Source: an uncultured Actinomycetes bacterium (GTDB lineage: Bacteria; Actinomycetota; Thermoleophilia; Gaiellales; Gaiellaceae). From it: DNA of 64,000 nucleotides. Location of the stretch: NCBI GenBank assembly GCA_963732465.1, contig CAVSZQ010000005.1, positions 74,358 to 138,357 on the forward strand, written 5' to 3'. The position numbers were made by a program, and so were the translations under genes. Shown here piece by piece: positions 1 through 64,000 of the stretch. Under the pieces are notes generated by a model. It saw nothing but the letters and a program-made list of their open reading frames with translations, was not told the DNA's origin and searched no databases. Numbering within the stretch: the first letter of the stretch is position 1; each line of letters starts with the position of its first letter.

Positions 1-27
1 TCGCGTCGGCGAGAGCCTCGTAGTCTT

Positions 28-117
28 GGGGGTCAGGCTTCAGCCTGACCCCGGTGTTGGACGTTGGCCAGTTCCACGCGAACACCTAAAGACGGGGTCA
101 GGCTAAAGCCTGACCCC
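28..117 (-). repeat. Family-A REP-like element, copy A1: two GGGGTCAGGCT-loop-AGCCTGACCCC hairpins (29-52 and 94-117) around a 41-nt spacer
   Basis: Read directly. The same two-hairpin architecture occurs at 27438-27520 and 55935-56015. The spacer matches those copies in reverse complement. Confidence 0.85.
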
Positions 118-148
118 AGATCGTCAGGCTGACGCCGGAGCCCGGAGA

Positions 149-1351
149 TCAGATCTGCCAGGCGCCTTCGCGGAGCACCGGGACGGTCTCGCCGTCGCGC
201 GTGACGCCGTCGACCGCCATCTGCGGGCTCCCGATCATGAAGTCGACGTGGACACGGCTCTTGTTGATGCGCGCCTTGTCGGCTGCGTCTATGACCGGGT
301 GGGCGTAGCCGTTGCCGAGAGCGATGTGGGTCGCCGCGTTCTCGTCGATGAGCGTGTCGAAGAACACGGTCTCGAGCGGGCCGATCCGCCCCTCGCCGTC
401 GACGAGCGCGACCTCGCCGAGCCTCGCGGCTCCTTCGTCGGATGACGCCGCCGAGCGCAGCGCGTCGGCGCCCTTGTCCGCGTCGATCGCGACGGCACGG
501 CCGCCGGAGAACTCGACGCGGATCCCCGAGATGACGGAGCCGGCGAGCTCGAGCGGCATCGTGGCGCTCACGTAGCCGTCGACGCGCTCCGGATCCGGCG
601 TCGTGAACGTCTCCTCGGTCGGGATGTTCGGCAGGTGGCGGTGCCCGTCGACGGTGCGGAAGTCGCCGGCCTCCCACGTGGACGACGGCAGCAGCCCGAT
701 CGTCAGATCGGTTCCGGGGCCGTGCAGCCGGAGTGAGTCGAAGCCGCGCTCGGTGAGGCGGTTCGCGTTGCCCTTCAGCACTGCGGTTCGCTCGACCCAG
801 GCCTGTGACGGGTCGTCCTCGTCGAGGCGGCAGACGTGCGCGACGGCTTCCCAGAGGCGCTCGTATGCCCCCTCGGGCTCGAGCTCCGGGTACACCGCTC
901 CGGCCCACGGCCGCGTGGGGCAGGGGACGATCGTCCAGCTCGTCGTCATGCTGTTGACGACCTCGCCGGTCTCGGGGAGGTACGGCAGGAGATCTCGGCC
1001 GGCGCGGGCGGGGTCCAGCCCTTCGAGAGCGGTCGGCGCGTGCGGGCCCGAGAGCGTGATTCGCGCTGCGTGCTCGTCCGAGAGGTAGAGGAGCCGCTGC
1101 GGGAGCCACGGCGGCGTGTAGTCGAGCGTGTCCTCAGCCGCGTGCGCGATGCGGGCGCGCTTCACCCACTGGTCGAAGTAGAGGACGTCGACGTACTTCG
1201 CGCCGCGTCGATACGCGAGGTCGGCGATGCGGCGGGTGAGGTACTCCTTGCCGACGTAGCTCGTCACGCCGACGAGCTGGCCCGGCTGCACGTTCGCGCC
1301 GAAGACCGCGAGCTCGGCGAGCTTGTCCGTCAATTCCTCGATGCGACTCAC
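149..1351 (-). CDS. M29-family aminopeptidase (AmpS/PepS/aminopeptidase T-like)
   Basis: Frame of ORF 149..1420; family-typical N-terminus (EELTDKLAELAVFGANVQPGQLVGV) and about 400 aa. Start placed at in-frame GTG 1351, because the longer ORF only reads through repeat B1. Confidence 0.8.
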   Translation of the reverse strand: MSRIEELTDKLAELAVFGANVQPGQLVGVTSYVGKEYLTRRIADLAYRRGAKYVDVLYFDQWVKRARIAHAAEDTLDYTPPWLPQRLLYLSDEHAARITLSGPHAPTALEGLDPARAGRDLLPYLPETGEVVNSMTTSWTIVPCPTRPWAGAVYPELEPEGAYERLWEAVAHVCRLDEDDPSQAWVERTAVLKGNANRLTERGFDSLRLHGPGTDLTIGLLPSSTWEAGDFRTVDGHRHLPNIPTEETFTTPDPERVDGYVSATMPLELAGSVISGIRVEFSGGRAVAIDADKGADALRSAASSDEGAARLGEVALVDGEGRIGPLETVFFDTLIDENAATHIALGNGYAHPVIDAADKARINKSRVHVDFMIGSPQMAVDGVTRDGETVPVLREGAWQI

Positions 1352-1371
1352 GGCCGACGCAGCGTATCTAG

Positions 1372-1412
1372 TGCGCAAGACCAGAATCCGCGAGTGCGGA
1401 TTCTGGTCGCGC
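1372..1412 (+). repeat. Family-B hairpin repeat, copy B1 (H1 module only)
   Basis: TGCGCAAGACCAGAATCCGC-GAGT-GCGGATTCTGGTCGCGC; perfect 13-bp stem 1379-1391/1396-1408. Confidence 0.85.
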
Positions 1413-1431
1413 CAAGGCATGGGGCGTGAGA

Positions 1432-2136
1432 ATGCGCCGGGTGCGCTTAAACGCGTTTCTTGCGAGAGCCGGCGTCGCGTCGCGGCGGCGCTCGGACGAG
1501 CTGATCCTCGCGGGCCGCGTGCGTGTGAACGGCGAGCCGGGTGAGCTGAACACGGTGGTCGGAGCGCGCGACGTCGTCGAGGTGGACGGGGAGCGCGTCG
1601 TCGCGCAGGCGCTCGCTTACGTCCTCCTGCACAAGCCGGCGGGAGTCGTGACCACCGCGAGCGACCCGCACGGGCGTCCGACGGTCGTCGAGCTCGTGGA
1701 GCCCGAACCGCGAGTCGTCCCTGTCGGGCGGCTCGACGCCGACACGACCGGAGCGCTCCTGCTGACGAACGACGGCCCGCTCGCGCACCGGCTCGCCCAC
1801 CCGCGCTACGGGGTCCCCAAGGTGTACGAGGCCGAGGTCGAAGGCTCGCCGGGCGAGGACGCGCTCGCCCAGCTCCGCGAGGGCGTCGAGCTCGAGGACG
1901 GCCGCACGTCGCCGGCCGATGCGCACCTGCTCCGCCCAGGGCTCGTCGAGCTGAGCATCCACGAAGGCCGCAAGCACCAGGTCAAGCGCATGCTCGACGC
2001 GGTCGGCCACCCTGTTCGCCGTCTCCACCGGAGCCGCTACGCCGGCCTCGAGCTGGGCGATCTCGAGCCGGGGGCGTGGCGCGAGCTGACGCCCGCGGAG
2101 GTCGCCGCGCTCAAGCAAGCGACGAAGCCGACTTAG
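1432..2136 (+). CDS. RsuA/RluB-family pseudouridine synthase with N-terminal S4 domain
   Basis: RLNAFLARAGVASRRRSDELILAGRVRVNG (S4 domain) followed by a GRLDADTTGALLLTNDG catalytic-Asp motif. Start could be GTG 1426, ATG 1432 or GTG 1441. Confidence 0.85.
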   Translation: MRRVRLNAFLARAGVASRRRSDELILAGRVRVNGEPGELNTVVGARDVVEVDGERVVAQALAYVLLHKPAGVVTTASDPHGRPTVVELVEPEPRVVPVGRLDADTTGALLLTNDGPLAHRLAHPRYGVPKVYEAEVEGSPGEDALAQLREGVELEDGRTSPADAHLLRPGLVELSIHEGRKHQVKRMLDAVGHPVRRLHRSRYAGLELGDLEPGAWRELTPAEVAALKQATKPT

Positions 2137-2229
2137 TTACAACTTGTAACTTGGCCGTTCACCGCGCCTCGATCGGCTTCACAGCGCGGGTCTGCGGCAG
2201 GCAAGAGCACCTAGTTACAACTTGTCACT
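2135..2229. promoter_or_regulatory. Pair of AT-rich 17-bp palindromes, AGTTACAACTTGTAACT (2135-2151) and AGTTACAACTTGTCACT (2213-2229)
   Basis: Read directly; centres 78 bp apart, in the convergent gap between the pseudouridine synthase gene and trpS. Function unknown. Confidence 0.5.
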
Positions 2230-2245
2230 AGGTCAAGAGTCCGAG

Positions 2246-2277
2246 GTGGCGGGCGGGCCGAAGGCCCAGCCCGCCAC
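2246..2277 (-). terminator. GC-rich stem-loop downstream of trpS
   Basis: GTGGCGGGC-GGGCCGAAGGCCC-A-GCCCGCCAC nested hairpin 25 nt past the trpS stop. No clear U-tract. Confidence 0.5.
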
Positions 2278-2301
2278 TCCATTTCGCCGCCGCCGGCGAA
2301 C

Positions 2302-3282
2302 CTAGATCCGCGCGAACCCCATCTTCTCGTACATCGCAGCGAGCGTCGGAGCCGAAGCTTCGCGCGCCTTGTCGGCACCGAGCGCGAGTATGCGCGAGAG
2401 CTCGCCTGCGTCGTCCCGGAGCTCGCCGTACTGCTCCTGGATCGGTGCGAGGAGCGCGATGACCGACTCCGCGACCGCTTCCTTGAAGGCGCCGTAGCCC
2501 TGGCCGTCGTAGCGCCCCTCGACCTCGGCGATCGACTCCCCCGTCGCGACGGTCACGATCTCGATCAGGTTCGAGACACCGGGCTTGTCAGGCGCGTGAA
2601 CGACCTCGCGGCCGGAGTCCGTGACCGCGGTCTTGAACTTCCGCCGGATCGTGTCGGGGTCGTCGAGCATGTACACGGTGCCCTGCTCCGTGCCGCCCGT
2701 CGTCGCCATCTTCTTCTCGGGCTCCTGGAGATCCGTGATCTTGGCGCCGATCTCGGGGAACACACCGCGTGGCACCTTGAAGGTCTCGCCGTAGCGCGAG
2801 TTGAAGCGCTCGGCGATGTCGCGCGTGAGCTCGACGTGCTGGCGCTGATCGACCCCGACGGGGACGATGTCGGTCTGGTACAGCAGGATGTCTCCCGCCA
2901 TGAGCACCGGGTAGCTGAAGAGCCCGGCCGCGATGAACTCGCGCTCGGAGGCCTTGTCCTTGAACTGCGTCATCCGGCCGAGCTGCCCGTAGCTCGCGAC
3001 CGCGGAGAGGAGCCAACTCGCCTCGGCGTGCGCCGTGACGTGGCTCTGGGCGAAGATCGTCGACCGCTCGGGGTCGAGTCCGGTCGCGATCAGCATCGCG
3101 AGCAGGTCGAACGTCCGCTCGCGCAGGTCGGCGGGGTCGTAGTCGACCGTGATCGAGTGCAGGTCGACGATGCAGAAGAACGCCTCGCCCTGCTCCTGCG
3201 TCGCGGTGTACTGGCGGAACCCACCCGCGTAGTTCCCGAGGTGCTTCGCCCCAGTGGGCTGGATTCCCGAAAAGATCCTCAT
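2302..3282 (-). CDS. trpS: Tryptophan--tRNA ligase
   Basis: [21 protein letters not shown]-terminus and overall class-I TrpRS-like sequence. AAAGGAGAG SD 9 nt upstream of ATG 3282. Confidence 0.93.
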
Positions 3283-3493
3283 CGCTCGATTCTCTCCTTT
3301 CGCAGCAGTCGACAGCACGTCCTCTCCGCGAGGACCCGGTTACGCGAGGCGGATGTGCCGACCGTGCTACGCGGCCGCGCGCAGGCTCCCGCCTCGCGTG
3401 CGACGCCACGACCAGAGCTCGCTGCGATGGGCGGAAGGCATGACGTCACAGGATAGCCGTGGCTCAGGGACGCGCAACTATGCTGGCTGCACG

Positions 3494-4339
3494 ATGGAGG
3501 TCACAGGCTCGTCCGAGCTGCTCGCGTACCGGCTCGTCGGGCGCGAGCTCACGCCCGACTCGACCGTCATCGAGGTCCGGGGCCGTCGCATCGGGGACGG
3601 CTTCTTCGGGCTCATCGCCGGCCCGTGCACCGTCGAGACGCGCGAGCAGACGCTCGAGACCGCGCGCGCCGTGGCCGAGGCGGGCGCCTCTGTGCTGCGC
3701 GGGGGCGCGTTCAAGCCGCGCTCCTCGCCGTACGCGTTCCAGGGCCTCGGCCGCCGCGGGCTCGAGATCCTCGCGGAAGCTCGCGAGGAGACCGGCCTGC
3801 CGATCGTGACCGAGCTCCTCGACCCGCGCGACGTGGAGGAGGTCGCGAACGTGACCGACGTCATCCAGATCGGCGCGCGGAACATGCAGAACTTCAACCT
3901 CCTGGCGGAAGTGGGGCGCGTGCCGAAGCCGGTTCTACTGAAGCGGGCGCCGTCGGCGACCGTCGAGGAGCTGCTCATGGCCGCCGAGTACGTCGCGAAG
4001 GAGGGCAACGAGCGCGTGCTCCTCTGCGAGCGCGGGATCAAGACCTTCGAGCGCTCGACGCGCTACACGCTCGATCTCTCCGCGGTGCCCGTGCTCAAGC
4101 GGGAGACACATCTGCCGGTGATCGTCGATCCCTCACATGCAGCGGGGCGGAGCGACCTCGTGCTCCCGCTCGCGCGCGCTGCCGTGGCGGCCGGCGCAGA
4201 CGGCGTCATGGTCGAGGTGCATCCGCGCCCCGAGGACGCGCTCTGCGACGGGCCGCAGCAGATCCGGGTCGGAGAGTTCGCCCGCTTCGCCGACGAGATC
4301 CGCACGCTCGTCGCGTTGATGGGCAAGACGGTCGGCTAG
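3494..4339 (+). CDS. 3-deoxy-7-phosphoheptulonate (DAHP) synthase, type I-beta
   Basis: [30 protein letters not shown] and [10 protein letters not shown] motifs. An alternative in-frame ATG lies at 3440. Confidence 0.88.
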
Positions 4340-4344
4340 TCGCC

Positions 4345-5631
4345 GTGCGCATTGAGCCCGTCCCTGCCCTCGTCGGGCACGTGGCGGTGCCGGGCGACAA
4401 GTCGATCTCGCACCGCGCCGTTCTGCTCGGAGCCGTGTCGGAGGGCGAGACGCGCGTCACCGGCTTCGGTCGCTCCCGCGACACGGAGGCGACGATCGCT
4501 GCCGTTCGCGCGCTCGGCGCCGAGGTCGAGGAGCACGACGTCGACACGCTCACGGTGCGAGGCGTCGGGCTCCGCGGGTTCCGCGAGCCCGAGGCGCCGA
4601 TCGACTGCGGCAACTCGGGGACGCTGCTGCGGCTGCTCTCGGGATTGCTCGCCGGTCAGGACGGGCGCCGTTTCGAGCTCGTCGGCGACGAGTCGCTCTC
4701 GGCCCGCCCGCTCGAGCGGGTCGCGGAGCCGCTGCGCCGCATGAGGGCGCGCGTCGAGACCACGGACGGGCACGCGCCGCTCGTCGTCGAAGGCGTCGCC
4801 GAGCTCTCGGCGATCGACTACGAGCTCCCGGTCGCCTCGGCGCAGGTGAAGTCGGCGATCCTCCTCGCCGGGCTCTTCGCGGCGGGTGAGACCACCGTCG
4901 TCGAGCCGCTGCCCACGCGCGACCACACCGAGCGGCTGCTCGAGCGCGCGGGCGTGGAGGTGAAGCGCCGGCCACAGAGCGTGTCGGTGCTCGGGGCCGA
5001 GAGGCTCGAGCTCGACGAGGTCGAGATCCCCGGCGACTTCTCCTCGGCGGCGGCGCTGCTCGTCGCCGCCGCGATCGTGCCCGGGTCGGACCTCACCGTC
5101 CATGGCGTCGGCCTGAACCCGCGCCGCATCGGGCTTCTCGACGTGCTCGAGCGGATGGGCGCCCGTATCGCGATCTACAACCGGCGCTCGTTCGGCGGCG
5201 AGCCCGGGGGAGACATCGAGATCCGCGCGTCCGAGCTCGTAGGGGCGACCGTGACGCCGCAGGACGTGCCGTCGCTCATCGACGAGCTGCCCGTGTTCGC
5301 GCTCGCCGCTGCGCACGCCCACGGGGACAGCGTCGTCCGCGGTGCCGCCGAGCTGCGCGTGAAGGAGACGGACCGGCTGGAGGGTGTCGCGGAGGAGTTG
5401 CGCCGTCTCGGCGGTCACGTGCGCGCGACGAACGACGGCTGGAGGATCCGCGGCGTGCCCGCGCGGCTGCGCGGAGGCGTGTTCGACGCGCGCGGTGATC
5501 ACCGGCTCGCGATGCTCGGAGCCGTCGCCGGCCTGTCCTCGATGGAAGGCGTCGAGCTGCGCGCAGCCGACGCGGTCGAGCACAGCTTCCCGGGCTTCTT
5601 TGCAGTTCTGGAACAGCTCACGCAAGCGTGA
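4345..5631 (+). CDS. aroA: 3-phosphoshikimate 1-carboxyvinyltransferase (EPSP synthase)
   Basis: VPGDKSISHRAVLLGA, CGNSGTLLRLL and RVKETDRL motifs. GTG 4345 lies 6 nt after the upstream stop. Confidence 0.92.
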   Translation: MRIEPVPALVGHVAVPGDKSISHRAVLLGAVSEGETRVTGFGRSRDTEATIAAVRALGAEVEEHDVDTLTVRGVGLRGFREPEAPIDCGNSGTLLRLLSGLLAGQDGRRFELVGDESLSARPLERVAEPLRRMRARVETTDGHAPLVVEGVAELSAIDYELPVASAQVKSAILLAGLFAAGETTVVEPLPTRDHTERLLERAGVEVKRRPQSVSVLGAERLELDEVEIPGDFSSAAALLVAAAIVPGSDLTVHGVGLNPRRIGLLDVLERMGARIAIYNRRSFGGEPGGDIEIRASELVGATVTPQDVPSLIDELPVFALAAAHAHGDSVVRGAAELRVKETDRLEGVAEELRRLGGHVRATNDGWRIRGVPARLRGGVFDARGDHRLAMLGAVAGLSSMEGVELRAADAVEHSFPGFFAVLEQLTQA

Positions 5632-5697
5632 TGGCGTAGAAATCACCGCCATGGCCGCGCTGTCTGTCCTCCCTAGGCACTTCTTCCGAAGGGAGAG

Positions 5698-6336
5698 GTG
5701 CCTTTGATCGTGGCGATCGACGGTCCCGCCGGCTCTGGCAAGAGCACGGTCGCGCGCGCCCTCGCGGCGCACCTCGGCTACCGCTATCTCGACACCGGGG
5801 CGATGTACAGGGCACTGACGTGGCTCGCCCGTCGCGACGGCGTCCCGCTCGAGGACGGTGAGGCGCTGGCGGCGCTCGCGCTCGCGTATCCGGTCTCGGT
5901 CGAGGCGGGAGGGAGCGTCGAGATCGCGGGCGAGGCCGTCTCCGGGCTGATCCGCGACGCCGAGATCGACCGGCTCGTACCTGTCGTCGCGCGCCACCCC
6001 GGGGTGCGTGAGGTCATGCGCGAACGGCAGCGCGCGCTAGGAACGACGGGCGACGCCGTGATCGAGGGCCGCGACATCGGCTCTGTGGTCGCGCCGCACG
6101 CGGAGGTGAAGGTCTTCCTCGTCGCCGACGCGTCGGTGCGCGCGCACCGACGCACGGCGGAGCGTCCGGGCGAGGACGCAGAATCGCTCGCGGCGGATCT
6201 CGTCGTCCGCGACGAGCGCGATGCCGCCAACACACAGCCGGCGCCGGACGCGATCCTGCTCGACACGACCGACCTCACGATCGACCAGGTCGTCGCCCGG
6301 ATCGCCGAGCTCGTCCGGGAGCGGGAGCGCCGATGA
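5698..6336 (+). CDS. cmk: Cytidylate kinase
   Basis: IVAIDGPAGSGKSTVARALA..YLDTGAMYRA. GAAGGGAGAGG SD abuts GTG 5698. Confidence 0.92.
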   Translation: MPLIVAIDGPAGSGKSTVARALAAHLGYRYLDTGAMYRALTWLARRDGVPLEDGEALAALALAYPVSVEAGGSVEIAGEAVSGLIRDAEIDRLVPVVARHPGVREVMRERQRALGTTGDAVIEGRDIGSVVAPHAEVKVFLVADASVRAHRRTAERPGEDAESLAADLVVRDERDAANTQPAPDAILLDTTDLTIDQVVARIAELVRERERR

Positions 6337-6983
6337 ACCGCACGGACATCGCCTGGTCGATCGGGCGCCCGACGATCGGGGGCGCAACGAGGCTCGTCGC
6401 CCGCGTACGCGTCTACGGGCGCGAGCGGGTGCCGATGCACGGAGGCCTGGTCGTCGCCGCGAACCACTTCAGCTGGATCGACCCGCCCGCACTCGGCTGG
6501 GCGATCCCGCGCACGCTCTACTACATGGCGAAGGTGGAGGCGCACCGCGTGCCCGGGCTGGGGCAGCTCATGCGCTCGTTCGGCGCGTTCCCCGTGCGCC
6601 GCGGCGAGTCGGATCGCGATGCCGTGCGGACGATGCGTGAGATCGTCCGCGACGGGAATGCCCTCGGGATGTTCCCCGAGGGAACGAGGCAGCTGTCGGG
6701 CGTGCCCGGGACGGTGCTACCGGGCGCGGCGATGGTCGCGGTCAGCGAGCGCGTCCCACTCGTCCCCGTCGCGATCTACGGCAGCTTCGAGTGGAGGCTC
6801 GGGAACTTCAAGCCCGTCTCGCTCGCCTTCGGCGAGCCGATGAGCTTCGACGGGCTTCCGGCCGGCGGCCGCGGGTACAAGGAGGCGTCCGTCGAGATCG
6901 AGCGCGAGATTCGCGGGCTCTGGGAGTGGCTCGTGGACGTGCACGAGCTCGGTCGCCCGAAGGACGCGACGCCGCCGCGATGA
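6333..6983 (+). CDS. plsC: 1-acyl-sn-glycerol-3-phosphate acyltransferase family protein
   Basis: NHFSWIDP (HX4D) and FPEGTR acyltransferase motifs. ATGA overlap with the cmk stop. Confidence 0.85.
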   Translation: MNRTDIAWSIGRPTIGGATRLVARVRVYGRERVPMHGGLVVAANHFSWIDPPALGWAIPRTLYYMAKVEAHRVPGLGQLMRSFGAFPVRRGESDRDAVRTMREIVRDGNALGMFPEGTRQLSGVPGTVLPGAAMVAVSERVPLVPVAIYGSFEWRLGNFKPVSLAFGEPMSFDGLPAGGRGYKEASVEIEREIRGLWEWLVDVHELGRPKDATPPR

Positions 6984-8365
6984 GGCCGAGACGCAGAGCG
7001 CCGAAGCCGGCGCCGATCGATCCGGGTGAGCTCGATGTGCTCGACGAGCCGCCGGAGCCGCCGATCGAGATAGCCGGCACGGTCGCGATCGTCGGCTACC
7101 CGAACGTCGGCAAGTCGACGCTCGTCAACCGGCTGACCCAGACGCGGGCCGCCGTCGTGCACGAGACGCCCGGCGTCACGCGCGACCGCAAGGAGCTCCT
7201 CTGCGAGTGGTCGGGCACGACCTTCCGGCTCATCGACACCGGCGGTGTCGATCGCACGGACACGGGGCCGTTCGGGCCGAAGATCGTCGAACAGGTGAAG
7301 CAGGCGATCGAGGAGGCGGACCTCGTTCTCTTCGTCGTCGACGCGCGCGCAGGCATCACGCCGGGGGACGAGGAGCTGGCTGAGATCCTGCGGCGCTCGC
7401 GGCGCGAGATCATCGTGATCGCGAACAAGCTCGACGACCCGCGGCGCAACCCGGAGGCGCTCGACCTCCACCGCCTCGGTCTCGGCGAGCCGTTCCCGCT
7501 CTCCGCGCTTCACGGCCACGGGACCGGCGACCTCCTCGACGAGATAGTTAGCCGGTTGCCGGGGACGGGCGAGCGGCCTGTGGGGGAGGAGGCGATCCGC
7601 GTCGCGATCCTGGGCCGCCCGAATGTGGGGAAGTCCTCGCTCCTGAACGCGCTCGTCGGCCAGGAGCGGGTCATCGTCTCGGAGGTCCCGGGGACGACGC
7701 GCGACACGATCGACACGGTGCTGCGGCGCAGCGAGACGACCTTCGTGCTCGTCGACACCGCCGGCCTACGCCGCAAGCGGCGTCATCGGCAGGGGATCGA
7801 GTACTACTCCGAACTCCGTGCGCTCGAGGCCGCGGAGCGGGCCGACGTCGCGATCGTGCTCGTGGATGCGAGCGAGGGCGTGGTCGATCAGGACCTGGCC
7901 GTAGCGGACATCGCGCGTAAGGCTGCATGCGCGACCATCGTCGGCCTGTCCAAGTGGGACGTGTCCGAGGTCCGCATCGAGGACGTGCGCCCCGATCTCG
8001 AGCGTCGCCTGCGCCAGCGACCGCCGATCCTGGCGCTGTCGGCTAAGAGCGGGCGCGGGCTCGAGCGACTCCTCGACTCCATCGAGAGCGTCTTCGAGAA
8101 ATACGCGGGTCGGATCCCGACCGCGGAGCTGAACCGTGCCCTCGCGGAGCTCCGCGAGGCGCGACAGCCGCCCCAGAAGCGCGGCCGCCGGCTGAACCTG
8201 CTCTACGGGACGCAGGTCAGCTCTAGGCCGCCGCGCCTTCGGTTCTTCGTGAACGATCGCGGGCTGGTGACGCGCGACTACGGCTACTGGGTCGAGAACG
8301 AGCTGCGCCGACGCTTTAGGCTCGAGGGCGTGCCGGTCTCGATCGACTTCGTCACCTCGGAATGA
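6980..8365 (+). CDS. der: Ribosome-biogenesis GTPase Der (EngA)
   Basis: Two G domains (GYPNVGKST and GRPNVGKSS P-loops) plus a KH-like C-terminus. ATG 6980 overlaps the plsC stop (ATGA). Confidence 0.93.
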   Translation: MRPRRRAPKPAPIDPGELDVLDEPPEPPIEIAGTVAIVGYPNVGKSTLVNRLTQTRAAVVHETPGVTRDRKELLCEWSGTTFRLIDTGGVDRTDTGPFGPKIVEQVKQAIEEADLVLFVVDARAGITPGDEELAEILRRSRREIIVIANKLDDPRRNPEALDLHRLGLGEPFPLSALHGHGTGDLLDEIVSRLPGTGERPVGEEAIRVAILGRPNVGKSSLLNALVGQERVIVSEVPGTTRDTIDTVLRRSETTFVLVDTAGLRRKRRHRQGIEYYSELRALEAAERADVAIVLVDASEGVVDQDLAVADIARKAACATIVGLSKWDVSEVRIEDVRPDLERRLRQRPPILALSAKSGRGLERLLDSIESVFEKYAGRIPTAELNRALAELREARQPPQKRGRRLNLLYGTQVSSRPPRLRFFVNDRGLVTRDYGYWVENELRRRFRLEGVPVSIDFVTSE

Positions 8366-8407
8366 AGACCCCACCTAGGCGACCGCGCAGCGGGCGCCCT
8401 AGGGAAT

Positions 8408-8451
8408 TTGCGCGGCGGAATCCGCGCCTGCGCGGATTCCGTACTTGCGCA
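8408..8451 (+). repeat. Family-B hairpin repeat, copy B2 (H1 variant)
   Basis: TTGCGCGGC-GGAATCCGCG-CCTG-CGCGGATTCC-GTACTTGCGCA. The gpsA TTG start lies in its right flank. Confidence 0.75.
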
Positions 8452-9401
8452 TAGTCGTCGTCGGGGCCGGGTCGTGGGGCTCGGCGTTCGCGACGCTGCT
8501 CCGCGACAAGGGCCACGAGGTCACGCTCGCCGCACGCGACGCGCAGCAGGTCGAGGCGATTCGCGCGACCGGTCGCAACCCGCGTTACGTCGCGGACGCC
8601 GATCTCCGCGGGATCGAGGCCGCGACGATCGAGCAGGCGCCCGTCGCGAACGCGGAGCTCGTCGTCCTCGCTGTGCCGAGCCGCGTGTACGGGGAGGTCG
8701 TCGGCGCTCTGCCGGGCTCAGCGCCGGTCCTCAGCCTCACGAAGGGCCTCGACCCGACGACCGGCGAGAGGCTCTCGACGCTCGTGCGCGGCAGGCCGGT
8801 CGCGGTCCTTACCGGGCCGAACATCGCGGAGGAGATCCTGCGCGGCCTTCCCGCGGCCGCAGTTGTTGCGAGCGACGACCTGGAGCTCGCGGTGCTGCTC
8901 CAGGCCGCGGTGAACTCGGTGATCTTCCGCGTCTACCTGAGCACGGACATCGCCGGCGTCGAGCTCTGCGCCGCTGCGAAGAACGTGATCGCGCTCGCCG
9001 CAGGCGGCGCCGACGGCCTCCAGCTCGGCGACAACGCGAAGGCCGCGCTCGTCTCGCGCGGGCTCGCGGAGATGCGGCGTCTCGCCGAAGCGGCCGGGGC
9101 GCGCCCGGACACGTTCGCCGGGCTCGCCGGCATGGGCGACCTGATCGTGACGTGCTGGTCGCCCGTCGGCCGGAACCGCCGCGCGGGCGAGCTCATCGCG
9201 CAGGGGGCGACCCCTGAGGAGGCGCGCGCGGAGATCGGGATGGTCGTGGAGGGCCTGACGACCGCGCCGGTGCTGCGCGATCTCTCGCACCGGCTCGGGA
9301 TCGAGATGCCGATCACCGAGGGCGTCTGCGCAGTCCTCGGCGGTGTCACCCTGGCTGAGCTCGTGACGCAGCTCATGACCCGTGAGCCGACGACGGAGTA
9401 G
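8445..9401 (+). CDS. gpsA: NAD(P)H-dependent glycerol-3-phosphate dehydrogenase
   Basis: [19 protein letters not shown] Rossmann N-terminus and full-length family similarity. TTG start. Confidence 0.92.
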
Positions 9402-9456
9402 GGCCAGCTTGCCTCGCCCTAAGTGGCGTCGCTACGCCGTCGGTAGTCTCCCCCGC

Positions 9457-10707
9457 ATGGCTACACGCTCGTTCTCCTTCTCGTCCGAGTCCGTCACCGA
9501 AGGCCACCCCGACAAGGTCGCGGACCAGATCTCCGACTCCGTTCTCGACGCTGTCCTGCGCGACGACACGAACGCGCGCGTGGCGTGCGAGACGCTCATC
9601 ACGACCGGGCTCGTCGTCGTCGCGGGCGAGATCACGACCGAGACCTGGGTCGACATCCGCGCCGTCGTCCGCGAGCGCATCGCCGAGATCGGCTACACGC
9701 GCGCGAAGTACGGCTTCGACTTCGAGACCTGCGGCGTCGTCGTCGCGATCGACGAGCAGTCCGCGGACATCGCGCTGGGCGTCGACGAGTCGTACGAGGC
9801 GCAGCACGGCGACACCGACCCGCTCGACCTGCTCGGCGCCGGCGACCAGGGGATGATGTTCGGCTACGCGACGCGCGAGACGGAGGAGCTCATGCCGCTC
9901 CCGATCACGCTCGCGCACAAGCTGACCCGGCGGCTCGCCGAGGTGCGCAAGGCGGAGATCCTCCCGTACTTGCGTCCGGACGGGAAGTCGCAGGTGACCG
10001 TGCGCTACGAGGTCGACGAGCACGGCATCCAGCGCCCGGTCGAGATCGAGCGGTTGCTGATCTCGACGCAGCACCGCGACGGGCTCGACATCGAGACGCT
10101 GATGAAGCCCGATCTGCTCGAGCACGTGGTCGAGCCGATCCTGCACTCCGAGTTCCGCTCGCTCTACGACCCCGACCGCCTCGGCGCGAAGGACTTCCTC
10201 TACGTGAACCCGACCGGCAAGTTCGTGATCGGAGGGCCGATGGGGGACACGGGCCTCACGGGTCGCAAGATCGTCGTCGACACGTACGGCGGCGCGGCGC
10301 CGCACGGCGGCGGCGCGTTCTCCGGGAAGGACCCGACCAAGGTCGACCGCTCTGCCGCGTACGCGGCGCGGTACGTGGCGAAGAACGTCGTGGCGGCAGG
10401 GCTCGCGGACCGCTGCCAGCTCCAGGTCGCGTACGCCATCGGCGTCGCCCACCCGATGAGCGTCAACATCGAGTGCTTCGGCACCGAGACCGTGCCGCTG
10501 GCGACGATCGAGAAGCTCGTCTCGGAGCACTTCGACCTCCGGCCCGGCGCGATCATCCGCGACCTCGACCTCCTGCGCCCGATCTACGCGAAGACCGCGT
10601 CCTACGGGCACTTCGGCCGCGACGACCGCGATTTCACGTGGGAGCGGACCGACAAGGCCGAGACGCTCCGCCAGGCCGCGGGCGTCCTCTCCGGGTCGAC
10701 GGCTTAG
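9457..10707 (+). CDS. metK: S-adenosylmethionine synthase
   Basis: [30 protein letters not shown] and [16 protein letters not shown] motifs. Confidence 0.95.
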
Positions 10708-10787
10708 ACGCAACTGTCTGGCAGCGGGTTGCCGAGCTTGCCGGCCGCTCCTACGCTGCGTGTGCCGTGAGATCGCGTTACTGAACG

Positions 10788-11363
10788 ATGCCGGGTATCG
10801 CTGATCGCGGTACCGGGCTCTGGCGTGCGATCGCGTGGGCCGAAGGTTCCTTGCTGCTCGGTCTTGCCGGCGTCGGCATTGCGGCGGTGAGCACCATGCC
10901 ATCGTGTGACTCCTTCCTGCACGGCTGTCCTCCGGGCGAGAGTGCGATCGGAGGAGACACGATCGTGTGGCTGGTTGCCTCGGGGGCTGCCCTTGCCGGC
11001 GGAATCTTCATGGCGTCCTGGACGTCCGGGTGGATCGAGGCGCGAGCCGCGGTCCGGGCAACGGTGGCGCTGGCGGCAGCGGCCGCCGCGCTGTGGCTGG
11101 GCGGATGGGCCTCCGTCGGGCTCGTCGACGAATTCCTTCCGAGCGTAGTGGTTGCGGTCGGCGTCGCCGGCACCCTCGCGATTCGACCATCGTGGCCGCG
11201 GGCGGTCATCGCGCGATTGGTCGTTCTCGCGGTGTTCGTCATCCTTGCCGTCGGCATGGCCAGCGTTGCCGGGTTGGTGATCCTGCTCTCGCTCCTCACA
11301 CTCCCGGCCATGGGGGCTGTCGAGAGCGCGCTCCGCCCTATCGAGTCCGAGCGAGTCGGCTAA
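10788..11363 (+). CDS. Hypothetical multi-pass membrane protein
   Basis: 191-aa ORF with several long hydrophobic stretches. No recognisable family. Confidence 0.5.
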   Translation: MPGIADRGTGLWRAIAWAEGSLLLGLAGVGIAAVSTMPSCDSFLHGCPPGESAIGGDTIVWLVASGAALAGGIFMASWTSGWIEARAAVRATVALAAAAAALWLGGWASVGLVDEFLPSVVVAVGVAGTLAIRPSWPRAVIARLVVLAVFVILAVGMASVAGLVILLSLLTLPAMGAVESALRPIESERVG

Positions 11364-11386
11364 GGCCCGCTTTACCCCGGACCAGA

Positions 11387-11412
11387 CCGAAGGCCCGCGC
11401 CCGGGCCTTCGG
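11387..11412 (+). terminator. Stem-loop after the membrane-protein gene
   Basis: CCGAAGGCCCG-CGCC-CGGGCCTTCGG, 11-bp stem. No U-tract. Confidence 0.45.
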
Positions 11413-11523
11413 ATGGAGGGACTTCGAGAACGGAGGGAATGCACTCCCATCGAAGCCGGGCGACGTTAACCGCGCCTGAGAGGCAGCTAAGAAAAATCTA
11501 AGAGGGAGTCCCCTCGAAACGCG

Positions 11524-11547
11524 ACAGGCCCGCTATCGCGGGCCTGT
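11524..11547 (-). terminator. Stem-loop downstream of micro-ORF 11569-11619
   Basis: ACAGGCCCGC-TATC-GCGGGCCTGT, followed on the minus strand by CGCGUUUCG. Confidence 0.55.
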
Positions 11548-11568
11548 CCATTCCGGCCTTGTGACGGG

Positions 11569-11619
11569 TCAGGGTTTCCCGGCCGGGACGTATGTGAAGA
11601 GGGTTCGTTCGTCACTCAT
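11569..11619 (-). CDS. Candidate 16-aa micro-ORF (MSDERTLFTYVPAGKP)
   Basis: ATG preceded by AGGAG with a 7-nt spacer; stem-loop 21 nt after the stop; sits in a locally AT-richer stretch. No homology assessable. Confidence 0.3.
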   Translation of the reverse strand: MSDERTLFTYVPAGKP

Positions 11620-11680
11620 GGTCGCACTCCTGTGTGAGAGGAGGCTGAGCGCTTCTTGAAGATTGAGTAAGAAGTCCTGC

Positions 11681-11726
11681 TCAGGCGGCACGAACGTAGA
11701 TGCCGTCCGCGGCCTTGTCGCTCAGC
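11681..11726 (-). repeat. Relic duplicate of the 3-prime end of the DtxR-family gene
   Basis: 39 of 46 nt identical to 11827-11872. Would encode ..SDKAADGIYVRAA-stop versus ..SEKAADGIYVRAA-stop in the live gene. Copy B3 lies between the two copies. Confidence 0.8.
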
Positions 11727-11728
11727 TC

Positions 11729-11804
11729 TGCGCAAGATCGGAATCCGCTAGCGCGGATGTCCGATCGCGCGGAAAGTCCCTGAAGGCGTCCGCTTCGCGG
11801 CCGC
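11729..11804 (+). repeat. Family-B repeat, copy B3 (H1 + H2 modules)
   Basis: TGCGCAAGATCGGAATCCGC..GCGGATGTCCGATCGCGCGG .. CCGCTTCGCGGCCGC. Confidence 0.85.
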
Positions 11805-11826
11805 TGCCCCGTGACTCTGTGACTCG

Positions 11827-12513
11827 CTACGCGGCTCGGACGTAGATGCCGTCTGCGGCCTTCTCGCTCAGCGCACGCTCGGCTCCGTTCACCGCCACGG
11901 TGAGCTGACCCGCGGCCGGCTGTGCGCTGCGGACCGACACGTGCGTGCCGGGGACGAGCCCCTCGTCGTAGAACCAGTCGAGGAGGTCGCCGTCGTGCTC
12001 GGCCAGGCGCACGATCTCGGCCTCGCTCCCGGCCTCGACGTCTCCGAGCGACATCAGCTCGGCGTTCTCGGCCTGCTCGACCTCGGGCTCGACCGGCCAT
12101 CCGTGCGGGCAGCGCTCCGGATGTCCGAGGCGATCGTTGATCCGCTCGATCATCTCGTCCGTGAACGTGTCCCCGAGCTCGTCGGCCTGCACGTGCGACT
12201 CCGCCGCGGTGTAGCCCATGAAGTCGGTGAGGAAGCGCTCGATGATCCGGTGCTTGCGGACGACGCGCTTCGCGCGCTCGATCCCGGCGTCGGTGAGGAT
12301 CGCCTCCTTCTGGTCTCCGCGCTCGACGAGCCCCTCGGACTCGAGGCGCTTCAGCATCTCGCCTGCGGACGCACGCGAGACCCCGAGCATCTCGGCGACG
12401 CGCGCCGCGATCGCCGTCGACCCGGTCGACGGCCGGTACTCGCCGATAGGGAAGGCGAGGAAGTAGATCGTCTCCAGGTACTCGTCGACCGAGTGGCCAT
12501 GGGTCTGCGCCAT
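11827..12513 (-). CDS. DtxR/IdeR/MntR-family metal-dependent transcriptional repressor with C-terminal FeoA/SH3-like domain
   Basis: N-terminal wHTH (AARVAEMLGVSRASAGEMLKRLESEGLVER), metal-site region (HPERCPHG) and a C-terminal FeoA-like domain. Confidence 0.9.
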   Translation of the reverse strand: MAQTHGHSVDEYLETIYFLAFPIGEYRPSTGSTAIAARVAEMLGVSRASAGEMLKRLESEGLVERGDQKEAILTDAGIERAKRVVRKHRIIERFLTDFMGYTAAESHVQADELGDTFTDEMIERINDRLGHPERCPHGWPVEPEVEQAENAELMSLGDVEAGSEAEIVRLAEHDGDLLDWFYDEGLVPGTHVSVRSAQPAAGQLTVAVNGAERALSEKAADGIYVRAA

Positions 12514-12522
12514 GGCTGAATC

Positions 12523-14136
12523 CTAGTCCGCGCTGCCTAGCTCCCAGGCGTTGCGCCAGGAGAGCAAGTAGACGAGCGGGGCGGCTATGACGACGAGAAG
12601 CAGGGCGGAGGGAGCGACGGCCGAGTACGCGCCGACCGAGGTGCCTTTCCAGATCTCGGTCGCGAGCGTCTCGAAGCCGATGGGGCGGAGGAGCAGCGTC
12701 GCCGGCAGCTCCTTCACCGTGCTCAGGAACACGAGCGCGCCGCCGGCGAGCATCCCCGAGCGGGCGAGCGGGAGGACGACAGAGGTCGTCGCCGACAACG
12801 GCTTGCGCCCGAGCGAGCGCGCGGCCTCTTCGAGCCGCGGGCTCACGGCGTCGAGCGACGCGCGCGTGGACGCGAGCGCGTACGGCGAGAAGCGGACGAG
12901 GTAGGCGAAGAGCAGCAGCCCCAGGCTCTGGTAGACGAAGCCGCCGACGCGCGCGCCGAGGAAGACGAGCGCGAGCGCGACCGCGATCCCCGGGAGCGCG
13001 CCCGGCGAGAGGGCGATCCGCTCGAGCGCGCGCGAGAGCGCGGAGGGATAGCGCCATGCGAGGACAGCTACGGGGAGGACGACGACGACCCCGACCACTG
13101 CGGCGGCGCCGGCGACGAGCGCCGAGTTCAGCGCCGCCTCCCAGGCGACGTCGGCGCGGCCGCTGATCGGGTCGGCTCTCACCGACCACCACACGAGCAC
13201 GCCGAGGGGCAGCGCGAGGAAGAGCCCGATCGCGCCCGTGCAGAAGGCGAGCGCGGGCAACCTCCAGCGCCCGAGCCTTACGAGGTCGGCCTGGCGGCCC
13301 GCGCCGGGTGTGCTCCGGTAGATCGCGCCCCGCAGCCGCCAGCGCGACGCGAGGAGCACGACGACGCCGGCGAGCACGACGAGGACGAGCGCGAGGATCG
13401 CCGCGGCCTCGAGCGCGAGCAGCGACTCGTAGCGCACGTAGATCCCGGTCGTGAGCGTCGAGTAGCCCATGAGCGAGACGGCGCCGAAGTCGGAGAGGAC
13501 ATAGAGAGCGACGAGGAGAGAGGCGGCAGCGAGCGAGGGGCGTAGCGTGGGCACGGTCACCCGCCAGAACACCGAGGCCCGCCCGGCTCCGAGGCTGCGC
13601 GCAGCCTCTTCCGCGGAGGGATCGGCGCTCCTGAGACCCGCCGCGGTGAGCAGGAAGACGTATGGGTAGGTCGAGAGCGTCAGCGCGAGCAGCGCTCCCC
13701 AGTATCCGTAGATCTCCGGCACCGACTCCACGCCCAGCGGCTCGAGTGCCTGCTGGAGGAGGCCGCGCGGGGCGAAGGCGCCGAGCAGCGCGAGGGCGGC
13801 GATGAAGCTCGGGATCACGAGCGGCAGCGAGGCGGCGAGCGCCCAGACGCGCCGGCCTGGGAGGTCGGTGCGAACGACGAGCCAGGCGAGCGGGACGCCG
13901 ACGAGGAGCGCGGCTGCGACGACTCCGGCCGCCAGGAGACCCGTGTCGACGACGAGCTCGAGTGTCGTCCGGAGCGGGACGAGCGCCCGCGCGTCCGCAT
14001 CCGCCGAGAGCGCTCGCGGGACGAGGTACGCGATGGGAACCGCCGCCGCGATCGCGACGACCGCGGCGGCGAGCGTCAGGAGGAGTGGGGGGCGGCGACC
14101 CGGCGACGCCGCCGAGGCCGCCGCGCCCTCCGTCAC
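12523..14136 (-). CDS. Iron(III)-type ABC transporter permease (fused two-domain)
   Basis: About 537 aa, highly hydrophobic, two repeated permease halves. GTG 14136 overlaps the stop of the binding-protein gene (GTGA). Confidence 0.85.
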   Translation of the reverse strand: MTEGAAASAASPGRRPPLLLTLAAAVVAIAAAVPIAYLVPRALSADADARALVPLRTTLELVVDTGLLAAGVVAAALLVGVPLAWLVVRTDLPGRRVWALAASLPLVIPSFIAALALLGAFAPRGLLQQALEPLGVESVPEIYGYWGALLALTLSTYPYVFLLTAAGLRSADPSAEEAARSLGAGRASVFWRVTVPTLRPSLAAASLLVALYVLSDFGAVSLMGYSTLTTGIYVRYESLLALEAAAILALVLVVLAGVVVLLASRWRLRGAIYRSTPGAGRQADLVRLGRWRLPALAFCTGAIGLFLALPLGVLVWWSVRADPISGRADVAWEAALNSALVAGAAAVVGVVVVLPVAVLAWRYPSALSRALERIALSPGALPGIAVALALVFLGARVGGFVYQSLGLLLFAYLVRFSPYALASTRASLDAVSPRLEEAARSLGRKPLSATTSVVLPLARSGMLAGGALVFLSTVKELPATLLLRPIGFETLATEIWKGTSVGAYSAVAPSALLLVVIAAPLVYLLSWRNAWELGSAD

Positions 14137-15155
14137 TTGACGAGGCCCGTCTCCAGGAGCAGCTTCACGGCCGGCGCGAGGTCGGCCGACAAGCGCCCGA
14201 GCGCGTACTTCGGGCCCTCGATCGTCGACAGCGCCCTCAGGCCGGGTCGCCGCGGCACGCCCTCGAGCAGCGGGTACTCGGCGGCGCCGGGCCCGCGGGC
14301 GATGAACCGCTGCGCCCACTTCGAGAGCAGGAAGTCGACGAAGCGCTGGGCGTTCGCGTCGTTCTCGGTCGAGGACACGACGCCGGCCCCGGCGGCGAGC
14401 ACGAGGTTGCCCATGTCGCCGTCACGGAACCAGTGGTTTCGCACCGGCAGGCTCGGATCCTCGGCCAGGAGGTTGTAGACGTAGTAGTGGTTCACGAGCC
14501 CGACCTGGACGTCTCCCCGCCCGACCGCCTGCACGACGGCGGTGTTGTTGGGGAAGGACTTGACGCCGTTGTCCTTCAGCCCCTCCAGCCACGTGCGCAC
14601 GCGAGCCTCGCCGTGCAGGTGGATGGCGGCGCCGAGGAACGCCTGGAAGGACGCGTTCGTCGGGGCGATCCCGATCTTCCCGTCCCAGCGCTCGGCCGTG
14701 AGCCCCCACACCGACTGCGGAAGCTGCTGCGCCGTCAGCGCGCCGGTGTTGTAGACGAGGACGCGCGAGCGGCCGCTCGTCCCCACCCAACGCCTGCTCG
14801 AGGTCGCGAACCGCGACGGCACCTTGCCGACGGTCGCCTGCGGGAGGCGCTTCAGCAGCCCTCTCGCTCCGACGAGCCCGAGCGTGCCCGGCTCCTGCGA
14901 CCAGTAGACGTCGGCGGGGCTGTTGCGGCCCTCCTCGACGAGCGCGGTCGCGAGGGCCGTCGACGACGCGTAGCGAACGTTGAGCTGGATCCCGGTCTCA
15001 CGCGTGAAGCGATCCATGATCGGCTTCACGAGCCGCTCCTCACGTCCCGAGTAGATCGTCAGCGAGGCGCCCTGATCAGGCGCGGTCGACGCTCCGCCTG
15101 CCGTCGCCAGGGCGGCGATCACTCCGGCGAGCGCTGCGATGCCTAGTCTCTTCAT
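14133..15155 (-). CDS. Fe(III)/solute-binding protein of ABC transporter (family 1 SBP)
   Basis: Signal peptide MKRLGIAALAGVIAALATAGGAS, SBP-like body and operon context. GGAGG SD 5 nt before ATG 15155. Confidence 0.85.
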   Translation of the reverse strand: MKRLGIAALAGVIAALATAGGASTAPDQGASLTIYSGREERLVKPIMDRFTRETGIQLNVRYASSTALATALVEEGRNSPADVYWSQEPGTLGLVGARGLLKRLPQATVGKVPSRFATSSRRWVGTSGRSRVLVYNTGALTAQQLPQSVWGLTAERWDGKIGIAPTNASFQAFLGAAIHLHGEARVRTWLEGLKDNGVKSFPNNTAVVQAVGRGDVQVGLVNHYYVYNLLAEDPSLPVRNHWFRDGDMGNLVLAAGAGVVSSTENDANAQRFVDFLLSKWAQRFIARGPGAAEYPLLEGVPRRPGLRALSTIEGPKYALGRLSADLAPAVKLLLETGLVK

Positions 15156-15189
15156 CCTCTCCTCCATGTAAGTCACACCTCAGCCGCGG

Positions 15190-15207
15190 TGTAAGGCGCA
15201 CCTTACA
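15190..15207. promoter_or_regulatory. Operator-like palindrome TGTAAGG-CGCA-CCTTACA upstream of the binding-protein gene
   Basis: Perfect 7+7 inverted repeat 35 nt upstream of ATG 15155. A second copy lies at 16240-16257. Confidence 0.6.
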
Positions 15208-15220
15208 TGCACTCAGAACC

Positions 15221-16240
15221 TCAGTCCACGACAGGCGCGTGCCCGTCGTGCAGACGGATCGACACACGCGAGCCGAGCGGGACGACCTCGGTCGAGGGGC
15301 GCTGCGAGACGAGCTCGACGCCGTCGAGGAGGACGCGGTAGAAGACGTCGTGGCCGCGGAACTCGCGGGCGACGACCTCGGCCGAGCCCGCGGGATCCGG
15401 CTCGAGCTCGAGGAGCTCCGGGCGGACGAGGACCCGGGCGGCGGCGTGCCCCGAGGAGCCGTTTGCCGGGAACGACCCGACCTGTGTCTGGATGAAGCCG
15501 TCGACCACACGCCCGTCGAGGACGTTCGCGGCGCCGACGAACTCGGCCGCCCAGCGCGACACCGGCGCGAAGTAGATCTCCTCCGAGGTGCCCTCCTGGA
15601 CGACCGCGCCGTCGCGCATGAGCGCGATCCGGTCGGCGAGCGAGAACGCCTCCTCGCGGTCGTGCGTGACGAGGAGCACGGTCACACCGAGAGGACGGAT
15701 GATCTCCGCGACCTCGCTGCGGAGCGACTCGCGCTGGAAGGGGTCGACGTTCGACCACGGCTCGTCGAGCAGCACGAGCTCGGGCGAGGGCGCGAGCGCG
15801 CGCGCGAGAGCGACGCGCTGCTGCTGTCCGCCGGAGAGCTCGTGCGGGTACCTGCGGCCGAGCGCGTCGAGGCCGACGACTGCGAGAAGGTCGGCGACGC
15901 GCGTGGCGCGCTCGCGGCGCGGGAGGCCGAAGCCCACGTTCTCCGAGACGGTCAGGTGGGGGAAGAGCGCGTAGTCCTGGAACACCATTCCAACTCGGCG
16001 CTGCTCGGGCGGGACCCAGGTTCCGGGGCCGGCGACCCTTCTGTCCGCGACCTCGACCGACCCGTTGTCGGGGCGTTCGAAGCCGGCGATGAGCCGGAGG
16101 AGGGTCGTCTTGCCGCAGCCGGACGGCCCGAGGAGGGCGACGACCTCGCCGCGCTCCACGCAGAGTGAGGCTCCGTCGACGGCGGTCGTGTCACCGAAAC
16201 GCTTCGTGACGCCGTCGAGGCGGATCATCGAGCAGCTCAT
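15221..16240 (-). CDS. ABC transporter ATP-binding protein (FbpC/PotA-like)
   Basis: GPSGCGKTT Walker A, LSGGQQQRVALARAL signature, LVLLDEP Walker B and a C-terminal TOBE-like region. The start may instead be ATG 16228. Confidence 0.92.
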   Translation of the reverse strand: MSCSMIRLDGVTKRFGDTTAVDGASLCVERGEVVALLGPSGCGKTTLLRLIAGFERPDNGSVEVADRRVAGPGTWVPPEQRRVGMVFQDYALFPHLTVSENVGFGLPRRERATRVADLLAVVGLDALGRRYPHELSGGQQQRVALARALAPSPELVLLDEPWSNVDPFQRESLRSEVAEIIRPLGVTVLLVTHDREEAFSLADRIALMRDGAVVQEGTSEEIYFAPVSRWAAEFVGAANVLDGRVVDGFIQTQVGSFPANGSSGHAAARVLVRPELLELEPDPAGSAEVVAREFRGHDVFYRVLLDGVELVSQRPSTEVVPLGSRVSIRLHDGHAPVVD

Positions 16241-16257
16241 GTAAGGGGAACCTTACA
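16240..16257. promoter_or_regulatory. Operator-like palindrome TGTAAGG-GGAA-CCTTACA at the head of the ABC operon
   Basis: Same half-sites as 15190-15207. Abuts or overlaps the first ATG of the ATPase gene. Confidence 0.6.
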
Positions 16258-16372
16258 CCGGAACGGAGCACCGCCCTGGGGAACGATTGACACGCATTCG
16301 GCACAGTTGCAGGGCCAGGCCCTGCAACAAAACACCGTCGGCCGCCGAGGCCGCGGATACGCTCGCCCGCGG

Positions 16373-18304
16373 ATGCCGCTGGCCGAGATCTACCCGCTCG
16401 TCACGGCTCGTGCGCTCGCGAGGCCGTTCACGTACGACGTTCCGGACGACGTCGGGCGTGGTGCCGTCGTGTCCGTGGGGCTCGGGGGGAGGCGGGTAAG
16501 AGGCGTGGTCGTGGACGTGGGCGTTGCTGCGCCCGACGGCGTTCAGATCGCGCCTGCGGGGCCGGTGGTCGACCGAGTTCCCGCTGTGCTCGTCGAGCTT
16601 GCGCTCTGGCTCGCCGAGTACTACGGCTCGACGCCGGCGCGCACGCTGGCGCTTGTCGCGCCGCATGCGCGATCTCGGCGAGGCGAGCGGAAGGCGCCGC
16701 TGATGCGCGAAGCCCTCTCCGGCGGCGAGCCGGAGCCCGCGGCGCTAACTCCCGCCCAGACAGAGGCGGTCGCGCGGATCGTCGCGGCTCTCGACGCGGG
16801 CGGCGGCCACGTCTTGCTCCACGGCCCCACCGGGAGCGGGAAGACCGAGGTTTACCTCCAGGCGTGCGCGGCCGCTCTCGAGCGCGGGAAGGGCGCGATC
16901 GTGCTCGTGCCGGAGATCGCGCTGACGCCGCAGACCGTCGGGAGATTCGCCGCGCGCTTCGGCGATCGCGTCGCGGTCCTCCACTCGGCGCTGACCGAGG
17001 CGGAGCGGCGGGACGAGCGCGAACGCATCGCGGGCGGGGAGGCCCGCGTTGTCGTCGGTGCCCGCTCGGCGGTCTTCGCGCCGGTGCCGGATCTCGGCCT
17101 CCTCGTCGTCGACGAGGAGCACGACGCCTCGTTCAAGCAGGAGTCCGACCCGCGCTACGACGCGCGCACGGTGGCGGCGAAGCGTGCCTCGCTCGAAGGC
17201 GCCGTCGCGGTGTACGGCAGCGCGACGCCGCGGGTCGAGAGCTGGGATCGGCTCGAGCGGCTCGCGCTACCGTCGCGGATCGGCGCGCCGCTTCCGTCCG
17301 TCCGGGTCGTCGATCTCCGGCGCGAGGCCGGCTATCCGCTCTCGGCGCCGCTGCTCGCCGAGCTCGCCGCGGTGGAAGAGCGCGGCGGCCGGGCGATCCT
17401 CCTGCTGAACCGGCGCGGCGTCTCGGGTGCGATCCATTGCCGGGCGTGTGGGGTCTCTCGCCGTTGCCGGAGCTGCGACGTCGCACTGACGCTCCACGGC
17501 GACGAGCGGCTGCACTGCCATCACTGCGGGTTCTCGGAAGAGCTCCCGCCGAGCTGTCCGGAGTGCGGGTCGGTCGAGCTCGCGCGGGTCGGTGCCGGGA
17601 CGCAGCGCCTCGAGGCGGAGCTCGAGCGGCGGCTGCCTGGGCTCGAGCGCATCCGGCTCGACGCCGACACGGCGGCGAAGCCCGGAGCTCTGCGCGAGGC
17701 GCTCGAACGGTTCGCGCGCGCGCGGGCGGCGGCGCTGATCGGGACGCAAATGGTTGCAAAAGGGCATCACTTTCCGGGCGTGGCCATGTCCGCGGTGGTC
17801 GATGCCGACACCGGCCTCGCGTTCCCCGATTTCCGCGCTGACGAGCGGACGTTCCAGCTCGTGACGCAGCTTGCGGGGCGGAGCGGTCGTGACGCCCCCG
17901 GCAAGGTTCTCGTGCAGACGTTCCAGCCCGACGCGACGCCCCTCACGTACGCCGCGAGACACGACGTTGCCGGCTTTCTGGCGCAGGAGCTCGAGCGCCG
18001 GAAGGAGCTCGAGTACCCACCCTTCAGCCACCTCGTCTCGATCGCCGTTTCCGGGCCTGAGCAGGACTTTCCGCTGCGCGCGCTCCGCGAGCTGCGCGGC
18101 GCGCTCGAGCTGCCGGGCGTGAGGCTGATCGGCCCTGCGCCGCTGCTTCGGCTCCGAGGACGCTACCGAGCCCAGCTCGTCGCCAAGACGTCGTCCCCCC
18201 GAGCGTTCGCGAGCCGCGCCGCGACGCTCCTCGCGGCCGCCGCTCCGGCCATGCGTCGCGACGGTCTCGCGGCGGTCGTGGACGTCGATCCGCAGTCGCT
18301 TTAG
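16373..18304 (+). CDS. priA: Primosomal protein N-prime (replication restart helicase PriA)
   Basis: GPTGSGKTEVY Walker A, DEEHD box and a Cys-rich zinc region (CRACG..CRSCD..CHHCG..CPECG). Confidence 0.92.
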   Translation: MPLAEIYPLVTARALARPFTYDVPDDVGRGAVVSVGLGGRRVRGVVVDVGVAAPDGVQIAPAGPVVDRVPAVLVELALWLAEYYGSTPARTLALVAPHARSRRGERKAPLMREALSGGEPEPAALTPAQTEAVARIVAALDAGGGHVLLHGPTGSGKTEVYLQACAAALERGKGAIVLVPEIALTPQTVGRFAARFGDRVAVLHSALTEAERRDERERIAGGEARVVVGARSAVFAPVPDLGLLVVDEEHDASFKQESDPRYDARTVAAKRASLEGAVAVYGSATPRVESWDRLERLALPSRIGAPLPSVRVVDLRREAGYPLSAPLLAELAAVEERGGRAILLLNRRGVSGAIHCRACGVSRRCRSCDVALTLHGDERLHCHHCGFSEELPPSCPECGSVELARVGAGTQRLEAELERRLPGLERIRLDADTAAKPGALREALERFARARAAALIGTQMVAKGHHFPGVAMSAVVDADTGLAFPDFRADERTFQLVTQLAGRSGRDAPGKVLVQTFQPDATPLTYAARHDVAGFLAQELERRKELEYPPFSHLVSIAVSGPEQDFPLRALRELRGALELPGVRLIGPAPLLRLRGRYRAQLVAKTSSPRAFASRAATLLAAAAPAMRRDGLAAVVDVDPQSL

Positions 18305-18416
18305 GCCATCGGCCGAACCCGCGCTGTCCAGAGCGGACATGTCCGTTTGGGCCAATTGTCAGAAGCTCGATCTCGCGATACATCGTCATCTCCACAACTC
18401 AGCGAAGGAGATGCGA

Positions 18417-18749
18417 ATGAGACGATTCGTCATCGCGGTCGCGGTTGTCGTCGCGCTTGCCATGGCGTCGACGGCGCTAGCGATGTACCAGTACGCGCCT
18501 CCCCGGCAGTGGAGCAACGGGGTGGGCGCCGGAAGCTCCTGGAGCAGCAGCTGGCTCGCGAACTGGTTCTCGACGTACGGCTCCGGTACGGACAAGACCG
18601 TCACGTTCATCAAGAACACGACGTACGGCTGGCACAACACGAGGCGGGGCGGCTCCGACTACCTGGAGACGTATGCGCCGTATCCGGGCACGTTCAAGGC
18701 GCACTGCGTCGCGCACGCCACCTTCTGGGGCAGCTGCAATGTTCGCTAA
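18417..18749 (+). CDS. Small secreted hypothetical protein
   Basis: GAAGGAG SD with ATG 18417; signal-like N-terminus MRRFVIAVAVVVALAMASTALA. No recognised family. Confidence 0.6.
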   Translation: MRRFVIAVAVVVALAMASTALAMYQYAPPRQWSNGVGAGSSWSSSWLANWFSTYGSGTDKTVTFIKNTTYGWHNTRRGGSDYLETYAPYPGTFKAHCVAHATFWGSCNVR

Positions 18750-19335
18750 GCGAAGAATCGGACGTTGGGCAGCGCTGGGCTCGGCGGTGGTGCTCGCAGG
18801 CGCCCTTGCCGGCGGGGTCGTCGCCTCGCGGATCGACGACAGCAGCGAGCTCATCGCTGCGATCGACGAGGCGCCGCTGACGCGGGTCGCGGAGATCGAA
18901 GCGTCGGACGGCGCACCAGGTCGTGGCGTGTTCGTCCAGCTGACGAAGACCGGCCATCTATGCGTCTGGGAGGCGCCTTCCGCAACGTCGCGCCAGCGTG
19001 GAGGCGGCTGCAACTCGATCGATGATCCTCTGAACGGGAGCGCTCTCTCCGCAACGCTCAGCTACGACGGCGGGCCGGCGATCTCCGACGTCAGAAGCGC
19101 GTCGGTCTTCGGCCTCGCAGCGGCCGATGTATCGCGGATACGGGTGCTGATGCGCGATGGAACCTTCCGCGAGGTCAAGCTGAAGAAGATCAAGGTCGCG
19201 TCGGATGAGTTCAAGGCGTTCGGCTACCGCTTCAAGAAGGCGGATCTCGGGCAGGGACTCGGCCCCTCGGCGTTCGTCGCGTACGACGCCGGCGGCAACG
19301 AGGTCGGTCGCCAACCGACGGGCATCGGAAGCTGA
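18739..19335 (+). CDS. Hypothetical secreted/membrane-anchored protein
   Basis: MFAKRRIGRWAALGSAVVLAGALAGGVVA N-terminal anchor. Its start overlaps the stop of the preceding gene. Confidence 0.6.
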   Translation: MFAKRRIGRWAALGSAVVLAGALAGGVVASRIDDSSELIAAIDEAPLTRVAEIEASDGAPGRGVFVQLTKTGHLCVWEAPSATSRQRGGGCNSIDDPLNGSALSATLSYDGGPAISDVRSASVFGLAAADVSRIRVLMRDGTFREVKLKKIKVASDEFKAFGYRFKKADLGQGLGPSAFVAYDAGGNEVGRQPTGIGS

Positions 19336-19376
19336 GAGGTACGGCTCTTGCGCGGCGGGCTAGACTCGCCGACGCG

Positions 19377-19997
19377 ATGAGCGGCCACGACCACGACCAC
19401 GATCATGAGCACGACCACGATCACGATCACGACGAGCTGAGCGAGGAGCATGCGGCGGAGCACGAGCGGGAGCTCGAGCTCGAGGCGCGCCGCATGCTCG
19501 CGCTCGCCAGGATCCGGCAGTACGGCGACGCCGTCCTCCGGATGAAGGCGCGCGAGGTCGAGTCGGTGGACGACGACGTGCGACGCCTCGCCGAGCGCAT
19601 GACCGCGCTCATGCACGAGGCGCAGGGCGTCGGGCTCGCAGCGACGCAGGTCGGAGTCCTTCGGCGGCTCTTCGTGTTCTCGGACGAAGGCGAGGACTGC
19701 GTGATCGTGAACCCGGTGATCACCAAGCGCTCCGACGAGACCGAGGTCGACGACGAGGGCTGCCTCTCGCTGCGCGAGGTGCTCGTGCCCGTCGAGCGCT
19801 CGTCCGAGGTCACCCTCGAGGGACTCGACGAGAACGGCGAGCCGGTGAAGCTCGAGCTGACGCTCCCGACCGCGCGCGTCGTGCAGCACGAGCTCGACCA
19901 TCTGGACGGCGTGCTCATCGTCGACCGCACCGACGCCGAGTCGAGGCGCACGGCGCTCGCGAAGCTGCGCCCGCAGCCCGTTCTCGGCGCGCGGTGA
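19377..19997 (+). CDS. def: Peptide deformylase with His/Asp-repeat N-terminal extension
   Basis: GVGLAATQVG, EGCLS and QHELDHLDG metal-site motifs. About 40 extra N-terminal residues include HDHDHDHEHDHDHDHD. Confidence 0.9.
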   Translation: MSGHDHDHDHEHDHDHDHDELSEEHAAEHERELELEARRMLALARIRQYGDAVLRMKAREVESVDDDVRRLAERMTALMHEAQGVGLAATQVGVLRRLFVFSDEGEDCVIVNPVITKRSDETEVDDEGCLSLREVLVPVERSSEVTLEGLDENGEPVKLELTLPTARVVQHELDHLDGVLIVDRTDAESRRTALAKLRPQPVLGAR

Positions 19998-20805
19998 CAG
20001 CGCCGATCGCCGTTGCAGCCACCGCGCCGTTCGGCGCCGACGTCCTCGAACGCCTCGCCGGCTCGCACGAGATCAGCACCGTCCTGACCCGACCGGACGC
20101 GCCGGCCGGGCGCGGCCGGCGGCTGACGGCCCCACCCGCGAAGCGCGTCGCCGATCGGCTGGGAATCCGCGTCGTGCAGCCAGAGAAGCTCGAGCCGGGG
20201 CTCGATCTCGGCGGTGCCCGAACGGTCGTGGTCGTCGCCTACGGGCGCCTCATCCCAGAGGAGCTGCTCGCGGAGAGGCTCTGGCTCAACGTCCATCCTT
20301 CGCTTCTTCCGCGCTGGCGCGGGGCGGCCCCCGTCGAGCGCGCGCTCATGGCCGGCGACGTCGAGACGGGAGTGACGATTCATCGCACGGTGAAGGAGCT
20401 CGACGCGGGGCCGATCGCCGACGCAGGCGGCCGTTCCTCGTCGAGGAGGACGACGACGCGGGCGAGGTCTACGCGAGAGCCGCCGAGCTCGCAGCGGGCC
20501 TGCTCGACGACGTCCTCGCCGATCCGAGCCCCGACTTCCGCCCGCAGCCCGAGGACGGAGCGACGTACGCGCCCAAGATCGAGCCCGACGACCGCCTCCT
20601 CGACCTCGCACGCCCCGCGCGCGAGCTCGTCGACGTCGTCCGCGCCCTCTCCCCGCACATCGGCGCGCGCACCGAGCTGCACGGGAAGCCCGTGACCGTC
20701 TGGCGCGCGCGGGTCGGCGAAGACGGCAAGTTCGAGCCGCTCGAGGTGCAGCCCGACGGCGGCCGCCTGATGGAGTACGACGCGTGGCTGCGCGGGCTGC
20801 GATAG
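19994..20805 (+). pseudogene. fmt: Methionyl-tRNA formyltransferase, reading frame broken once (about 20417-20431)
   Basis: The N-terminal part (HPSLLPRWRGAAPVERA..ELDAGPIA) is in the frame of 19994. The C-terminal part (RPFLVEEDDDAGEVYARAAEL..LEVQPDGGRLMEYDAWLRGLR-stop at 20803-20805) is in the -1 frame. Confidence 0.85.
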
Positions 20806-22025
20806 CGCCGGCGCGAGCCGCCGCGTTCGAGGTGCTGCGCCGCGTCTTCGAGGACGACGCCTACGCGGACCGCGCGTTCCGGTCGGCAGCAGCCGGGCTC
20901 GACGAGCGTGACCGTGCGCTCGCGCAGCGCCTGGCGTTCGGGGCGGTGCAGAGGGTGCGCACGCTCGACCACGCGATCGAGACCCTCGGACGCCGCCGCG
21001 TCCACCGCCTCGACGCGCCGGTGCGGGCCGCGCTCCGTCTCGGCGCGTACCAGCTCGCATTCGTGGACGGCGTCCCGCGCTACGCCGCGGTCAACGAGTC
21101 GGTCGAGCTCGTTCGCCGCGCGGGGCTCGCGCGGGCGGTCGCGTTCACCAACGCCGTCCTCAGACGCCTCGCGGACGGGATCGAGGCCCTGCTGGCCGGC
21201 CTACCCGAGAGCAGCGCGCGCGAGGCCGCGCTCAAGCACTCGTATCCCGACTGGGTCGCGGAGACGTGGTGGCGCGACCTCGGCCCGGACGGGTCGCTCG
21301 CGCTCATGCACTCGCTGAACGAGCCCGGCGAGCTCACGGTTCGGCTCGTTCGTGGCGAGATCGACGGCACGCCGACCGATGTCCCGGGCGCCTGGCGAGT
21401 CGAGCGGATAGACGACGTCGCGCTCGCCGACGGCCGGATCTGGCCTCAGAGCCGGGCGTCGCAGCTCGTCGGGCTCGCGGTCGGGGCGCGCGAAGGGGAA
21501 CGAACCCTCGACCTGTGCGCCGCGCCCGGCGGAAAGGCGGCGATGCTCGCGGGCGAGGTCGTCGCGGTCGACGTGAACGAGGCGCGAGCGCGCGAGCTCG
21601 AGGAGGCGATCGCGCGGCTTCAGGCCACGAACGTGCGCGTCGTCGTCGCCGACGGGCGAGCGCTGCCATCCGAGCTCGACGGCTTCGACCGTGCACTCGT
21701 CGACGCGCCGTGCTCCGGCCTCGGGGTGCTCAACCGCCGTCCGGACCTCCGCTGGCGCGCGGAGCCGCTGCCGGAGCTCCAGCTCGAGCTCCTCCGCGCC
21801 GCCGCCGCGCGCGTGAAGCGGGGCGGCGCGGTCGTCTATTCGGTCTGCACGATCAACGCGGACGAGGCGGAGGCCGTCGTCGACGCTTCTGGGCTCGAGG
21901 TCGACCCGACGCTCGGCGACGAGTGGCCGGCGTATCGGCATGCGACCCGGCCGGAGTTCCTCCAGACGCTGCCGCACATCCACGACACCGCCGGCTTCTT
22001 CGTCGCCCGGCTCATCGCGCGCTGA
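20784..22025 (+). CDS. rsmB: 16S rRNA (cytosine967-C5)-methyltransferase
   Basis: NusB-like N-terminal domain plus DLCAAPGGK and DAPCSGLG SAM/catalytic motifs. GTG start. Confidence 0.9.
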   Translation: MAARAAIAPARAAAFEVLRRVFEDDAYADRAFRSAAAGLDERDRALAQRLAFGAVQRVRTLDHAIETLGRRRVHRLDAPVRAALRLGAYQLAFVDGVPRYAAVNESVELVRRAGLARAVAFTNAVLRRLADGIEALLAGLPESSAREAALKHSYPDWVAETWWRDLGPDGSLALMHSLNEPGELTVRLVRGEIDGTPTDVPGAWRVERIDDVALADGRIWPQSRASQLVGLAVGAREGERTLDLCAAPGGKAAMLAGEVVAVDVNEARARELEEAIARLQATNVRVVVADGRALPSELDGFDRALVDAPCSGLGVLNRRPDLRWRAEPLPELQLELLRAAAARVKRGGAVVYSVCTINADEAEAVVDASGLEVDPTLGDEWPAYRHATRPEFLQTLPHIHDTAGFFVARLIAR

Positions 22026-22845
22026 GGATCCGCCGCGCGCCCTCGACGTGCTCCGGCGACCAGGCACGCTTGGTCTCGTCCCAGCTCCACGCGAGGTTGT
22101 GCGCGACGCCCCAACCGCGGACACGCTCCCGGTCGAAGCCGAGGTCGGCGAGGACGTCGAGCCAGCGCGAGACGTAGTCGGCGTTTCGGAGAAGCCCGCT
22201 CGCTTCGAGCTCGCGCTCGCCGACCAGCGGCTTGGGGTCGATGACGAGCCACGGCTCGCGCTCGGCGCGCAGGACGTTTCCGCCGTGCAGGTCCTGGTTC
22301 ACGAGGAACGTCGCCGATCGATCGACGCTTCGGTAGACGTCGAGCGCGAACTCGAGCAGCGGTCGCTCGAAGGGCTCTCCGGCCTCGTCGTAGCAGCGCG
22401 GCATCTCGTCGGCCCACCTGTCAGCCTCGTCGGCAAGCCGGCGGAAGGGATGCGCGTCCCGGATCTCGAGCTGCAGCCGCGGGAGCAGCTCGGACACCAC
22501 TGGCGCCTCGTCGATCCCGGCGTCCCAGAGTCGCGTGCCCGGCACGCAACGCTCCATGACGAACGCGCGGTGGGCATCGTCCCGCGCGAGGACGCGAACG
22601 GCGCCGTCGCCGTTCCACAGCTCGAGCGCATCCGCCTCGGTGTCGGCCTCGAAGTGCGAAGGCGCGTTGAGCTTGAGCACGGCGTCGCCCGCCGGCACGA
22701 CGAGCGAGTGCGGCGTGTCGATCGGCTCCTCGAGCTCCAGCCCCCAGCGCTCCGCAAGCTCCTCGGCCAGCTCAGGAAGCTCCGCGAGCCAGGCGCTCTC
22801 ATGCGCAAACTCCTCGGCGAGGCTCGCAGGAACGTGCAGGCTCAC
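22012..22845 (-). CDS. Aminoglycoside/streptomycin-6-type phosphotransferase family protein (APH-like kinase)
   Basis: LVNQDLHGGNVL..VIDPKP kinase catalytic-loop pattern. GTG 22845 overlaps the tlyA stop (GTGA). Confidence 0.75.
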   Translation of the reverse strand: MSLHVPASLAEEFAHESAWLAELPELAEELAERWGLELEEPIDTPHSLVVPAGDAVLKLNAPSHFEADTEADALELWNGDGAVRVLARDDAHRAFVMERCVPGTRLWDAGIDEAPVVSELLPRLQLEIRDAHPFRRLADEADRWADEMPRCYDEAGEPFERPLLEFALDVYRSVDRSATFLVNQDLHGGNVLRAEREPWLVIDPKPLVGERELEASGLLRNADYVSRWLDVLADLGFDRERVRGWGVAHNLAWSWDETKRAWSPEHVEGARRILSAR

Positions 22846-23570
22846 GGGCGACGGCGCGCGTGCACGAGGAACTCGACGGAGCCGCGCGCGCCCGGCACCG
22901 GCGACCGAGTGGAGCTGCGGACGCTCCAATGCCCAGTCTCGAGAGCCCGAGACGCGCGCTCGACCGCCCCTGCGAGCTCGTCCTCGCTCTCCGGCGGCGT
23001 CGGCAGCGCGAGCTCGAACATCGGCTTGACGAGAGCGATCAGGTCGGCGTCATCGGCGATCCGCAGGCTCTCGAGCTGCGGGACGGCGTCGGCGACCGAG
23101 AGGTACGACAGGTCCATCGTGATCACATCCACCTGCTCCGGCACGCGTGTCTGGTCGAGCTCGCCGAGATTGACGCGCTCGAGGTCGACCACGCGCGGGT
23201 CCTGCCGGAGCGAACCGAGCAGCTGCCCGTACCCCGCGTCGACCGCGTAGACCCGCGCCGCGCCCGCTTCGAGCAGGACGCGCGTAAATCCGCCCGCCGC
23301 CGCGCCGACGTCGACCGCGACGCGCCCGGCTACCGATACGTCGAATGCGGTGAGCGCAGCGCGAAGCTTCGCCTCGCCTCGAAGCGGCGCGTCGGCGCGG
23401 AGCTCGATGCGCGCGCCCTCGGGCACGAGCGAGCGCGGGTTGTCGACGCGCTTACCGTCGACGAGCACCCCGTGCTCGGAGACGTGCGCCGCCGGATCCT
23501 CGAGATCCGGGTACGCACGCGCGAGCTCGGCTGCGAGTGGCCGAAGCGGCCGCCGGGGGCTCTTCGTCAC
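22842..23570 (-). CDS. tlyA: TlyA-family rRNA (cytidine-2-prime-O)-methyltransferase
   Basis: S4-like N-terminus (VLVDGKRV), RGEAKL, and VDVGAAAGGFT SAM motif. GTG start at 23570. Confidence 0.88.
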   Translation of the reverse strand: MTKSPRRPLRPLAAELARAYPDLEDPAAHVSEHGVLVDGKRVDNPRSLVPEGARIELRADAPLRGEAKLRAALTAFDVSVAGRVAVDVGAAAGGFTRVLLEAGAARVYAVDAGYGQLLGSLRQDPRVVDLERVNLGELDQTRVPEQVDVITMDLSYLSVADAVPQLESLRIADDADLIALVKPMFELALPTPPESEDELAGAVERASRALETGHWSVRSSTRSPVPGARGSVEFLVHARRRP

Positions 23571-23594
23571 CCGGCGAAGCTTACGATCGGGCCA

Positions 23595-24563
23595 GTGGAC
23601 GACACAGCCGGATTCCTCGAGCGCGCGCTGGCCCTCGCGGGTGAAGCGCTCGGCAACTCGCACCCGAACCCGACGGTCGGCGCCGTCGTCGTCCGCGACG
23701 GCGAGATCGTCGGCGAAGGCGTGACCGAGGGCTACCGCGGCCGCCACGGCGAGGTGGTGGCGCTCGGCGCGGCCGGAGAGCGGGCGCGCGGCGCGACGGT
23801 CTACGTCACGCTCGAGCCCTGCAACCACCACGGCTCGACCCCGCCGTGCACGGAGGCGCTGCTCGAAGCCAGGGTCGCAAGCGTCGTCGCCGGCCAGCTC
23901 GACCCGAATCCCGACGTGGCGGGCGGCGGGCTCGAGCGCCTTCGCCAGGCAGGGGTCGAGGTCGAGCTCGTGGAAGGCGAGCTCGCCTTCCGCTGCCGCC
24001 AGCAGCTCGAGGAGTGGCGCACCTGGGTCACGCTGAAGCGGCCGTTCGTGACGTACAAGGTGGCGGTGACCCTCGACGGGCGCGTGACCGTGCCCGGGGA
24101 GCGCTGGGTCACGGGTGAGGCCTCGCGGCGGCTCGTCCACGTTCTCCGCGCAGCGTCGGACGCGGTCGCGGTCGGCATGGGCACGGTGCGCTGGGACGAC
24201 CCGCGCCTCGATGCTCGCGACGTGCCGACCCCGCGTGGCCAGCCGCGCCGCCTCGCGTTCGGCCGCGGCCCGCTACCCGAGGGCTCCGAGCTCGAGCTCC
24301 GCTCGGGCCCGCTCCTCGAGGAGCTCGAGGCGCTCTCCGCCGACGGCGTGCAGTCGCTCCTGCTCGAAGGCGGGCCGACGCTCGCGGCAGCGTTCCTCGA
24401 GCAGGATCTCGTCGACAAGCTCCTCGTCTTCGTCGCGCCGACGCTCTCTGGAGACGGCGCAGGGATGGTCACGGGCCTACCGCGCAAGGTTTCGCTGACC
24501 CGACTCGAAGCGCGCTCGATCGGCGAGGACGTGCTCCTCCAGGGCTACATCCGCGAACCCTAG
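23595..24563 (+). CDS. ribD: Bifunctional riboflavin biosynthesis deaminase/reductase RibD
   Basis: HGEVVAL and TLEPCNHHGSTPPC deaminase zinc motifs plus a reductase C-terminal domain. GTG 23595 is only 24 nt from the divergent tlyA start. Confidence 0.9.
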   Translation: MDDTAGFLERALALAGEALGNSHPNPTVGAVVVRDGEIVGEGVTEGYRGRHGEVVALGAAGERARGATVYVTLEPCNHHGSTPPCTEALLEARVASVVAGQLDPNPDVAGGGLERLRQAGVEVELVEGELAFRCRQQLEEWRTWVTLKRPFVTYKVAVTLDGRVTVPGERWVTGEASRRLVHVLRAASDAVAVGMGTVRWDDPRLDARDVPTPRGQPRRLAFGRGPLPEGSELELRSGPLLEELEALSADGVQSLLLEGGPTLAAAFLEQDLVDKLLVFVAPTLSGDGAGMVTGLPRKVSLTRLEARSIGEDVLLQGYIREP

Positions 24564-24567
24564 CCCG

Positions 24568-24638
24568 TGCGCAAGAGCGGACTCCGCCTAGCAGCGGATT
24601 CCGCTCGCGCGAAGAGCCTCCGGCCGCTTCGCGGCCGC
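24568..24638 (+). repeat. Family-B repeat, copy B4 (H1 + H2)
   Basis: TGCGCAAGAGCGGACTCCGC..GCGGATTCCGCTCGCGCG..CGGCCGCTTCGCGGCCGC between ribD and ribE. Confidence 0.85.
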
Positions 24639-24693
24639 CACGGAAGAGGTCAAGAGCTGGCCAGTTTCAGTGGCGTGCCGCTACGGTCCCCAC

Positions 24694-25302
24694 ATGTTCA
24701 CCGGGATCATCCGGGAGCTCGGGCGCGTCGCCGCCGCCGAGAGCGCCGCGGGAGGGCTCGCGCTCGCGATCGAGGCTCCCGCGACGGCGTCCGGTCTCGC
24801 GACCGGCGACTCGATCTCGGTCGACGGGGTCTGCCTGACCGCCGAGACGGTCGAGAACGGACGCGTCAAACTGCACGCCGTTCCGGAGAGCCTCGCCCGC
24901 TCGACGCTCGCAAGCCTCCGCGCCGGCGACGCCGTGAACGTCGAGCCCGCCCTGAGAGCCGGAGAACCGCTCGGCGGCCACTACGTCCAGGGCCATGTCG
25001 ACGGGGTCGGGCGAATCCAGTCCGTCGAGGCCGAGGGCGACGGCCTGCGCGTCTTCGTGGAGGCTCCGGCGGAGATCCTGCGCTACTGCGTCGAGAAGGG
25101 CTCGATCGCGGTCGACGGCGTGTCGCTGACCATCGCCGAGCTGGCAGACGACGCTTTCGCGGTCGCACTCGTCCCGCACACGCTCGACGCGACGACGCTG
25201 TCCGAGCTCGCTCCGGGCGATGCCGTCAACCTCGAGGTCGACGTCCTCGCGAAGTACGTGGAGCGGCTCCTGGGAGCACGAGGGCTACGATCACCGGAGT
25301 GA
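24694..25302 (+). CDS. ribE: Riboflavin synthase
   Basis: [11 protein letters not shown]-terminus and two lumazine-binding repeats ([10 protein letters not shown] / [10 protein letters not shown]). Confidence 0.92.
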
Positions 25303-26585
25303 GCCTCGACGTGAGAGAGACCGGTACGACCTCGCCGTTCGCGGCGATCGAAGCTGCAGTCGAGGACTTCCGGGCCGGGAAGTTCGTCGTCGTCGTCGAC
25401 GACGCCGATCGCGAGAACGAGGGCGACCTCACAATCGCCGCGCAGTTCGTCACGCCGGACGCGGTGAACTTCATGGCCACGTACGGCCGCGGGCTCATCT
25501 GCCTCTGCCTCACGCCCGAGCGCTGCGACGAGCTCGAGCTGCGGCCGATGACGGATCACAACGAGGCGCCCCTCAACACCGCGTTCACGGTCTCGATCGA
25601 GGCGCGCGAGGGCGTCTCCACCGGCATCTCGGCGCACGACCGAGCGCGGACGATCCAGGTTGCGATCGACCCCGCGACCGTCCCGCACGACCTCGTCCAG
25701 CCGGGCCACGTCTTCCCGCTTCGCGCCAAGCCGGGCGGCGTCCTCCAGCGCGCCGGCCAGACGGAGGCCGCAGTCGATCTCGCGCGGCTCGCCGGCGTCA
25801 TCCCCGCAGGCGTCGTCTGCGAGATCATGAACGAGGACGGGACGATGGCCCGCGTTCCGGACCTCGTCGCCTTCTGCGAGCGCCACGACCTCAAGATGAT
25901 CACGGTCGCCGACCTGATCGAGTACCGGCGGCGCACGGAGAAGCTCGTCGAGCGAGTCGTGTCGGTCGCGCTCCCGACCGACTACGGCCGCTTCCAGGCG
26001 GTCGCGTACCGCGAGCTGCTCGACTCGAGCAAGCGGCACGTCGCGCTCGTGAAGGGCGACGTCGAGGGCGTCGAGAACGTCCTCGTCCGCGTCCACTCCG
26101 AGTGCCTGACCGGCGATGTCTTCCACTCGCTGCTCTGCGACTGCGGCGAGCAGCTCGAGCAGTCGCTTCGACAGATCGAGGCGGAGGGGCGAGGCGTCGT
26201 CCTGTACATGTCGCAGGAGGGGCGCGGGATCGGGCTCCTCAACAAGCTCAAGGCGTACGAGCTGCAGGCGAACGGGCTCGACACCGTGGAGGCGAACCTC
26301 GAGCTCGGCTTCCCGGCCGACGCGCGCGAGTGGGGGATCGGGAACCAGATCCTCGCCGACCTCGGCCTGACGACGATCCGCATCCTCACGAACAACCCGT
26401 CGAAGCTCAGCGGGCTCGACGGCTTCGGGCTCACCGTCGTCGAGCAGGTGCCGATCGAGGTCGAGCCGCAGCCGGAGAACGAGCGCTATCTGGCCGCCAA
26501 GCGTGAGAAGCTGGGGCACACGATCACGAAGCTCCACCACCAGGGTGTGCGCCTGGAGCCCGAATCCGAGCCGGAGGATCAGTGA
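25299..26585 (+). CDS. ribBA: Bifunctional 3,4-dihydroxy-2-butanone-4-phosphate synthase / GTP cyclohydrolase II
   Basis: DRENEGDL (DHBP synthase) and [20 protein letters not shown] (GCH II zinc site). GTGA overlap with ribE. Confidence 0.93.
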
Positions 26586-27424
26586 ACCGCGACATCGACG
26601 ACTCGAGCGAGAACGTGCTCTCGCAGTTGCCGCACGAGCAGGACGCCCCGGAGGACCCGCCCGCCGACGAGGCCGAGGCAAGCGCCCAAGCCTGGGGAGC
26701 AGGAACCTCGGAGCCCGCCGCCGCCCCGTTCGACGGCGCGGCTGAGGAAGAGACGGACGTCGACCCGCGCCTCGAGGAGCACTCGGTCGAGGCGGTGGCG
26801 GCGCCGCAACCGTCCGTCGAGGAAGAGCTCGAGGAGGAGGACGACGCGGACGCGGGCGTCACGGAGGACGAGCCCGACTTCGGCGGCGACGACGGAGCAG
26901 GCATTCCGCTCGAGCCCTCGCTCGAGCACGCGGCGGGCGACCTCGAGATCCCGGAGGGCTACGCGGTACTGGAAGGCGTCTCGGACGGTGGTCGCCGGGC
27001 GGTCGGCGTCGTCGTCGCGCGCTTCAACGGGAGCGTCACCTCTCGGCTGCTCGAGCGCGCGCTGTCGGAGCTCGACGTGGCCGGAGTCCGCCGCGAGGCG
27101 ATCACGATCATGGTCGTGCCGGGCGCATTCGAGCTTCCGCTCGCGGCGACCGCGCTCGCGAAGACGCGCCACTTCGCCTGCATCGTCGCGCTCGGCTGCG
27201 TCATCCGCGGCGACACGCCGCACTTCGAGTACGTCGCGAGCGAGGCCGCCAGCGGGCTCCAGCTCGCCGCGCTCGAGACGGGCGTGCCGGTGTCGTTCGG
27301 CGTCCTGACGCTCGAGCGGGTCGAGCAGGCCGAGCCGCGGATCGAGAAGGGGGCCGAAGCCGTTCGCAGCGCGCTCGAGATGGCGGACGTCTTCTCGCAC
27401 CTGCGCGCAGCCGCGGCCCGGTGA
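26582..27424 (+). CDS. ribH: 6,7-dimethyl-8-ribityllumazine synthase with a ~125-aa acidic N-terminal extension
   Basis: The C-terminal ~155 aa are canonical RibH (VVVARFNG..VPGAFELP..ALGCVIRGDTPHFEYV). The upstream 125 codons are in the same frame with high third-position GC. GTG 26582 overlaps the ribBA stop. Confidence 0.88.
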   Translation: MNRDIDDSSENVLSQLPHEQDAPEDPPADEAEASAQAWGAGTSEPAAAPFDGAAEEETDVDPRLEEHSVEAVAAPQPSVEEELEEEDDADAGVTEDEPDFGGDDGAGIPLEPSLEHAAGDLEIPEGYAVLEGVSDGGRRAVGVVVARFNGSVTSRLLERALSELDVAGVRREAITIMVVPGAFELPLAATALAKTRHFACIVALGCVIRGDTPHFEYVASEAASGLQLAALETGVPVSFGVLTLERVEQAEPRIEKGAEAVRSALEMADVFSHLRAAAAR

Positions 27425-27437
27425 GATTCGGGGCGCT

Positions 27438-27520
27438 GGGGTCAGGCTTCAGCCTGACCCCGTTCTGAGGTTTGCGCTGCGCGGCAACCCAACACCGAGG
27501 TCAGGCTGAAGCCTGACCCC
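27438..27520 (+). repeat. Family-A REP-like element, copy A2
   Basis: Hairpins 27438-27461 and 27499-27520 between ribH and rpmB. Confidence 0.85.
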
Positions 27521-27549
27521 AGCCGGCTTCGGCTAAACTGCCCGGCCGC

Positions 27550-27741
27550 ATGTCCAAGATCTGCGCCATCTGCGGGAAGAAGCCCGGCTTCGGCAACACG
27601 CGGAGCCACTCGATGGTCGCCACCCGGCGCCGCTTCAACCCGAACCTCCAGCGTGTCCGCGTCATGCTCGACGGACGTGCGCAGCGGGCATACGTCTGCA
27701 CGCGCTGCCTCAAAGCCGGCAAGGTCGAGAAGGCCCTCTAA
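27550..27741 (+). CDS. rpmB: 50S ribosomal protein L28
   Basis: MSKICAICGKKPGFGNTRSHSMVATRRRFNPNLQ. Confidence 0.95.
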   Translation: MSKICAICGKKPGFGNTRSHSMVATRRRFNPNLQRVRVMLDGRAQRAYVCTRCLKAGKVEKAL

Positions 27742-27822
27742 GACCGCTGGGCGTCCCGTAGAGTCGCGCCGTGGAACGGCAGCTCTACGACGTCGGCGCA
27801 GTCGGCTCTCGGCCGGATCGCG

Positions 27823-28125
27823 ATGTCCCATGACGCGATCGTCCAGATCGTCGGTCACGCGGCTGCGGAGAGCTACGGCGTGGTCGCACTCGCGGGCCGC
27901 GGCCGATGGTCGCGGCTGCTGCCGTGGGGAATCAAGAAGGGCGTCGACGTCACGCGGCGCGAAGACGGGCTCGTGATCGAGCTTCGTGTCGTGGTCGAGC
28001 ACGGGCTCAAGCTCGCCGAGGTCGGGACCGCGGTGCGGACGCGCGTCCAGTACGAGATCGAGCGCATGGTCGGGATCCCGATTGCCGCCCTCGAGGTCCA
28101 CATCGAGGACGTGCGGGGCGGCTGA
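27823..28125 (+). CDS. Asp23/Gls24-family envelope stress protein
   Basis: Family-like sequence (IVGHAAAESYGVV..VEHGLKLAEVG..IEDV) and conserved position upstream of yloV. Confidence 0.85.
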   Translation: MSHDAIVQIVGHAAAESYGVVALAGRGRWSRLLPWGIKKGVDVTRREDGLVIELRVVVEHGLKLAEVGTAVRTRVQYEIERMVGIPIAALEVHIEDVRGG

Positions 28126-29729
28126 TGGAGCTGGCGGTCATCAGGGATCTCGCTCGCGCGGCGCTCCAGAACCTCGAGGCGCACCGTCGGCGGATCGACG
28201 ACCTCAACGTCTATCCGGTGCCGGACGGGGACACTGGGACGAACCTCGTGCTCACGCTCCGCTCGATCGTGGAGGCGCTCGATGCGTCGACCGCGGAAGG
28301 GGGCGAGGCCGTCGCCAAGGATCTCTCTCGCGCGGCGCTCATGGGCGCGCGCGGCAACTCAGGCGTCATCTTTTCGCAGATCGTGCGCGGCTTCATGGAC
28401 GAGCTCGGTCGCTCCGACCACGTGATCTCGACTCCGCGCCTGCGGCGCGCGTTCCGCGGCGCGAGCGACGCCGCATACCGGGCGGTGAAGCGGCCCGTCG
28501 AGGGGACGATGCTGACGGTCATCCGGGAGATGGCCGAGGAGGCGGAGCGGAAGGAGAATCGCAAGGTCTCGCCGAGCGACCTGCTCGCCGCCGTGCTCGC
28601 ACGCGCGGAGGACGCGGTCTCGCGCACGCCCGAGATGCTCGACGTCCTCCGCGACGCTGGCGTCGTCGACGCCGGCGGCGCGGGTCTCGTCGAGATCACG
28701 CGCGGGCTCGCGCTCGCGATGGCCGGCGAGCCGATACCCGATGCGCCCGTCGAAGCGGAGTCGCTCGGTCTCGACGCGATCCACCAGGAGATCTCGCGCT
28801 ACCGCTACTGCACGGTGTTCCTGGTCGAAGGCGAGGATCTCGACGCGGGCGCGCTCGAGGCGGAGCTCGAACGGATCGGCGACTCGCTGCTCGTCGTGGG
28901 CGACGCGAGTGCGCTCAAGGTCCACGTGCACACCGACGAGCCCGGGACAGCGCTCTCCGTCGCGACCGCCGTCGGCGTCGTCGAGGGTGTCGAGATCGCG
29001 AACATGCACGTGCAGGCGGCGCAGCGCGAGGACCGCCTCCGGGAGGGCACGACGTCCGCTCTTCCCGCGCTCGCCACGCTCGAGACCGGGCTCGTCGCCA
29101 TCTGCCCCGGCCGGGGCAACCGCCGGCTGTTCGAGAGCTTCGGCGCGACCCGCGTCATCGAGGGCGGCCAGACCATGAACCCGTCAGCGTCTGACATCGT
29201 CGACGCGATCGAGGCCACGCCCGCCGACGAGGTCCTCGTGCTCCCCAACAACTCGAACGTGATCCTCACCGCCGAGCAGGCATCAGCTCTGAGCTCGAAG
29301 GCGGTGCGCGTGATTCCCACTCGCTCGGTGCAAGCCGGCCTGGCCGCGATCGGCCGCTACGTACCGACGAACTCGCCGCAGGAGAACGAGGAGGACATGC
29401 TCGAGGTGCTCGGGAGCATCGCGACCGGCGAGGTCACCGTCGCCTCGCGCGACGCCGAGCTCGACGGGGTGACGATCGCGAAGGGCGCGTACCTCGGCCT
29501 CGTGGACGACACCGCGGTGGTGTCGGGAGAGGACATCGCAGCCGTCACGCGCGACGTCGTCTCGCGTGTGCTCGACGGAGAGCGGGGCTGGCTCGGGATC
29601 CTCACGGGCGAAGGCGCGCCACCCGTCGACGACCTCCTCGCCGAGATCGAGCGCTCGTTCCCGGGTGTCGACGTCGAGGTGCACGAAGGCGGCCAGCCGC
29701 ACTACCCGCTGCTCCTGGTGGCGGAGTGA
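28125..29729 (+). CDS. DAK2/DhaL-domain fusion protein (YloV/FakA-like)
   Basis: NVYPVPDGDTGTNL Dak2 motif and full-length YloV-like architecture. ATG overlaps the asp23 stop. Confidence 0.9.
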   Translation: MELAVIRDLARAALQNLEAHRRRIDDLNVYPVPDGDTGTNLVLTLRSIVEALDASTAEGGEAVAKDLSRAALMGARGNSGVIFSQIVRGFMDELGRSDHVISTPRLRRAFRGASDAAYRAVKRPVEGTMLTVIREMAEEAERKENRKVSPSDLLAAVLARAEDAVSRTPEMLDVLRDAGVVDAGGAGLVEITRGLALAMAGEPIPDAPVEAESLGLDAIHQEISRYRYCTVFLVEGEDLDAGALEAELERIGDSLLVVGDASALKVHVHTDEPGTALSVATAVGVVEGVEIANMHVQAAQREDRLREGTTSALPALATLETGLVAICPGRGNRRLFESFGATRVIEGGQTMNPSASDIVDAIEATPADEVLVLPNNSNVILTAEQASALSSKAVRVIPTRSVQAGLAAIGRYVPTNSPQENEEDMLEVLGSIATGEVTVASRDAELDGVTIAKGAYLGLVDDTAVVSGEDIAAVTRDVVSRVLDGERGWLGILTGEGAPPVDDLLAEIERSFPGVDVEVHEGGQPHYPLLLVAE

Positions 29730-30109
29730 GCGCCGGTGACCCGGTCCGAGTGCTGCTCGTCGAGGACAACGACGTGTACCGCGAGTCGCTCGTCTTCATT
29801 CTCGGGCGCCAGGACGGGCTCGACGTCGTCGGCGCGGTCGCCGACGGGCGTTCGGCAGGCCCGAGCTGCGCGGAGCTCGACGCCGAGGTCGTCGTCCTCG
29901 ACTATCGGCTGCCGGATGTGGACGGGGCGGAGGCCGCCGAGGACATCCTCGAGCGCTGCCCCGAGGCGTCGATCGTGTTCCTGAGCGCGTCGGCCGGTCC
30001 CGACGAGCTGGATGCGGCACGGCGTGTCGGGGGAGCATTCGTGAGCAAGGACGAAGGAGTCGACGCTCTGGTCAACGCCGTTAGAGCAGCGGCAAGGAGG
30101 GCAGCGTGA
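29726..30109 (+). CDS. Stand-alone response-regulator receiver domain protein
   Basis: VRVLLVEDND..VVVLDYRLPDVDG..FLSAS..FVSKD: acidic pocket, phospho-acceptor Asp, Ser/Thr and Lys positions are all present. 4-nt overlaps with both neighbours. Confidence 0.85.
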   Translation: MSAGDPVRVLLVEDNDVYRESLVFILGRQDGLDVVGAVADGRSAGPSCAELDAEVVVLDYRLPDVDGAEAAEDILERCPEASIVFLSASAGPDELDAARRVGGAFVSKDEGVDALVNAVRAAARRAA

Positions 30110-30966
30110 ACCTCACGACCGAGAACACCGCAATCGTGCTCGACTCGACCTCGGACTATCCAGAGGCGCAGTCCCGATTCCCCAACATGCGCTTCGTCCC
30201 GCTGTACGTGCGCTTCGGCGACGACACGTACCGCGACTACGTCGAGCTCGGGCCGGCGGAGTTCTTCGAGAAGCTCCGCACGTCGCCCGTGCTCCCCGCG
30301 ACCGCGCAGCCGACGCCGCAGGACTTCCTCTCGACCTACGAGAGTCTCGCCGGGTACGAGCGCATCTACTCGCTCCACGTCTCCGCGAAAGTGTCGGGAA
30401 CCTTTCAGAGCGCCGAGCTCGCGGCTGCGGAGCTCGGCGACGATCGCGTGCGCGTCGTGGACTCGAAGACGGCGTCGCTCGCCATCGCGATGCTTGCGCA
30501 CGCGATCCAGCGGCGGCTGAGCCGCGGTACGACCGATGTCGAGATCGCGGCGCTGATCGAGCGCTTCCACCGCGATATCGGCGTGGTCTTCACCGTCGAG
30601 ACGCTCGAGTACCTCCAGCGCGGTGGCCGGATCGGCCGGGCGGCCGCGCTCGCGGGCTCGCTGCTCAACGTCAGGCCGATCCTCGGCATCCAGGACGGCG
30701 AGGTCGTCGCTGTCGCACGTGTCCGCGGGCGGCAGAAGGCGCTGGCGGAGTTCGAGCGGCGCTTCGCCGAAGCGACCGAGGACAAGCCGGGGCTTCGGAT
30801 CGCGATCGCCCATGCCGACGCGCCGGAATGGGTCGGCACGCTCTCCGAGCTCGTCTGGCGGGTTCGGCCGAAGGCCGAGATCGAGTTCACGGGCACGCTC
30901 GGCGCCGTGGTCGCCACGCACGCCGGCCCGGGCACGGTCGGCTTCTTCTGGCTCCACGACGACTGA
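30106..30966 (+). CDS. DegV-family (FakB-like) fatty-acid-binding protein
   Basis: Full-length DegV-like sequence (AIVLDSTSDYP..TAQPTP..SGTFQSA..GPGTVG). Confidence 0.9.
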   Translation: MNLTTENTAIVLDSTSDYPEAQSRFPNMRFVPLYVRFGDDTYRDYVELGPAEFFEKLRTSPVLPATAQPTPQDFLSTYESLAGYERIYSLHVSAKVSGTFQSAELAAAELGDDRVRVVDSKTASLAIAMLAHAIQRRLSRGTTDVEIAALIERFHRDIGVVFTVETLEYLQRGGRIGRAAALAGSLLNVRPILGIQDGEVVAVARVRGRQKALAEFERRFAEATEDKPGLRIAIAHADAPEWVGTLSELVWRVRPKAEIEFTGTLGAVVATHAGPGTVGFFWLHDD

Positions 30967-30987
30967 GCGGCCGCGGCGGGTCCGGCT

Positions 30988-32610
30988 CTAAAGGCCGGGA
31001 AGGGAAAGCAGCTTCAGCTCAGATGGCTCGAGCTTCGACAGCCGTTGCCGTACTCACGCGCGTCGGTTCGCAACGACGTCTCCGACGCCTCACTGAGCGC
31101 TACAAACAGCACTTCCGGATCGACGCCGCTTCGCGGTTCAACCACGAGCCAGTTATTCAGTGGGATCGCCCCAGCTCGATTGCGTACGAAGCGGGGACGC
31201 ATGCGGTTCAGATACGTAAATAGGATTGGCGCCTCGAAGTCCGCCTCGACCGCCCACCACGGCCGTCTCGCCTTCACGCGGAGCTTCACGAGGTGGCGCT
31301 CGTGAACGCCAAGCGCGTCGGCGCGCTGTAGGTAGCGTTCGAGTGGACCGCCGAGCCGGGCACGCGACGGATAGAGAAGCCACCGCGGTGCGCTCGCGGG
31401 CAGCGCCGCGAGCGTGTCGTTATCGATCTCTTCGCCGTCAAACCAACGCGGAGAACCTGCGCACGGCCGAAGACATGACCAGTTGAGACCGTGGAGCCGG
31501 CGATCCTCGTCGCTCAGCACAAAGAACTTGTTGCAGCCTGTGGCGGCCCCTCGCCGAACGCGGGCAACTTCTTGAAGAGTCGTTGCCTGCCGATTCCGGG
31601 TGCGCTTCACTGTCGACCACCTCTCTCTGGCCGAGAGCTGAATGTGCGTGGCCCCCGTGTCGGCTGAAAACGCATGCATGATGTCCTCGCGGCTGATCGA
31701 CGCGGCGTGAGCGAAGCGCGTGCGAGCGCGCCCGCTTCGTGTGGCACGCTTGCGGATCAGCGTCACGGCAGCGGTCGTGACGGCGTGCTCGAAGACGAGG
31801 TGGTGCGCCGGAAATTGGACGATCGCCTCGACTTGCGCACGCTCGAGCAAGAACATCTTGACGACGCGTCCGTAGTTCCTATCGAGCCAGTGTGCGGGTG
31901 TGATGAAGGCGAGCCGCGCATCCTCGGCCGAGATCTCGAGCGCACGAATCGAGGAAGAGCACGTGCAGCGACGCGAGCTGGCTGATTTGCAGGCCGAGGC
32001 GACGCTTGAAGCCTGCGTGAATGGCGAGTTTCTCCTCGCGGCTGAGCTCTTGGTGGCGCGTGAACGGCGGGTTGCAGATCACCGCATCGGGCCGTTCCTC
32101 TACGTCGTCCAACAGGAAGTTCCGGGCATGGAGCTCGAGCTCGGCAACTCCGCGAAGGGTCGCGTTCGCCGACGTCATGGTGATCGCGAGCGAGTGAACG
32201 TCGATCCCGACAAACGTGGTCGTCCCGGTGCGCTCGTGCGCGGCGGCCGCGAGGAGCGAGCCCGAGCCACACGCGGGGTCGAGAAGCAGCCGCGGCTCGT
32301 CCGCGAGCAGCCAGGCAGCCCTCGAGCGGCCAATGGACAGCGGGGTGAAGAACTGGCCGAGCGCCCGCCGGTCGCGCCCGTGGAGAACGCGCTCGTACGC
32401 GGCACCGATGACGTCGCGCCCATCCGTCCACGCCGGATCGCCCAGCCGGACGTCGAGCTCGCAAAGCACCGCGGCGAATGCGGCCCTAATGGCGCCCGGC
32501 TCGCGCGCGTCGGCGACGCGGCTGAAAACCCGCGCGACAAGCTGCTCGACAGCGACATCGGGACTCTCCATGAGCTCTGAATCTACGCCGCCGGGCGGAC
32601 GACTCGACAT
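30988..32610 (-). pseudogene. Gamma-class N6-adenine DNA methyltransferase (Eco57I/TaqI-like, with C-terminal target-recognition domain), two frameshifts
   Basis: Motif X GQFFTP, motif I LLDPACGSGSLL, motif IV NPPFTRH. The frame changes near 31948-31950 (LHVLFL | IRALEISAEDARLAFITPAHWLDRNYG) and near 31041-31043 (REYGNG | LSKLEPSELKLLSLPGL-stop at 30988). TRD motif RRGAATGCNKFFVL. Confidence 0.85.
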
Positions 32611-32648
32611 AGTTGTCCGTACGGGGCACCTGATATTGCCTCCGATCC

Positions 32649-32675
32649 TTGCATTGTACGAACTCTTGCTATAGT
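32649..32675 (+). promoter_or_regulatory. Candidate sigma70-type promoter for the RHH gene (TTGCAT-15 nt-TATAGT)
   Basis: Read directly in the AT-rich gap between the divergent MTase and RHH genes. A TACAAT-like -10 exists on the opposite strand (32654-32659). Confidence 0.35.
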
Positions 32676-32695
32676 TCACCCAGATAGCAGCTACT

Positions 32696-33720
32696 ATGCC
32701 GATCGTGACCGTAAACATAGAATCGAACACTCTATGAGGCCGTGGAGAGAGCCTTAACGCAGGGAAACTACAGCGACCTGCACCAGTTCGTCGTCGTGGC
32801 CGTCCGCAACCAGCTCGAGCTCGAGGCGTCCGTCGCTCTCGAGCAGCCGGTCGCTGCGGCTGTCTCTTCGATGCCTCCCGCCGCTACGACTGAAACGCCG
32901 CTGGCTTCGATCCCCCTCGAACTTCCGGCGATGCTGAAGGCTGTGCCGGCCGCGACTGCCGCCGAACTCCCCAAGCCCGTCCCTGTCGACGATGACTCCG
33001 ACGTCCTGTGGGGGCAGATCAACCGCGTCCTCCCGATTGCGGTTGGCGTCCGCGTGCTGGCTCACCTCAGCGCGGACAGGGCGAACGGCGTCTCGGTGGA
33101 GGAGTGGCACGAGACGGCTACGGCCGTGGCCGTCGCGCTGCGGCCGCACCTCAGAAAGCTCGACGAAGCAGCTGGCCGGCGACACGGGAGCCTTTGGTCG
33201 ACCGCGTTCCCGGACGACACGCCTGCGAGTGCGCACCGATACGTCAACCAGTTCCTTGGGCTCCCGAAAGGACGGGCCTCTCCGATGGCGGAGCCGCGTT
33301 CCTTGGCTTCATCGACGTTCGATCGAGGCGACACCGTCGCGACGTCTCACGATCAGCCGGCGCGGAGTGGGCGCGCGTTCGCGAACCCGCTCTTCGACGA
33401 CGGCGACTCGCCGACCCGAACGTTCAGCCTGGAGGAGACCGCGTTCTTCATCAACCACCTGGAGCATGTATCGGCCCGCCGAGCTGCATCTTGCTGAGGC
33501 GGATCGCAGCGCTCGTCGCGCAGGGCCGGTCGCGGACGCAGCTGGACGAAACGCTTGCTGCAGAGCACCCGCAATGGACGAAGTACATCGCGACGATGCG
33601 CGCTGGAGCGCTGGGACGGCTGTCCGACCTCGGGCTTGCTCGAGCGCACCCGGCGCGGCCTCGACCGTCGACTACTCACCTGACGGCGCTCGCTGCGGAG
33701 GTCGGGCTGCCTACCTGATC
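32696..33720 (+). pseudogene. Ribbon-helix-helix N-terminal domain protein with C-terminal winged-helix-like region, frame broken several times
   Basis: ATG 32696 gives MPIVTVNIESNTL-stop. The +1 frame continues YEAVERALTQGNYSDLHQFVVVAVRNQLELE (CopG/Arc-like RHH). The middle is ..DVLWGQINRVLPIAVGVRVLAHL... The tail ILLRRIAALVAQGRSRTQLDE..GALGRLSDLGL / LLERTRRG / STVDYS / LTALAAEVGLPT is spread over three frames. Confidence 0.6.
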
Positions 33721-33738
33721 GGTTGAAGTGGGTGCGGC

Positions 33739-34745
33739 GTGAATAGAGTCGCAGCGCCGACGCTCTCGAAGGATCAGCTGATCCTCGCGATGCTCGCCAG
33801 ACTTGGAGGCGATCGCCGGGAGATGAACGAACGCGACCTCTTTCTCGCGTGCTGGCACGCGTTTCCGAACGCAATGCGGTGGACGGACACGGCACTGCCG
33901 AACCCGGACACGTTCACCGCATCGCTGCGGCGACTCGATGCAGACGGGCTCATCGAACGGATCGGAAAGCAGGAGAGGACGCGTCGGAAGAGCCGCCGTC
34001 GCCAGGCGATCGACGTCGGCCGCTCCGGGAGTCGTGAAGGCGCGGATCGTCGAGGGTGGGCTTGAGAAGGCTGGCCTCACCGGAGGCCGACGTTGACCGG
34101 GTGCGCCGACTGCTACCGCCGCCCGACGCGTACCGGGCAGTTCCCGACGCTGCGCTGCTCGCCCTGTGGATCAAGGCGCGGCGGGACGAGCAACGCCACG
34201 TTGACGAGGGCGCGCTCGTCGAAACGGCTTTCCACAAGTTCCCGGCCGCCTTCGCATATCGCGAGCGCCCGGAGTTCCCGGACACGGCGCGGATCAAGAA
34301 CGGCGATGGCCGGCGCGCATCCGCGACGGGCTTGATCACGTGGGACTTGGAGCTGACTGCCGACAGGGCGCGACGAGATTGAGAGGCACAGCAACCTGAT
34401 CGAACTGCGGCTCGATGCCTCGGAGAGCCACAAGACCGGAGCATTCAAGCTCGCCGAGCGGATCGCGGCAACCGCCGGTTTCGAGCACTACCGCGCGACG
34501 GGGACGCTCACCGCAACCAAGGCCGACGAGCTCTTCCGCGCGCTGCGCGTCGCACCCGACAACGGACCCGAGACCAGTGGCGCAAGCCCTGATAGCGCGA
34601 TCGCGCGACCTTCGAAGGATCGATCGCGGCGATATCGCCGACTACCTGTTTCAGAGTGGCGGAGCACCACAATCCGGAAGTCACACGCTCTCGCGAAGGA
34701 CGACGCTACAAGCCGCAGCAACCGCTGCGCGGCGGGGAGGAGTGA
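33739..34745 (+). pseudogene. Hypothetical protein with an internally duplicated ~110-aa domain, frame broken several times
   Basis: Repeat 1 ..ERDLFLACWHAFPNAMRW..PNPDTFTASLRRLDADGLIERIG; repeat 2 ..EGALVETAFHKFPAAFAY..EFPDTARI..TGLITWDLELT; tail IERHSNLIELRLDASESHKTGAFKLAERIAAT... The pieces lie in ORFs 33739..34065, 34056..34382 and unlisted frame-1/frame-2 stretches. Confidence 0.5.
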
Positions 34746-34749
34746 ATCT

Positions 34750-36687
34750 GTGGCGATTTCTGAAGCCGAACCCGATCTCGAGTACGAGCCGCTTGAGTAC
34801 GACCCGCGCTACTACATCCAAAGCGCGAGGCCGAGCGTCTCGAGCGTCGGGCACATCATCGCCGAGCGTTCGAATACGAGGCGATCTCGCGGCGTGCGGC
34901 TCGCGACGGCACAGGTGACGCCGGCACGATCCGGATCATGTACGACCCGGACCCAATACTGGAGGTTCGCTGACAACGGCGTCGATGTCGGCGGACGAGA
35001 TGAGGGAGCGACTGAAGAAGGTCGGCGCCGCGGCACTGGAAGGCGCGAAGCGCGGCTTCTTCCATCGCGGCATCCAGCGACGTTTCATCCGATGGGGACG
35101 ATCACCGTCAGAGCCTCGGCTCCAGGATGGCGAACTCGTAGTAGTCGCCTCGTTCGACCACGCGCGGCATGGCCTTCATCAGCGCCACGTGAGGTGAACG
35201 ACGCGATCGTCATCGCTCGACTGAGCCACGGGACGGTCGTCACGTTCCCGCTGGCGGCTCGCGGCGCAGAAGCCGAAGCTGTTCAAGTTCGGCACACTCA
35301 AGTCGCAGATCGAGAATTGCGTGCAGGTTCGACCGGTTCTGGCGGATCGACGACCGGGAGATCCTGTTCGAGTATGGCGACAGCCCCGCGAAGCGGCTGC
35401 AGTTCAAGTATCCGAAGGGGGACGAGCTCATTCCGGTGAAGCACAGGTCACAGTGGCCGGGCACTCCGGCGACGTTCTGGGCCGAAGGCCGCCGACGAGC
35501 CGATCACTGGGTGGGTTCGGAAACAGCAAGCTCACGCGCCGCTACGGGCTCCTGATCCGCGGAGAACGGGCGGCGTACGAGGTCTAGCACCGGGGAGAAG
35601 CTGCACACTAACCCGGTGATGCAGCGCGTCTACGGCGAGCTGCGGCTCGACGAGATCGAGGCGCTGCAGCGCGAGGCTGACCGAGAGGCGAACGACGAGG
35701 CTCAGCTGATCTACAAGGCCGATCGGTCCGGCCTGAATGCGGATCACGAACTCGTCGAAGCCACATACGCCTTCATCGACGACGAGCTCGCCCCACTCGT
35801 CGCCGAGCTCGAGGCGAAGGCGGAGAAGAAGGAGATCACGCCGGACATGCGCCGGCAGCTGAACAAGCTCGCGCAGATCATCAACAGGGCGGTCGAGAGC
35901 GCACCGTTCGGTGGCATCGAGGATCCCGGCGGTACGACGACGCCGGAGCCCGGCGAAGGCCCGGATCGTTACTCCCCCGCCACCCAGCCGCCGAAGGCGC
36001 GCGAGGTCGACGACATGGAGTTCGCCTACGAGCTGATCTTCATCCACGCCGGCCAGTCGCGCACCGTCAAGCTCTACTTCAACACTGAGAAGATCCCGAC
36101 CGGGACGCCGATCGAACTCGTTTCGGAGCACGGACGAGATCGTCCGTGAGGTGAAGATAGCAAGCGAGGTGCCGCGCCCGAACGAGAACGCCGTCGCGTC
36201 CGTTGACGTGACGATCATCGCGCACACCGCCGAGGGTCGGCATGAAATCGAGGTTCGCTCCGGCGGCTACGCAGCAACGCTGCCGGTACACGTCCGGTTC
36301 CCGCGCGCGAGCGGGTTCATCAGCCAGATCGTTCTCGACGAGCGCGACTGGCCCTCGGGAAGCGCTTTGTACGATCCGGCTACAGGTCGCGTGACCGTCT
36401 TCATCGGTCGCCCTGAGTTTCGGAGCGCGGCGCTGCGCGCAAAGCGTGACGGCGCCAAGGAATCGATGAAGCACGCGCTCTACCGCGAGCTCGTCGTCGA
36501 GACGATTCGCGAGGCGGCGCTGCGGCCAGCGGCGCAGCGTAAGGCCGAGGTCGAATGGGACGACCTGCCCTACGAGGAACGTCAGGAGCGTGATGCGTTC
36601 CTGAACCTCGTGCTAACCGAGTATTACGAGCTCGACTACCAGCTTCGCGCTGCTCTTCTGGACGCGTTCCTGAATGTTGGTAGCTGA
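34750..36687 (+). pseudogene. GHKL-superfamily (MORC/Hsp90-like HATPase) ATPase of about 645 aa, at least eight frame disruptions
   Basis: GGAGG SD 9 nt before GTG 34750. N-box IIAERSN-EAISRR (frame 1 to frame 0 at 34876), G1 box ILEVR-DNGV-(G)MSADEM split over three frames at 34968-34985, then SHGTVVTFPL. Third-position GC follows each frame switch. The C-terminal half corresponds to ORFs 35616..36149 and 36151..36687. Confidence 0.7.
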
Positions 36688-36801
36688 CGACACCGTAGAC
36701 GCCGTGTCGGAGCGGACTGTCCCGATCGCGCCTCGGGTCCTCGCCGGGATTCTACGGCGACGTGAGGGCGAGACGACATCGTCGCGGCCGCTCCTGCTGG
36801 C

Positions 36802-37960
36802 TTGACGCTCGCGGATCTCGACGCGGATGTCACCGCATCGCTTCCGCCTGAGATCGTTCGTGTTCTTCGGCGTGCGGTCGCGGATCACGTGCGCCAACGA
36901 TGCCATCGCATCTCGAAACTCAAGCCGTTCACACAGATGCCGCGACGTCTGCGCCTGTCGGACCTCGACCTGTCGGTGCGCGCTTTCAACGCGATAAGTC
37001 GATTCCCGCGGCCGTGGCTTCATGACGCGACTATCGGCGTTCTCCTGGAGCCGCCAGGCCTCGGGGCCGGCGTCCTCGTCGAGGTCCTCGCCGCGTAGGC
37101 CGCCGCGAGAGTAAAGCTGTCGCGTCTGCCGATGCTTCGCCACGGAGCCGAAGGAGGCGGAACCTTCGGAGCCGGAGCGGAATGAGCGTCCGATTCCGCA
37201 GCGCGTTCTCGACATGCGCGCGCTCTACGAAATCGGCGCGAGCCTCGGCGAGGTCGCAGAGCGCTTCAGCGTGACCCGCGAGCGCGTTCGTCAGTTGTTC
37301 AACTCCCACGGGGTGCCGACGCGGTCGACAGCCGAGACCGCCGCGATGCGGCGCGAGCAGCTGGTGATCGCGCACCGGGATCAGATCTTCGGGATGATTG
37401 ACGCCGGCGTCGCTCCGAACGAAATCGCCGACCGTCTTGGCATCTCGCCGCAGCGTGTGCACGACGCACTCCACGACGATCCCGGTCGCCGCCGGCTCGC
37501 CGCCTTCCGCCGGACGGCGAAGACGAGACCGAAGCCGAAGTATTCGGACGAGGAAATCATCGAGTGCCTGCGCACTGCGAGCGTCGAACTCGGCGGCGTG
37601 CTGACTACGGCCGAGTACACGAACTACGCGCGCACAAGGCGGTTTCCTGACGGACGCCCGTGGCCGCTACATCAGACCCCGTTTCTCAGGTTCAGCAGCT
37701 GGCGCGCTGCGCTACAGCGCGCTGGGCTCGAGGCGAACCCGCCGTCCGCGATCGCCGGTCAGCGGCTGTTCACGCGCGAGCTCTGCATCGACGCGATCCT
37801 GGAGGTTGAGCGCGAAGTCGGCCATCCCCCAACCGCGGCGGAGTACGAGCGCGCGGCGGTCGCGAGCAACGGAATCCTCCCTAGCCTCGCGACGGTTCGG
37901 CACCGCTGCGGCGGTTGGCAGGAAGCCCTCGTCTCGGCGGCGCGGTCTAGCCAGTTCTGA
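36802..37960 (+). pseudogene. RNAP alpha-CTD-like + sigma70 region-4 HTH + second HTH + two homing-endonuclease-associated (HEAR) repeats; in-frame TAG plus a frameshift
   Basis: LSDLDLSVRAFNAISRF..TIGVLLEPPGLGAGVLVEVL (alpha-CTD-like); TAG at 37096; then the +1 frame reads ..ERNERPIPQRVLDMRALYEIGASLGEVAERFSVTRERVRQL (sigma r4), PNEIADRLGISPQRVHDAL, and two repeats ending FSSWRAALQRAGL / CGGWQEAL. Confidence 0.6.
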
Positions 37961-38052
37961 GCGGTTGATGAGCCTGAACTCTGCGACTCGAGACCTCGTC
38001 GAGCCATAGCTGATACGCGAAGTGACCTAATTGGCCTGACCCGGTCTGAAGT

Positions 38053-40144
38053 TTGAAGCCTCACGCCAGACTCGTAAGGTTCGCCGGCGGGGAGGCGCCT
38101 GCCTCTTGGCCGCGGCCGCGGAGCGTGCCGCGCCCGGAACGGCTCGCAGCCTCCGTCGAGACACTCGACGGCGTCGGCCCTTCCGTCGCGAAGCGGCTCG
38201 CGAAGCTCGGGCTCGAGCAGGTCGGCGATCTCCTCTGGCAGAGGCCGCGGCGCTACGAGGAGCCGGTGCCGGAGAAGCGGATCTCGCATCTCTTCGGTGA
38301 GGACGAGGCCGTGATCGACGTCGAGGTCGTGTCGGTTCGGAGCCGGAGACGAGGCCGCCTGTCGATCCTCACCGCCAAAGTGCAGGACGACACCGGTTCG
38401 ATCGAGGCGACCTGGTTCAACCAGCCGTGGCTCGAGGGCAAGCTCCCGGGCCGCCGCGTCCGACTGCGCGGCCGCCGGAACAGGTTCGGCTTCGGCGTCT
38501 CGTCGTACGACCTCGAGGGAGAGGCCGAGACCGCCGACTTCGCGCCCGTCTACCCGGCGAGCGAGGACGTCACGCAGAAGAAGCTCCGCGAGCTGCGCGC
38601 GCAGGTGCTCGGGCTTGTACGCGACGCGGGTGAGCCGCTGCCCGCGGAGCTGCGTGCTCGCGAGGGCCTGCCGCTGCGCGCCGACGCACTCGCGGCCCTG
38701 CATCGGCCGCGGGCGCTCGACGAAGCGGAGACCGGCCGCGCGCGACTCGCGTTCGACGAGCTTCTCGTCCTGCGGCTCGCGCTGGCGCGAACTGCCGCCG
38801 AGCGCGAGCAGGCGTCGGCAGAGCCGCTCGCCGAGCCTGGCGAGCTCGTCGCCGCGTACGGGGCAGCGCTTCCCTTCGAGCTGACGCGAGATCAGGACGA
38901 AAGCGATCGCCGAGATCGACGCCGACCTCGGCCGCACGACGCCGATGCACCGCCTCCTCCAGGGCGACGTCGGGGCGGGGAAGACCGTCGTCGCGCTGTA
39001 CGCGCTCCTGCGTGCAGTCGAGGCGGGGCGTCAGGCGGCGCTGATGGCGCCGACCGAGACACTTGCCGAGCAGCACTTCCTCACCGTCGACGAGCTCTGT
39101 TCCGGGCTCGGGATCAGGGTCGAGCTCCTGACGAGCTCGCTCCGTGCGAGCCAGCACGCGAACGTGCGCCAGCTGATCGCGTCCGGCGACGCGCTCCTCG
39201 TCGTGGGCACGCACGCACTCATCCAGAAGGAGGTCGAGTTCCGCGACCTCGCGGTCGTCGTCGTGGACGAGCAGCACCGCTTCGGAGTCGGGCAGCGGAG
39301 CGCCCTCGCCGAGGGCCGCAGCCCGCACGTCCTGCACATGACCGCGACGCCGATCCCGCGCACGCTCGCGCTCACCGTCTACGGCGACCTCGACGTGAGC
39401 GAGCTCGCGGTGCTGCCGGCGAACCGCAAGCCGGTCATCACGCGGCGCATCCCGGACGAGCGCGCATCGGAGGCGTACACGCGCCTGACCCGGCTTCTTC
39501 ACGAAGGCCGTCAGGCGTACGTCGTCTGCCCGCTGATCGAGCAGTCCGAGACGATCCGCGCGCGTGCGGCAGAGGCCGAGGCCGACCGCCTGCGCTCCCA
39601 CGAGCTCCGCGACTTCAGCGTCGGCTGTCTCCACGGGAAGCTCAAGGCCGCTGACCGACGCGAGCTGATGGCGCGCTTCAAGGCTGGAACGCTCGACGTG
39701 CTCGTCGCGACGACCGTGATCGAGGTCGGTGTCGACGTCCCGAACGCCACGGTGATGATCGTGCAGGAGGCCGACCGCTTCGGGCTCGCGCAGCTCCATC
39801 AGCTGAGAGGGCGCGTCGGGCGTGGGGCGGAGCAGTCGTACTGCCTGCTTGTTTCGCGGCCGACCGACGAGCTGACAGAAGACGCGGCGAAGCGCCTCGA
39901 CGCGATGGTCGAGACGACCGACGGCTTCGTGCTCGCCGAACGTGACATGGAGATCCGCGGCGAGGGCCAGCTCCTCGGCGCGCGGCAGTCCGGCTTCTCG
40001 GATCTCCGCTTCGTCCGCCTTCGAAAGGACCACGACCTGCTCGAGCGCGCTCGGGACGCGGCTGCGACGGTCACGGACGAGGGCCTGCTCGCCGAGGAGG
40101 TCGACGCGCTCCTCGGCGAGGCTGAGCACCTTGGTGCGTCTTGA
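38053..40144 (+). pseudogene. recG: ATP-dependent DNA helicase RecG, reading frame broken once at the AAA run 38900-38902
   Basis: The wedge/N-terminal part is in the frame of 38053 (likely start GTG 38125) up to FELTRDQDE. Removing one A restores ..AIAEIDADLGRTTPMHRLLQGDVGAGKTVVA.. (ORF 38945..40144, with DEQHRFGV and helicase C motifs). Confidence 0.88.
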
Positions 40145-40205
40145 CCCGAATCCGCGAGCGCGGATTCCGGGTCGCGCAAGAGCTTGCGGCCGCTTCGCAG
40201 CCGCG
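40143..40205 (+). repeat. Family-B repeat, copy B5 (H1 + H2)
   Basis: GACCCGAATCCGCGAGCGCGGATTCCGGGTC .. GCGGCCGCTTCGCAGCCGC, overlapping the recG stop codon (40142-40144). Confidence 0.8.
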
Positions 40206-40318
40206 CGACGAGTCGTAACGATCTGGTGAAACGAGCCCCCAGGTGTGCGGTTAACCGCACCTGCAGTGTCGAGATCGCACCACTGCGCCGACGCGGAGCC
40301 GCTGCGAGGCTGGGGCCC

Positions 40319-40846
40319 ATGGAGCACGCCCTCACCGCACCCGGTTGCGACCGGGGCCTGGTCAGCGTCGAGCGCCTTCGTGGTGGGGATCGCGCGGCCA
40401 TTCTCGAGGTCTTCTCGGGGATGTCGGAGCGGTCTCGCCGGCTGCGCTTCCACGGTCCGAAGCCGCGGCTTCGGGAGGTCGAGGTCGAGCGCTTCGTGGA
40501 CGTCGGATGCTGCGGCCGGGAGGCGGTCGCGGCAACGGACCTCGTATCCGGCGCGGTCGTCGGCACGGCGCGCTTCGTGCGCGACGACGACGATCCGCGC
40601 TCGGCCGAGGTCGCGTTCGAGGTCGTCGACGACTGCCAGGGCCGCGGCGTCGGCCGCCGGCTCGTCGACGAGCTGAGCGCGCTCGCCCGGCGTGAAGGCA
40701 TCCAGCGCTTTCATGCGACAGTCGTTCCCAGCAACGAGCCGGCCCTCGCGCTTCTCCGTCGCGCCGGCCGGCTCGTCCACTCCTCGTACGTAGACGGTGC
40801 CCACGAGCTCGTAGTCGAGCTAGTACCGCTTTCGCGGGCAGCGTGA
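40319..40846 (+). CDS. GNAT-family N-acetyltransferase
   Basis: Acetyl-CoA site QGRGVGRRLVDEL and a GNAT-like fold pattern. ATG 40319 chosen downstream of the repeat. Confidence 0.8.
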   Translation: MEHALTAPGCDRGLVSVERLRGGDRAAILEVFSGMSERSRRLRFHGPKPRLREVEVERFVDVGCCGREAVAATDLVSGAVVGTARFVRDDDDPRSAEVAFEVVDDCQGRGVGRRLVDELSALARREGIQRFHATVVPSNEPALALLRRAGRLVHSSYVDGAHELVVELVPLSRAA

Positions 40847-40872
40847 GTCCGACCGACCCTCGGCAGCTTCTC

Positions 40873-40915
40873 GCGTCAGATCAGAGTCCGCTCTCTCGCG
40901 GACTCTGATCGCGCC
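40873..40915 (+). repeat. Family-B-like hairpin, copy B6
   Basis: GATCAGAGTCCGC-TCTCTC-GCGGACTCTGATC, perfect 13-bp stem, with GCG..GCGCC flanks. Confidence 0.65.
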
Positions 40916-40946
40916 AGGATTCGGCGCGGATGCGAGTCTTCGCGGC

Positions 40947-41480
40947 ATGCGCATCGTCGCGGGCTCGCGCAAGGGCCACGGAATAGCCGCGCCCAAGGGC
41001 GTCGTCACGAGGCCGACCGGCGATCGCGTGCGCGAGGCCGCATTCTCGATCATCGGCCCGGTCGAGGGCGCCCGCGTGCTCGACCTCTTCGCGGGCTCGG
41101 GTGCGATGGGCCTCGAGGCCCTCTCGCGCGGAGCGGCGGCCGCCGTCTTCGTCGAGAACGATCGCGAGGCGTGCCGTGTCATCCAGCGGAACCTCGAGAA
41201 GCTCCGCCTGACCGGCGCGGACGTCCGCTGCCAGGACGCGCTCGCCGCCCTCCACGACGAGAAGGCACGCGGCCGGCGCTACGACCTCGTGCTCGTCGAC
41301 GCGCCGTACGAGGACTGGGAGCGCCACGAGAAGCCGCTCGGCGAGCACCTCCCGGATCTCCTGACGGACGACGGGATCGCCGTCGTCGAGACCTCGGCAC
41401 GTACCGAGCCGCAACTTCCCCTCGACCTCGTGACCACGCGCCGCTACGGTTCCGCGCGCATCACGGTCTTCTCCCGATGA
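40947..41480 (+). CDS. rsmD: 16S rRNA (guanine966-N2)-methyltransferase
   Basis: TRPTGDRVREAAF, DLFAGSGAMGLEALSRGA and VDAPY motifs. Confidence 0.9.
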   Translation: MRIVAGSRKGHGIAAPKGVVTRPTGDRVREAAFSIIGPVEGARVLDLFAGSGAMGLEALSRGAAAAVFVENDREACRVIQRNLEKLRLTGADVRCQDALAALHDEKARGRRYDLVLVDAPYEDWERHEKPLGEHLPDLLTDDGIAVVETSARTEPQLPLDLVTTRRYGSARITVFSR

Positions 41481-41992
41481 TCACAGCGATCTGTCCCGGT
41501 AGCTACGACCCCGTGACCAACGGTCACGTCGACGTCATCCGTCGCGCTGCGGGCATCTTCGACCGCGTCGTCGTCGGAGTCGTCCGCGACCCGCTGCACA
41601 AGGAGACGTTGTTCTCGGTGGAGGAGCGCGTCACGTTCCTCGAGGCGGCGCTCGCGAGCTGCGACAACGTCGTCGTCGACGTCTTCTCAGAGCTCGTCGT
41701 CGACTTCGCGCGCAAGCACGACGCGAAGACGATGGTGAAAGGGCTGCGCGTGATCTCGGACTTCGAATGGGAGTTCCAGATGAACCACCTGAACCGCCAG
41801 CTCGCGCCCGAGATCGAGACCGTGTACGTGATGGCGAGCCCGCTGTTCAGCTTCGTCTCGTCGAGCGGCATCAAGGAGATCGCCTCGTTCGGCGGGAAGG
41901 TGGACGAGTTCGTGCCGCCCGAAGTTGCCAAACGGTTCGCGGAGCTGTACCCGGATGGTCGGCCGGGAGCGCCCGTACCGCCGCGCGAGTAG
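41477..41992 (+). CDS. coaD: Phosphopantetheine adenylyltransferase
   Basis: ICPGSYDPVTNGHVDVI and SSSGIKE motifs. ATGA overlap with rsmD. Confidence 0.93.
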   Translation: MITAICPGSYDPVTNGHVDVIRRAAGIFDRVVVGVVRDPLHKETLFSVEERVTFLEAALASCDNVVVDVFSELVVDFARKHDAKTMVKGLRVISDFEWEFQMNHLNRQLAPEIETVYVMASPLFSFVSSSGIKEIASFGGKVDEFVPPEVAKRFAELYPDGRPGAPVPPRE

Positions 41993-41996
41993 GGAG

Positions 41997-42213
41997 ACTT
42001 CGCTCAGGCTCGCGGCCGCGAAGCGGACGCCTTCAGGGGTTGTCTTGCGCGCCGGAATCGGCGAGCAGCCGATTCCCGCTTGCGCAGGTCGAGGGCCCCC
42101 GTCCCACTTCGCTCAAGCCCGCGGCCGCGAAGCGGACGCCTTCAGGGGTTGTCTTGCGCGCCGGAATCGGCGAGTAGCCGATTCCGGCTTGCGCAGGTCG
42201 AGGCCCCCGTCCC
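41997..42213 (-). repeat. Tandem duplication of a full family-B element (B7a 41997-42105, B7b 42106-42213)
   Basis: Two head-to-tail units of 108-109 bp differing at a handful of positions, each with H2 (GCGGCCGCGAAGCGGAC) and H1 (CCGGAATCGGCGAG.AGCCGATTCC.G) in inverted orientation relative to B3/B4. Confidence 0.9.
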
Positions 42214-42238
42214 ACCCCGCGAGTAGAATTTCCGCCCT

Positions 42239-42748
42239 ATGGACGTACTCGTTCTCATCGACAAGCTCGACGACCTCGTGCACAACGCGAAGGCCGTCCC
42301 CCTCACCGATCAGGTGCGCCTCGACCGCGAGGAGATCTACGAGATCCTCGACCAGATGCGGGCCACCATCCCCGAAGAGATCAAGCAAGCCCGCTGGATC
42401 GTCAAGGAGCGGCAGGAGATGCTCGCCGAGGCGAAGCGGGAATGCGACCGGATCATCCAGGAAGCCCGCGAGCAGGCGATTCGCGAGGCGTCTCAGACAG
42501 AGATCGTGCGGCTGGCCGAGCGCCAGGCCGACGACATCGTCGACGAGGCGAAGCGTTCAGCCCGCGAGACCCGCCTCGAGATGGAGGACTGGGCGGACAG
42601 CATCCTCTCGACGCTCGAGGTGAATCTCGACAAGTTCCTCGGCGCCGTCAAGCGCGGCCGCGAGCGGCTGCACGAGCGCTCGCAGGAGACGGTCGTCGCC
42701 GGGATCGGCCCGGAGCCGTCCGAGCGCGAGGAGCTCGAGCGGCTGTAG
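42239..42748 (+). CDS. Conserved coiled-coil protein (ATP-synthase-b/V-ATPase-G-like annotation class)
   Basis: 169-aa charged helical sequence (EIKQARWIVKERQEMLAEAKRECDRIIQEAREQAIREA). Function unknown. Confidence 0.6.
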   Translation: MDVLVLIDKLDDLVHNAKAVPLTDQVRLDREEIYEILDQMRATIPEEIKQARWIVKERQEMLAEAKRECDRIIQEAREQAIREASQTEIVRLAERQADDIVDEAKRSARETRLEMEDWADSILSTLEVNLDKFLGAVKRGRERLHERSQETVVAGIGPEPSEREELERL

Positions 42749-42751
42749 TAC

Positions 42752-43690
42752 CTAGGCCGCGGCGGGCTCTTCCGAGAGGTCGCGGCAGACCGAGATCGCC
42801 GACTCGACGAACGCCTCGGCCGCCGGGCTGCGGTGCCGGTCGCGGTGCCAGAGGAGCACGATGACGCGCGGCGGGACGCGACCTTGGAGGTCGATGACCT
42901 CGATGCTCGGGTCCTCCTCGTCGACCGTCAGCCGCGGGGCGACGCTGACCCCGACTCCGGCGCCGACGAGCCCCTGGACGGTGCCGTTGTTGTCGGAGCG
43001 AAAGACGACGTTCGGCTGGCGCCCGGCCGAGGCGAGGTTCGCCTCCATCTCCGCCGTCGAGGCGCAATGGTTGAACCCGATGAGCGGCTGCATGGCGATC
43101 TCCTTGAGCGTCGGCGTGCGCTTGAGCGCCGCGAGGGGCGACCCTGCGGGCACGACGAGCACGTAGGGATCGGTCAGGAGCTCGACGGCCTCATACGTGT
43201 CGAGCTCGACCGGCAGCGCCCAGAAAGTCAGATCGAGCTCGCCGCGCTCGACCATGTCCAGGAGCTCCTGCTCGTGCAGCGACTCGCGGAGCAGCACCTC
43301 CACTTGCGGATGGGACTCCGAGAAACTGCGCAGCAGCGTCGGGATGATGCGCGTGCCGACGCTCTGGAAAGTCCCGACCCGGAGCCGACCCGCGTCGCCC
43401 GCCTCGAGCGCCTTCATGTCCGCCTTTGCGGCGAGGAGTCGAGCCTGAATCGCGTCCGCGTGACGCAGCAAGACCGTCCCGGCCTCGGTCAGCGAGACGG
43501 GGCGGGGGCCGCCCGGACGCTCCACGAGCTTGAGCCCGACGATGCGCTCGAGGGCCGCGATCTGCTGCGAGACGGCCGACTGCGTGTAGCCGAGGCGCTC
43601 GGCCGCACGGCCGAATGAGCCCTCGTCGGCAATGGTCTTCAGCGCCACGAGGTGGCGCAGGTCGAGGCCGAGCCAGCGATCAGGTTCCAT
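42752..43690 (-). CDS. LysR-family transcriptional regulator
   Basis: N-terminal HTH (LRHLVALKTIADEGSFGRAAERLGYTQSAVSQQIAALE) plus a substrate-binding domain. Confidence 0.9.
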   Translation of the reverse strand: MEPDRWLGLDLRHLVALKTIADEGSFGRAAERLGYTQSAVSQQIAALERIVGLKLVERPGGPRPVSLTEAGTVLLRHADAIQARLLAAKADMKALEAGDAGRLRVGTFQSVGTRIIPTLLRSFSESHPQVEVLLRESLHEQELLDMVERGELDLTFWALPVELDTYEAVELLTDPYVLVVPAGSPLAALKRTPTLKEIAMQPLIGFNHCASTAEMEANLASAGRQPNVVFRSDNNGTVQGLVGAGVGVSVAPRLTVDEEDPSIEVIDLQGRVPPRVIVLLWHRDRHRSPAAEAFVESAISVCRDLSEEPAAA

Positions 43691-43980
43691 GATGGAAGAG
43701 TATCAACGGAGCAGCGGCGCTAATGAAGTTACCGGGGGCACGACCGCGCTAGATGGTTGATGCCATGAGATTCGCCGACTCCGGGGCGCGAGCTGGCCGC
43801 TCGGGGGCGCGGCGGGAGAGCGGCGGCGAGGCTGGAGCCTCGGTGCCGCTCTCACGGCGCGAAGCGCACGCTCTGACTGAAGACGTGAAACGGCTTCAGT
43901 CAGAGCGGAAGCGGCCCCGACGCGCCAGATCGCGCATCCGGACGCGCGAGATCGAGGCATCAGCCATCTACGCTCCAGGC

Positions 43981-44490
43981 ATGACCTCAATCGATCTACG
44001 CCGTCTACGCCTGCGCCCAGGCGAGGTTCGCCGTGAGCACGTCGAGGTCGAGCCCGAGCCGTTCTTGCTCGGCGGCCAGCGCTACGAAGCGCATCCCGAG
44101 ACCCTTCCGGTCGACGTCGACGTCACGCAGGCCTCGGGCGCGTCGGTCTTCGACATGCGCCTGCACGCGAAGCTCGCCGGGCCGTGCATGCGCTGCCTCG
44201 GCTATGCGGAGCTCGAGGTGGACACGAAGGCGCGCGAGTTCCACGACCCGTCCGCGCCGCCCGGCGACGCGCTTCGCTCGGACTACGTGATCGAGGACAG
44301 GCTCGAAGTCGGTGCGTGGGCGCGCGACGCGATTGCACTCGCAAGCCCGGAGCAGATCGTGTGCCGGCCCGAGTGCGCGGGGCTGTGCCCAGTGTGTGGG
44401 AAAGACCTGAACGTGGAGCCGCATGAGCACGCGGAGGAGCGGATCGACCCGCGCTGGGCAGCGCTCGAGAGCCTTCGCGACCAGCTCTAA
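43981..44490 (+). CDS. yceD: YceD/DUF177-family protein (large-subunit rRNA accumulation protein)
   Basis: CMRC .. CRPECAGLCPVCG .. DPRWAALESL C-terminal pattern typical of the family. Confidence 0.85.
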   Translation: MTSIDLRRLRLRPGEVRREHVEVEPEPFLLGGQRYEAHPETLPVDVDVTQASGASVFDMRLHAKLAGPCMRCLGYAELEVDTKAREFHDPSAPPGDALRSDYVIEDRLEVGAWARDAIALASPEQIVCRPECAGLCPVCGKDLNVEPHEHAEERIDPRWAALESLRDQL

Positions 44491-44494
44491 GTTG

Positions 44495-44594
44495 TGCGCA
44501 AGACCGGAATCCCCGAGTGGGAATTCCGGTCGCGCGGAAGAGGAAAGGACCGTAAAGCGCGCGCCGCTTCGCGGCCGCGGTCGCTCCGTTTCAC
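44495..44594 (+). repeat. Family-B repeat, copy B8 (long form, H1 + H2)
   Basis: The first 47 nt are identical to copy B10 at 50188, and the rest is highly similar. TGCGCAAGACCGGAATCCCCGAGTGGGAATTCCGGTCGCGCGGAAGAG... Confidence 0.9.
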
Positions 44595-44610
44595 GTCAAG
44601 CGACTACTCC

Positions 44611-45585
44611 TTAGTCCCGAAACAAGACGCTGATGCTCTCGCGTCGATGGATCCGCCCGATGGCCTCCGCGAAAAGCGGCGCGACGGAGACGACCGTCAC
44701 CTTCCCCGACAGTTCGACGGGCTGTGTCTCGATCGAGTCCGTGGCGATCAAGCGCTCGATCGGGCTGCGCTCGAGCCGCTCCATCGATCCCTCCGCAAAG
44801 ACTCCGTGCGTGACGACGGCTGTGACGGAGCGGGCGCCGCGCGCGACGAGCTGCTCGGCGGCCTCGACGAGCGTGCCGCCACTGATCGTGAAGTCGTCGA
44901 CGACGACGGCGTCGCGATCCGCCACCTCGCCGATGATCTCGACGAGCTCGGCCGTCTCGCCGTGACCCCTTCGAACCTTGTCGGCGATTGCGAGTGGCGC
45001 TCCGAGCCGATGCGCGAATCGCCTGGCCCGCTTCGCGAACCCGGCATCGGGAGAAACGACCACAGGATCTCGCAGGTCTGCGTCCTCGATCGCGCGGCAG
45101 AGGTAGGGCAGCGCGTAGAGGTCGTCCACGGGCACTCGGAAGAAGCCCTGGATCTGCGGCGCGTGCAGGTCCAGCGTGACGACTCGGTCGGCGCCTGCCG
45201 CCTCGATCGCGTCGGCGCAGACGCGTGCGCGTATCGAGACTCGCGGCTCGTCCTTCTTGTCTCCCTTGGCGTAGCTGAAGTACGGAACGATCACCGTGAC
45301 CGACGCAGCGCTGGCACGCGAGAACGCGTCGATCCAGAACAGGAGCTCCATGAAGTTCGCATTCGTCGGAAAGACCGTCGACTGCACCAGGTAGACGCTT
45401 CGCCCGCGCACGTTCTCGAGCACCCGCACGAACAGCGTTCCCTCAGAGAAGCGCACCACCTCGCCCGCGCTGATCTCAACGCCGAGCTCGCGGCAGATCG
45501 CGGCCGTCAGGCGAGGGCTTGCGCTGCCCGCGAAGATCAACGGATCCTCGTCGTCCGGTCGACGTCGTCGGCGCAGAAAGCTCAT
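44611..45585 (-). CDS. prs: Ribose-phosphate pyrophosphokinase
   Basis: Full-length Prs-like sequence (IFAGSASPRLTAAIC..; DLHAPQIQGFF; VVVDDFTISGGTL). An alternative ATG lies at 45606. Confidence 0.9.
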   Translation of the reverse strand: MSFLRRRRRPDDEDPLIFAGSASPRLTAAICRELGVEISAGEVVRFSEGTLFVRVLENVRGRSVYLVQSTVFPTNANFMELLFWIDAFSRASAASVTVIVPYFSYAKGDKKDEPRVSIRARVCADAIEAAGADRVVTLDLHAPQIQGFFRVPVDDLYALPYLCRAIEDADLRDPVVVSPDAGFAKRARRFAHRLGAPLAIADKVRRGHGETAELVEIIGEVADRDAVVVDDFTISGGTLVEAAEQLVARGARSVTAVVTHGVFAEGSMERLERSPIERLIATDSIETQPVELSGKVTVVSVAPLFAEAIGRIHRRESISVLFRD

Positions 45586-45639
45586 CTCGACCGCGGGTAC
45601 TAACACACGACGAGCTCCGAACAGGTCGGACCCTCGGGG

Positions 45640-45684
45640 CAGCCTGCCTCGCCCCCGGGCGGCTCGAGGGGGCGAGGCAAGCTG
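45640..45684 (-). terminator. Long stem-loop downstream of gene 45713..46864
   Basis: CAGCCTGCCTCGCCCCC - 11 nt - GGGGGCGAGGCAAGCTG (17 bp, one mismatch). Shares the GGGCGAGGC core with hairpins at 9403 and 56979. Confidence 0.55.
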
Positions 45685-45712
45685 TTCGCGCGGGTCGGCC
45701 GCCGCCGTTTCC

Positions 45713-46864
45713 TCAGACCCGCGCGGTCCGCACCTGCACGAGCCGGTATCCCGCGACGCCGCCGAGCGCCGGGTCGCCGGAGCGGTACGCCTTGACGAAG
45801 AACTGCACGTTCCCCTGCTTGCGGAGTGGGAACGAGCCGAGCGGCTGGACGCGGAACGTGACCCAGCCGTCCATCGTCGTCACGAGGCGGCCTCCGCTCG
45901 TGACCCTCGGCGTCGAGCGCGCGAACACAACCGCGTCGCGGACGAGATAGCCGCGCGTGTCCTTCACGCGGACTCGGATGGTCAACGCCTGCTGCCGGCT
46001 CTTGACCGGGTTCGGCGAGAAGCCGACCTGCGAGACGATGAGGCGCTGGTCGGCCGGGACGCTTGCAACCGGGATCGAGACCTCGCCCGAGGGCAACTTG
46101 ACCGCTCCTGCGGGAAGCGGGACGGCGACGACTGCCGACTCGCCGGAGATCGCGGTCGCGGAGCCGATCGCGTTGCGTCCCGTGACGTTGACGCGCACCT
46201 TGTGGCCGACGTCGGCCGAGGTCAGCCGGTAGCTCCGCCCGGTGGCGCCCGCGATAGCCGCGCACTCGCCGCCTGCGTTGTTGCAGCGCAGCCACTGGTA
46301 CGAGAACGAGATCGGTTGCCGCCCGACCCACGTGCCGGGCTGCACCGTCTCAACCGTGCCCACGAGCGCCGAACCGGTGACGAGCGGGATCGCCGTGTTC
46401 ACGGGCGGCCCCACCACGACAGGGGTCGGATTCGACGCGACCGTCGTCGAGCCCTCGGCGTTCGTCGCCGTTACGCGAGCCCGGAGCCGCGAGCCGACGT
46501 CCGCGCTCGCGATGTCGTACCGCGAACGCGTCGCGCCGATGATCAGGCCGCAGTCGCTCCCGTCGGGGCGTCCGCCGCTGGGCCCGCAGCGCACCCACCG
46601 GAACTCGTACGAGATCGGCTCGGTGCCGGTCCAGCGTCCGCGCGAGGTCGTAAGCGCCCGACCTTGCTCGGCTCGGCCGTCGATGTCCGGTTCGCCGGTG
46701 TTGGCCGGCTTCGCCGTCGGTGCCGCGCTTCCGTGACCGGCCAGGGCCACGAACGCCGCCAGGCCGACAAGGAGCCCCATGGCGGTCAATGAGATACGTA
46801 CGCCGCAGACACGGGTGGTCGAAGGCATGTCCGTCCCTCCTCCTTCGTTTGTGTCGTCCTTCAC
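45713..46864 (-). CDS. Secreted protein with two Ig-like repeats (G-W-G..P..Y.FRW.RC..G..C..I.GAT...Y....D.G...R..VTA.N) and a conserved C-terminal domain
   Basis: Signal/anchor LLVGLAAFVALAGHGSA. Internal repeats and paralogy to 46986..48179 are visible in the translations. Confidence 0.8.
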   Translation of the reverse strand: MKDDTNEGGGTDMPSTTRVCGVRISLTAMGLLVGLAAFVALAGHGSAAPTAKPANTGEPDIDGRAEQGRALTTSRGRWTGTEPISYEFRWVRCGPSGGRPDGSDCGLIIGATRSRYDIASADVGSRLRARVTATNAEGSTTVASNPTPVVVGPPVNTAIPLVTGSALVGTVETVQPGTWVGRQPISFSYQWLRCNNAGGECAAIAGATGRSYRLTSADVGHKVRVNVTGRNAIGSATAISGESAVVAVPLPAGAVKLPSGEVSIPVASVPADQRLIVSQVGFSPNPVKSRQQALTIRVRVKDTRGYLVRDAVVFARSTPRVTSGGRLVTTMDGWVTFRVQPLGSFPLRKQGNVQFFVKAYRSGDPALGGVAGYRLVQVRTARV

Positions 46865-46933
46865 TTATGACGTGCCGCGGCGCCGGTAGTGCACGGTCTT
46901 GCGAAACCCTCACGAGGCCCAAACGGACCGCAA

Positions 46934-46969
46934 ACGAAAGAGGGCGGCCTCTCGACCGCCCTCTTTCGT
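46934..46969 (-). terminator. Intrinsic terminator between the two paralogous secreted-protein genes
   Basis: ACGAAAGAGGGCGG-8 nt-CCGCCCTCTTTCGT, 14-bp stem followed on the minus strand by a U-containing tail. Confidence 0.7.
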
Positions 46970-46985
46970 CGTGTGCGCCCCTCCC

Positions 46986-48179
46986 CTAACCGGCGAGGCG
47001 CACCTGGACGAGCCGGTAGCCGGCGATGCCGCCGAGACCCGGGTCGCCAGGCCGCGAGGCCTTGATGAAGAACTGGACGTTGAACCCGTTCCTCGGCTGC
47101 GGGAACAGGTTGTTGGGGACGAGCGTGAGCGTCGCCCACCCGTCCGCCTGCGTCTGCAGCGTCTGGCCCTGCACGACGCGCGGCGTCGCCCGCATGAACA
47201 CGTTCGCGCCGCTGACCGGACGGCCACCGCGCGCGGTGATCCGGACGCGGGCTGTGATCGGCGTCGTCCGGCTCGTCACCGGGTTCGGCGAGAACTGAAC
47301 CTGGGAGACGACAAGTCGGTCACCCGCCGCCTGGAGGGTCCGGACGTCGATCGCGCTGCCATTCGGGGGCGGCGGCTGCTGGGACACGACCGCGGTCTGC
47401 GCCGAGGTCTCCGTCCTCGTGCCCTCGTCGTTTCGTGCAGTCACGCGCACACGGAGCGTGCGTGTGAGGTCGGCGCTCTGCACGACGTAGGAGCTCTCCG
47501 TTGCGCCGGAGATGTCGCCGCACGAGTTGCCCTGCGCGTCACAGCGCCTCCAGCGGAAGCCGAACGTCATCGGCTCGTCGCCGGCCCAACTGCCCCTGCT
47601 CGCCTGCAGGCGAGTGCCCGGCGAGGGCGTGCCGGTGATCGTCGGTCGCGACGTGTTCTCCGGTGCTCCGGATCCCGCCGACTGGACGACCGCCGTCGGG
47701 TTGGACGCGGCGACGGTCGAGCCGTCGTCGTTGGTCGCCGTCACGCGGAAGCGAATCCGGAAGCCACGATCCGCGTTCCTCAGGCGGTAGCTCGTGCTCG
47801 TCGCGTTGTTGATCGGGTCGCAGTCCGACGCGTTCGGCGCGCTGCCGTCCGGATCACACCGCATCCAGCGCTGGGCGAACGACTCGGCGCCCGTCCAGTC
47901 ACCACGGTCTCCCTGGAGAACTCGGTCGACGCGGGCGCTGCCCTCGATCAACGGCTCCTGCGTGTTCACCGGCGCCACCTGCGGGGCGGCGACCGACGAG
48001 GCGGAGAGCCCTGCGAAGGCCGCGAAGAGGGCTCCGACGATGACTCCGACGCCGAGTGTCAGCAAGCCGCCGCGGCGCCGCACGTTTCGTTCGTTCCGTG
48101 TCGATGGCATGCGTGTTGCTCCTTCCCTGAGTTGCTTCAGCGGGTCTACCCAGCCCCAAAAGCCGCAACACGCGGGCAA
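46986..48179 (-). CDS. Secreted Ig-like-repeat protein, paralogue of 45713..46864
   Basis: Same architecture and the same C-terminal ending (..DPGLGGIAGYRLVQVRLAG versus ..DPALGGVAGYRLVQVRTARV). Confidence 0.8.
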   Translation of the reverse strand: MPACCGFWGWVDPLKQLREGATRMPSTRNERNVRRRGGLLTLGVGVIVGALFAAFAGLSASSVAAPQVAPVNTQEPLIEGSARVDRVLQGDRGDWTGAESFAQRWMRCDPDGSAPNASDCDPINNATSTSYRLRNADRGFRIRFRVTATNDDGSTVAASNPTAVVQSAGSGAPENTSRPTITGTPSPGTRLQASRGSWAGDEPMTFGFRWRRCDAQGNSCGDISGATESSYVVQSADLTRTLRVRVTARNDEGTRTETSAQTAVVSQQPPPPNGSAIDVRTLQAAGDRLVVSQVQFSPNPVTSRTTPITARVRITARGGRPVSGANVFMRATPRVVQGQTLQTQADGWATLTLVPNNLFPQPRNGFNVQFFIKASRPGDPGLGGIAGYRLVQVRLAG

Positions 48180-48333
48180 AACCAGGCCTTACGCAAGGTT
48201 TACGACGGCTTCAACGAACGCTCACGCCAGCAAGCTCGGCGCGTTACGATCGCAACGGCGCCTCGGCGCCTTCCCATGACGGACTGAGATCTCCACCGAT
48301 CCGCTCGTTCTTCCCTCGGCAGGAGGTCCGTCC

Positions 48334-49914
48334 ATGCGAGTGCAGCTCGCAGGCGTCGCGAAGCACTTCGGCGCCCAGCAGGTTCTCGATCAGGTCACGC
48401 TCACGGTCGGCCCGCAGGCCCGGCTTGGCCTCGTCGGCCCGAACGGAGCCGGAAAGACGACCCTGCTCCGCATCCTCGCCGGGCTCGAGGAGCCGGACGC
48501 GGGCACGGTCTCGCGCGCGCCGGAGCACCTGACCGCCGGCTACCTGCCGCAGGAGCGGCGAGGCCGGCACGACGAGCCGCTGATGCAGGCGCTCGCCCGC
48601 CGCGCGGGCGTTGCCGCGGCCGAGGCCGAGCTCGAAGCCGCGGCCTCCGCCCTCGCGCGCGGGGAGTCCGCCGAGAGTCGCTATGCCGCGGGGCTCGAGC
48701 GGTTCCTCGCGCTCGGCGGCGCCGACTTCGAGGCACGGGCGCGGGCGACCTGCGCCGACCTGGGGATGAGGGTCGACCTCGAGCGGCCGGCCTCCGCGCT
48801 CTCCGGCGGTGAGAGCGCTCGCGCTGCTCTCGCCTCGATCCTGCTCTCCCGCTTCGACCTGCTGCTCCTCGACGAGCCCACGAACGACCTCGACTTCGAG
48901 GGGCTCGACCGTCTCGAGCGGTTCCTCGACGGCTACTCCGGCGCGCTCGTCGTCGTCTCGCACGACCGCGCGTTCCTCGACGCGACCGTGACCCGCATCG
49001 CGGCGATCGAGCCCGACACAGGGCGCGTCCGAGAGTGGGCGGGCGGCTACGCCGCGTACGAGGCGCGGCGCGAGGCTGAGCGCACGGGCGCGTACTCCCG
49101 ATTCGAGGAGGCGCAGGAGCGCCGCCGCTCGCTGGCGGAGTTGCTGGCGAAGCGGCGCACGGAGGCGCGTGGGAAAGGCGATTCGCTGGGCAAAGCAACT
49201 GGCGGCCAGGACCGCAGAGCGACTCATGCGCTCTCGACGAAGGTGCGCCAGGCCGAGCGGCTGCTCGGCCGCAACGAGCTACCGGAGAAGCCGTTCGAGC
49301 CGTGGGAGCTGCGACTCTCGTTCGGCAAGGTCGAGCGTCCGAGCGACCGCGTGCTCACGCTCGAAAAGGCGGCGGCCGAGCGAGGCGAGTTCCGGCTCGG
49401 CCCGATCGACCTCGACCTCGGGCCGGGCGAGCGGCTCTCGGTGAGCGGGCGCAACGGGAGCGGGAAGTCGACGCTGCTCGGAATGCTGCTCGGCGAGATT
49501 CCGCTCGCCGCGGGCGCTCGCATGGTCGGCCCGCGAACGACCCTCGGCAAGCTCGGGCAGACGCGCGACGCGTACGCCTCGGAGGCCCCGCTCCTCGATG
49601 AGCTCCGTGCTCGCACCGGGCTTCGCGCAGAGGACGCGCGGACGCTGCTCGCGAAGTTCGGGCTCGGAGCCGACCACGTCCACCGGCCGTGCACGTCGCT
49701 CTCGCCGGGCGAGCGCACGCGGGCGCATCTCGCGGAGCTCGTGGCGCGGGACGTGAACGTGCTCGTCCTCGACGAGCCCACGAACCACCTCGACCTCGAG
49801 GCGGTCGAGCAGCTCGAGTCGGCGCTCGCCGCGTTCGAGGGCACGCTGGTCGTCGTGTCGCACGATCGCCGCTTCCTGGAAACCATCGCGCCCACTCGCA
49901 CCCTGGCGCTATAG
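48334..49914 (+). CDS. ABC-F family ATPase (two fused ABC domains, no membrane domain)
   Basis: GPNGAGKTT and GRNGSGKST Walker A motifs, two LSGGE/LSPGE signatures and a charged interdomain linker. GGCAGGAGG SD. Confidence 0.9.
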   Translation: MRVQLAGVAKHFGAQQVLDQVTLTVGPQARLGLVGPNGAGKTTLLRILAGLEEPDAGTVSRAPEHLTAGYLPQERRGRHDEPLMQALARRAGVAAAEAELEAAASALARGESAESRYAAGLERFLALGGADFEARARATCADLGMRVDLERPASALSGGESARAALASILLSRFDLLLLDEPTNDLDFEGLDRLERFLDGYSGALVVVSHDRAFLDATVTRIAAIEPDTGRVREWAGGYAAYEARREAERTGAYSRFEEAQERRRSLAELLAKRRTEARGKGDSLGKATGGQDRRATHALSTKVRQAERLLGRNELPEKPFEPWELRLSFGKVERPSDRVLTLEKAAAERGEFRLGPIDLDLGPGERLSVSGRNGSGKSTLLGMLLGEIPLAAGARMVGPRTTLGKLGQTRDAYASEAPLLDELRARTGLRAEDARTLLAKFGLGADHVHRPCTSLSPGERTRAHLAELVARDVNVLVLDEPTNHLDLEAVEQLESALAAFEGTLVVVSHDRRFLETIAPTRTLAL

Positions 49915-49944
49915 TGCTCAGCCGCGCTCAGCCGTGCACATGCA

Positions 49945-49968
49945 CGGAATCCGCTCTCGCAGATTCCG
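49945..49968 (+). repeat. Degenerate family-B H1 hairpin (B9) upstream of rpmF
   Basis: CGGAATCCGC-TCTC-GCAGATTCCG (one mismatch), flanked by ..GAGCGCGCGAAAA. Confidence 0.5.
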
Positions 49969-49990
49969 AGCGCGCGAAAACACTCAAGCG

Positions 49991-50182
49991 ATGGCTGTAC
50001 CGAAGCGAAAGACGTCGAAGTCGAGGCGCGACAAGCGCCGCGCGCAGCATGCGATCTCGATCTCGCGCGTGCAGGTCTGCCCGAACTGCCGCCAGCCGAA
50101 GCTCCCGCATCGCGTCTGCCCGAACTGCAAGCACTACAACGGCCGGGACGTCGAGCCGATCCGCATCCAGGCGCCTCAGTAG
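49991..50182 (+). CDS. rpmF: 50S ribosomal protein L32
   Basis: MAVPKRKTSKSRRDKRRAQH with CxxC..CxxC zinc-ribbon motifs. Confidence 0.95.
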   Translation: MAVPKRKTSKSRRDKRRAQHAISISRVQVCPNCRQPKLPHRVCPNCKHYNGRDVEPIRIQAPQ

Positions 50183-50187
50183 CCAGT

Positions 50188-50286
50188 TGCGCAAGACCGG
50201 AATCCCCGAGTGGGAATTCCGGTCGCGCGGAAGAGCACAGGACCTGAAGCGCGGCCGCGTCGCGGCCGCGGTCGCCCCGTTTTCAC
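50188..50286 (+). repeat. Family-B repeat, copy B10 (long form)
   Basis: Near-duplicate of B8 (44495-44594). Confidence 0.9.
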
Positions 50287-50312
50287 ATCAGAGCCTCTTG
50301 TAGCCTCGGGAA

Positions 50313-51287
50313 ATGATCCGCGTCGCGGTGGATGCCCTGGGTGGTGACCGTGCGCCGGACGAGATCGTCGCGGGCGCGGCGGAGGCGGCCTCGCCGGAGA
50401 TCCAGCCGATCCTCTTCGGCCCCGCCGGGCTCGACACGCACGGTCTCCCACTCGTGGAGACGACGGGCACGATCGACATGGACGACCACCCCGTGGAGGC
50501 GGTGCGCGCGAAGCCGGAGTCGTCGCTCGTCCGCGCAGTACGTGCGGTTGCGGACGGGGAGGCCGACACCGTCGTCTCAGCGGGGAGCACCGGAGCGATG
50601 CTCGCCGCGTCGCTGCTCCACATCCGGCGCCTGCCCGGCGTCCACCGACCTGGCATCGGCGTCGTGATCCCGGGCCGCCGCGGCCCGACCGTCCTCATCG
50701 ACGCCGGCGCGAACGCCGACGCGCGGCCGGAGCACCTCCTCCAGTTCGCGCACATGGGGGCGGAGTTCTCGCACGACATCCTCGACGTCGAGGACCCGGT
50801 CGTGCGCCTGCTCTCGATCGGCGAGGAAGCCGAGAAGGGCAACCAGCTCACGCTCGAGGCGAACGAGCTCCTCCGAGCGAGCAGCCTCCGCTTCGAGGGG
50901 AACACGGAGAGCCGGACGCTGCTCGAAGGCGAGTCGGACGTCGTCGTCTGTGACGGCTTCACGGGCAACGTGGCGCTCAAGGCGCTCGAAGGAACGATCC
51001 GGACGATCCTCGAGTCGCTCCGCTCCGAGCTCGAGTCATCGTTCCGCGGCAGGCTGGGCGGCCTCCTCATCAGGCCCGCCGCGCGAGGCATCCGCAAGCG
51101 TCTCGATCCGGACACCTACGGCGGCGCGTACCTCCTCGGCCTGCGCGGGCTCGTCGTCATCGCCCACGGCTCCAGCTCGCGCGTCGCAATCGCGAACGCG
51201 ATCCGTCTCGCGGCCCGTGGGGTCGAACACGACGTAGTTAGCCGTCTAGAAGCTCGTCTCTCCGCGTTCGCAACCGCGCGGAACTAG
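50313..51287 (+). CDS. plsX: Phosphate acyltransferase PlsX
   Basis: Full-length PlsX-like sequence (IRVAVDALGGD..; VVSAGSTGA; VCDGFTGNVALK). Confidence 0.93.
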   Translation: MIRVAVDALGGDRAPDEIVAGAAEAASPEIQPILFGPAGLDTHGLPLVETTGTIDMDDHPVEAVRAKPESSLVRAVRAVADGEADTVVSAGSTGAMLAASLLHIRRLPGVHRPGIGVVIPGRRGPTVLIDAGANADARPEHLLQFAHMGAEFSHDILDVEDPVVRLLSIGEEAEKGNQLTLEANELLRASSLRFEGNTESRTLLEGESDVVVCDGFTGNVALKALEGTIRTILESLRSELESSFRGRLGGLLIRPAARGIRKRLDPDTYGGAYLLGLRGLVVIAHGSSSRVAIANAIRLAARGVEHDVVSRLEARLSAFATARN

Positions 51288-51387
51288 ATGCGTCCACCGG
51301 ACCGCTTGCCTTTGCGGCCGGAGGCCGGCCTTGCCGGCCGGGAGGCCAAGCGCGGCCGAGGCGTCGCGGCGGCAGAAGGAGGGGGCA

Positions 51388-51414
51388 CGTGGGGGAACCA
51401 TGGGTTCCCCCACG
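51388..51414. promoter_or_regulatory. 27-bp palindrome CGTGGGGGAACC-ATG-GGTTCCCCCACG plus a downstream half-site (CATGGGTTCCCCC, 51421-51433)
   Basis: Read directly in the 205-bp plsX-acpP gap. Could be a terminator hairpin or an operator. Confidence 0.4.
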
Positions 51415-51492
51415 CGAAAGCATGGGTTCCCCCGCGCTCTGTTAGCATCCTCGCGCTCTACGACCCCGACGGCACACAAGTGAGGTTTTCCA

Positions 51493-51741
51493 GTGGCACC
51501 AACGCGTGAGGAGATTCTCGAGCAGGTCAAAGGCGCGCTGAGCGAGAAGCTCGGCATCGAGGAGAGCGAGATCACGGAGGAGGCGTCCTTCGAGGAGGAC
51601 CTCGGAGCCGACTCACTCGATCTCGTCGAGGTCGTCATGGATCTCGAGGACCAGTTCGGGCTCAAGATCCCGGACGACGACGCCCGCGAGCTCACAACCG
51701 TCGGCAAGGCGATCGACTACGTCATCGCCCACCAGGAGTAA
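51493..51741 (+). CDS. acpP: Acyl carrier protein
   Basis: EEDLGADSLDLVEVVMDLE phosphopantetheine-attachment motif. GTG start. Confidence 0.93.
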   Translation: MAPTREEILEQVKGALSEKLGIEESEITEEASFEEDLGADSLDLVEVVMDLEDQFGLKIPDDDARELTTVGKAIDYVIAHQE

Positions 51742-51781
51742 GCGCAAGGACGGTTCGGACGGCCCGGAGGCGCTCGGGCGT

Positions 51782-52444
51782 CTGATCGGCGAGCTTCCGC
51801 GCGCGCGTCTCGACCAGGTCTTCACGCACGCGTCGTGGGCGGACGAGCGCGCGTCCTCCTACGAGCGCCTCGAGTTCCTGGGCGACAGCGTCCTCGAGCT
51901 CGCAATCGCGCGCGCGGTCTTCGACCGCTTCGGCGAGGCCTCCGAGGGGCGGCTCGCGAAGATCCGTGCCCACGTCGTCTCGCGGCATAGCTGCGCGTTG
52001 GTCGCGAAAGAGCTCGCGCTCGGCGACCGCCTCCTCGAGTACGCGGGCGACATTCCTTCCGACGAGCTCCAGCGGATCTCGCGGAGCCGGAACGTGCTCG
52101 CGGCGGTTCTCGAAGCAGCGATTGCGGCGATCTACCTCGAGCACGGGTTCGAGCAGATCGAGCCGGCGATCGTGGCGGCCTTCGCGGCGAAGATCGAGTA
52201 CGCGCGCACGAGCCACGTCGACTACAAGACCGAGCTCCAGGAGGCGCTCGCGCGCTCGGGGAAGCAGGTGCACTACACGGTTCTCGAGGTCGAGGGGCCT
52301 CCGCACGACCGCCGCTTCGTCTGCGCAGCGCATGTCGCCGGGGTGCAGCTCGGCGTGGGGAAGGGCTCGACGAAGAAGGCCGCCGAGCAGGAGGCCGCGA
52401 TGCAGGCGCTCGACGAGCTGGGCGTCGTCCCCGAGCAGTTCTAG
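51782..52444 (+). CDS. rnc: Ribonuclease III (start codon unresolved)
   Basis: The ERLEFLGDSVLELAI catalytic signature (about 51860-51905) and the dsRBD (..KTELQE..KGSTKKAAEQEAA) are in one open frame. No ATG, GTG or TTG occurs in that frame before 51998. CTG 51782 is given as a placeholder. Confidence 0.8.
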   Translation: MIGELPRARLDQVFTHASWADERASSYERLEFLGDSVLELAIARAVFDRFGEASEGRLAKIRAHVVSRHSCALVAKELALGDRLLEYAGDIPSDELQRISRSRNVLAAVLEAAIAAIYLEHGFEQIEPAIVAAFAAKIEYARTSHVDYKTELQEALARSGKQVHYTVLEVEGPPHDRRFVCAAHVAGVQLGVGKGSTKKAAEQEAAMQALDELGVVPEQF

Positions 52445-53232
52445 CTCGCCCGAAGCTCGGCAAGGCGCCGCGCGACGGTATCCGCGTGTGGGAGCTCCGC
52501 TTCGGCGCCTTCGCGCATGAGCGCGAGAACGGATGTGGCGAGGGCTTCCCGGAGCGCCGCATCTTCGACCGCGCCGACGTGGGCAGCGTCGAACCGAGCC
52601 CGCGTCTCCTCGGAGAGGTCGTCGTAACCGCGCGCCTGTACCGCGGGCAGCCCCTCGCGGAGGCAGGCAAGCGACAGCGCGTGGTCGCGCACGGCACCGA
52701 CGTAGTGCTCCGCCTGCCAGACACGCCCACGCTCGATGCACGCGCGCGCGTGAAGCGCGTAGATGACGCCCCACCCGAAGAGGTCCTGCGCGACCGGCGG
52801 TGCGGAAGCTTGGGTCTCGCCCGCCGCCGTCCTGCCGAAGAGAAGCCGGAATCGTGGCCCGGCGGGACGAAACTGAGCCGCAGGCGTCATCGAAAGGTCG
52901 AACTGAAGCGCGTCCGGTAACAGGAACACGCGGTAGGTCGTCGGACCGCGCTCGAGGTCGGCAAGGTGCACCGCGACGAGTTCGTCGATGAGCGTGCGCG
53001 TCCAGTCATCGAGCACGTCAGCGACCGCCACATGGTCGGCGATCGCGAAGGTGAGGTCCAGGTCGGAGAAGCGGTCGCCGCCGTCCACGGCGAGCGACCC
53101 CACCGCGGCTCCGGCAGTCACGCGCTCATCCTCCTCCGCGAGCCGTAGCAGGTGCTCGCGGAGAGCGTCCCGCTGCTCGACGGTGAACACGAGGCGCGAG
53201 TCTAGTTCTGCATGCGACTGCCCCGACACCAT
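52441..53232 (-). CDS. Nucleotidyltransferase-domain protein (aminoglycoside/lincosamide ANT-like)
   Basis: GSLAVDGGDRFSDLDLTFAI minimal-NTase motif plus a helical C-terminal domain. Confidence 0.7.
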   Translation of the reverse strand: MVSGQSHAELDSRLVFTVEQRDALREHLLRLAEEDERVTAGAAVGSLAVDGGDRFSDLDLTFAIADHVAVADVLDDWTRTLIDELVAVHLADLERGPTTYRVFLLPDALQFDLSMTPAAQFRPAGPRFRLLFGRTAAGETQASAPPVAQDLFGWGVIYALHARACIERGRVWQAEHYVGAVRDHALSLACLREGLPAVQARGYDDLSEETRARFDAAHVGAVEDAALREALATSVLALMREGAEAELPHADTVARRLAELRAS

Positions 53233-53275
53233 GCGGGCTCAGGCTGTCCGCGGCGATCGATAGCGTGCCCCAGCG

Positions 53276-55930
53276 GTGCACCTGAGGTCGATCAAGATTC
53301 GGGGCTTCAAGTCCTTCGCGGACCCGCTCGAGATCACCCTCGAGCCGGGCGTCGCGGTGGTCGTCGGGCCGAACGGGTCGGGCAAGTCGAACATCGCCGA
53401 CGCGGTCGTCTGGGCCTCGGGCTCGCTGACCCCGTCCGAGCTTCGCGCAGAGAAGCCGGACGACGTGCTCTTTGCCGGCGCGAAGGACCGTAAGGCGTCA
53501 GACCACTGCGAGGTCGAGCTCGTCTTCGACAACGAAGACGGCGCGTTCGGTGAGCTCGACTTCAGTGAGGTCTCGATCGCGCGCAGGCTCGTCCGCGGCG
53601 GCGAGGGGCAGTACCTCGTCAACCGCGCGGCCGTGCGCCGCACCGATCTCGTCGAGCTGCTTGCTGATGTCGGGCTCGGCTCTGCGATGCACTCGATCGT
53701 CGGCCAGGGCAAGGTCGAGCAGGTGCTCGCGTCCAAGCCGGAGGACCGGCGCGCACTCGTCGAGGAGGCGGCCGGGCTCGGCAAGTTCAAGCGTCGCCGC
53801 CACCGCGCGGAGCTCAAGCTCGCGCGCGTCGCCGTGCAGGTCGAGCGCGCGCGTGACGTCGAGGAGGAGGTGCGCAAGCGTCTGCGCCCCCTCGCGCTCC
53901 AGGCCACGGCTGCCGAGCGCGCGGAGAAGCTCGCCGTGGAGGTCGCTGCGCTTCGCGCCCGGGTCGCGGAGCTCGATCTCGTCGACGCCGGCTGTCGCTA
54001 CGAGGCGGCGGAGGAGCGGCGCGACGCCGCCGCGCTCGCTCGCCGCGGCGCCCAGTCCCGGCTCGAAGGCCTGCTCGCCGATCGTGCACGCGCCGAGGAC
54101 GAGCTCTCCGACGCCGCCGGTCGTCGCGAGGCCGCTGTGGCCGCGCTGTACCGGCTCCAGGGTGGCAGCGAGCGGCTCGGGCTACGTGGCGAGTCGGCGA
54201 CCGCGCTCTGCGAGCGGCTGGAGGCCGAGCTCGCGCTCCTCGCTCCGGCGCAGAGCGGCGAGTCGTCGGAGGTCAGCCGCCTCGAGCGCGAGGCTGCCTC
54301 GGCGGCAGCGGCTGCGCGTGAGGCCGCGAACGAGCGTGACGAGCTTGCGGAGAAGGCGACGCTCGGTGCCGAGCGACTGCGCGCACTCGAGCGCGTCCTC
54401 GCGGAGCAGGAAGGGTTGCCTCCTGCGGCGCGAGCGCTTGCCGAGCGGGGCGCGACCCTCGCGCTCGCCGCGCTCGACGTCGAGCCGGGGTCCGAGCGCG
54501 CCGTCGCCGCGGCGCTCCGCGCGCGAGCGTCGGCCGTGCTCGCCGACGACCCCGTTTCCGCCCTTGCGCTCCTGGAGCGGGCGCGTGAGGAGGGGCTCGG
54601 AAGCCTCACCGTCCTTGCCGCGCAAGATCCGGGACAGCTGGTCGCGGAGTTTCCGGTCGTGTCGCGCGAGGAGCTTCTGTCCGTGACCGTCCCGTCCGTC
54701 ACGCCCGAGGGCTTCGGGTACGACCCGGAGCGCCGCGAGCTCTGGTTCGCCGGCGAGACGGCCGAGGCCGTTCTGCTCGAGCTCGAAGCGAGGCGACGGG
54801 AGCTCGAGGCCGAGGTGGCCCGATTCGAGCGGCGGGCGGCCGAAGCCATGCGGCGAGCCGATGAGACCGCGGACCTCGCACGATCGACCGGTGCCGCTTT
54901 CGGAGGGATCGCGCCGACGGTCCGACGCCCCTCGATCGACCGTGACCTTCTCGCCCGCATCGCCGCCGGGGCCCGCCGGCTGGAGACGACGATCGCCCAG
55001 GCAGGCACCGCCGCCGAGCGCTTCGCGGCCCCGCTGCGGGCGCGGGTCGACGCCGGCGCCGTCCGGGCGGGAGAGCTCGGCGAGGAGCTGCGCCGCCTGG
55101 GAGCGGCCGAGGTGCAGCTGCGTCAAGAGCTCGAGGAGGCGTCCGAGCGCGTGACCACGGCCGAGGTCGAGCTGGCGCGGCTCGACGCCGAGACCGGAGA
55201 CGCCCGCCGCCGCCTCGAGAGCGCGGCCGGGATCGAGCCGGCCGAGGGCGACGACCGCGAGGAGCTGAATGCGAAGGCCGAGCGGCTCGAGATCCGCCGC
55301 GCGACGCTCGGCCAGGTGAATCCGCTCGCGCGCGAGGAGTACGACGCCGAGAAGGAGCGGCTGACCGACCTGCAGACGCAGCGCGAGGATCTCGAGCGGA
55401 GCCTCGAGGAGCTCGAGCGGCTTCGCGCGGAGCTCGCGGAGACGGTGGAGCGCCGGTTCGCAGAGACGTTCGCGGCGGTCGCCGAGCACTTCGAGGAGGT
55501 CGCATCCACGCTCTTCCCCGGCGCCGAGGGTCGGCTCCGCCTCGTCGAGCCCGAGGACGACGAGTCCGAGGCCGGCGTCGAGGTCGAGCTCCGCCCCGCC
55601 GGCAAGCGGATCACGCGGCTCTCGTTGCTCTCGGGCGGCGAGAAGGCTCTCGGGGCGATCTCGTTCCTCTTCGCCCTCTTCCTCGCCCGGCCGTGCGCGT
55701 TCTACCTCCTCGACGAGGTCGAGGCCGCGCTCGACGACACGAACATCGCGCGTTTCGTCGAGCTCCTCCGCCGTTACTCGGATCGCGCGCAGTTCGTCGT
55801 CGTCACGCACCAGAAGCGCACGATGGAGGCCGCGGACGTCCTCTACGGCGTCACGATGGGCCCGGACGGCGTATCGCAGGTCGTCTCGCGGCGGCTCCCG
55901 CGCGAAGCGAGCACGGTCGCAGCGGCATGA
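53276..55930 (+). CDS. smc: Chromosome partition protein SMC (short form, 884 aa)
   Basis: N-terminal head FKSF..GPNGSGKSN, hinge-like centre, and C-terminal head LSGGEKAL..LLDEVEAALD..VVTHQKRTM. Confidence 0.9.
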   Translation: MHLRSIKIRGFKSFADPLEITLEPGVAVVVGPNGSGKSNIADAVVWASGSLTPSELRAEKPDDVLFAGAKDRKASDHCEVELVFDNEDGAFGELDFSEVSIARRLVRGGEGQYLVNRAAVRRTDLVELLADVGLGSAMHSIVGQGKVEQVLASKPEDRRALVEEAAGLGKFKRRRHRAELKLARVAVQVERARDVEEEVRKRLRPLALQATAAERAEKLAVEVAALRARVAELDLVDAGCRYEAAEERRDAAALARRGAQSRLEGLLADRARAEDELSDAAGRREAAVAALYRLQGGSERLGLRGESATALCERLEAELALLAPAQSGESSEVSRLEREAASAAAAAREAANERDELAEKATLGAERLRALERVLAEQEGLPPAARALAERGATLALAALDVEPGSERAVAAALRARASAVLADDPVSALALLERAREEGLGSLTVLAAQDPGQLVAEFPVVSREELLSVTVPSVTPEGFGYDPERRELWFAGETAEAVLLELEARRRELEAEVARFERRAAEAMRRADETADLARSTGAAFGGIAPTVRRPSIDRDLLARIAAGARRLETTIAQAGTAAERFAAPLRARVDAGAVRAGELGEELRRLGAAEVQLRQELEEASERVTTAEVELARLDAETGDARRRLESAAGIEPAEGDDREELNAKAERLEIRRATLGQVNPLAREEYDAEKERLTDLQTQREDLERSLEELERLRAELAETVERRFAETFAAVAEHFEEVASTLFPGAEGRLRLVEPEDDESEAGVEVELRPAGKRITRLSLLSGGEKALGAISFLFALFLARPCAFYLLDEVEAALDDTNIARFVELLRRYSDRAQFVVVTHQKRTMEAADVLYGVTMGPDGVSQVVSRRLPREASTVAAA

Positions 55931-55934
55931 CGTT

Positions 55935-56015
55935 GGGGTCAGGCTTTAGCCTGACCCCCGCTTTGAGGTTGTCGCTCACAAGACCCAAAGACGGGGTCAG
56001 GCTGAAGCCTGACCC
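55935..56015 (+). repeat. Family-A REP-like element, copy A3
   Basis: Hairpins 55935-55958 and 55993-56015 fill the smc-ftsY gap. Confidence 0.85.
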
Positions 56016-56027
56016 CAGGCCCCAGAC

Positions 56028-56978
56028 ATGAGCCGCACCTGGTCCGAGCTCCTCGGTGACGAGCCCACCGAGGCCGACGAGCCGGAGAGCACAGGCTTCT
56101 TCGGCCGCATGCGCGAGTCGCTCGCGAAGAGCCGGCGCGCGCTGACCGAGCAGCTCGCGACCGCGGCCTTCGACCCCGGCGACGACGAGGCGTGGGAGCG
56201 CCTCGAGGAAGCTCTCATCCGCAGCGACGTCGGAGTTCCGGCGACCGCGGAGCTCGTGCGCCGACTCGAGGCGAGAGGCGATCTCGTGAACCTCGGTGAC
56301 GCTCTCGCGGAGGAGGTCGAGACCCTGTTCGGCAGCGCGCCGACCCTCGAGCTCGAGGCGAAGCCGAGCGTCATCCTCGTCGTCGGCGTCAATGGGACGG
56401 GGAAGACGACGACCATCGGCAAGCTCGCGCAGAAGCTCCGCGAGCACGATCGTTCGGTGCTCGTCGGCGCGGCGGACACGTTCCGCGCGGCGGCGGAGGA
56501 GCAGCTCGAGATCTGGGCCCAGCGCGCGGGCGCCGACTTCGTCGGCTCGCCACGCGGCGCCGATCCGGCCGCGGTCGCCTTCGACGCCGTGGAGGCGGCG
56601 CGGGCACGCGGGCACGACATCGTCATCGTCGACACCGCGGGCCGCCTGCACACGCAGTCGAACCTCATGGCGGAGCTCGAGAAGCTCCGGCGCGTGATCG
56701 GTACTCGTATCGAGGGAGCGCCGCACGAGACGCTGCTCGTCATCGACGCGACGACCGGGCAGAACGGCCTCCAGCAGGCCCGCCTGTTCGGCGACGCGGT
56801 CGGCGTGACGGGCGTCGCGCTCACGAAGCTCGACGGAAGCGCGCGGGGCGGGGTGGCGATCGCGATCGCGGTCGAGCTCGGGCTGCCGGTGAAGCTCGTC
56901 GGCGTCGGGGAGGGCGTCGACGACCTGCGCCCGTTCGACGCGCGGGACTACGCTCGCGCGCTCGTCGCCGAGTCGTAG
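56028..56978 (+). CDS. ftsY: Signal recognition particle receptor FtsY
   Basis: GVNGTGKTTTIGKLA, DTAGRLH and TKLDGSARGG GTPase motifs. Confidence 0.94.
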   Translation: MSRTWSELLGDEPTEADEPESTGFFGRMRESLAKSRRALTEQLATAAFDPGDDEAWERLEEALIRSDVGVPATAELVRRLEARGDLVNLGDALAEEVETLFGSAPTLELEAKPSVILVVGVNGTGKTTTIGKLAQKLREHDRSVLVGAADTFRAAAEEQLEIWAQRAGADFVGSPRGADPAAVAFDAVEAARARGHDIVIVDTAGRLHTQSNLMAELEKLRRVIGTRIEGAPHETLLVIDATTGQNGLQQARLFGDAVGVTGVALTKLDGSARGGVAIAIAVELGLPVKLVGVGEGVDDLRPFDARDYARALVAES

Positions 56979-56998
56979 GGGCGAGGCTTGCCTCGCCC
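56979..56998 (+). terminator. Stem-loop directly after ftsY
   Basis: GGGCGAGGC-TT-GCCTCGCCC, 9-bp stem starting 1 nt after the stop. Confidence 0.5.
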
Positions 56999-57027
56999 TC
57001 ACCGCGTTCGAGCACAAAGTGACCATC

Positions 57028-57102
57028 GCGGCCGCGAAGCGGACGCCTTTAGGGGCTCTTGCGCGACCGGAAACCGCGCTAGCGGTTGCCGGTCTTTGCG
57101 CA
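57028..57102 (-). repeat. Family-B repeat, copy B11 (inverted orientation)
   Basis: GCGGCCGCGAAGCGGACGCCTTTAGGGG..GACCGGAAACCGCGCTAGCGGTTGCCGGTC..TTGCGCA. Confidence 0.8.
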
Positions 57103-57204
57103 GAGATCATGTGTGAAATTCCCCTTACCTCATTGCACGCGTCTGGATGCAGGCTTACGCTGTGTGCGGGAATCCCTGACGCGACCGGGGAAGGAGGAAC
57201 TGGG

Positions 57205-57549
57205 ATGGCAGTCGCGATGTTCATGCAGTGGCCGGGAATAACCCCCGACCAGTACGACTCCGTCATGGCGAGGCTCGATCTCGATTCGAACCCCGCTGCC
57301 GGCGGCGTTCTCCACCTCGCAGCCCTCACGGACGAGGGCCTCGAGGTGTGCGACGTGTGGCAGACGGAGCAAGCCTTCTACGGCTTCCTCCAGCAGCGTT
57401 TGCTACCGGTCGCGCAGGAGCTCGAGCTCGAGGGTCAACCCGAGATCAAGCTCATACCGCTTCACAACCTGTACGCCGCCGACGGCGACATGATCGACCG
57501 CATCGGGGTGATGTCTCTCCCGGCCGCGGTCGCCGCCTGGGCGTATTAG
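57205..57549 (+). CDS. Small cytoplasmic protein, possibly ABM/dimeric alpha-beta-barrel-like
   Basis: GAAGGAGGA SD 6 nt before ATG 57205; 114 aa. The family assignment is only a guess from size and pattern. Confidence 0.55.
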   Translation: MAVAMFMQWPGITPDQYDSVMARLDLDSNPAAGGVLHLAALTDEGLEVCDVWQTEQAFYGFLQQRLLPVAQELELEGQPEIKLIPLHNLYAADGDMIDRIGVMSLPAAVAAWAY

Positions 57550-57561
57550 GTCTTGCCGTCA

Positions 57562-57591
57562 GACCGGGATCCGCGAGCGCGGATCCCGGTC
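57562..57591 (+). repeat. Family-B H1-type hairpin, copy B12
   Basis: GACCGGGATCCGC-GAGC-GCGGATCCCGGTC, perfect 13-bp stem. Confidence 0.7.
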
Positions 57592-57619
57592 CCCCGGCGT
57601 GCGAAGTTAGGATCCGCGC

Positions 57620-57808
57620 ATGGACGAGGAGCGCGAGCTCACGCTTGCCTTCGGCCCCGTCGGGCTCGCGGGCTGGGGCCTGCTCCTGCTCGGGATCCTG
57701 AAGCGGAGCAGGCTCGTCTCCTTCCTCGGGCTCGCCGCTGTCGTCGCCGACGTGACCGTCGCCGAGCTCGGCGGTTTCAAGGCGATGAACGAGCCTCGCT
57801 CGGGTTAG
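57620..57808 (+). CDS. Small (62 aa) predicted two-helix membrane protein
   Basis: Hydrophobic stretches GPVGLAGWGLLLLGIL and LVSFLGLAAVVADVTVA. No family recognised. Confidence 0.45.
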   Translation: MDEERELTLAFGPVGLAGWGLLLLGILKRSRLVSFLGLAAVVADVTVAELGGFKAMNEPRSG

Positions 57809-57972
57809 GAGGGCTTGGCGAAACAGGCGCCATGCCGCCGGGCTGCGCCGGATCGCCGCGATGCGGCGTCCTCAGTCGCACCGATACCTCAGGTATCGGC
57901 GCTCCCTGCGTCCTTGCCTCGCGACGACCGGCGGAAGCCCGGCGACGGGGCCCGTTCCGCCAAGCCCTCCTA
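57806..57972. repeat. 167-bp structured element with perfect 15-bp terminal inverted repeats (TAGGAGGGCTTGGCG / CGCCAAGCCCTCCTA)
   Basis: Read directly. Internal hairpins lie at 57855-57869 and 57881-57899, and 57836-57844 pairs with 57936-57944. It exactly fills the convergent gap between two stop codons. Confidence 0.75.
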
Positions 57973-57975
57973 GGA

Positions 57976-58212
57976 CTAGGCGCCGCTATCTCTGACCCTG
58001 AACGCCTTGATCCACTGGTTGTGCGGGTGCAGCTGCACTGCGACCTCGACGTCGAACCATTCCTGGTCGTACTGATCGAGCGCGTCCTGAAGCGTGAGGC
58101 CCCTCCGCTGCCGTAGCTTGTCTTTGCCCTTGGCCTCGGCGTAGTTCTCGAACGCCTCATGCAGGGTCTTGCCCGTGCCCTGCTTTCTCGGCTGTCTTCG
58201 TGTGCCAGGCAT
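57976..58212 (-). CDS. Small hypothetical protein (78 aa), paralogue of 58294..58518
   Basis: GGAGGAGG SD. Shared C-terminal block FDVEVAVQLHPHNQWIKAFRV versus FDLKVEVDLLEHNQWIKTMRV. Confidence 0.7.
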   Translation of the reverse strand: MPGTRRQPRKQGTGKTLHEAFENYAEAKGKDKLRQRRGLTLQDALDQYDQEWFDVEVAVQLHPHNQWIKAFRVRDSGA

Positions 58213-58293
58213 CGTCGTCCTCCTCCCCGCCTCGGAATCGAGGCTGCTCCCGTGTCGTCGAAGCGAATGCTCGCGCTGACGAAGAGGCTCGAG

Positions 58294-58518
58294 CTACCCG
58301 TCGTTCGGGGTGATGATCACCCGCATCGTCTTGATCCACTGGTTGTGCTCGAGCAGATCGACCTCGACCTTGAGATCGAAGCTCCGCCCCCCGTAGCCCG
58401 CGTCTCCGGCCGCATGCGCTGCGCGCTCGATCGCCTGCGTGAGATCGGGCCGCTCGTCCGACTCCTCCGTCGGCGGAGACTCCCCGACGAACGCGTCGCT
58501 ATGGCCGTTTCCATTCAT
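58294..58518 (-). CDS. Small hypothetical protein (74 aa), paralogue of 57976..58212
   Basis: GAGGAGGA SD. Lies 32 nt downstream of the cyclase-STAND gene. Confidence 0.7.
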   Translation of the reverse strand: MNGNGHSDAFVGESPPTEESDERPDLTQAIERAAHAAGDAGYGGRSFDLKVEVDLLEHNQWIKTMRVIITPNDG

Positions 58519-58550
58519 CCCCGTCCTCCTCAGGCCGCGTCGGCGTCACC

Positions 58551-61253
58551 CTACTCCTCGATTGCCGATGAGACAACCACGCGCCCGGTTTCCGGATCCA
58601 GCCGCCGTCCTTCGGCGACGAGCTCGGCGAGCCGGCCCGAGCCGAGCGCGGTCTCGATCTCGGGACGCGTCCGCTCGAGCACCGGAGCTTCGAGCTCGTC
58701 CGGAGGATCGTCGCCACGCAAGCCCTCCGCCACACCGAGCAGCCGTGCCGCTTCCTCGAAGGAGCCGTTGAGGACCGCAGCCCCGGCGAGCAGAACGACG
58801 CAGCGCGCGCGGGAGCGGTCGTCCTCCAGCTCCGAGTAGATCGCGAGGCTTTCGCGTGCGCGGACGCCCGCGTTCGGATCCTCAGCGAGGAAGTCCAGCT
58901 CGGCGAGCATGAACTGTGCTGCAGCGACGTACGGCGTCTCGTCGAGCGCCCGCGCGGTGCGGAGCGACTCGTCGAAGACCTGGCGAGCTCGCTCGTGGTC
59001 GCCGCCCTGGAACGCGACCAGTCCCAAGTTGTAGATCGCGTCCGAGATGAGCACTGGGTCGCCGAGGCCACGCCGCAGCTCGACTCCCTCCTCGTACAGG
59101 GCGATGGCGGATGCGTGGTCGCCCTGAGCGGAGCGCACGTCGCCGAGCGCCATGATCGCCGCCGACTCCGCGCGCGCATCGGTGAGCTCGCGGGCGATCG
59201 AGACCGCCTCCTCGGCGTAGCTCGCCGCCGCGTCGAGGTCGTTTCGGCGATGCGAGACGAACGCAAGGTAGGAGAGGGCGAGCGACTCCTCGCGTCGGTT
59301 CCCGAGATCGCGATAGAGAGCGCGCGTCTCCTCGAGCAGCGACACCGCTGCTTCCCAGTCGCTCTGCATCGACGCCTGCTGCGCCGCAGTCCAGAGCGCG
59401 GCCGCCCGCGGCCCGTCACCGACGTCCGTGCCCAGCTCGAGCGCGACCGAGAGCCACCGGCGCGCCTCGCTGACGTGCGCGTGAGCCTGCCAGAAGCGCG
59501 CGAGGGCAACGGTCATGCGAAGCGCGTCCTCGGCGCGGCCCGAGGTCATGAACCAGTCGAGCGCGGCGCGAAGGTTGTCGAGCTCGACCTCGAGCCGCTC
59601 GAGCCACTCCGCGTGCTCGGGCCCTGCGAGCTCCGACTCGGCCGTCTCGGCCATCGCGAGGAACCGCTCGGCGTGGCGACGACGGAGCTCGTCGAGCTTC
59701 CCCTCGGCTTCGAGACGTGCGATTGCATGCTCTCGAACCGTCTCGAGCATCGACAGCCGGACCTCCCCGTCCGCGACGTCGCTCCGCAGCAGGCTCCACG
59801 CGACGAGCGCCTCGAGGTCGGCGAGGAACTGCGGGCCCGGGTCGACGAGCGCCCGCGCGTCGGAGAGCGAGCAGCCGCCCGCGAAGACGGCCAGCGACTC
59901 GTGCAGCGTCCGCTGCCGCTCGTTCAGGAGCCGGTAGCTCCATTCGATCGTCGCGCGGAGGGTCCGCTGGCGCTCGGGGAGGTCGACCGGGCCCTCCATA
60001 TCGAGCGCGAGCCCCTCGCCGAGAGCTTCGAGCACCTGCGCGGGCGGAAGGACGACGAGGCGCGCCGCGACGAGCTCGATCGCGAGCGGCAGCCCGTCGA
60101 GCTTGCGGCAGATCTCCCGCACCGATTCGATCGTGTCCTCGCGCAGCACCACGCCGCGCGCAGCTGCAAGCTCCGCGAAGAGGGTCGATGCGTCCTCGAC
60201 GGGCAGGGGAGCGAGCGGGACGACACGCTCGGCGGCGAGGCGGAGTGGGACGCGGCTCGTGACGAGGAGCTTCACGTCCGGGACGGCGTCGAGGAGCAGG
60301 CGGACCTGCTCCGCAGCTCCCGGAAGGTGCTCGAGGTTGTCGAGAAGGACCAGCGACCCGGTCTCTCGCAGCGACTCGCCGATGCTCTCGACCAACGTGC
60401 GACCGGGCGCCTCGCGGATGCCTATAGCGCGTGCGATCGCGGCAGGCACGAGCTCGGAGTCGGAGATCGGGGCGAGGCCGACGAGGTGGACTGGGCGATG
60501 CACCGCCGCCGTACCGGCGACCTCGAGCGCGAGCCGGCTCTTCCCGGCGCCGCCAGGCCCGGTAAGCGTCACGAGCCGGACATCCGGGCGCGTGAGGAGC
60601 TCCTGCACCGCCGTTAGGTCCGCGCTTCGTCCCACGAGCCGGTGGTGGAGCGCCGGCAGCGTCGCGCCGGCAAGCGTCCTGAGCGGCGGGAACTCCGCGA
60701 CCAGGTTTTCTCCGACGAGCTGGAAGAGCTGGAGCGGCTCGGCGACGTCCTTCAGCCGGTGACGCCCGAGAGGCCGGAACGAGAGGCCGACCGCAGGCTC
60801 GTCGCCGGCGAGGTCGCGCGTTGCCTGGGACACCACGACCTGGTCGCCGTGACCCGCCGAGCAGATTCGCGCCGCGACGTGGACGTCGATGCCAACGTAG
60901 CCGCCGTCGATGCGCTCCGGCTCGCCCGTGTGCACCCCGATGCGCACGCGCAGAACCCCGTCCTCGGGCCAGGCCTCGGCGCCGAGCGCCCTCTGGATGT
61001 CGGCTGCCGCCGTGAGCGCCTCCCGCGCGCTCGAGAACGCGAGGAACGGCCCGTCGCCCGCCCAGTCGATCTCGTGCCCGTGCCATTTCGGCGCGACGTC
61101 GCGTACGAGCTCCTGCATGCGTCGCCGCACACCCGCGTACCGCTCTCCGAGCGCATGGACGAGCCGAGTCGACCCCTCCACGTCTGCGAAGAGAAGAGTG
61201 ACCGTGCCCGTGGGCAGGGCCTGAGAAGACGCGCCCCCGCTCGCCATGTCCAT
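58551..61253 (-). CDS. Class III adenylate/guanylate cyclase fused to STAND (NB-ARC-like) ATPase and TPR repeats
   Basis: [16 protein letters not shown] and RIGVHTGE cyclase motifs, [13 protein letters not shown] Walker [11 protein letters not shown] Walker B, and a C-terminal half made of TPR-like repeats. Confidence 0.88.
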
Positions 61254-61314
61254 AGCGAGTCTAGGAGCGTTCGCGCGAGGGAGCTACCCCACACCCCGTC
61301 TCTACACTGCTCCG

Positions 61315-62637
61315 GTGTTCGACACGCTCTCAGACCGGATCCAGGGCGCCCTCGGCGACCTACGCGGCCGGGGCCGGCTCGACGAGGAGTCGGTCTCGAA
61401 GGCGATGCGCGAGATCCGCCTGGCGCTCCTCGAAGCCGACGTCGACTTCGAGGTCGCAAAGAGCTTCACGGCGTCGGTGAAGGAGCGCGCGCTCGGGCAG
61501 GACGTGACGAAGAGCCTCTCGCCCGGCCAGGAGGTCGTGCGCATCGTCCACGAGGAGCTGACCGCGCTCATGGGCTCGGGCAGCTCGCAGCTCGCGTTCG
61601 GGCGGCCGCCGACGGTGATCCTGCTCGCGGGTCTCCAGGGCTCGGGCAAGACCACCGCCGCGGCCAAGCTCGCGCTGCTCCTCCGCCGCGACGGCAAGCG
61701 GCCCGCGCTCGTCGCGTGCGACCTCCAGCGTCCCGCCGCCGTCGAGCAGCTTCGCCAGCTCGGCAAGCAGATCCAGGTTCCGGTCTACACGCTCGACTCG
61801 CAGGACGCGGTCAAGGCCGCGAAGCTCGGGCTCGAGGCGGCGCGCAAGGACGGGCTCGACGTCGTCATCCTCGACACGGCCGGCCGCCTGCATATCGACG
61901 AGGAGCTCATGGACGAGCTCCAGCACGTGCGCGACGAGACGAAGCCGACGAACGTGCTCCTCGTCCTCGACGCGATGACCGGCCAGGAGGCCGTGAACGT
62001 CGCTCGCGCGTTCCAGGAGCGGATCGCGTTCGACGGGATCGTGCTCACCAAGCTCGACGGCGACGCTCGCGGAGGCGCGGCGCTCTCCGTCAAGGCGGTC
62101 ACCGGTCGCCCGGTGAAGTTCGCGTCGGTGGGGGAGAAGCTCGACCAGCTAGAGCACTTCCACCCCGACCGCATGGCGTCGCGGATCCTCGGCATGGGCG
62201 ACGTCCTGACGCTGATCGAGAAGGCGGAGGCCGCGGTCGAGCAGGATCAGCAAGAGGAGCTCGAGCGCCGCATGCGCTCGGGCGAGTTCACGTTCGACGA
62301 CTTCCTGACGAGCTACCGGATGCTGCGCAAGATGGGGCCGCTCCAGGGCGTGCTCAAGCTCGTCCCCGGGCTCGGCAAGCAGCTCCAGGGCCTCGACGTC
62401 GACGAGAGCCAGCTCGGGCGGGTCGAGGCGATCGTCCTCTCGATGACGCCGCAGGAGCGCGCGATGCCGCACCTCATCAACACGCAGCGGCGCCGGCGGA
62501 TCGCTGCCGGCAGCGGCACGACGCTCGACGAAGTGAACAAGCTCATGTCCGCCCGCAAGCAGATGGCGAAGATGATGAAGCAGATGGGTAAGGGGAAGAT
62601 GCCTTCGCTTCCCGGGCTTACGCCCGGCAAGCGATAG
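61315..62637 (+). CDS. ffh: Signal recognition particle protein Ffh
   Basis: VFDTLSDRIQ N-terminus (GTG 61315), GLQGSGKTT, DTAGRLH, TKLDGDARGG and a Met-rich M domain. Confidence 0.95.
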   Translation: MFDTLSDRIQGALGDLRGRGRLDEESVSKAMREIRLALLEADVDFEVAKSFTASVKERALGQDVTKSLSPGQEVVRIVHEELTALMGSGSSQLAFGRPPTVILLAGLQGSGKTTAAAKLALLLRRDGKRPALVACDLQRPAAVEQLRQLGKQIQVPVYTLDSQDAVKAAKLGLEAARKDGLDVVILDTAGRLHIDEELMDELQHVRDETKPTNVLLVLDAMTGQEAVNVARAFQERIAFDGIVLTKLDGDARGGAALSVKAVTGRPVKFASVGEKLDQLEHFHPDRMASRILGMGDVLTLIEKAEAAVEQDQQEELERRMRSGEFTFDDFLTSYRMLRKMGPLQGVLKLVPGLGKQLQGLDVDESQLGRVEAIVLSMTPQERAMPHLINTQRRRRIAAGSGTTLDEVNKLMSARKQMAKMMKQMGKGKMPSLPGLTPGKR

Positions 62638-62641
62638 CTAA

Positions 62642-62669
62642 CCTTTCTCGCTCGAACGAGCGAGAAAGG
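62642..62669 (+). terminator. Stem-loop between ffh and rpsP
   Basis: CCTTTCTCGCTCG-AA-CGAGCGAGAAAGG (13-bp arms), followed by the AAGGAG SD of rpsP. Confidence 0.5.
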
Positions 62670-62680
62670 CAAGGAGACAG

Positions 62681-62941
62681 ATGGCTGTACGGATCAGGTT
62701 GACGCGCGTCGGTTCGAAGAAGAACCCGATCTACCGCGTCGTCGTGGCCGACTCGCGCTCGCCGCGGGACGGTCGTTTCATCGAGATCATCGGGCGCTAC
62801 AACCCGCAGACGGACCCGTCGACGATCGAGCTCGACGAGGCGAAGGTCAAGGAATGGCTCGCCAAGGGTGCGCAGCCGAGCCAGCCCGTCGTGAAGCTCA
62901 TCAAGGTCGCCATTCCCGACCTTGCGGCCGGGAATGGTTAG
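62681..62941 (+). CDS. rpsP: 30S ribosomal protein S16
   Basis: [35 protein letters not shown]. Confidence 0.95.
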
Positions 62942-62967
62942 AAGCGTTTCTAACCGGCGTCCACGAA

Positions 62968-63210
62968 GTGGACGAAGGCGTGGCTGAGCTGCTCGAGTGG
63001 GTGACGCGGCGGCTCGTCGACGAGCCGGACGCCGTTCGTGTGGAGACGGAGGAGCGCGAGGACGCGATCGTGTTCCGGCTCCACGTCGCCCCCGACGACG
63101 TCGGCAAGGTCATCGGGCGCCAGGGTCGGATGGCCCGCGCCCTCCGCAGCATCGTCCGCGCGGGCGGTGCTCGCGCCGACGAGCGCTACATCCTCGAGAT
63201 TGCGGGCTAG
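62968..63210 (+). CDS. KH-domain RNA-binding protein (YlqC-like)
   Basis: GKVIGRQGRMARALR KH GXXG motif and conserved position between rpsP and rimM. GTG 62968 or 62980. Confidence 0.85.
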   Translation: MDEGVAELLEWVTRRLVDEPDAVRVETEEREDAIVFRLHVAPDDVGKVIGRQGRMARALRSIVRAGGARADERYILEIAG

Positions 63211-63245
63211 GCGACAGCAGAGCTCGTCGTCTCTTCTCGTCGGTC

Positions 63246-63690
63246 GTGGTAGGACGCCCGCACGGCGTCGACGGCGCGTTCGTCGTCGAGGATGCCAGCG
63301 ACGATCCGCGCCGGTTCGAGGTCGGTGCCCGGCTCTTCGTCGACGGGGAGCGGGCGAAGATCACGCTCGTCCGACGTGTCGAGCGGCGGCCGCCCGGCCA
63401 TCAAGCTCGATCGCCCGGCGAGGCGGGGCGCCGACCTGAGTGTCGGACGCGCGGAGCTACCGCCGCCGGACGAGGGCTCGTACTACGTCAGTGACCTCAT
63501 CGGGCTCGAGGCCTTCGGCGAGGACGGCGCGCGGCTCGGATCCGTCGTGGGCGTGATCGCCGGCGTCGCGAACGACGTCCTCGAGCTCGACAGCGGCTTG
63601 CTCCTGCCCCTCGTCGAGGACTGCGTTCGCGAGGTTCAGCTCGCGCAGCGGCGAATTGTGATCGCACCCGGATTCACGAACCACGGGTAA
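63246..63690 (+). pseudogene. rimM: 16S rRNA processing protein RimM, reading frame broken once near 63384-63391
   Basis: The N-terminal barrel VVGRPHGVDGAFVVE..ITLVRRVER is in frame 0. The continuation GGRPAIKLD..EGSYYVSDLIGLEAFGEDG..VANDVLEL.. (PRC barrel) is in frame +1. The switch falls inside GCGGCGGCCGCCCGGCC. Confidence 0.85.
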
Positions 63691-63702
63691 CCTCGACTGC
63701 CG

Positions 63703-64000
63703 ATGCGCCTCGACGTCTTCACGCTCGTTCCTGCCGCTTTCGACTGGATTCGCGAGCGCCGGCCGATCGCGGCCGTGCTCGGCTCCGAGCTCGATCTCCG
63801 GGTCTTCAACTACCGCGACTCGACACCGCTCGGCGCGGGTCAGGTGGACGACGAGCCGTACGGCGGCGGGCCCGGCATGGTGCTTCGCGTCGACGTCGTG
63901 GCCGCGGCGCTGGACGCGGTATACGGCGGTGTCCCCGAGCATCGAGTCGTGGCACTCTCACCGGGCGGCCGCCAGCTCGACCAGGAGCTCGTGGAGGAGC
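63703..64000 (+). CDS. trmD: tRNA (guanine37-N1)-methyltransferase, 5-prime partial (runs off the window)
   Basis: MRLDVFTLVPAAF..DDEPYGGGPGMVL, read from the sequence. Not in the ORF track because no stop falls inside the window. Confidence 0.9.
   Translation, partial: MRLDVFTLVPAAFDWIRERRPIAAVLGSELDLRVFNYRDSTPLGAGQVDDEPYGGGPGMVLRVDVVAAALDAVYGGVPEHRVVALSPGGRQLDQELVEE

Follow-up and report, generated by a model that had tools for sequence, protein, structure and literature searches.

What occupies the roughly 7 kb between degV and recG in the 64,000-nucleotide stretch analysed here (the window), and are its genes, each broken in frame, the debris of a decaying system or an intact one misread in the assembly? 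The interval is a genuine genomic island that a soil member of the Gaiellaceae (Thermoleophilia) acquired horizontally. Its GC content is 65.9% vs 70.6% in the rest of the window, and the lowest value among 171 other 7.1-kb segments is 68.8% (mean 70.75, sd 0.8). In comparison with seven relatives, synteny breaks at 30966/30987 and resumes at 38080. The degV-recG gap is short, 14-720 nt, in most of the 72 Gaiellaceae/Thermoleophilia genomes examined, and cassette genes were found within 10 kb of degV-recG in none of the ~70 related genomes. The lower-GC insert of ~7 kb described in an earlier, sequence-only reading of this DNA is thus confirmed. A contig from another sample, L001, covers 31033-38096, almost exactly the island interval, and represents a variant of the same locus with 88% nucleotide identity; the island is probably strain-variable. 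In agreement with the earlier reading, the island yielded no nuclease, helicase, integrase or transposase. The features are as follows.

30967..38050, no strand: island inserted after the degV stop (30966) and before the recG start (38053), defined by composition, synteny and absence from relatives
30988..32610, minus strand: gamma-class N6-adenine DNA methyltransferase (MTase) of the Eco57I / M_Eco57I_C type with an NPPF motif, identified by Pfam, PADLOC and orthologue alignment
32611..32695, no strand: intergenic region, richer in AT, from which the MTase and the A-D operon diverge
32696..33718, plus strand: gene A, ~341-347 aa, with a weak ribbon-helix-helix (RHH) N-terminus
33739..34745, plus strand: gene B, 331 aa, with two winged-helix-like domains and a helical C-terminal domain
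34750..36687, plus strand: gene C, 652 aa, a GHKL ATPase that also contains a middle domain like that of Hsp90, a beta-sandwich and a C-terminal helical region
36674..37960, plus strand: gene D, 429 aa, an HTH/HEAR protein

The original assignment of the MTase as a minus-strand N6-adenine enzyme holds (Pfam N6_Mtase, E 1.4e-15; PADLOC matches mad2 and MTase_II). After repair of two frameshifts (near 31036 and 31950), it comprises ~540 aa, is covered over residues 1-540 of 540 in a frameshift-aware alignment, and is 84% identical, over 100% of the length, to P0215 and other intact MTases of 540 aa. In the divergent region upstream, which had been noticed as AT-rich, the GC content drops to ~0.62, but neither a sigma-70-like consensus nor notable repeats were found at 32611-32695; we infer a control role for this region.

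Gene A aligns with residues 1-341 of the intact 347-aa protein of L165, a short-read contig. The proposed RHH domain survives as a sub-threshold hint (RHH_8, E 0.032), and no profile match was found for the accompanying wHTH; a putative C-terminal wHTH was recognised only by eye and from its likeness to the proteins in the same slot in relatives. The latter are HARE-HTH or Mrr_N proteins, that is, they contain restriction-enzyme DNA-reader domains. Gene B, which aligns over residues 1-331 of 331, was correctly recognized as a duplicated-domain protein, with two winged-helix-like units. Its family includes at least 155 clusters, all of ~330 aa and all lacking a Pfam domain, and yields only 67 matches among 1.84 billion representative proteins. 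The AlphaFold model (pLDDT 85.5) has no significant fold match in PDB (best E 0.03); there are weak matches to winged-helix folds of the PadR/MarR type (E 1.5-2.1).

Gene C aligns over residues 1-652 of 652. The Bergerat motifs (IAEAFSNSDEA, DDGAGM and GFFHRGIRD) are split across frames in the window and unbroken in L001 and L165. The best Foldseek matches are HtpG/Hsp90/TRAP1 (E 2e-12, ~420-450 columns). The motifs and the Hsp90 N-terminal/middle fold bear out the GHKL ATPase assignment, although the protein falls just below the Pfam threshold (HATPase_c_3, 24.7 bits vs a cut-off of 25); the MORC/paraMORC label is unproven, and the fold matches are to Hsp90-type GHKL and middle domains. Gene D, aligned over residues 1-429 of 429 and represented by an intact 432-aa orthologue in L084, consists of an N-terminal extension, two sigma-70 region-4-like HTH units (Sigma70_r4, E 4.5e-8) and two HEAR (HNH_repeat) units (E 6.6e-19). 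The sigma and HEAR parts of its earlier description therefore stand, whereas the alpha-CTD-like motif in the N-terminal extension is a sub-threshold hint (RNA_pol_A_CTD, E 0.0011-0.041). Altogether, in the profile searches, N6_Mtase, Sigma70_r4 and HNH_repeat are significant, whereas GHKL, RHH and alpha-CTD remain below the curated Pfam thresholds.

All five genes contain frame breaks, as previously noted, and the count is higher than the 'more than a dozen' given at the time: relative to intact orthologues, there are 44 frameshifts, namely 2 in the MTase, 12 in A, 11 in B, 15 in C and 4, all in the N-terminal third, in D. The indels are chiefly single-base insertions, and their density is uneven, with many at 33270-35600 and almost none at 37250-37960. 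In ~28 kb of comparable flanking sequence, there is one frameshift, in recG; the density in the island is ~100 times that of the flanks. Such an excess, with frames that are truly broken in the given sequence, is what would be expected of real pseudogenisation, in which an acquired island is now decaying and the frameshifts are present in the organism, and an island without a partner nuclease could be a dispensable orphan module. About one third of the window-unique substitutions look unconstrained, and unique substitutions on the window branch are ~3 times as numerous as on the L001 branch, with a somewhat weaker third-position bias.

Several lines of evidence nevertheless make such decay improbable. 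The intact five-gene cassettes that were sought elsewhere do exist in short-read contigs: L165 encodes the same five genes with 0 frameshifts and L163 with 1, in D, both in the same architecture, with a 540-aa MTase divergent from A (347 aa), B (331 aa), C (652 aa) and D (429 aa). The five genes together contain 20 frameshifts in the long-read L001 and 44 in the window, with no position in common. Over ~36 kb of B-C-D sequence, there are 0 frameshifts in eleven short-read metagenome contigs, in L006 (short-read) and in L162 (long-read); the long-read Flye contigs L002 and L004 have 1 and 2, respectively. Within 3.8 kb, 31 frame-changing indels are unique to the window and 10 to L001, whereas just 5 fall on the L084 branch, which is far longer. 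The spectrum is also atypical of decay: bacterial pseudogenes are reported to show deletion bias and homopolymer slippage, whereas most of the events here are 1-nt insertions, and 44 of the 55 short extra-base events lie outside homopolymers. Frame is restored by triplets of +1 insertions within 30 nt, as at 33345-33374, where L001 agrees with a distant reference.

The coding potential is preserved as well. After frame repair, there are 0 nonsense codons in ~2,290 codons (P <= 0.0025, assuming at least 5 neutral substitutions per indel), and each of the five window proteins can be aligned with its orthologue over essentially the whole length. The window and L001 differ by 9.6% at first, 5.3% at second and 19.5% at third codon positions, and the window-unique substitutions, counted where no alignment gap lies within 20 nt, number 38, 22 and 77 at the respective positions; this third-position bias holds in the blocks between indels. 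Moreover, recG shows the same defect, a 1-nt insertion of the same kind as those in the island, and is intact in 9 relatives. In this clade, degV and recG contain 11 frameshifts per 92 kb in long-read MAGs vs 1 per 57 kb in short-read assemblies.

The view of the island as a decaying fossil is accordingly not borne out, and the alternative raised alongside it, namely assembly errors in an intact and uncharacterised system, fits the evidence better. From these comparisons, the likeliest source of the 44 frame breaks is consensus error in a metagenome assembled from noisy long reads, and the organism itself most probably has an intact cassette. The ~100-fold excess of indels over the flanks implies that this explanation needs an extra assumption, either low local depth or strain mixture; if the island belongs to a minority strain and is covered by few reads, errors would concentrate there. 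Some recent relaxed selection is possible considering the apparently unconstrained third of the window-unique substitutions and the longer branch.

A related scenario, to which we assign a low probability, is a chimeric consensus, with polishing having produced a mosaic of two or more co-occurring strain variants ~88% identical to each other (for instance, the window and L001 types). The existence of such a variant at the same locus in another sample is compatible with a mosaic, as is the patchy indel density, and L001 is a stand-alone contig whose ends nearly coincide with those of the island, as is commonly seen where an assembly graph contains a variable bubble. From the letters alone, a mosaic looks the same as plain low coverage, and most of the window-unique indels are not simply the L001 state. 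A consensus of this kind would yield indels and scattered substitutions present in no real molecule.

The five-gene cassette is rare and conserved. In the loci examined, A-D are always accompanied by an MTase, which can be of at least 3 different types and occupy differing positions. RE_XamI adjoins the cassette in L004/L082, L086, L087, L006 and one JGI contig, and in several loci the neighbours include integrase, excisionase, AbiE or helicase genes; the window, L001, L002, L162, L163 and L165 encode no recognisable nuclease or other effector. Cassette proteins have no match in viral contigs. The partners match no described system, as had been suspected: beyond the methyltransferase, there is no PADLOC, NCBIfam or PHROGs family.

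Among known systems, MORC and paraMORC1-5 GHKL+S5 ATPases (PMC2292703) resemble the cassette in that the GHKL ATPase has a second, transducer-like domain and a C-terminal extension specific to its family, and in being encoded on mobile DNA beside DNA methyltransferases and sometimes a type II nuclease. The cassette, however, lacks a conserved SF2 helicase, Vsr, HNH or RE-fold partner and instead includes three DNA-binding proteins (A, B and D) without known families, and the best folds for gene C are Hsp90/HtpG, with no MORC structure among the 50 matches listed. The XamI/SalI type II system (Eco57I-like gamma m6A MTase and RE_XamI) shares the domain set of the window MTase; the MTases of L082/L004 and L006 match PADLOC MTase_II (PDLC03222, up to E 6e-121), and RE_XamI is detected in L082 (E 3.8e-43) and, as precomputed calls, in L004 and L006. 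The window MTase, however, is only 26-35% identical to XamI-paired MTases, and the loci without a recognisable nuclease differ in this respect too. The Mza anti-phage system (mzaABCDE: sigma-70-family MzaA, MutL/MORC-like ATPase, Z1, nuclease and AIPR; PADLOC, NCBIfam NF041931) also pairs a GHKL-type ATPase with a sigma-70-like HTH protein, in a defence locus associated with methylation, but D matches MzaA over only 22 residues of region 4 (17.7 bits vs a cut-off of 800; PADLOC E 0.0074), Z1, AIPR and a PD-(D/E)XK protein are missing, and the MTase is of the adenine rather than cytosine type. In the case of MADS (methylation-associated defence system, mad1-8), mad2 is the best PADLOC match of the window MTase fragment (E 1.4e-17) but spans the generic MTase core only, and for an intact relative the MTase_II score is much the higher; mad3-8 have no match, and that to mad1 is confined to a 20-residue HTH (E 2.8e-4). 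MutL-MutH-Dam mismatch repair, with its GHKL matchmaker ATPase, an adenine methylase supplying the strand or self mark and, as in some cassette loci, a type II-like nuclease, serves as an analogy only; the cassette has no MutS-like sensor and resides on a mobile island.

Considering the constant MTase linkage, the RE_XamI neighbours, the reader domains in slot A, the defence and mobile neighbours and the fold of C, we infer that the cassette belongs to the restriction-modification world as a module that tells self from non-self by methylation. Host DNA would be marked by the MTase; A and B, as winged-helix readers, and possibly D would locate unmarked or differently marked DNA, and C, with its Hsp90/MutL-like transducer domain, would act as an ATP-driven dimerising clamp or matchmaker, in the manner of MutL and MORC, coupling recognition to an effector. 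This would be the XamI-family nuclease where one is encoded next door; nuclease-less versions, such as that in the window, might employ an unlinked or unrecognised effector or directly block or compact DNA. GHKL+S5 ATPases in restriction-modification operons have been predicted to act in this way (Iyer et al. 2008, PMC2292703).

Conceivably, A-D could serve mobile restriction-modification elements in regulation or maintenance rather than act as a defence effector, given that DNA-binding domains dominate all four proteins, with sigma region-4-like HTH units in D, that many loci lack a nuclease, and that the XamI nuclease and the MTase, where both are present, already form a complete restriction-modification pair. 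Examples would be control of MTase and nuclease expression on entry into a new host, or epigenetic gene regulation. This seems doubtful considering that a 652-aa ATPase and three DNA-binding proteins are a large investment for regulation, that the composition is kept while the MTase type and position change, and that other defence genes (AbiE, DEAD/ResIII helicase) often adjoin. To our knowledge, restriction-modification controller proteins are single small HTH proteins.

The combined interpretation that we favour, and consider reasonably probable, is that the island carries an intact, strain-variable, methylation-linked defence-type module, with indels that are assembly errors. The cassette would then join the known pairing of restriction-modification genes and GHKL ATPases, with an unfamiliar set of partners.

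The interval 30967-38050 between degV and recG is a real insertion: in relatives the two genes are separated by a short gap without the cassette, and synteny breaks at the borders of the island. A DegV protein scan of species-representative genomes yielded 74 loci, of which nearly all come from MAGs of Gaiellaceae or Thermoleophilia; many of these MAGs bear an MFD label and Flye-style contig names. The degV-recG gap is 14-720 nt in most of the 72 loci from relatives, none of which encodes island proteins within 10 kb. DNA alignments with seven of the relatives stop at 30966/30987 and resume at 38080. The GC content of the island is 65.9% compared to 70.6% in the rest of the window, approximately 6 standard deviations below the other 7.1-kb windows (the lowest of the 171 has 68.8%), and the cassette has 63-65% GC in each host examined. 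Absence from the same locus in relatives and deviant base composition are both features of genomic islands, and the lower-GC insert recognised in the sequence-only reading is thus borne out.

No integrase or transposase gene is present in the window, and no direct repeat or target-site duplication was found at the island ends. These ends carry a 9-nt inverted match, ATGGCTCGA / TCGAGCCAT, at 31023 and 37999 (chance expectation about 0.17). In other loci, integrase or excisionase genes adjoin homologous cassettes. Palindromes such as GGGGTCAGGCTGAAGCCTGACCCC occur in the degV-recG spacer of relatives (L011 and L024, around 10870-10960), and related half-sites flank the island, with GGGTCCGGC... 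on the left and GGCCTGACCC on the right (30967-31040 and 37990-38090). The possibility that the degV-recG junction is a shared defence hotspot was rejected because the larger inserts found there in the distant relatives L061, L065, L068, L076 and L081 have host-like GC and consist of housekeeping or regulatory genes with no relation to the cassette. The relatives also differ in another small feature, the ORF 40184-40846, which lies after recG and ahead of the following conserved gene (region 40145-40950): it is absent in L011, L019 and L022 and present in L010, L025 and L037.

Frameshift-aware alignment of the island to intact orthologues delimits five genes.

Genes of the island, with protein lengths after frame repair
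30988-32610, minus strand, MTase, N6-adenine DNA methyltransferase, 540 aa
32696-33718, plus strand, A, putative small DNA reader, about 341-347 aa
33739-34745, plus strand, B, predicted winged-helix-like protein, 331 aa
34750-36687, plus strand, C, GHKL ATPase, 652 aa
36674-37960, plus strand, D, protein with a sigma region-4-like HTH, 429 aa

In the divergent region (32500-32800), a search for promoter consensus sequences and repeats detected nothing above chance. The methyltransferase assignment holds: ORF 31879-32730 matches N6_Mtase (E 1.4e-15) and contains the NPPF motif (ICNPPF), and the gene product is 84% identical, over the full length, to P0215, an intact 540-aa orthologue with Eco57I and M_Eco57I_C domains (PF02384, PF07669, PF22837). 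By its SAM-binding and NPPF catalytic motifs and the M_Eco57I_C target-recognition domain, this protein is a gamma-class, Eco57I-like N6-adenine DNA methyltransferase. For protein A, the RHH part of the earlier RHH/wHTH description is retained as a weak RHH_8 match, the sole match of this protein. The AlphaFold model of B (pLDDT 85.5) consists of two winged-helix-like domains and a helical domain, in agreement with its description as a duplicated-domain protein; a Foldseek comparison with PDB gave no match at E <=0.001 and no hidden nuclease fold, the winged-helix proteins of PadR/MarR type being matched weakly (E 1.5-2.1).

Protein C belongs to the GHKL ATPase superfamily on the strength of motifs and fold, with Pfam scores just below threshold (HATPase_c_3, 24.7 versus 25 bits; also 21.5 versus 26.4 bits). 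The Bergerat motifs IAEAFSNSDEA, DDGAGM and GFFHRGIRD are present in intact relatives (L001, L165 and L087 have intact motifs); in the window, the N box, G1 (DxGxG) and G2 are split over three frames. The AlphaFold model of C (pLDDT 68, weak in residues 1-120) matches the N-terminal and middle domains of HtpG/Hsp90/TRAP1 in Foldseek (E 2e-12) over approximately 420-450 columns, with a TM-score of 0.32 and with low pLDDT in residues 1-120; the C-terminal third forms a beta-sandwich with helices. Protein D, previously read as a sigma/alpha-CTD/HEAR protein, contains a region-4-like HTH that passes the Pfam cut-off (Sigma70_r4, 32.9 bits in the window versus a cut-off of 24.1) and two HEAR/HNH_repeat units; the alpha-CTD match in its N-terminal extension is sub-threshold (RNA_pol_A_CTD, 14-19 bits versus a cut-off of 23.8). 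Since D lacks sigma regions 2 and 3, it is not a sigma factor.

Domain searches of the island ORFs recognise no nuclease, helicase, integrase or transposase, as had been noted, and a tblastn search of the window with RE_XamI gave no match, so that the cognate endonuclease that would define a type II restriction-modification (R-M) system was not found. Sequence searches of PDB with the C and B profiles returned nothing meaningful. B, C and the RHH-type A all lack an above-threshold match to a curated family: PADLOC, NCBIfam and PHROGs contain no model for these three proteins and give weak, sub-threshold matches for D. With respect to A-D and these collections, the earlier statement that the cassette matches no described system is upheld.

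The frame disruption of the island is real in the sequence and more extensive than the "more than a dozen" breaks counted originally. Compared with the intact proteins encoded by L165, a farmland short-read scaffold with the five-gene set arranged divergently as in the window and no frameshifts, the window contains 44 frameshifts (2 in the MTase gene, 12 in A, 11 in B, 15 in C and 4 in D), against a single one, in recG, over approximately 28 kb of comparable flank. The sequence-only reading preferred a decaying fossil; its fallback was that assembly errors mask a system that is intact and uncharacterised. The search for intact homologous five-gene cassettes identified, in addition to L165, the JGI contig L163, with the same genes and layout and one frameshift. 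The B-C-D genes contain no frameshifts over approximately 36 kb in eleven further short-read metagenome contigs, the short-read L006 and the long-read L162. Among long-read Flye contigs, there is one frameshift in B-C-D of L002, two in L004, and 20 over all five genes of L001, a 7,046-bp contig from another sample that carries the same island (88% identical) and covers 31033-38096 of the window, so that it reaches 44 nt into recG. None of the frameshift positions in these three contigs coincides with one in the window.

Real decay of the island appears unlikely. Decaying genes are expected to combine frameshifts with nonsense codons and unconstrained substitutions, but the 44 frameshifts here are accompanied by no nonsense codon in approximately 2,290 codons after frame repair, and all five proteins align essentially end to end. 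About 2.7% of random substitutions create a stop, so that with at least five neutral substitutions per indel the probability of observing none is <=0.0025. The window and L001 differ by 9.6% at first, 5.3% at second and 19.5% at third codon positions, a bias that looks like selection and is kept within the blocks between indels. With L084, a distant orthologous copy, as the outgroup, 31 frame-changing indels in 3.8 kb are unique to the window and 10 to L001, compared to five on the far longer L084 branch. The window-unique substitutions more than 20 nt away from alignment gaps number 38, 22 and 77 at codon positions 1, 2 and 3; about one third of these are estimated to be unconstrained, that is, approximately two per indel, which is far below the expectation from bacterial pseudogene evolution. 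The indel spectrum is also unlike that of decay, where deletion-biased indels at homopolymers would be expected: among the window-unique indels, 19 are insertions and 12 are deletions, and 44 of the 55 short extra-base events lie outside homopolymers. At 33345-33374, three +1 insertions within 30 nt jointly restore the frame, and L001 reads there like the distant reference.

A useful internal control comes from recG, where the window contains, compared with nine relatives, a 1-nt insertion at 38886-38900, outside a homopolymer and inside a conserved motif ('CAGGACGAAAGCGATC' in the window versus 'CAGGA-GCGCGCGATC' in the relatives), that shifts the frame approximately 295 codons into the gene. 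The RecG proteins of the relatives are intact (703-727 aa), and the insertion is probably an assembly error. Across degV and recG of related genomes (loci L009-L081), the long-read (MFD, Flye) MAGs have 11 frameshifts per 92 kb and the short-read assemblies one per 57 kb, so gene-decay calls on long-read MAGs of this clade need caution.

Taken together, the intact copies, the lack of nonsense codons, the third-position bias, the odd indel spectrum and the recG defect do not support a decaying fossil, and the former fallback reading is the better one. The frameshifts are likely to be an artefact of some kind, either plain noise or a chimeric consensus; the striking disruption that drew attention to the locus is, then, probably not biological. 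Shallow read coverage, or a mixture of strains, across an insert carried by a minority strain would naturally explain why the errors pile up in the island, and the assembly of L001 as a separate, island-sized contig fits this reading. The errors run in opposite directions, with mostly extra single bases in the window and mostly missing single bases in L001, which hints at different sequencing chemistry or polishing. Methylation-induced basecalling error was rejected as the cause of the indels because the window and L001 err at different positions, which do not follow a motif. Frameshifts that cluster densely within a foreign island of a long-read MAG should not be taken for gene decay; short-read copies, the nonsense count after repair and codon-position bias can separate decay from error without the reads.

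The cassette, whose central enzyme is the GHKL ATPase C, is rare and taxonomically narrow, with copies in Thermoleophilia from soil and in uncultured Actinomycetota related to them. Among 5.8 billion proteins, 28 match the C-terminal two thirds of C. B is represented by at least 155 clusters, all of approximately 330 aa and all unannotated; its profile matches only 67 of the 1.84 billion representatives at 50% identity, and two of these 67 are full-length core clusters. Neither relatives of B nor copies of the cassette were found in viral contigs. At least 265 loci that encode C relatives were detected in the metagenome scan; they form two groups, and approximately 11 of the loci belong to the cassette-type subfamily. 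In this subfamily 1 (L082-L092, approximately 50% identity), B is always upstream of C, D is downstream wherever the contig reaches, and a small DNA-reader gene precedes B in the position of A. This slot is occupied by the RHH-type A, as in the window, by a HARE-HTH protein (31.5 bits) or by an Mrr_N protein (56-59 bits). A methyltransferase is encoded in every sufficiently long subfamily 1 locus, but belongs to at least three lineages and varies in position and orientation. Subfamily 2 (69 loci; members occur in L093-L161 and L003), with approximately 30% identity to C and about 700 aa, is more numerous and consists of stand-alone genes; there are no conserved neighbours in these 69 loci and hence no functional clue. 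One such gene (L003:10001-11776) lies among genes for Fic, HicB-like, TrwC relaxase and integrase proteins.

The neighbours of the cassette include integrases, excisionases, AbiEi/AbiEii and a DEAD/ResIII helicase. A XamI-family endonuclease gene adjoins it in L004/L082, L086, L087, L006 and one JGI contig, and is absent from the window, L001, L002, L162, L163 and L165; half of the known copies lack a recognisable nuclease. L165 (163-3140) encodes a 668-aa DEAD/ResIII helicase and a 319-aa uncharacterised protein beside the cassette, L163 (2930-4407) encodes AbiEii/AbiEi, and in L082 (12753-16052) a 1,100-aa ORF with faint AAA_23 and MC2 matches, fragmented in L004, follows D. These genes beside intact cassettes suggest a defence-island context. 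A reduced cassette in the MEGAHIT contig L006 (8992-13213) comprises a 230-aa RE_XamI, a 278-aa protein, D and a 524-aa MTase; the 278-aa protein corresponds to the C-terminal domain of C only, without GHKL, and a DDE transposase is encoded nearby. In L162 (5854-7627) and a Logan contig from ERR11718641, two independent copies of the HARE-HTH variant without D, three genes without annotation (166-180, 196 and 222 aa) lie ahead of the MTase gene and may be extra components of this variant.

Among the described systems, the closest in kind are the R-M loci with MORC/paraMORC-type GHKL ATPases, which combine a GHKL domain with an S5-fold transducer domain and are recognised by the MORC-specific motif GhXhhpXXRhl (PMC2292703) or by membership in one of the paraMORC1-5 families; C is a candidate relative of these ATPases, and the cassette lacks the defining helicase or nuclease partners of these loci. 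In Mza, as in the cassette, a GHKL ATPase is paired with a sigma-like protein, but none of the cassette proteins reaches a family cut-off (MzaA, 17.7 versus 800 bits; PADLOC MzaA, E 0.0074) and the other Mza proteins have no match in the cassette. The likeness to MADS is limited to the generic MTase core (mad2) and a weak mad1 HTH match; the mad1-mad8 gene set is not present, and the intact A-D proteins match none of it. Membership in MADS and Mza was rejected given that the matches are confined to the generic MTase core or fall below the cut-offs.

Its obligate but interchangeable MTase, the restriction-type readers of slot A and surroundings that are mobile and rich in defence genes place the cassette in the restriction-modification world. 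The GHKL ATPases MutL, MORC, GyrB and Hsp90 are nucleotide-driven dimerising clamps, and C appears to share the architecture of these clamp-type enzymes. GHKL ATPases encoded in R-M operons have been predicted to link site recognition to cleavage (Iyer et al. 2008, PMC2292703), and winged-helix domains of prokaryotes have been documented to sense adenine methylation (PMC11037411). Under the favoured model, the MTase would mark self DNA, the mark would be read by A and B, perhaps together with D, and C would turn the recognition of unmarked DNA into action via a XamI-type nuclease in those loci that encode one next door. Where the nuclease is missing, as in the window, the effector might be a nuclease encoded elsewhere, an activity that escapes recognition, or a block on the DNA that involves no cleavage. 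An alternative still worth weighing is that A-D act purely in regulation. A bolder and quite improbable reading is that the nuclease-less form (the window, L001, L163 and L165) is a complete, undescribed immune or epigenetic system that acts without cutting DNA. The winged-helix readers would then sense DNA without the m6A mark of the cassette and load C as a MORC-like clamp, so that the invader would be compacted or transcriptionally silenced, and D, with its sigma region-4-like and alpha-CTD-like modules, would block RNA polymerase or act as a decoy, drawing off phage proteins that hijack these modules of the polymerase.

A conserved module of which half the copies encode no recognisable nuclease reasonably merits follow-up. 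If the cassette is a defence system, it would provide an experimentally tractable bacterial case of a MutL/MORC-like ATPase that couples the reading of methylation to an outcome, as was predicted in 2008.

Follow-up and report, generated by a model that had tools for sequence, protein, structure and literature searches.

An Hsp90-like GHKL ATPase gene and its methyltransferase-linked cassette are split over many reading frames in an uncultured Gaiellaceae genome, probably by errors in the assembled sequence

The region at positions 34750-36687 of the forward strand was shown to be one gene for a 652-residue Hsp90/HtpG-type GHKL ATPase, rather than a set of unrelated fragments. Within a conserved cassette of 5 genes (positions 30991-37960), all of which are broken, it occupies the fourth place. 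Positions refer to the window, by which we mean the whole analysed stretch of 64,000 nucleotides from contig CAVSZQ010000005.1 of an uncultured Actinomycetes bacterium. Judging from the pattern of the lesions, we consider it probable, at about 70%, that this part of the assembly is a low-quality consensus patch. The approximately 49 small indels would then be errors in the assembled sequence and not mutations of the organism, which probably has an intact cassette under selection. They would most likely stem from long reads that were noisy or small in number, from a stretch that was gap-filled or left unpolished, or from a mobile island carried by only some members of the population.

The gene starts with a GTG codon at position 34750, preceded by the Shine-Dalgarno sequence GGAGG at positions 34736-34740 with a spacer of 9 nt, as had been noted in the original prediction, and all of the peptides quoted there were present, spread over the 3 frames of the forward strand. 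A search with the stitched translation identified 96 homologs, the best of which (about 90) were 645 to 664 amino acids long and covered 97% to 100% of the query. Intact homologs of 645 to 661 amino acids were present in soil metagenomes and MAGs. In a frameshift-aware protein-to-DNA alignment, the homolog P0001 (652 amino acids) extended from 34750 to 36687 with 86% amino acid identity and 15 frame changes, and the protein of locus L012 aligned from the start codon to the stop codon with 85% to 86% identity. The frame changes in the P0001 alignment were located at approximately 34877, 34962, 34981, 35159, 35190, 35254, 35348, 35440, 35471, 35484, 35509, 35585, 35967, 35987, and 36129-36132, and the 16 resulting segments of the gene (652 codons when intact) followed the frames 0, 2, 0, 1, 2, 0, 1, 2, 1, 2, 0, 1, 2, 0, 2, and 0 relative to 34750.

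The GC content at third codon positions (GC3) was 0.82 on the repaired reading of positions 34750-36687, as compared to 0.60 to 0.68 on any fixed frame, and the homology frame was the frame with the highest GC3 in 15 of the 16 segments. The GC3 values previously given for the proposed and the fixed frame (85% to 90% versus 45%) were recovered in several segments, but were somewhat overstated for the short ones. The net length of the indels was -21 nt, and since this is a multiple of three, the start and stop codons are in a common frame. The claim that the fragments continue one protein was thus borne out by the frameshift-aware alignment and by the full-length homologs. The two checks proposed along with it, such an alignment and a comparison of GC3 per frame, both favored a single gene, which is far beyond chance: a GHKL homolog covers the entire region, and GC3 switches frame together with the homology.

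The identification of the product as a GHKL ATPase, also part of the original prediction, is supported by invariant motif residues, a match of the family profile to HtpG, and the predicted Hsp90-type fold. Residues E39, N43, D45, and E46 of the N-box, G80 and G82 of the G1 box (..DDGxGM), and T169-G170 were invariant among 39 homologs, and the 2 boxes aligned with those of HtpG. The N-box, or motif I, of GHKL proteins (E-x-x-x-N-x-x-D/E) supplies the general-base Glu and the Mg-binding Asn. It is present in the family, and in the window it is spread over 2 frames (IIAER-SN / EAISRR) and shortened by a 7-nt deletion, with D45 gone. The G1 box, or motif II (D-x-G-x-G), has the form (T/G)DDG(A/V)GM in the family and reads ADNGV / SMSADEM in the window, where the codon for G82 is hit by a 2-nt deletion. 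Two further elements were placed by position only: the segment KRGFFHRGIR(D/E)VF, which is found at the expected location of the glycine-rich ATP lid (motif III, or G2 box) with no canonical GxxGxG and in which R105, F108, R110, G111, R113, V115, and F116 are invariant, and T169-G170-T171, which is compatible with motif IV and its conserved Thr.

The Pfam model HATPase_c (cut-off 26.4 bits) gave scores below the curated threshold for the L012 protein (21.5 bits) and P0021 (24.9 bits), whereas the distant relative P0150 cleared it with 30.2 bits. The stitched translation of the N-terminal fragments in the window gave no match to this model. A profile of the family matched the N-domain of HtpG in the PDB (E 0.004). 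The AlphaFold model of the closest intact homolog (mean pLDDT 82) aligned with Hsp90, TRAP1, HtpG, and GRP94 over about 420 columns that comprise the N-terminal and middle domains (E 5e-12, probability 1.00), and the top 50 Foldseek matches in the PDB were all Hsp90-family chains with a probability of 1.00. The predicted structure begins with the Bergerat alpha/beta sandwich and continues with a middle domain similar to that of Hsp90. A long linker follows, which is helical and includes a disordered, Pro-rich part, and the C-terminus consists of an Ig-like beta-sandwich and a hairpin of helices. The C-terminal 228 residues were searched for a nuclease domain and none was found, the predicted fold being Ig-like plus helical hairpin. 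The predicted fold together with the sub-threshold sequence matches supports the GHKL assignment, and in the model the nearest fold is that of Hsp90/HtpG and not that of MORC/MutL.

The protein resembles members of the Hsp90 family (HtpG, TRAP1, GRP94, and Hsp82) in that both the N-terminal GHKL domain and the middle domain were matched structurally, and in a similar N-M-C layout, in which the helical module at the C-terminus might allow dimerisation. However, the sequence identity is only 10% to 17%, and all HtpG/Hsp90 family models scored far below their thresholds (17 bits for NCBIfam HtpG versus a cut-off of 371). The Ig-like sandwich and helical hairpin at the C-terminus differ from the Hsp90 C-domain, and the gene is located in a methyltransferase-linked mobile cassette with no chaperone context. 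A full-length match that includes the C-terminal dimerisation domain, as expected for Hsp90 or HtpG proper, was not obtained. The structural model suggests that the protein works like an Hsp90-type ATPase but outside the chaperone family.

A second comparison was made with the prokaryotic MORC and paraMORC1-5 proteins, which are GHKL ATPases encoded in restriction-modification operons (Iyer, Abhiman & Aravind 2008, PMC2292703). As in these systems, the GHKL domain is combined with a second domain (S5-type or middle) and encoded in an operon beside a DNA methyltransferase and DNA-binding proteins, on elements that are laterally mobile, and for both the proposal is that ATP drives a system similar to restriction-modification through this ATPase. 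In contrast to these systems, helicase, Vsr, HNH, and PD-(D/E)xK nuclease partners were not found in the cassette, the MORC-type Pfam model HATPase_c_3 matched one relative only (E 0.006), and the top folds were those of Hsp90 rather than MORC or MutL. Compared by published definition, the motifs and partners specific to MORC and paraMORC families, including the ExxxH motif of paraMORC2 and the RecB-like C-domain of paraMORC3, were not found.

The cassette is located between degV and recG and contains, in order, a gene for an N6-adenine methyltransferase that is transcribed divergently, followed by genes for 2 proteins here called g347 and g331, for the GHKL ATPase, and for an HTH/HNH_repeat protein. 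The gene for the methyltransferase (N6_Mtase/Eco57I type, 540 codons, positions 30991-32610, reverse strand) contained 2 frameshifts, at about 31041 (-1) and 31949 (+1). Its type was assigned by Pfam and PADLOC on the intact homolog, and its product was 78% identical in amino acid sequence to the L012 methyltransferase, according to tblastn and frameshift-aware alignment. The g347 gene (347 codons when intact, positions 32696-33718, forward strand) contained about 10 frameshifts, all of them insertions, at 32729 and within 33269-33709. The intact g347 homolog matched no family above threshold in Pfam, NCBIfam, or PADLOC and none in a sequence search of PDB chains. The g331 gene (331 codons when intact, positions 33739-34745, forward strand) contained 11 frameshifts, all single-base insertions at 34027-34730, and an extra +1 was observed at 34745 in the 3-nt spacer between g331 and the start of the GHKL gene. 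The gene for the DNA-binding HTH/HNH_repeat protein (about 404 to 430 codons when intact, positions 36674-37960, forward strand) overlaps the GHKL stop by 14 nt and contained 4 frameshifts (+1 at 36756, +1 at 36773, and deletions at about 37097-37135), with 37214-37960 as the only surviving ORF. The original prediction had thus recognised one GHKL protein, but had missed that the broken frames extend over 5 genes, and had left the cause open.

None of the 5 cassette genes encoded an integrase, and neither a helicase nor a nuclease domain was matched in any of the 5 proteins in Pfam, PADLOC, and NCBIfam. The G+C content of the island was 66%, as compared to about 70% in the surroundings, which suggests that it is a horizontally acquired, dispensable element. 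A search for its borders identified no tRNA gene in the window and no convincing direct repeats on either side of the island.

In relatives, the cassettes were found on islands of mobile or defence genes in soil bacteria of the Actinomycetota (Thermoleophilia/Solirubrobacterales), Binatia, and Dormibacterota, frequently next to genes for integrases, TraG, AbiE, and HEPN. The ATPase gene was flanked by the genes for g331 and the HTH/HNH_repeat protein in every locus examined, and a DNA methyltransferase was adjacent wherever the sequence covers the flank, namely in the window, L001, L012, L013, and 8 of the 9 GTDB loci; the sequence of the ninth, L004, begins inside the cassette. Among 1.84 billion cluster representatives, only 39 matched at E ≤ 1e-30; they belong to a larger clade with no annotation, which had 546 matches at E ≤ 1e-10. 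The Hsp90-like GHKL ATPases of this type are a small family restricted to soil bacteria. PADLOC returned no system that matches the cassette. With the exception of the methyltransferase and the HTH/HNH_repeat domains, the cassette proteins had no family above threshold in NCBIfam or Pfam, and no description of the cassette or of an Hsp90-like defence ATPase was found in the literature.

Because of the linkage to a methyltransferase, the mobile and defence neighbors, the absence of a matching PADLOC system, and the scarcity of matches to known families, the intact cassette can reasonably be regarded as a candidate defence system of a type not yet described, linked to methylation. Judging from fold and context, the GHKL protein would probably be an ATP-driven dimeric clamp or switch, similar to Hsp90, MutL, and MORC. 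It may act together with the putatively DNA-binding g331 protein, the HTH/HNH_repeat protein, and the methyltransferase, and their joint role would be that of a restriction-like or epigenetic system for self/non-self defence.

Two known systems showed partial similarity. The methylation-associated defence system MADS (mad1-8) has MAD6, MAD7, and MAD8 as mandatory components (bioRxiv 10.1101/2023.03.30.534895). The cassette methyltransferase is locally similar to mad2 (PADLOC 92 bits, E 1e-26; NCBIfam MAD2 46 bits) and the HTH protein weakly resembles mad1, but the score for the MAD2 equivalog is far below the cut-off of 720. No mad3-8 gene was identified in the cassette by PADLOC, so the mandatory MAD6-8 are missing and membership in MADS was rejected. 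The model for BbrUII/HgiDII-family restriction enzymes (NCBIfam NF050001) and the PADLOC model REase_II PDLC03419 matched the GHKL motif region at residues 32-97, by which the N-terminal motif region appears to be common to these enzymes and the GHKL protein, and both have a methyltransferase as a neighbor. However, these matches amounted to 13 to 17 bits over about 40 to 65 residues versus a cut-off of 550, and no nuclease fold is detected at the C-terminus of the GHKL protein.

To describe the lesions, we counted window-specific indels with a length that is not a multiple of 3. About 49 such indels were identified in the cassette, corresponding to about 42 to 49 frame changes, and about 21 indels were located in the GHKL gene. 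Most were 1 to 2 nt in length and located outside homopolymers. Insertions outnumbered deletions by 37 to 12 (P = 2e-4 against 1:1), and 40 of the 49 lesions were confined to 2.3 of the 7 kb (P = 5e-12). The density was 17 per kb in this cluster versus 0.035 per kb outside the cassette, where 2 broken genes were found in about 57 kb. The lesions were also ordered in runs of the same sign, with 26 insertions followed by 10 deletions among 11 lesions and then by 9 insertions (permutation P = 5e-6). Stop codons of the substitution type were absent from 2275 aligned codons, as opposed to the 49 indels, there were no large deletions in the cassette, and the start codons, the Shine-Dalgarno sequence, the stop codons, and the gene overlaps were all preserved.

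We considered whether these are genuine pseudogenes, such that the indels are real and the whole methyltransferase-GHKL cassette has been inactivated and is decaying. Disabling mutations are abundant and affect all 5 genes, and the lower G+C content would be in line with a dispensable, acquired element. Defence islands decay in nature, and related cassettes are occasionally disrupted, as in L013, where the HTH gene is split in 2 independent samples. Nevertheless, the mutation spectrum makes this explanation unlikely. Bacterial pseudogenes are normally deletion-biased, and the 3:1 excess of insertions, which are located outside homopolymers, is therefore taken as a technical sign. In a dead operon under neutral decay the lesions are expected to be distributed roughly uniformly, whereas they are tightly clustered here. 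Natural decay would be expected to produce at least as many deletions as insertions, indels located at repeats or homopolymers, nonsense codons in addition to frameshifts, and a roughly even distribution. This pattern was not observed, with not a single nonsense mutation alongside about 49 lesions and with all starts, stops, and overlaps retained.

The substitutions provide a further argument. The natural ratio of indels to substitutions is about 1:10, and the 26 consecutive insertions, which span positions 32729 to 34745, would therefore bring more than 100 extra neutral substitutions to this segment. The insertion-dense zones contained 70 to 90 window-specific changes per kb, as compared to 48 to 83 in the flanks, which is no excess, and 58% to 67% of these changes were at the third codon position, as is normal (54% overall). 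A natural process would thus require a ratio of indels to substitutions above 1:1 that is restricted to 2.3 kb. The dN/dS ratio relative to L012 was 0.205 overall and 0.126 for g331 despite its 11 insertions, which does not indicate the relaxed selection expected of pseudogenes, where the ratio would approach 1 and substitutions would be distributed evenly among the codon positions. The share of non-synonymous changes was mildly raised in the window lineage (50% versus 39% to 41% in intact relatives), as pseudogenes would also predict, but this is in part because positions 34751-35300 are garbled.

Only this segment, 34751-35300, appears unconstrained. According to a four-way DNA alignment and a check of invariant residues, it includes a zone of successive deletions in the ATP-binding domain (positions 34866-35253, forward strand), with window-specific deletions of 7, 2, 2, 1, 1, 1, 6, 1, 1, 6, and 2 nt. 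A single +1 insertion is also present in it, as is a +1/-1 pair at about 35076/35083 whose members cancel each other out. The deletion zone is regarded as garbled because it contains up to 162 window-specific changes per kb with no bias in codon position. Residues D45, G82, R113, V115, A118, and T169 are destroyed in it; overall, 76 of the 83 family-invariant residues were kept, and 6 of the 7 losses resulted directly from indels in this zone. It is followed by a zone of insertions at positions 35347-36132 (forward strand), with +1, +2, +1, +1, +1, and +1 at 35347-35586, a +1/-1 pair at 35967/35987, and a +1 at about 36132, and the frame is intact from 36133 through the stop codon. A DNA alignment with cheap gaps, used for hidden compensated indels, over-called (13 to 57 "events" in intact control pairs) and served for qualitative purposes only.

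The insertion sites had few features in common. Of the 33 single-base insertions, 10 (30%) adjoined an identical base, which is below the random expectation of 43% to 47%, and the inserted bases were A8/T6/G13/C6. These positions and this base mix are not those of slippage, and homopolymer slippage was therefore rejected, whether natural or of the 454/Ion/Nanopore type. No motif was shared within 8 nt on either side (information ≤0.13 bits, except for a weak deficit of T at +1), and site-specific cleavage followed by end-joining was rejected on these grounds. The distribution of the insertions over the codon phases (15/4/13) was weakly non-uniform, which we attribute to gap placement by the aligner.

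The same data bear on the idea that the GHKL gene is expressed by recoding, be it by programmed ribosomal frameshifting, by transcriptional slippage, or by RNA editing. In favor of recoding, conservation of the repaired reading is high, and with a net change of -21 nt the start and stop codons share a frame. However, recoding would have to shift the frame 15 times or more, and in both directions, within one gene. Slippery heptamers, homopolymer tracts, and a shared motif are all absent from the sites, the catalytic residues D45 and T169 are physically deleted, and in relatives one frame encodes the whole protein. We know of no bacterial recoding mechanism that acts at such density, and the probability of this explanation is negligible. 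It is also quite improbable that the indels are real and arose by a novel mutational process, locally targeted and biased toward insertions, by which a defence cassette was shredded very rapidly on the evolutionary time scale. A candidate for such a process would be repeated breakage and error-prone end-joining limited to about 2 to 6 kb, and it would have to operate with no accompanying substitutions and with sporadic single-base insertions elsewhere in the genome.

Such insertions were found in 2 housekeeping genes. The recG gene (positions 38155-40144, forward strand), just to the right of the cassette, contained one extra base at about 38886 (LPFELTRDQ / TKAIAEID), and the stitched RecG protein matched the equivalog NF008168 in one stretch with 767 bits (cut-off 718). 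The fmt gene for methionyl-tRNA formyltransferase (positions 20018-20805, forward strand) contained what appear to be 2 insertions of one base each, near 20421 and 20437 and with about 17 nt between them, as judged by eye from the 3 frames, and the stitched Fmt protein matched TIGR00460 in a single stretch through the junction. These insertions look identical to the +1 insertions in the cassette, which speaks against pseudogenes and is a sign of a technical origin. Seven other positions suggested by a crude codon-usage HMM (6332, 25286, 30084, 21810, 52735, 52890, and 63372) were rejected as frameshifts, being boundaries of adjacent genes or edge effects.

The fragmentation of ORFs by indel-rich stretches in unpolished long-read or gap-filled assemblies is a known type of artefact. 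The window resembles such stretches in its 1- to 2-nt indels with no accompanying substitutions or nonsense codons, its local clusters next to clean genes, and its occasional single frameshifts in housekeeping genes. Typical Nanopore errors are usually homopolymer deletions, whereas those in the window are biased toward insertions, avoid homopolymers, and are arranged with insertions and deletions in separate runs; no sequencing platform known to us neatly explains this run structure. Searches of public runs identified no reads that contain the island, and other parts of the window shared at most 7% of their k-mers with any run. An exact 44-mer over 3 insertions was absent from 241 M metagenome records, and no record was found for the RsmD protein encoded in the window.

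One special case of an artefact is a chimeric consensus, in which reads from several island variants of 85% to 95% identity were collapsed by the polisher into a mosaic with spurious indels. Individual soil samples can contain many cassette variants (one JGI sample yielded both P0001 and P0002), the most garbled zone at 34751-35300 is also the zone of greatest divergence from the relatives, and 18 of 36 alignment columns adjacent to insertions were polymorphic among relatives, as compared to about 12 expected. On the other hand, only 3 of 36 insertions were located beside window-specific mismatches, where about 7 were expected, most insertions were clean single extra bases in an otherwise conserved context, and the +1 insertions in the single-copy genes fmt and recG are left unexplained. 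We therefore regard a chimera of this kind as rather doubtful. The absence of enrichment next to window-specific mismatches also led us to reject a consensus caller that wrote both alleles in series.

With a low-quality consensus patch as the preferred reading, the practical consequence is that an ORF caller would report a dozen meaningless "hypothetical" fragments here, miss the five-gene cassette, and present fmt and recG as broken genes. Once the patch is recognised as indel-rich, this part of the assembly can be flagged as unreliable, and caution is needed in conclusions on pseudogenes or "genome decay"; were the lesions real after all, their pattern would be remarkable in its own right. 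It was also noted that a few frameshifts are present in the same cassette in the Nanopore-only soil MAGs L004 and L009 (for the methods of their catalogue, see PMC12313526).

The ATPase gene (34750-36687, forward strand) had been proposed, from the sequence alone, to be a GHKL ATPase whose coding signal hops between frames. All of the peptides quoted in the original prediction were found, and each of the three forward frames contained conserved-looking protein pieces in this interval. The proposed GTG start codon at 34750 was preceded by GGAGG at 34736-34740, with a spacer of 9 nt. A search with a crude stitched translation yielded 96 homologues, of which about 90, the best, were 645-664 aa long, covered 97-100% of the query and were labeled "hypothetical" wherever the source gave a name, while a few carried a precomputed PF02518 assignment. 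In a purpose-written dynamic programme that permits frameshifts in protein-to-DNA alignment, the closest homologue, P0001 (652 aa), aligned at 86% identity from the start codon to the stop codon at 36685-36687, with 15 frame changes and six codons missing, and the protein from L012, a related locus, gave the same picture. The GC3 value was 0.82 on the repaired reading versus 0.60-0.68 for any fixed frame, and the homology frame had the highest GC3 in 15 of the 16 segments of the gene. Since the alignment and the GC3 profile were the two tests that the original prediction had set against itself, its observation of a single gene with hopping frames was thereby confirmed.

Sequence models of the ATPase were borderline, with 21.5 to 24.9 bits for Pfam HATPase_c (cut-off 26.4) and about 17 bits each for NCBIfam HtpG and the GHKL-bearing restriction-enzyme family BbrUII/HgiDII. 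A search of the PDB with the family profile matched the HtpG N-domain with an E-value of 0.004, with the N-box and G1 box aligned. An alignment of 39 homologues contained 83 invariant positions, including E39, N43, D45 and E46 in the N-box, G80 and G82 in the G1 box, and T169-G170. The decisive evidence for a GHKL/Hsp90-type identity came from the predicted fold: the AlphaFold2 model of P0001 (mean pLDDT 82) matched the Hsp90-family structures TRAP1, HtpG, Hsc82, GRP94 and Hsp90-beta over about 420 columns (E = 5e-12, probability 1.00), covering the ATP-binding domain as well as the middle domain. The proposed GHKL, HtpG-like identity was supported: judged by its modelled fold, the protein is an Hsp90-type ATPase, although it does not belong to the chaperone family proper. 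The last 228 residues, modelled separately (pLDDT 86), were predicted to form an Ig-like beta-sandwich followed by a helical hairpin, and no nuclease-like structural match to this model was found.

The ATPase gene is the fourth of five genes in a cassette at 30991-37960, between degV (30085-30966) and recG; tblastn searches with the proteins of the related locus L001 traced the complete cassette in the window from 30991 to 37957. The order was constant on the contigs of the closest intact homologues: a divergently transcribed N6_Mtase/Eco57I-type methyltransferase (527-540 aa), a protein of 347-356 aa (g347), a protein of 331 aa (g331), the ATPase (652 aa) and an HTH and HNH_repeat protein (404-430 aa). 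The trio g331-ATPase-HTH was present in each of nine GTDB genomes, which are MAGs of Solirubrobacterales/Thermoleophilia, Binatia and Dormibacterota. The proteins of the trio were mostly 44-62% identical between loci, whereas the methyltransferase, found nearby in 8 of the 9 loci, varied in position and has been swapped, with an identity to the reference of only 27-38%; the ninth locus, L004, starts inside the cassette, and its methyltransferase flank lies outside the available sequence. Frequent neighbours in the relatives were genes for an integrase, relaxase/TraG, AbiE, HEPN_AbiV or Schlafen-AlbA. The G+C content of the window, about 70%, dropped to 66% at 30-38 kb, approximately 4% below the flanks of the cassette, and no integrase, tRNA or flanking repeats were found at the cassette between degV and recG. 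No PADLOC, NCBIfam or Pfam family matched g347, g331 or the ATPase above threshold, PADLOC contained no model for the cassette as a system, and the mandatory MADS components were absent from it. We consider the cassette a candidate for an undescribed methylation-linked defence system.

All five genes were broken in the window. Frameshift-aware alignments revealed 2 frame changes in the methyltransferase, 10 in g347, 11 in g331, 15 in the ATPase and 4 in the HTH protein, and the repaired proteins showed 77-86% amino acid identity. From a four-way DNA alignment with L012, L013 and L001, we collected the window-specific indels of a length that is not a multiple of three. Insertions (37) outnumbered deletions (12) among the 49 such indels, and 33 insertions added a single base (A8/T6/G13/C6). 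The indel spectrum of bacterial pseudogenes is biased to deletion, which this excess of insertions does not match. Polymerase slippage was likewise rejected, as an identical base adjoined only 10 of the 33 single-base insertions, below the 43-47% expected if base and site were both chosen at random; no motif common to the insertion sites was found. Not a single substitution-type stop codon was present across the 2275 aligned cassette codons. The lesions were strongly clustered, with 40 of the 49 indels located within 33269-35586 (17 per kb; P = 5e-12), and their signs came in runs (permutation P = 5e-6): 26 insertions at 32729-34745, 10 deletions among 11 indels at 34866-35253 and 9 insertions at 35347-36773. 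No platform-specific or other explanation was found for the sign runs across 32729-36773. The net length change was a multiple of three in four of the five genes (methyltransferase 0, g347 +3, ATPase -21, HTH -3; g331 plus spacer +12), placing start and stop in one frame, which is probably a coincidence (chance probability about 0.05).

The substitutions retained the signature of selection. The dN/dS value relative to L012 was 0.205 overall, and even g331, with its 11 insertions, gave a value of 0.126. Changes specific to the window lineage fell at third codon positions in 54% of cases, and the synonymous share was 50% versus 59-61% in the intact L012, L001 and L013. The two insertion-dense zones had 70-90 substitutions per kb versus 48-83 in the flanks, which we read as no excess, and a normal third-position bias. 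If an indel-to-substitution ratio near 1:10 is assumed for natural mutation, a natural origin of the 26 consecutive insertions predicts well over 100 additional unconstrained substitutions at 32729-34745, of which none were seen.

The window ATPase kept 76 of the 83 family-invariant residues, and 6 of the 7 losses (D45, G82, R113, V115, A118, T169) resulted directly from small indels in the deletion zone at 34866-35253, among them a compensated +1/-1 pair that turned HRGIRDVF into HRGIQRRF. Only in this zone are the differences dense and blind to codon position, so that its garbling is more complex than that of the other parts. Recoding, whether through programmed frameshifting or through editing, can essentially be excluded. 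No fewer than 15 shifts, some forward and some backward, would be needed at sites that have no slippery or common motif, and catalytic residues are physically absent. The start codons, the Shine-Dalgarno sequence, the stop codons and the 14-nt overlap of the ATPase gene with the next gene were all intact.

Outside the cassette, the window consisted of long clean ORFs, except for two housekeeping genes broken in the style of the cassette; two broken genes in about 57 kb correspond to 0.035 per kb, compared with the 17 per kb of the clustered indels. The recG gene (38155-40144) contained one extra base at about 38886 (LPFELTRDQ / TKAIAEIDADL), and with this base removed RecG matched its equivalog model without interruption across the junction, at 767 bits, exceeding the cut-off. 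The methionyl-tRNA formyltransferase gene fmt (20018-20805), normally indispensable, apparently contained two single-base insertions near 20421 and 20437, about 17 nt apart (GPIAD/QAAVP/VEEDDD), similar in style to the cassette lesions; the stitched Fmt protein likewise gave one continuous match to its equivalog model across the junction.

Taken together, the indel spectrum, the absence of nonsense mutations, the clustering, the selection signature, the kept residues, the intact architecture and the housekeeping lesions lead us to infer, with a probability of roughly 0.7, that the lesions are technical and represent an indel-rich patch of the consensus; the organism itself most likely does not have the scattered frames. 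Such a patch may derive from few or noisy long reads, from an unpolished or gap-filled stretch, or from an island present in part of the population. In soil, a consensus drawn from several island variants would be plausible, given that P0001 and a related protein, P0002, come from one sample, but the signature of both alleles in series is absent. A real, local, insertion-biased mutational burst is regarded as very improbable. Genuine pseudogenisation in the organism is unlikely, as a decaying operon does not look like this combination of features, although cassette genes are also disrupted in nature. In L013, the HTH/HNH_repeat gene at 5870-7157 was called as two ORFs (171 and 265 aa), a split that is likely real because it recurs in a contig from a second, independent JGI sample. 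Two Nanopore-only soil MAGs (L004:400-5450 and L009:200-7550) contained 1-4 cassette frameshifts, mostly deletions, which are consistent with error and decay alike and far milder than in the window; the cassette was essentially intact in the remaining four Nanopore MAG loci and in three short-read loci.

In practice, the locus serves to flag the quality of the assembly and to point to a candidate defence cassette, which is found alongside mobility and defence genes. Judging from its fold, the ATPase is probably a dimeric clamp or switch driven by ATP, comparable to Hsp90, MutL and MORC, with two predicted DNA-binding proteins, one of them the putative DNA-binding product of g331, as fixed partners and the N6-adenine methyltransferase as an exchangeable one. 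Methylation would then mark self, and the ATP-driven complex would act on unmarked DNA, a logic that has been described for restriction-modification operons with MORC/paraMORC ATPases (PMC2292703). No nuclease was identified among the cassette components. The gene encodes an uncharacterised GHKL ATPase of methyltransferase-linked conflict systems, a kind already known. In an exhaustive profile search, 39 cluster representatives, including many fragments, matched at E<=1e-30; they lie within a wider clade of 546 representatives at E<=1e-10, comprising proteins of 540-780 aa with common N and middle domains and without annotation except HATPase_c. One distant relative with these two domains, P0186 (943 aa), was fused at its C-terminus to a DSP-PTPase phosphatase domain of the type found in polymorphic-toxin systems, suggesting a broader involvement of the clade in conflict systems.
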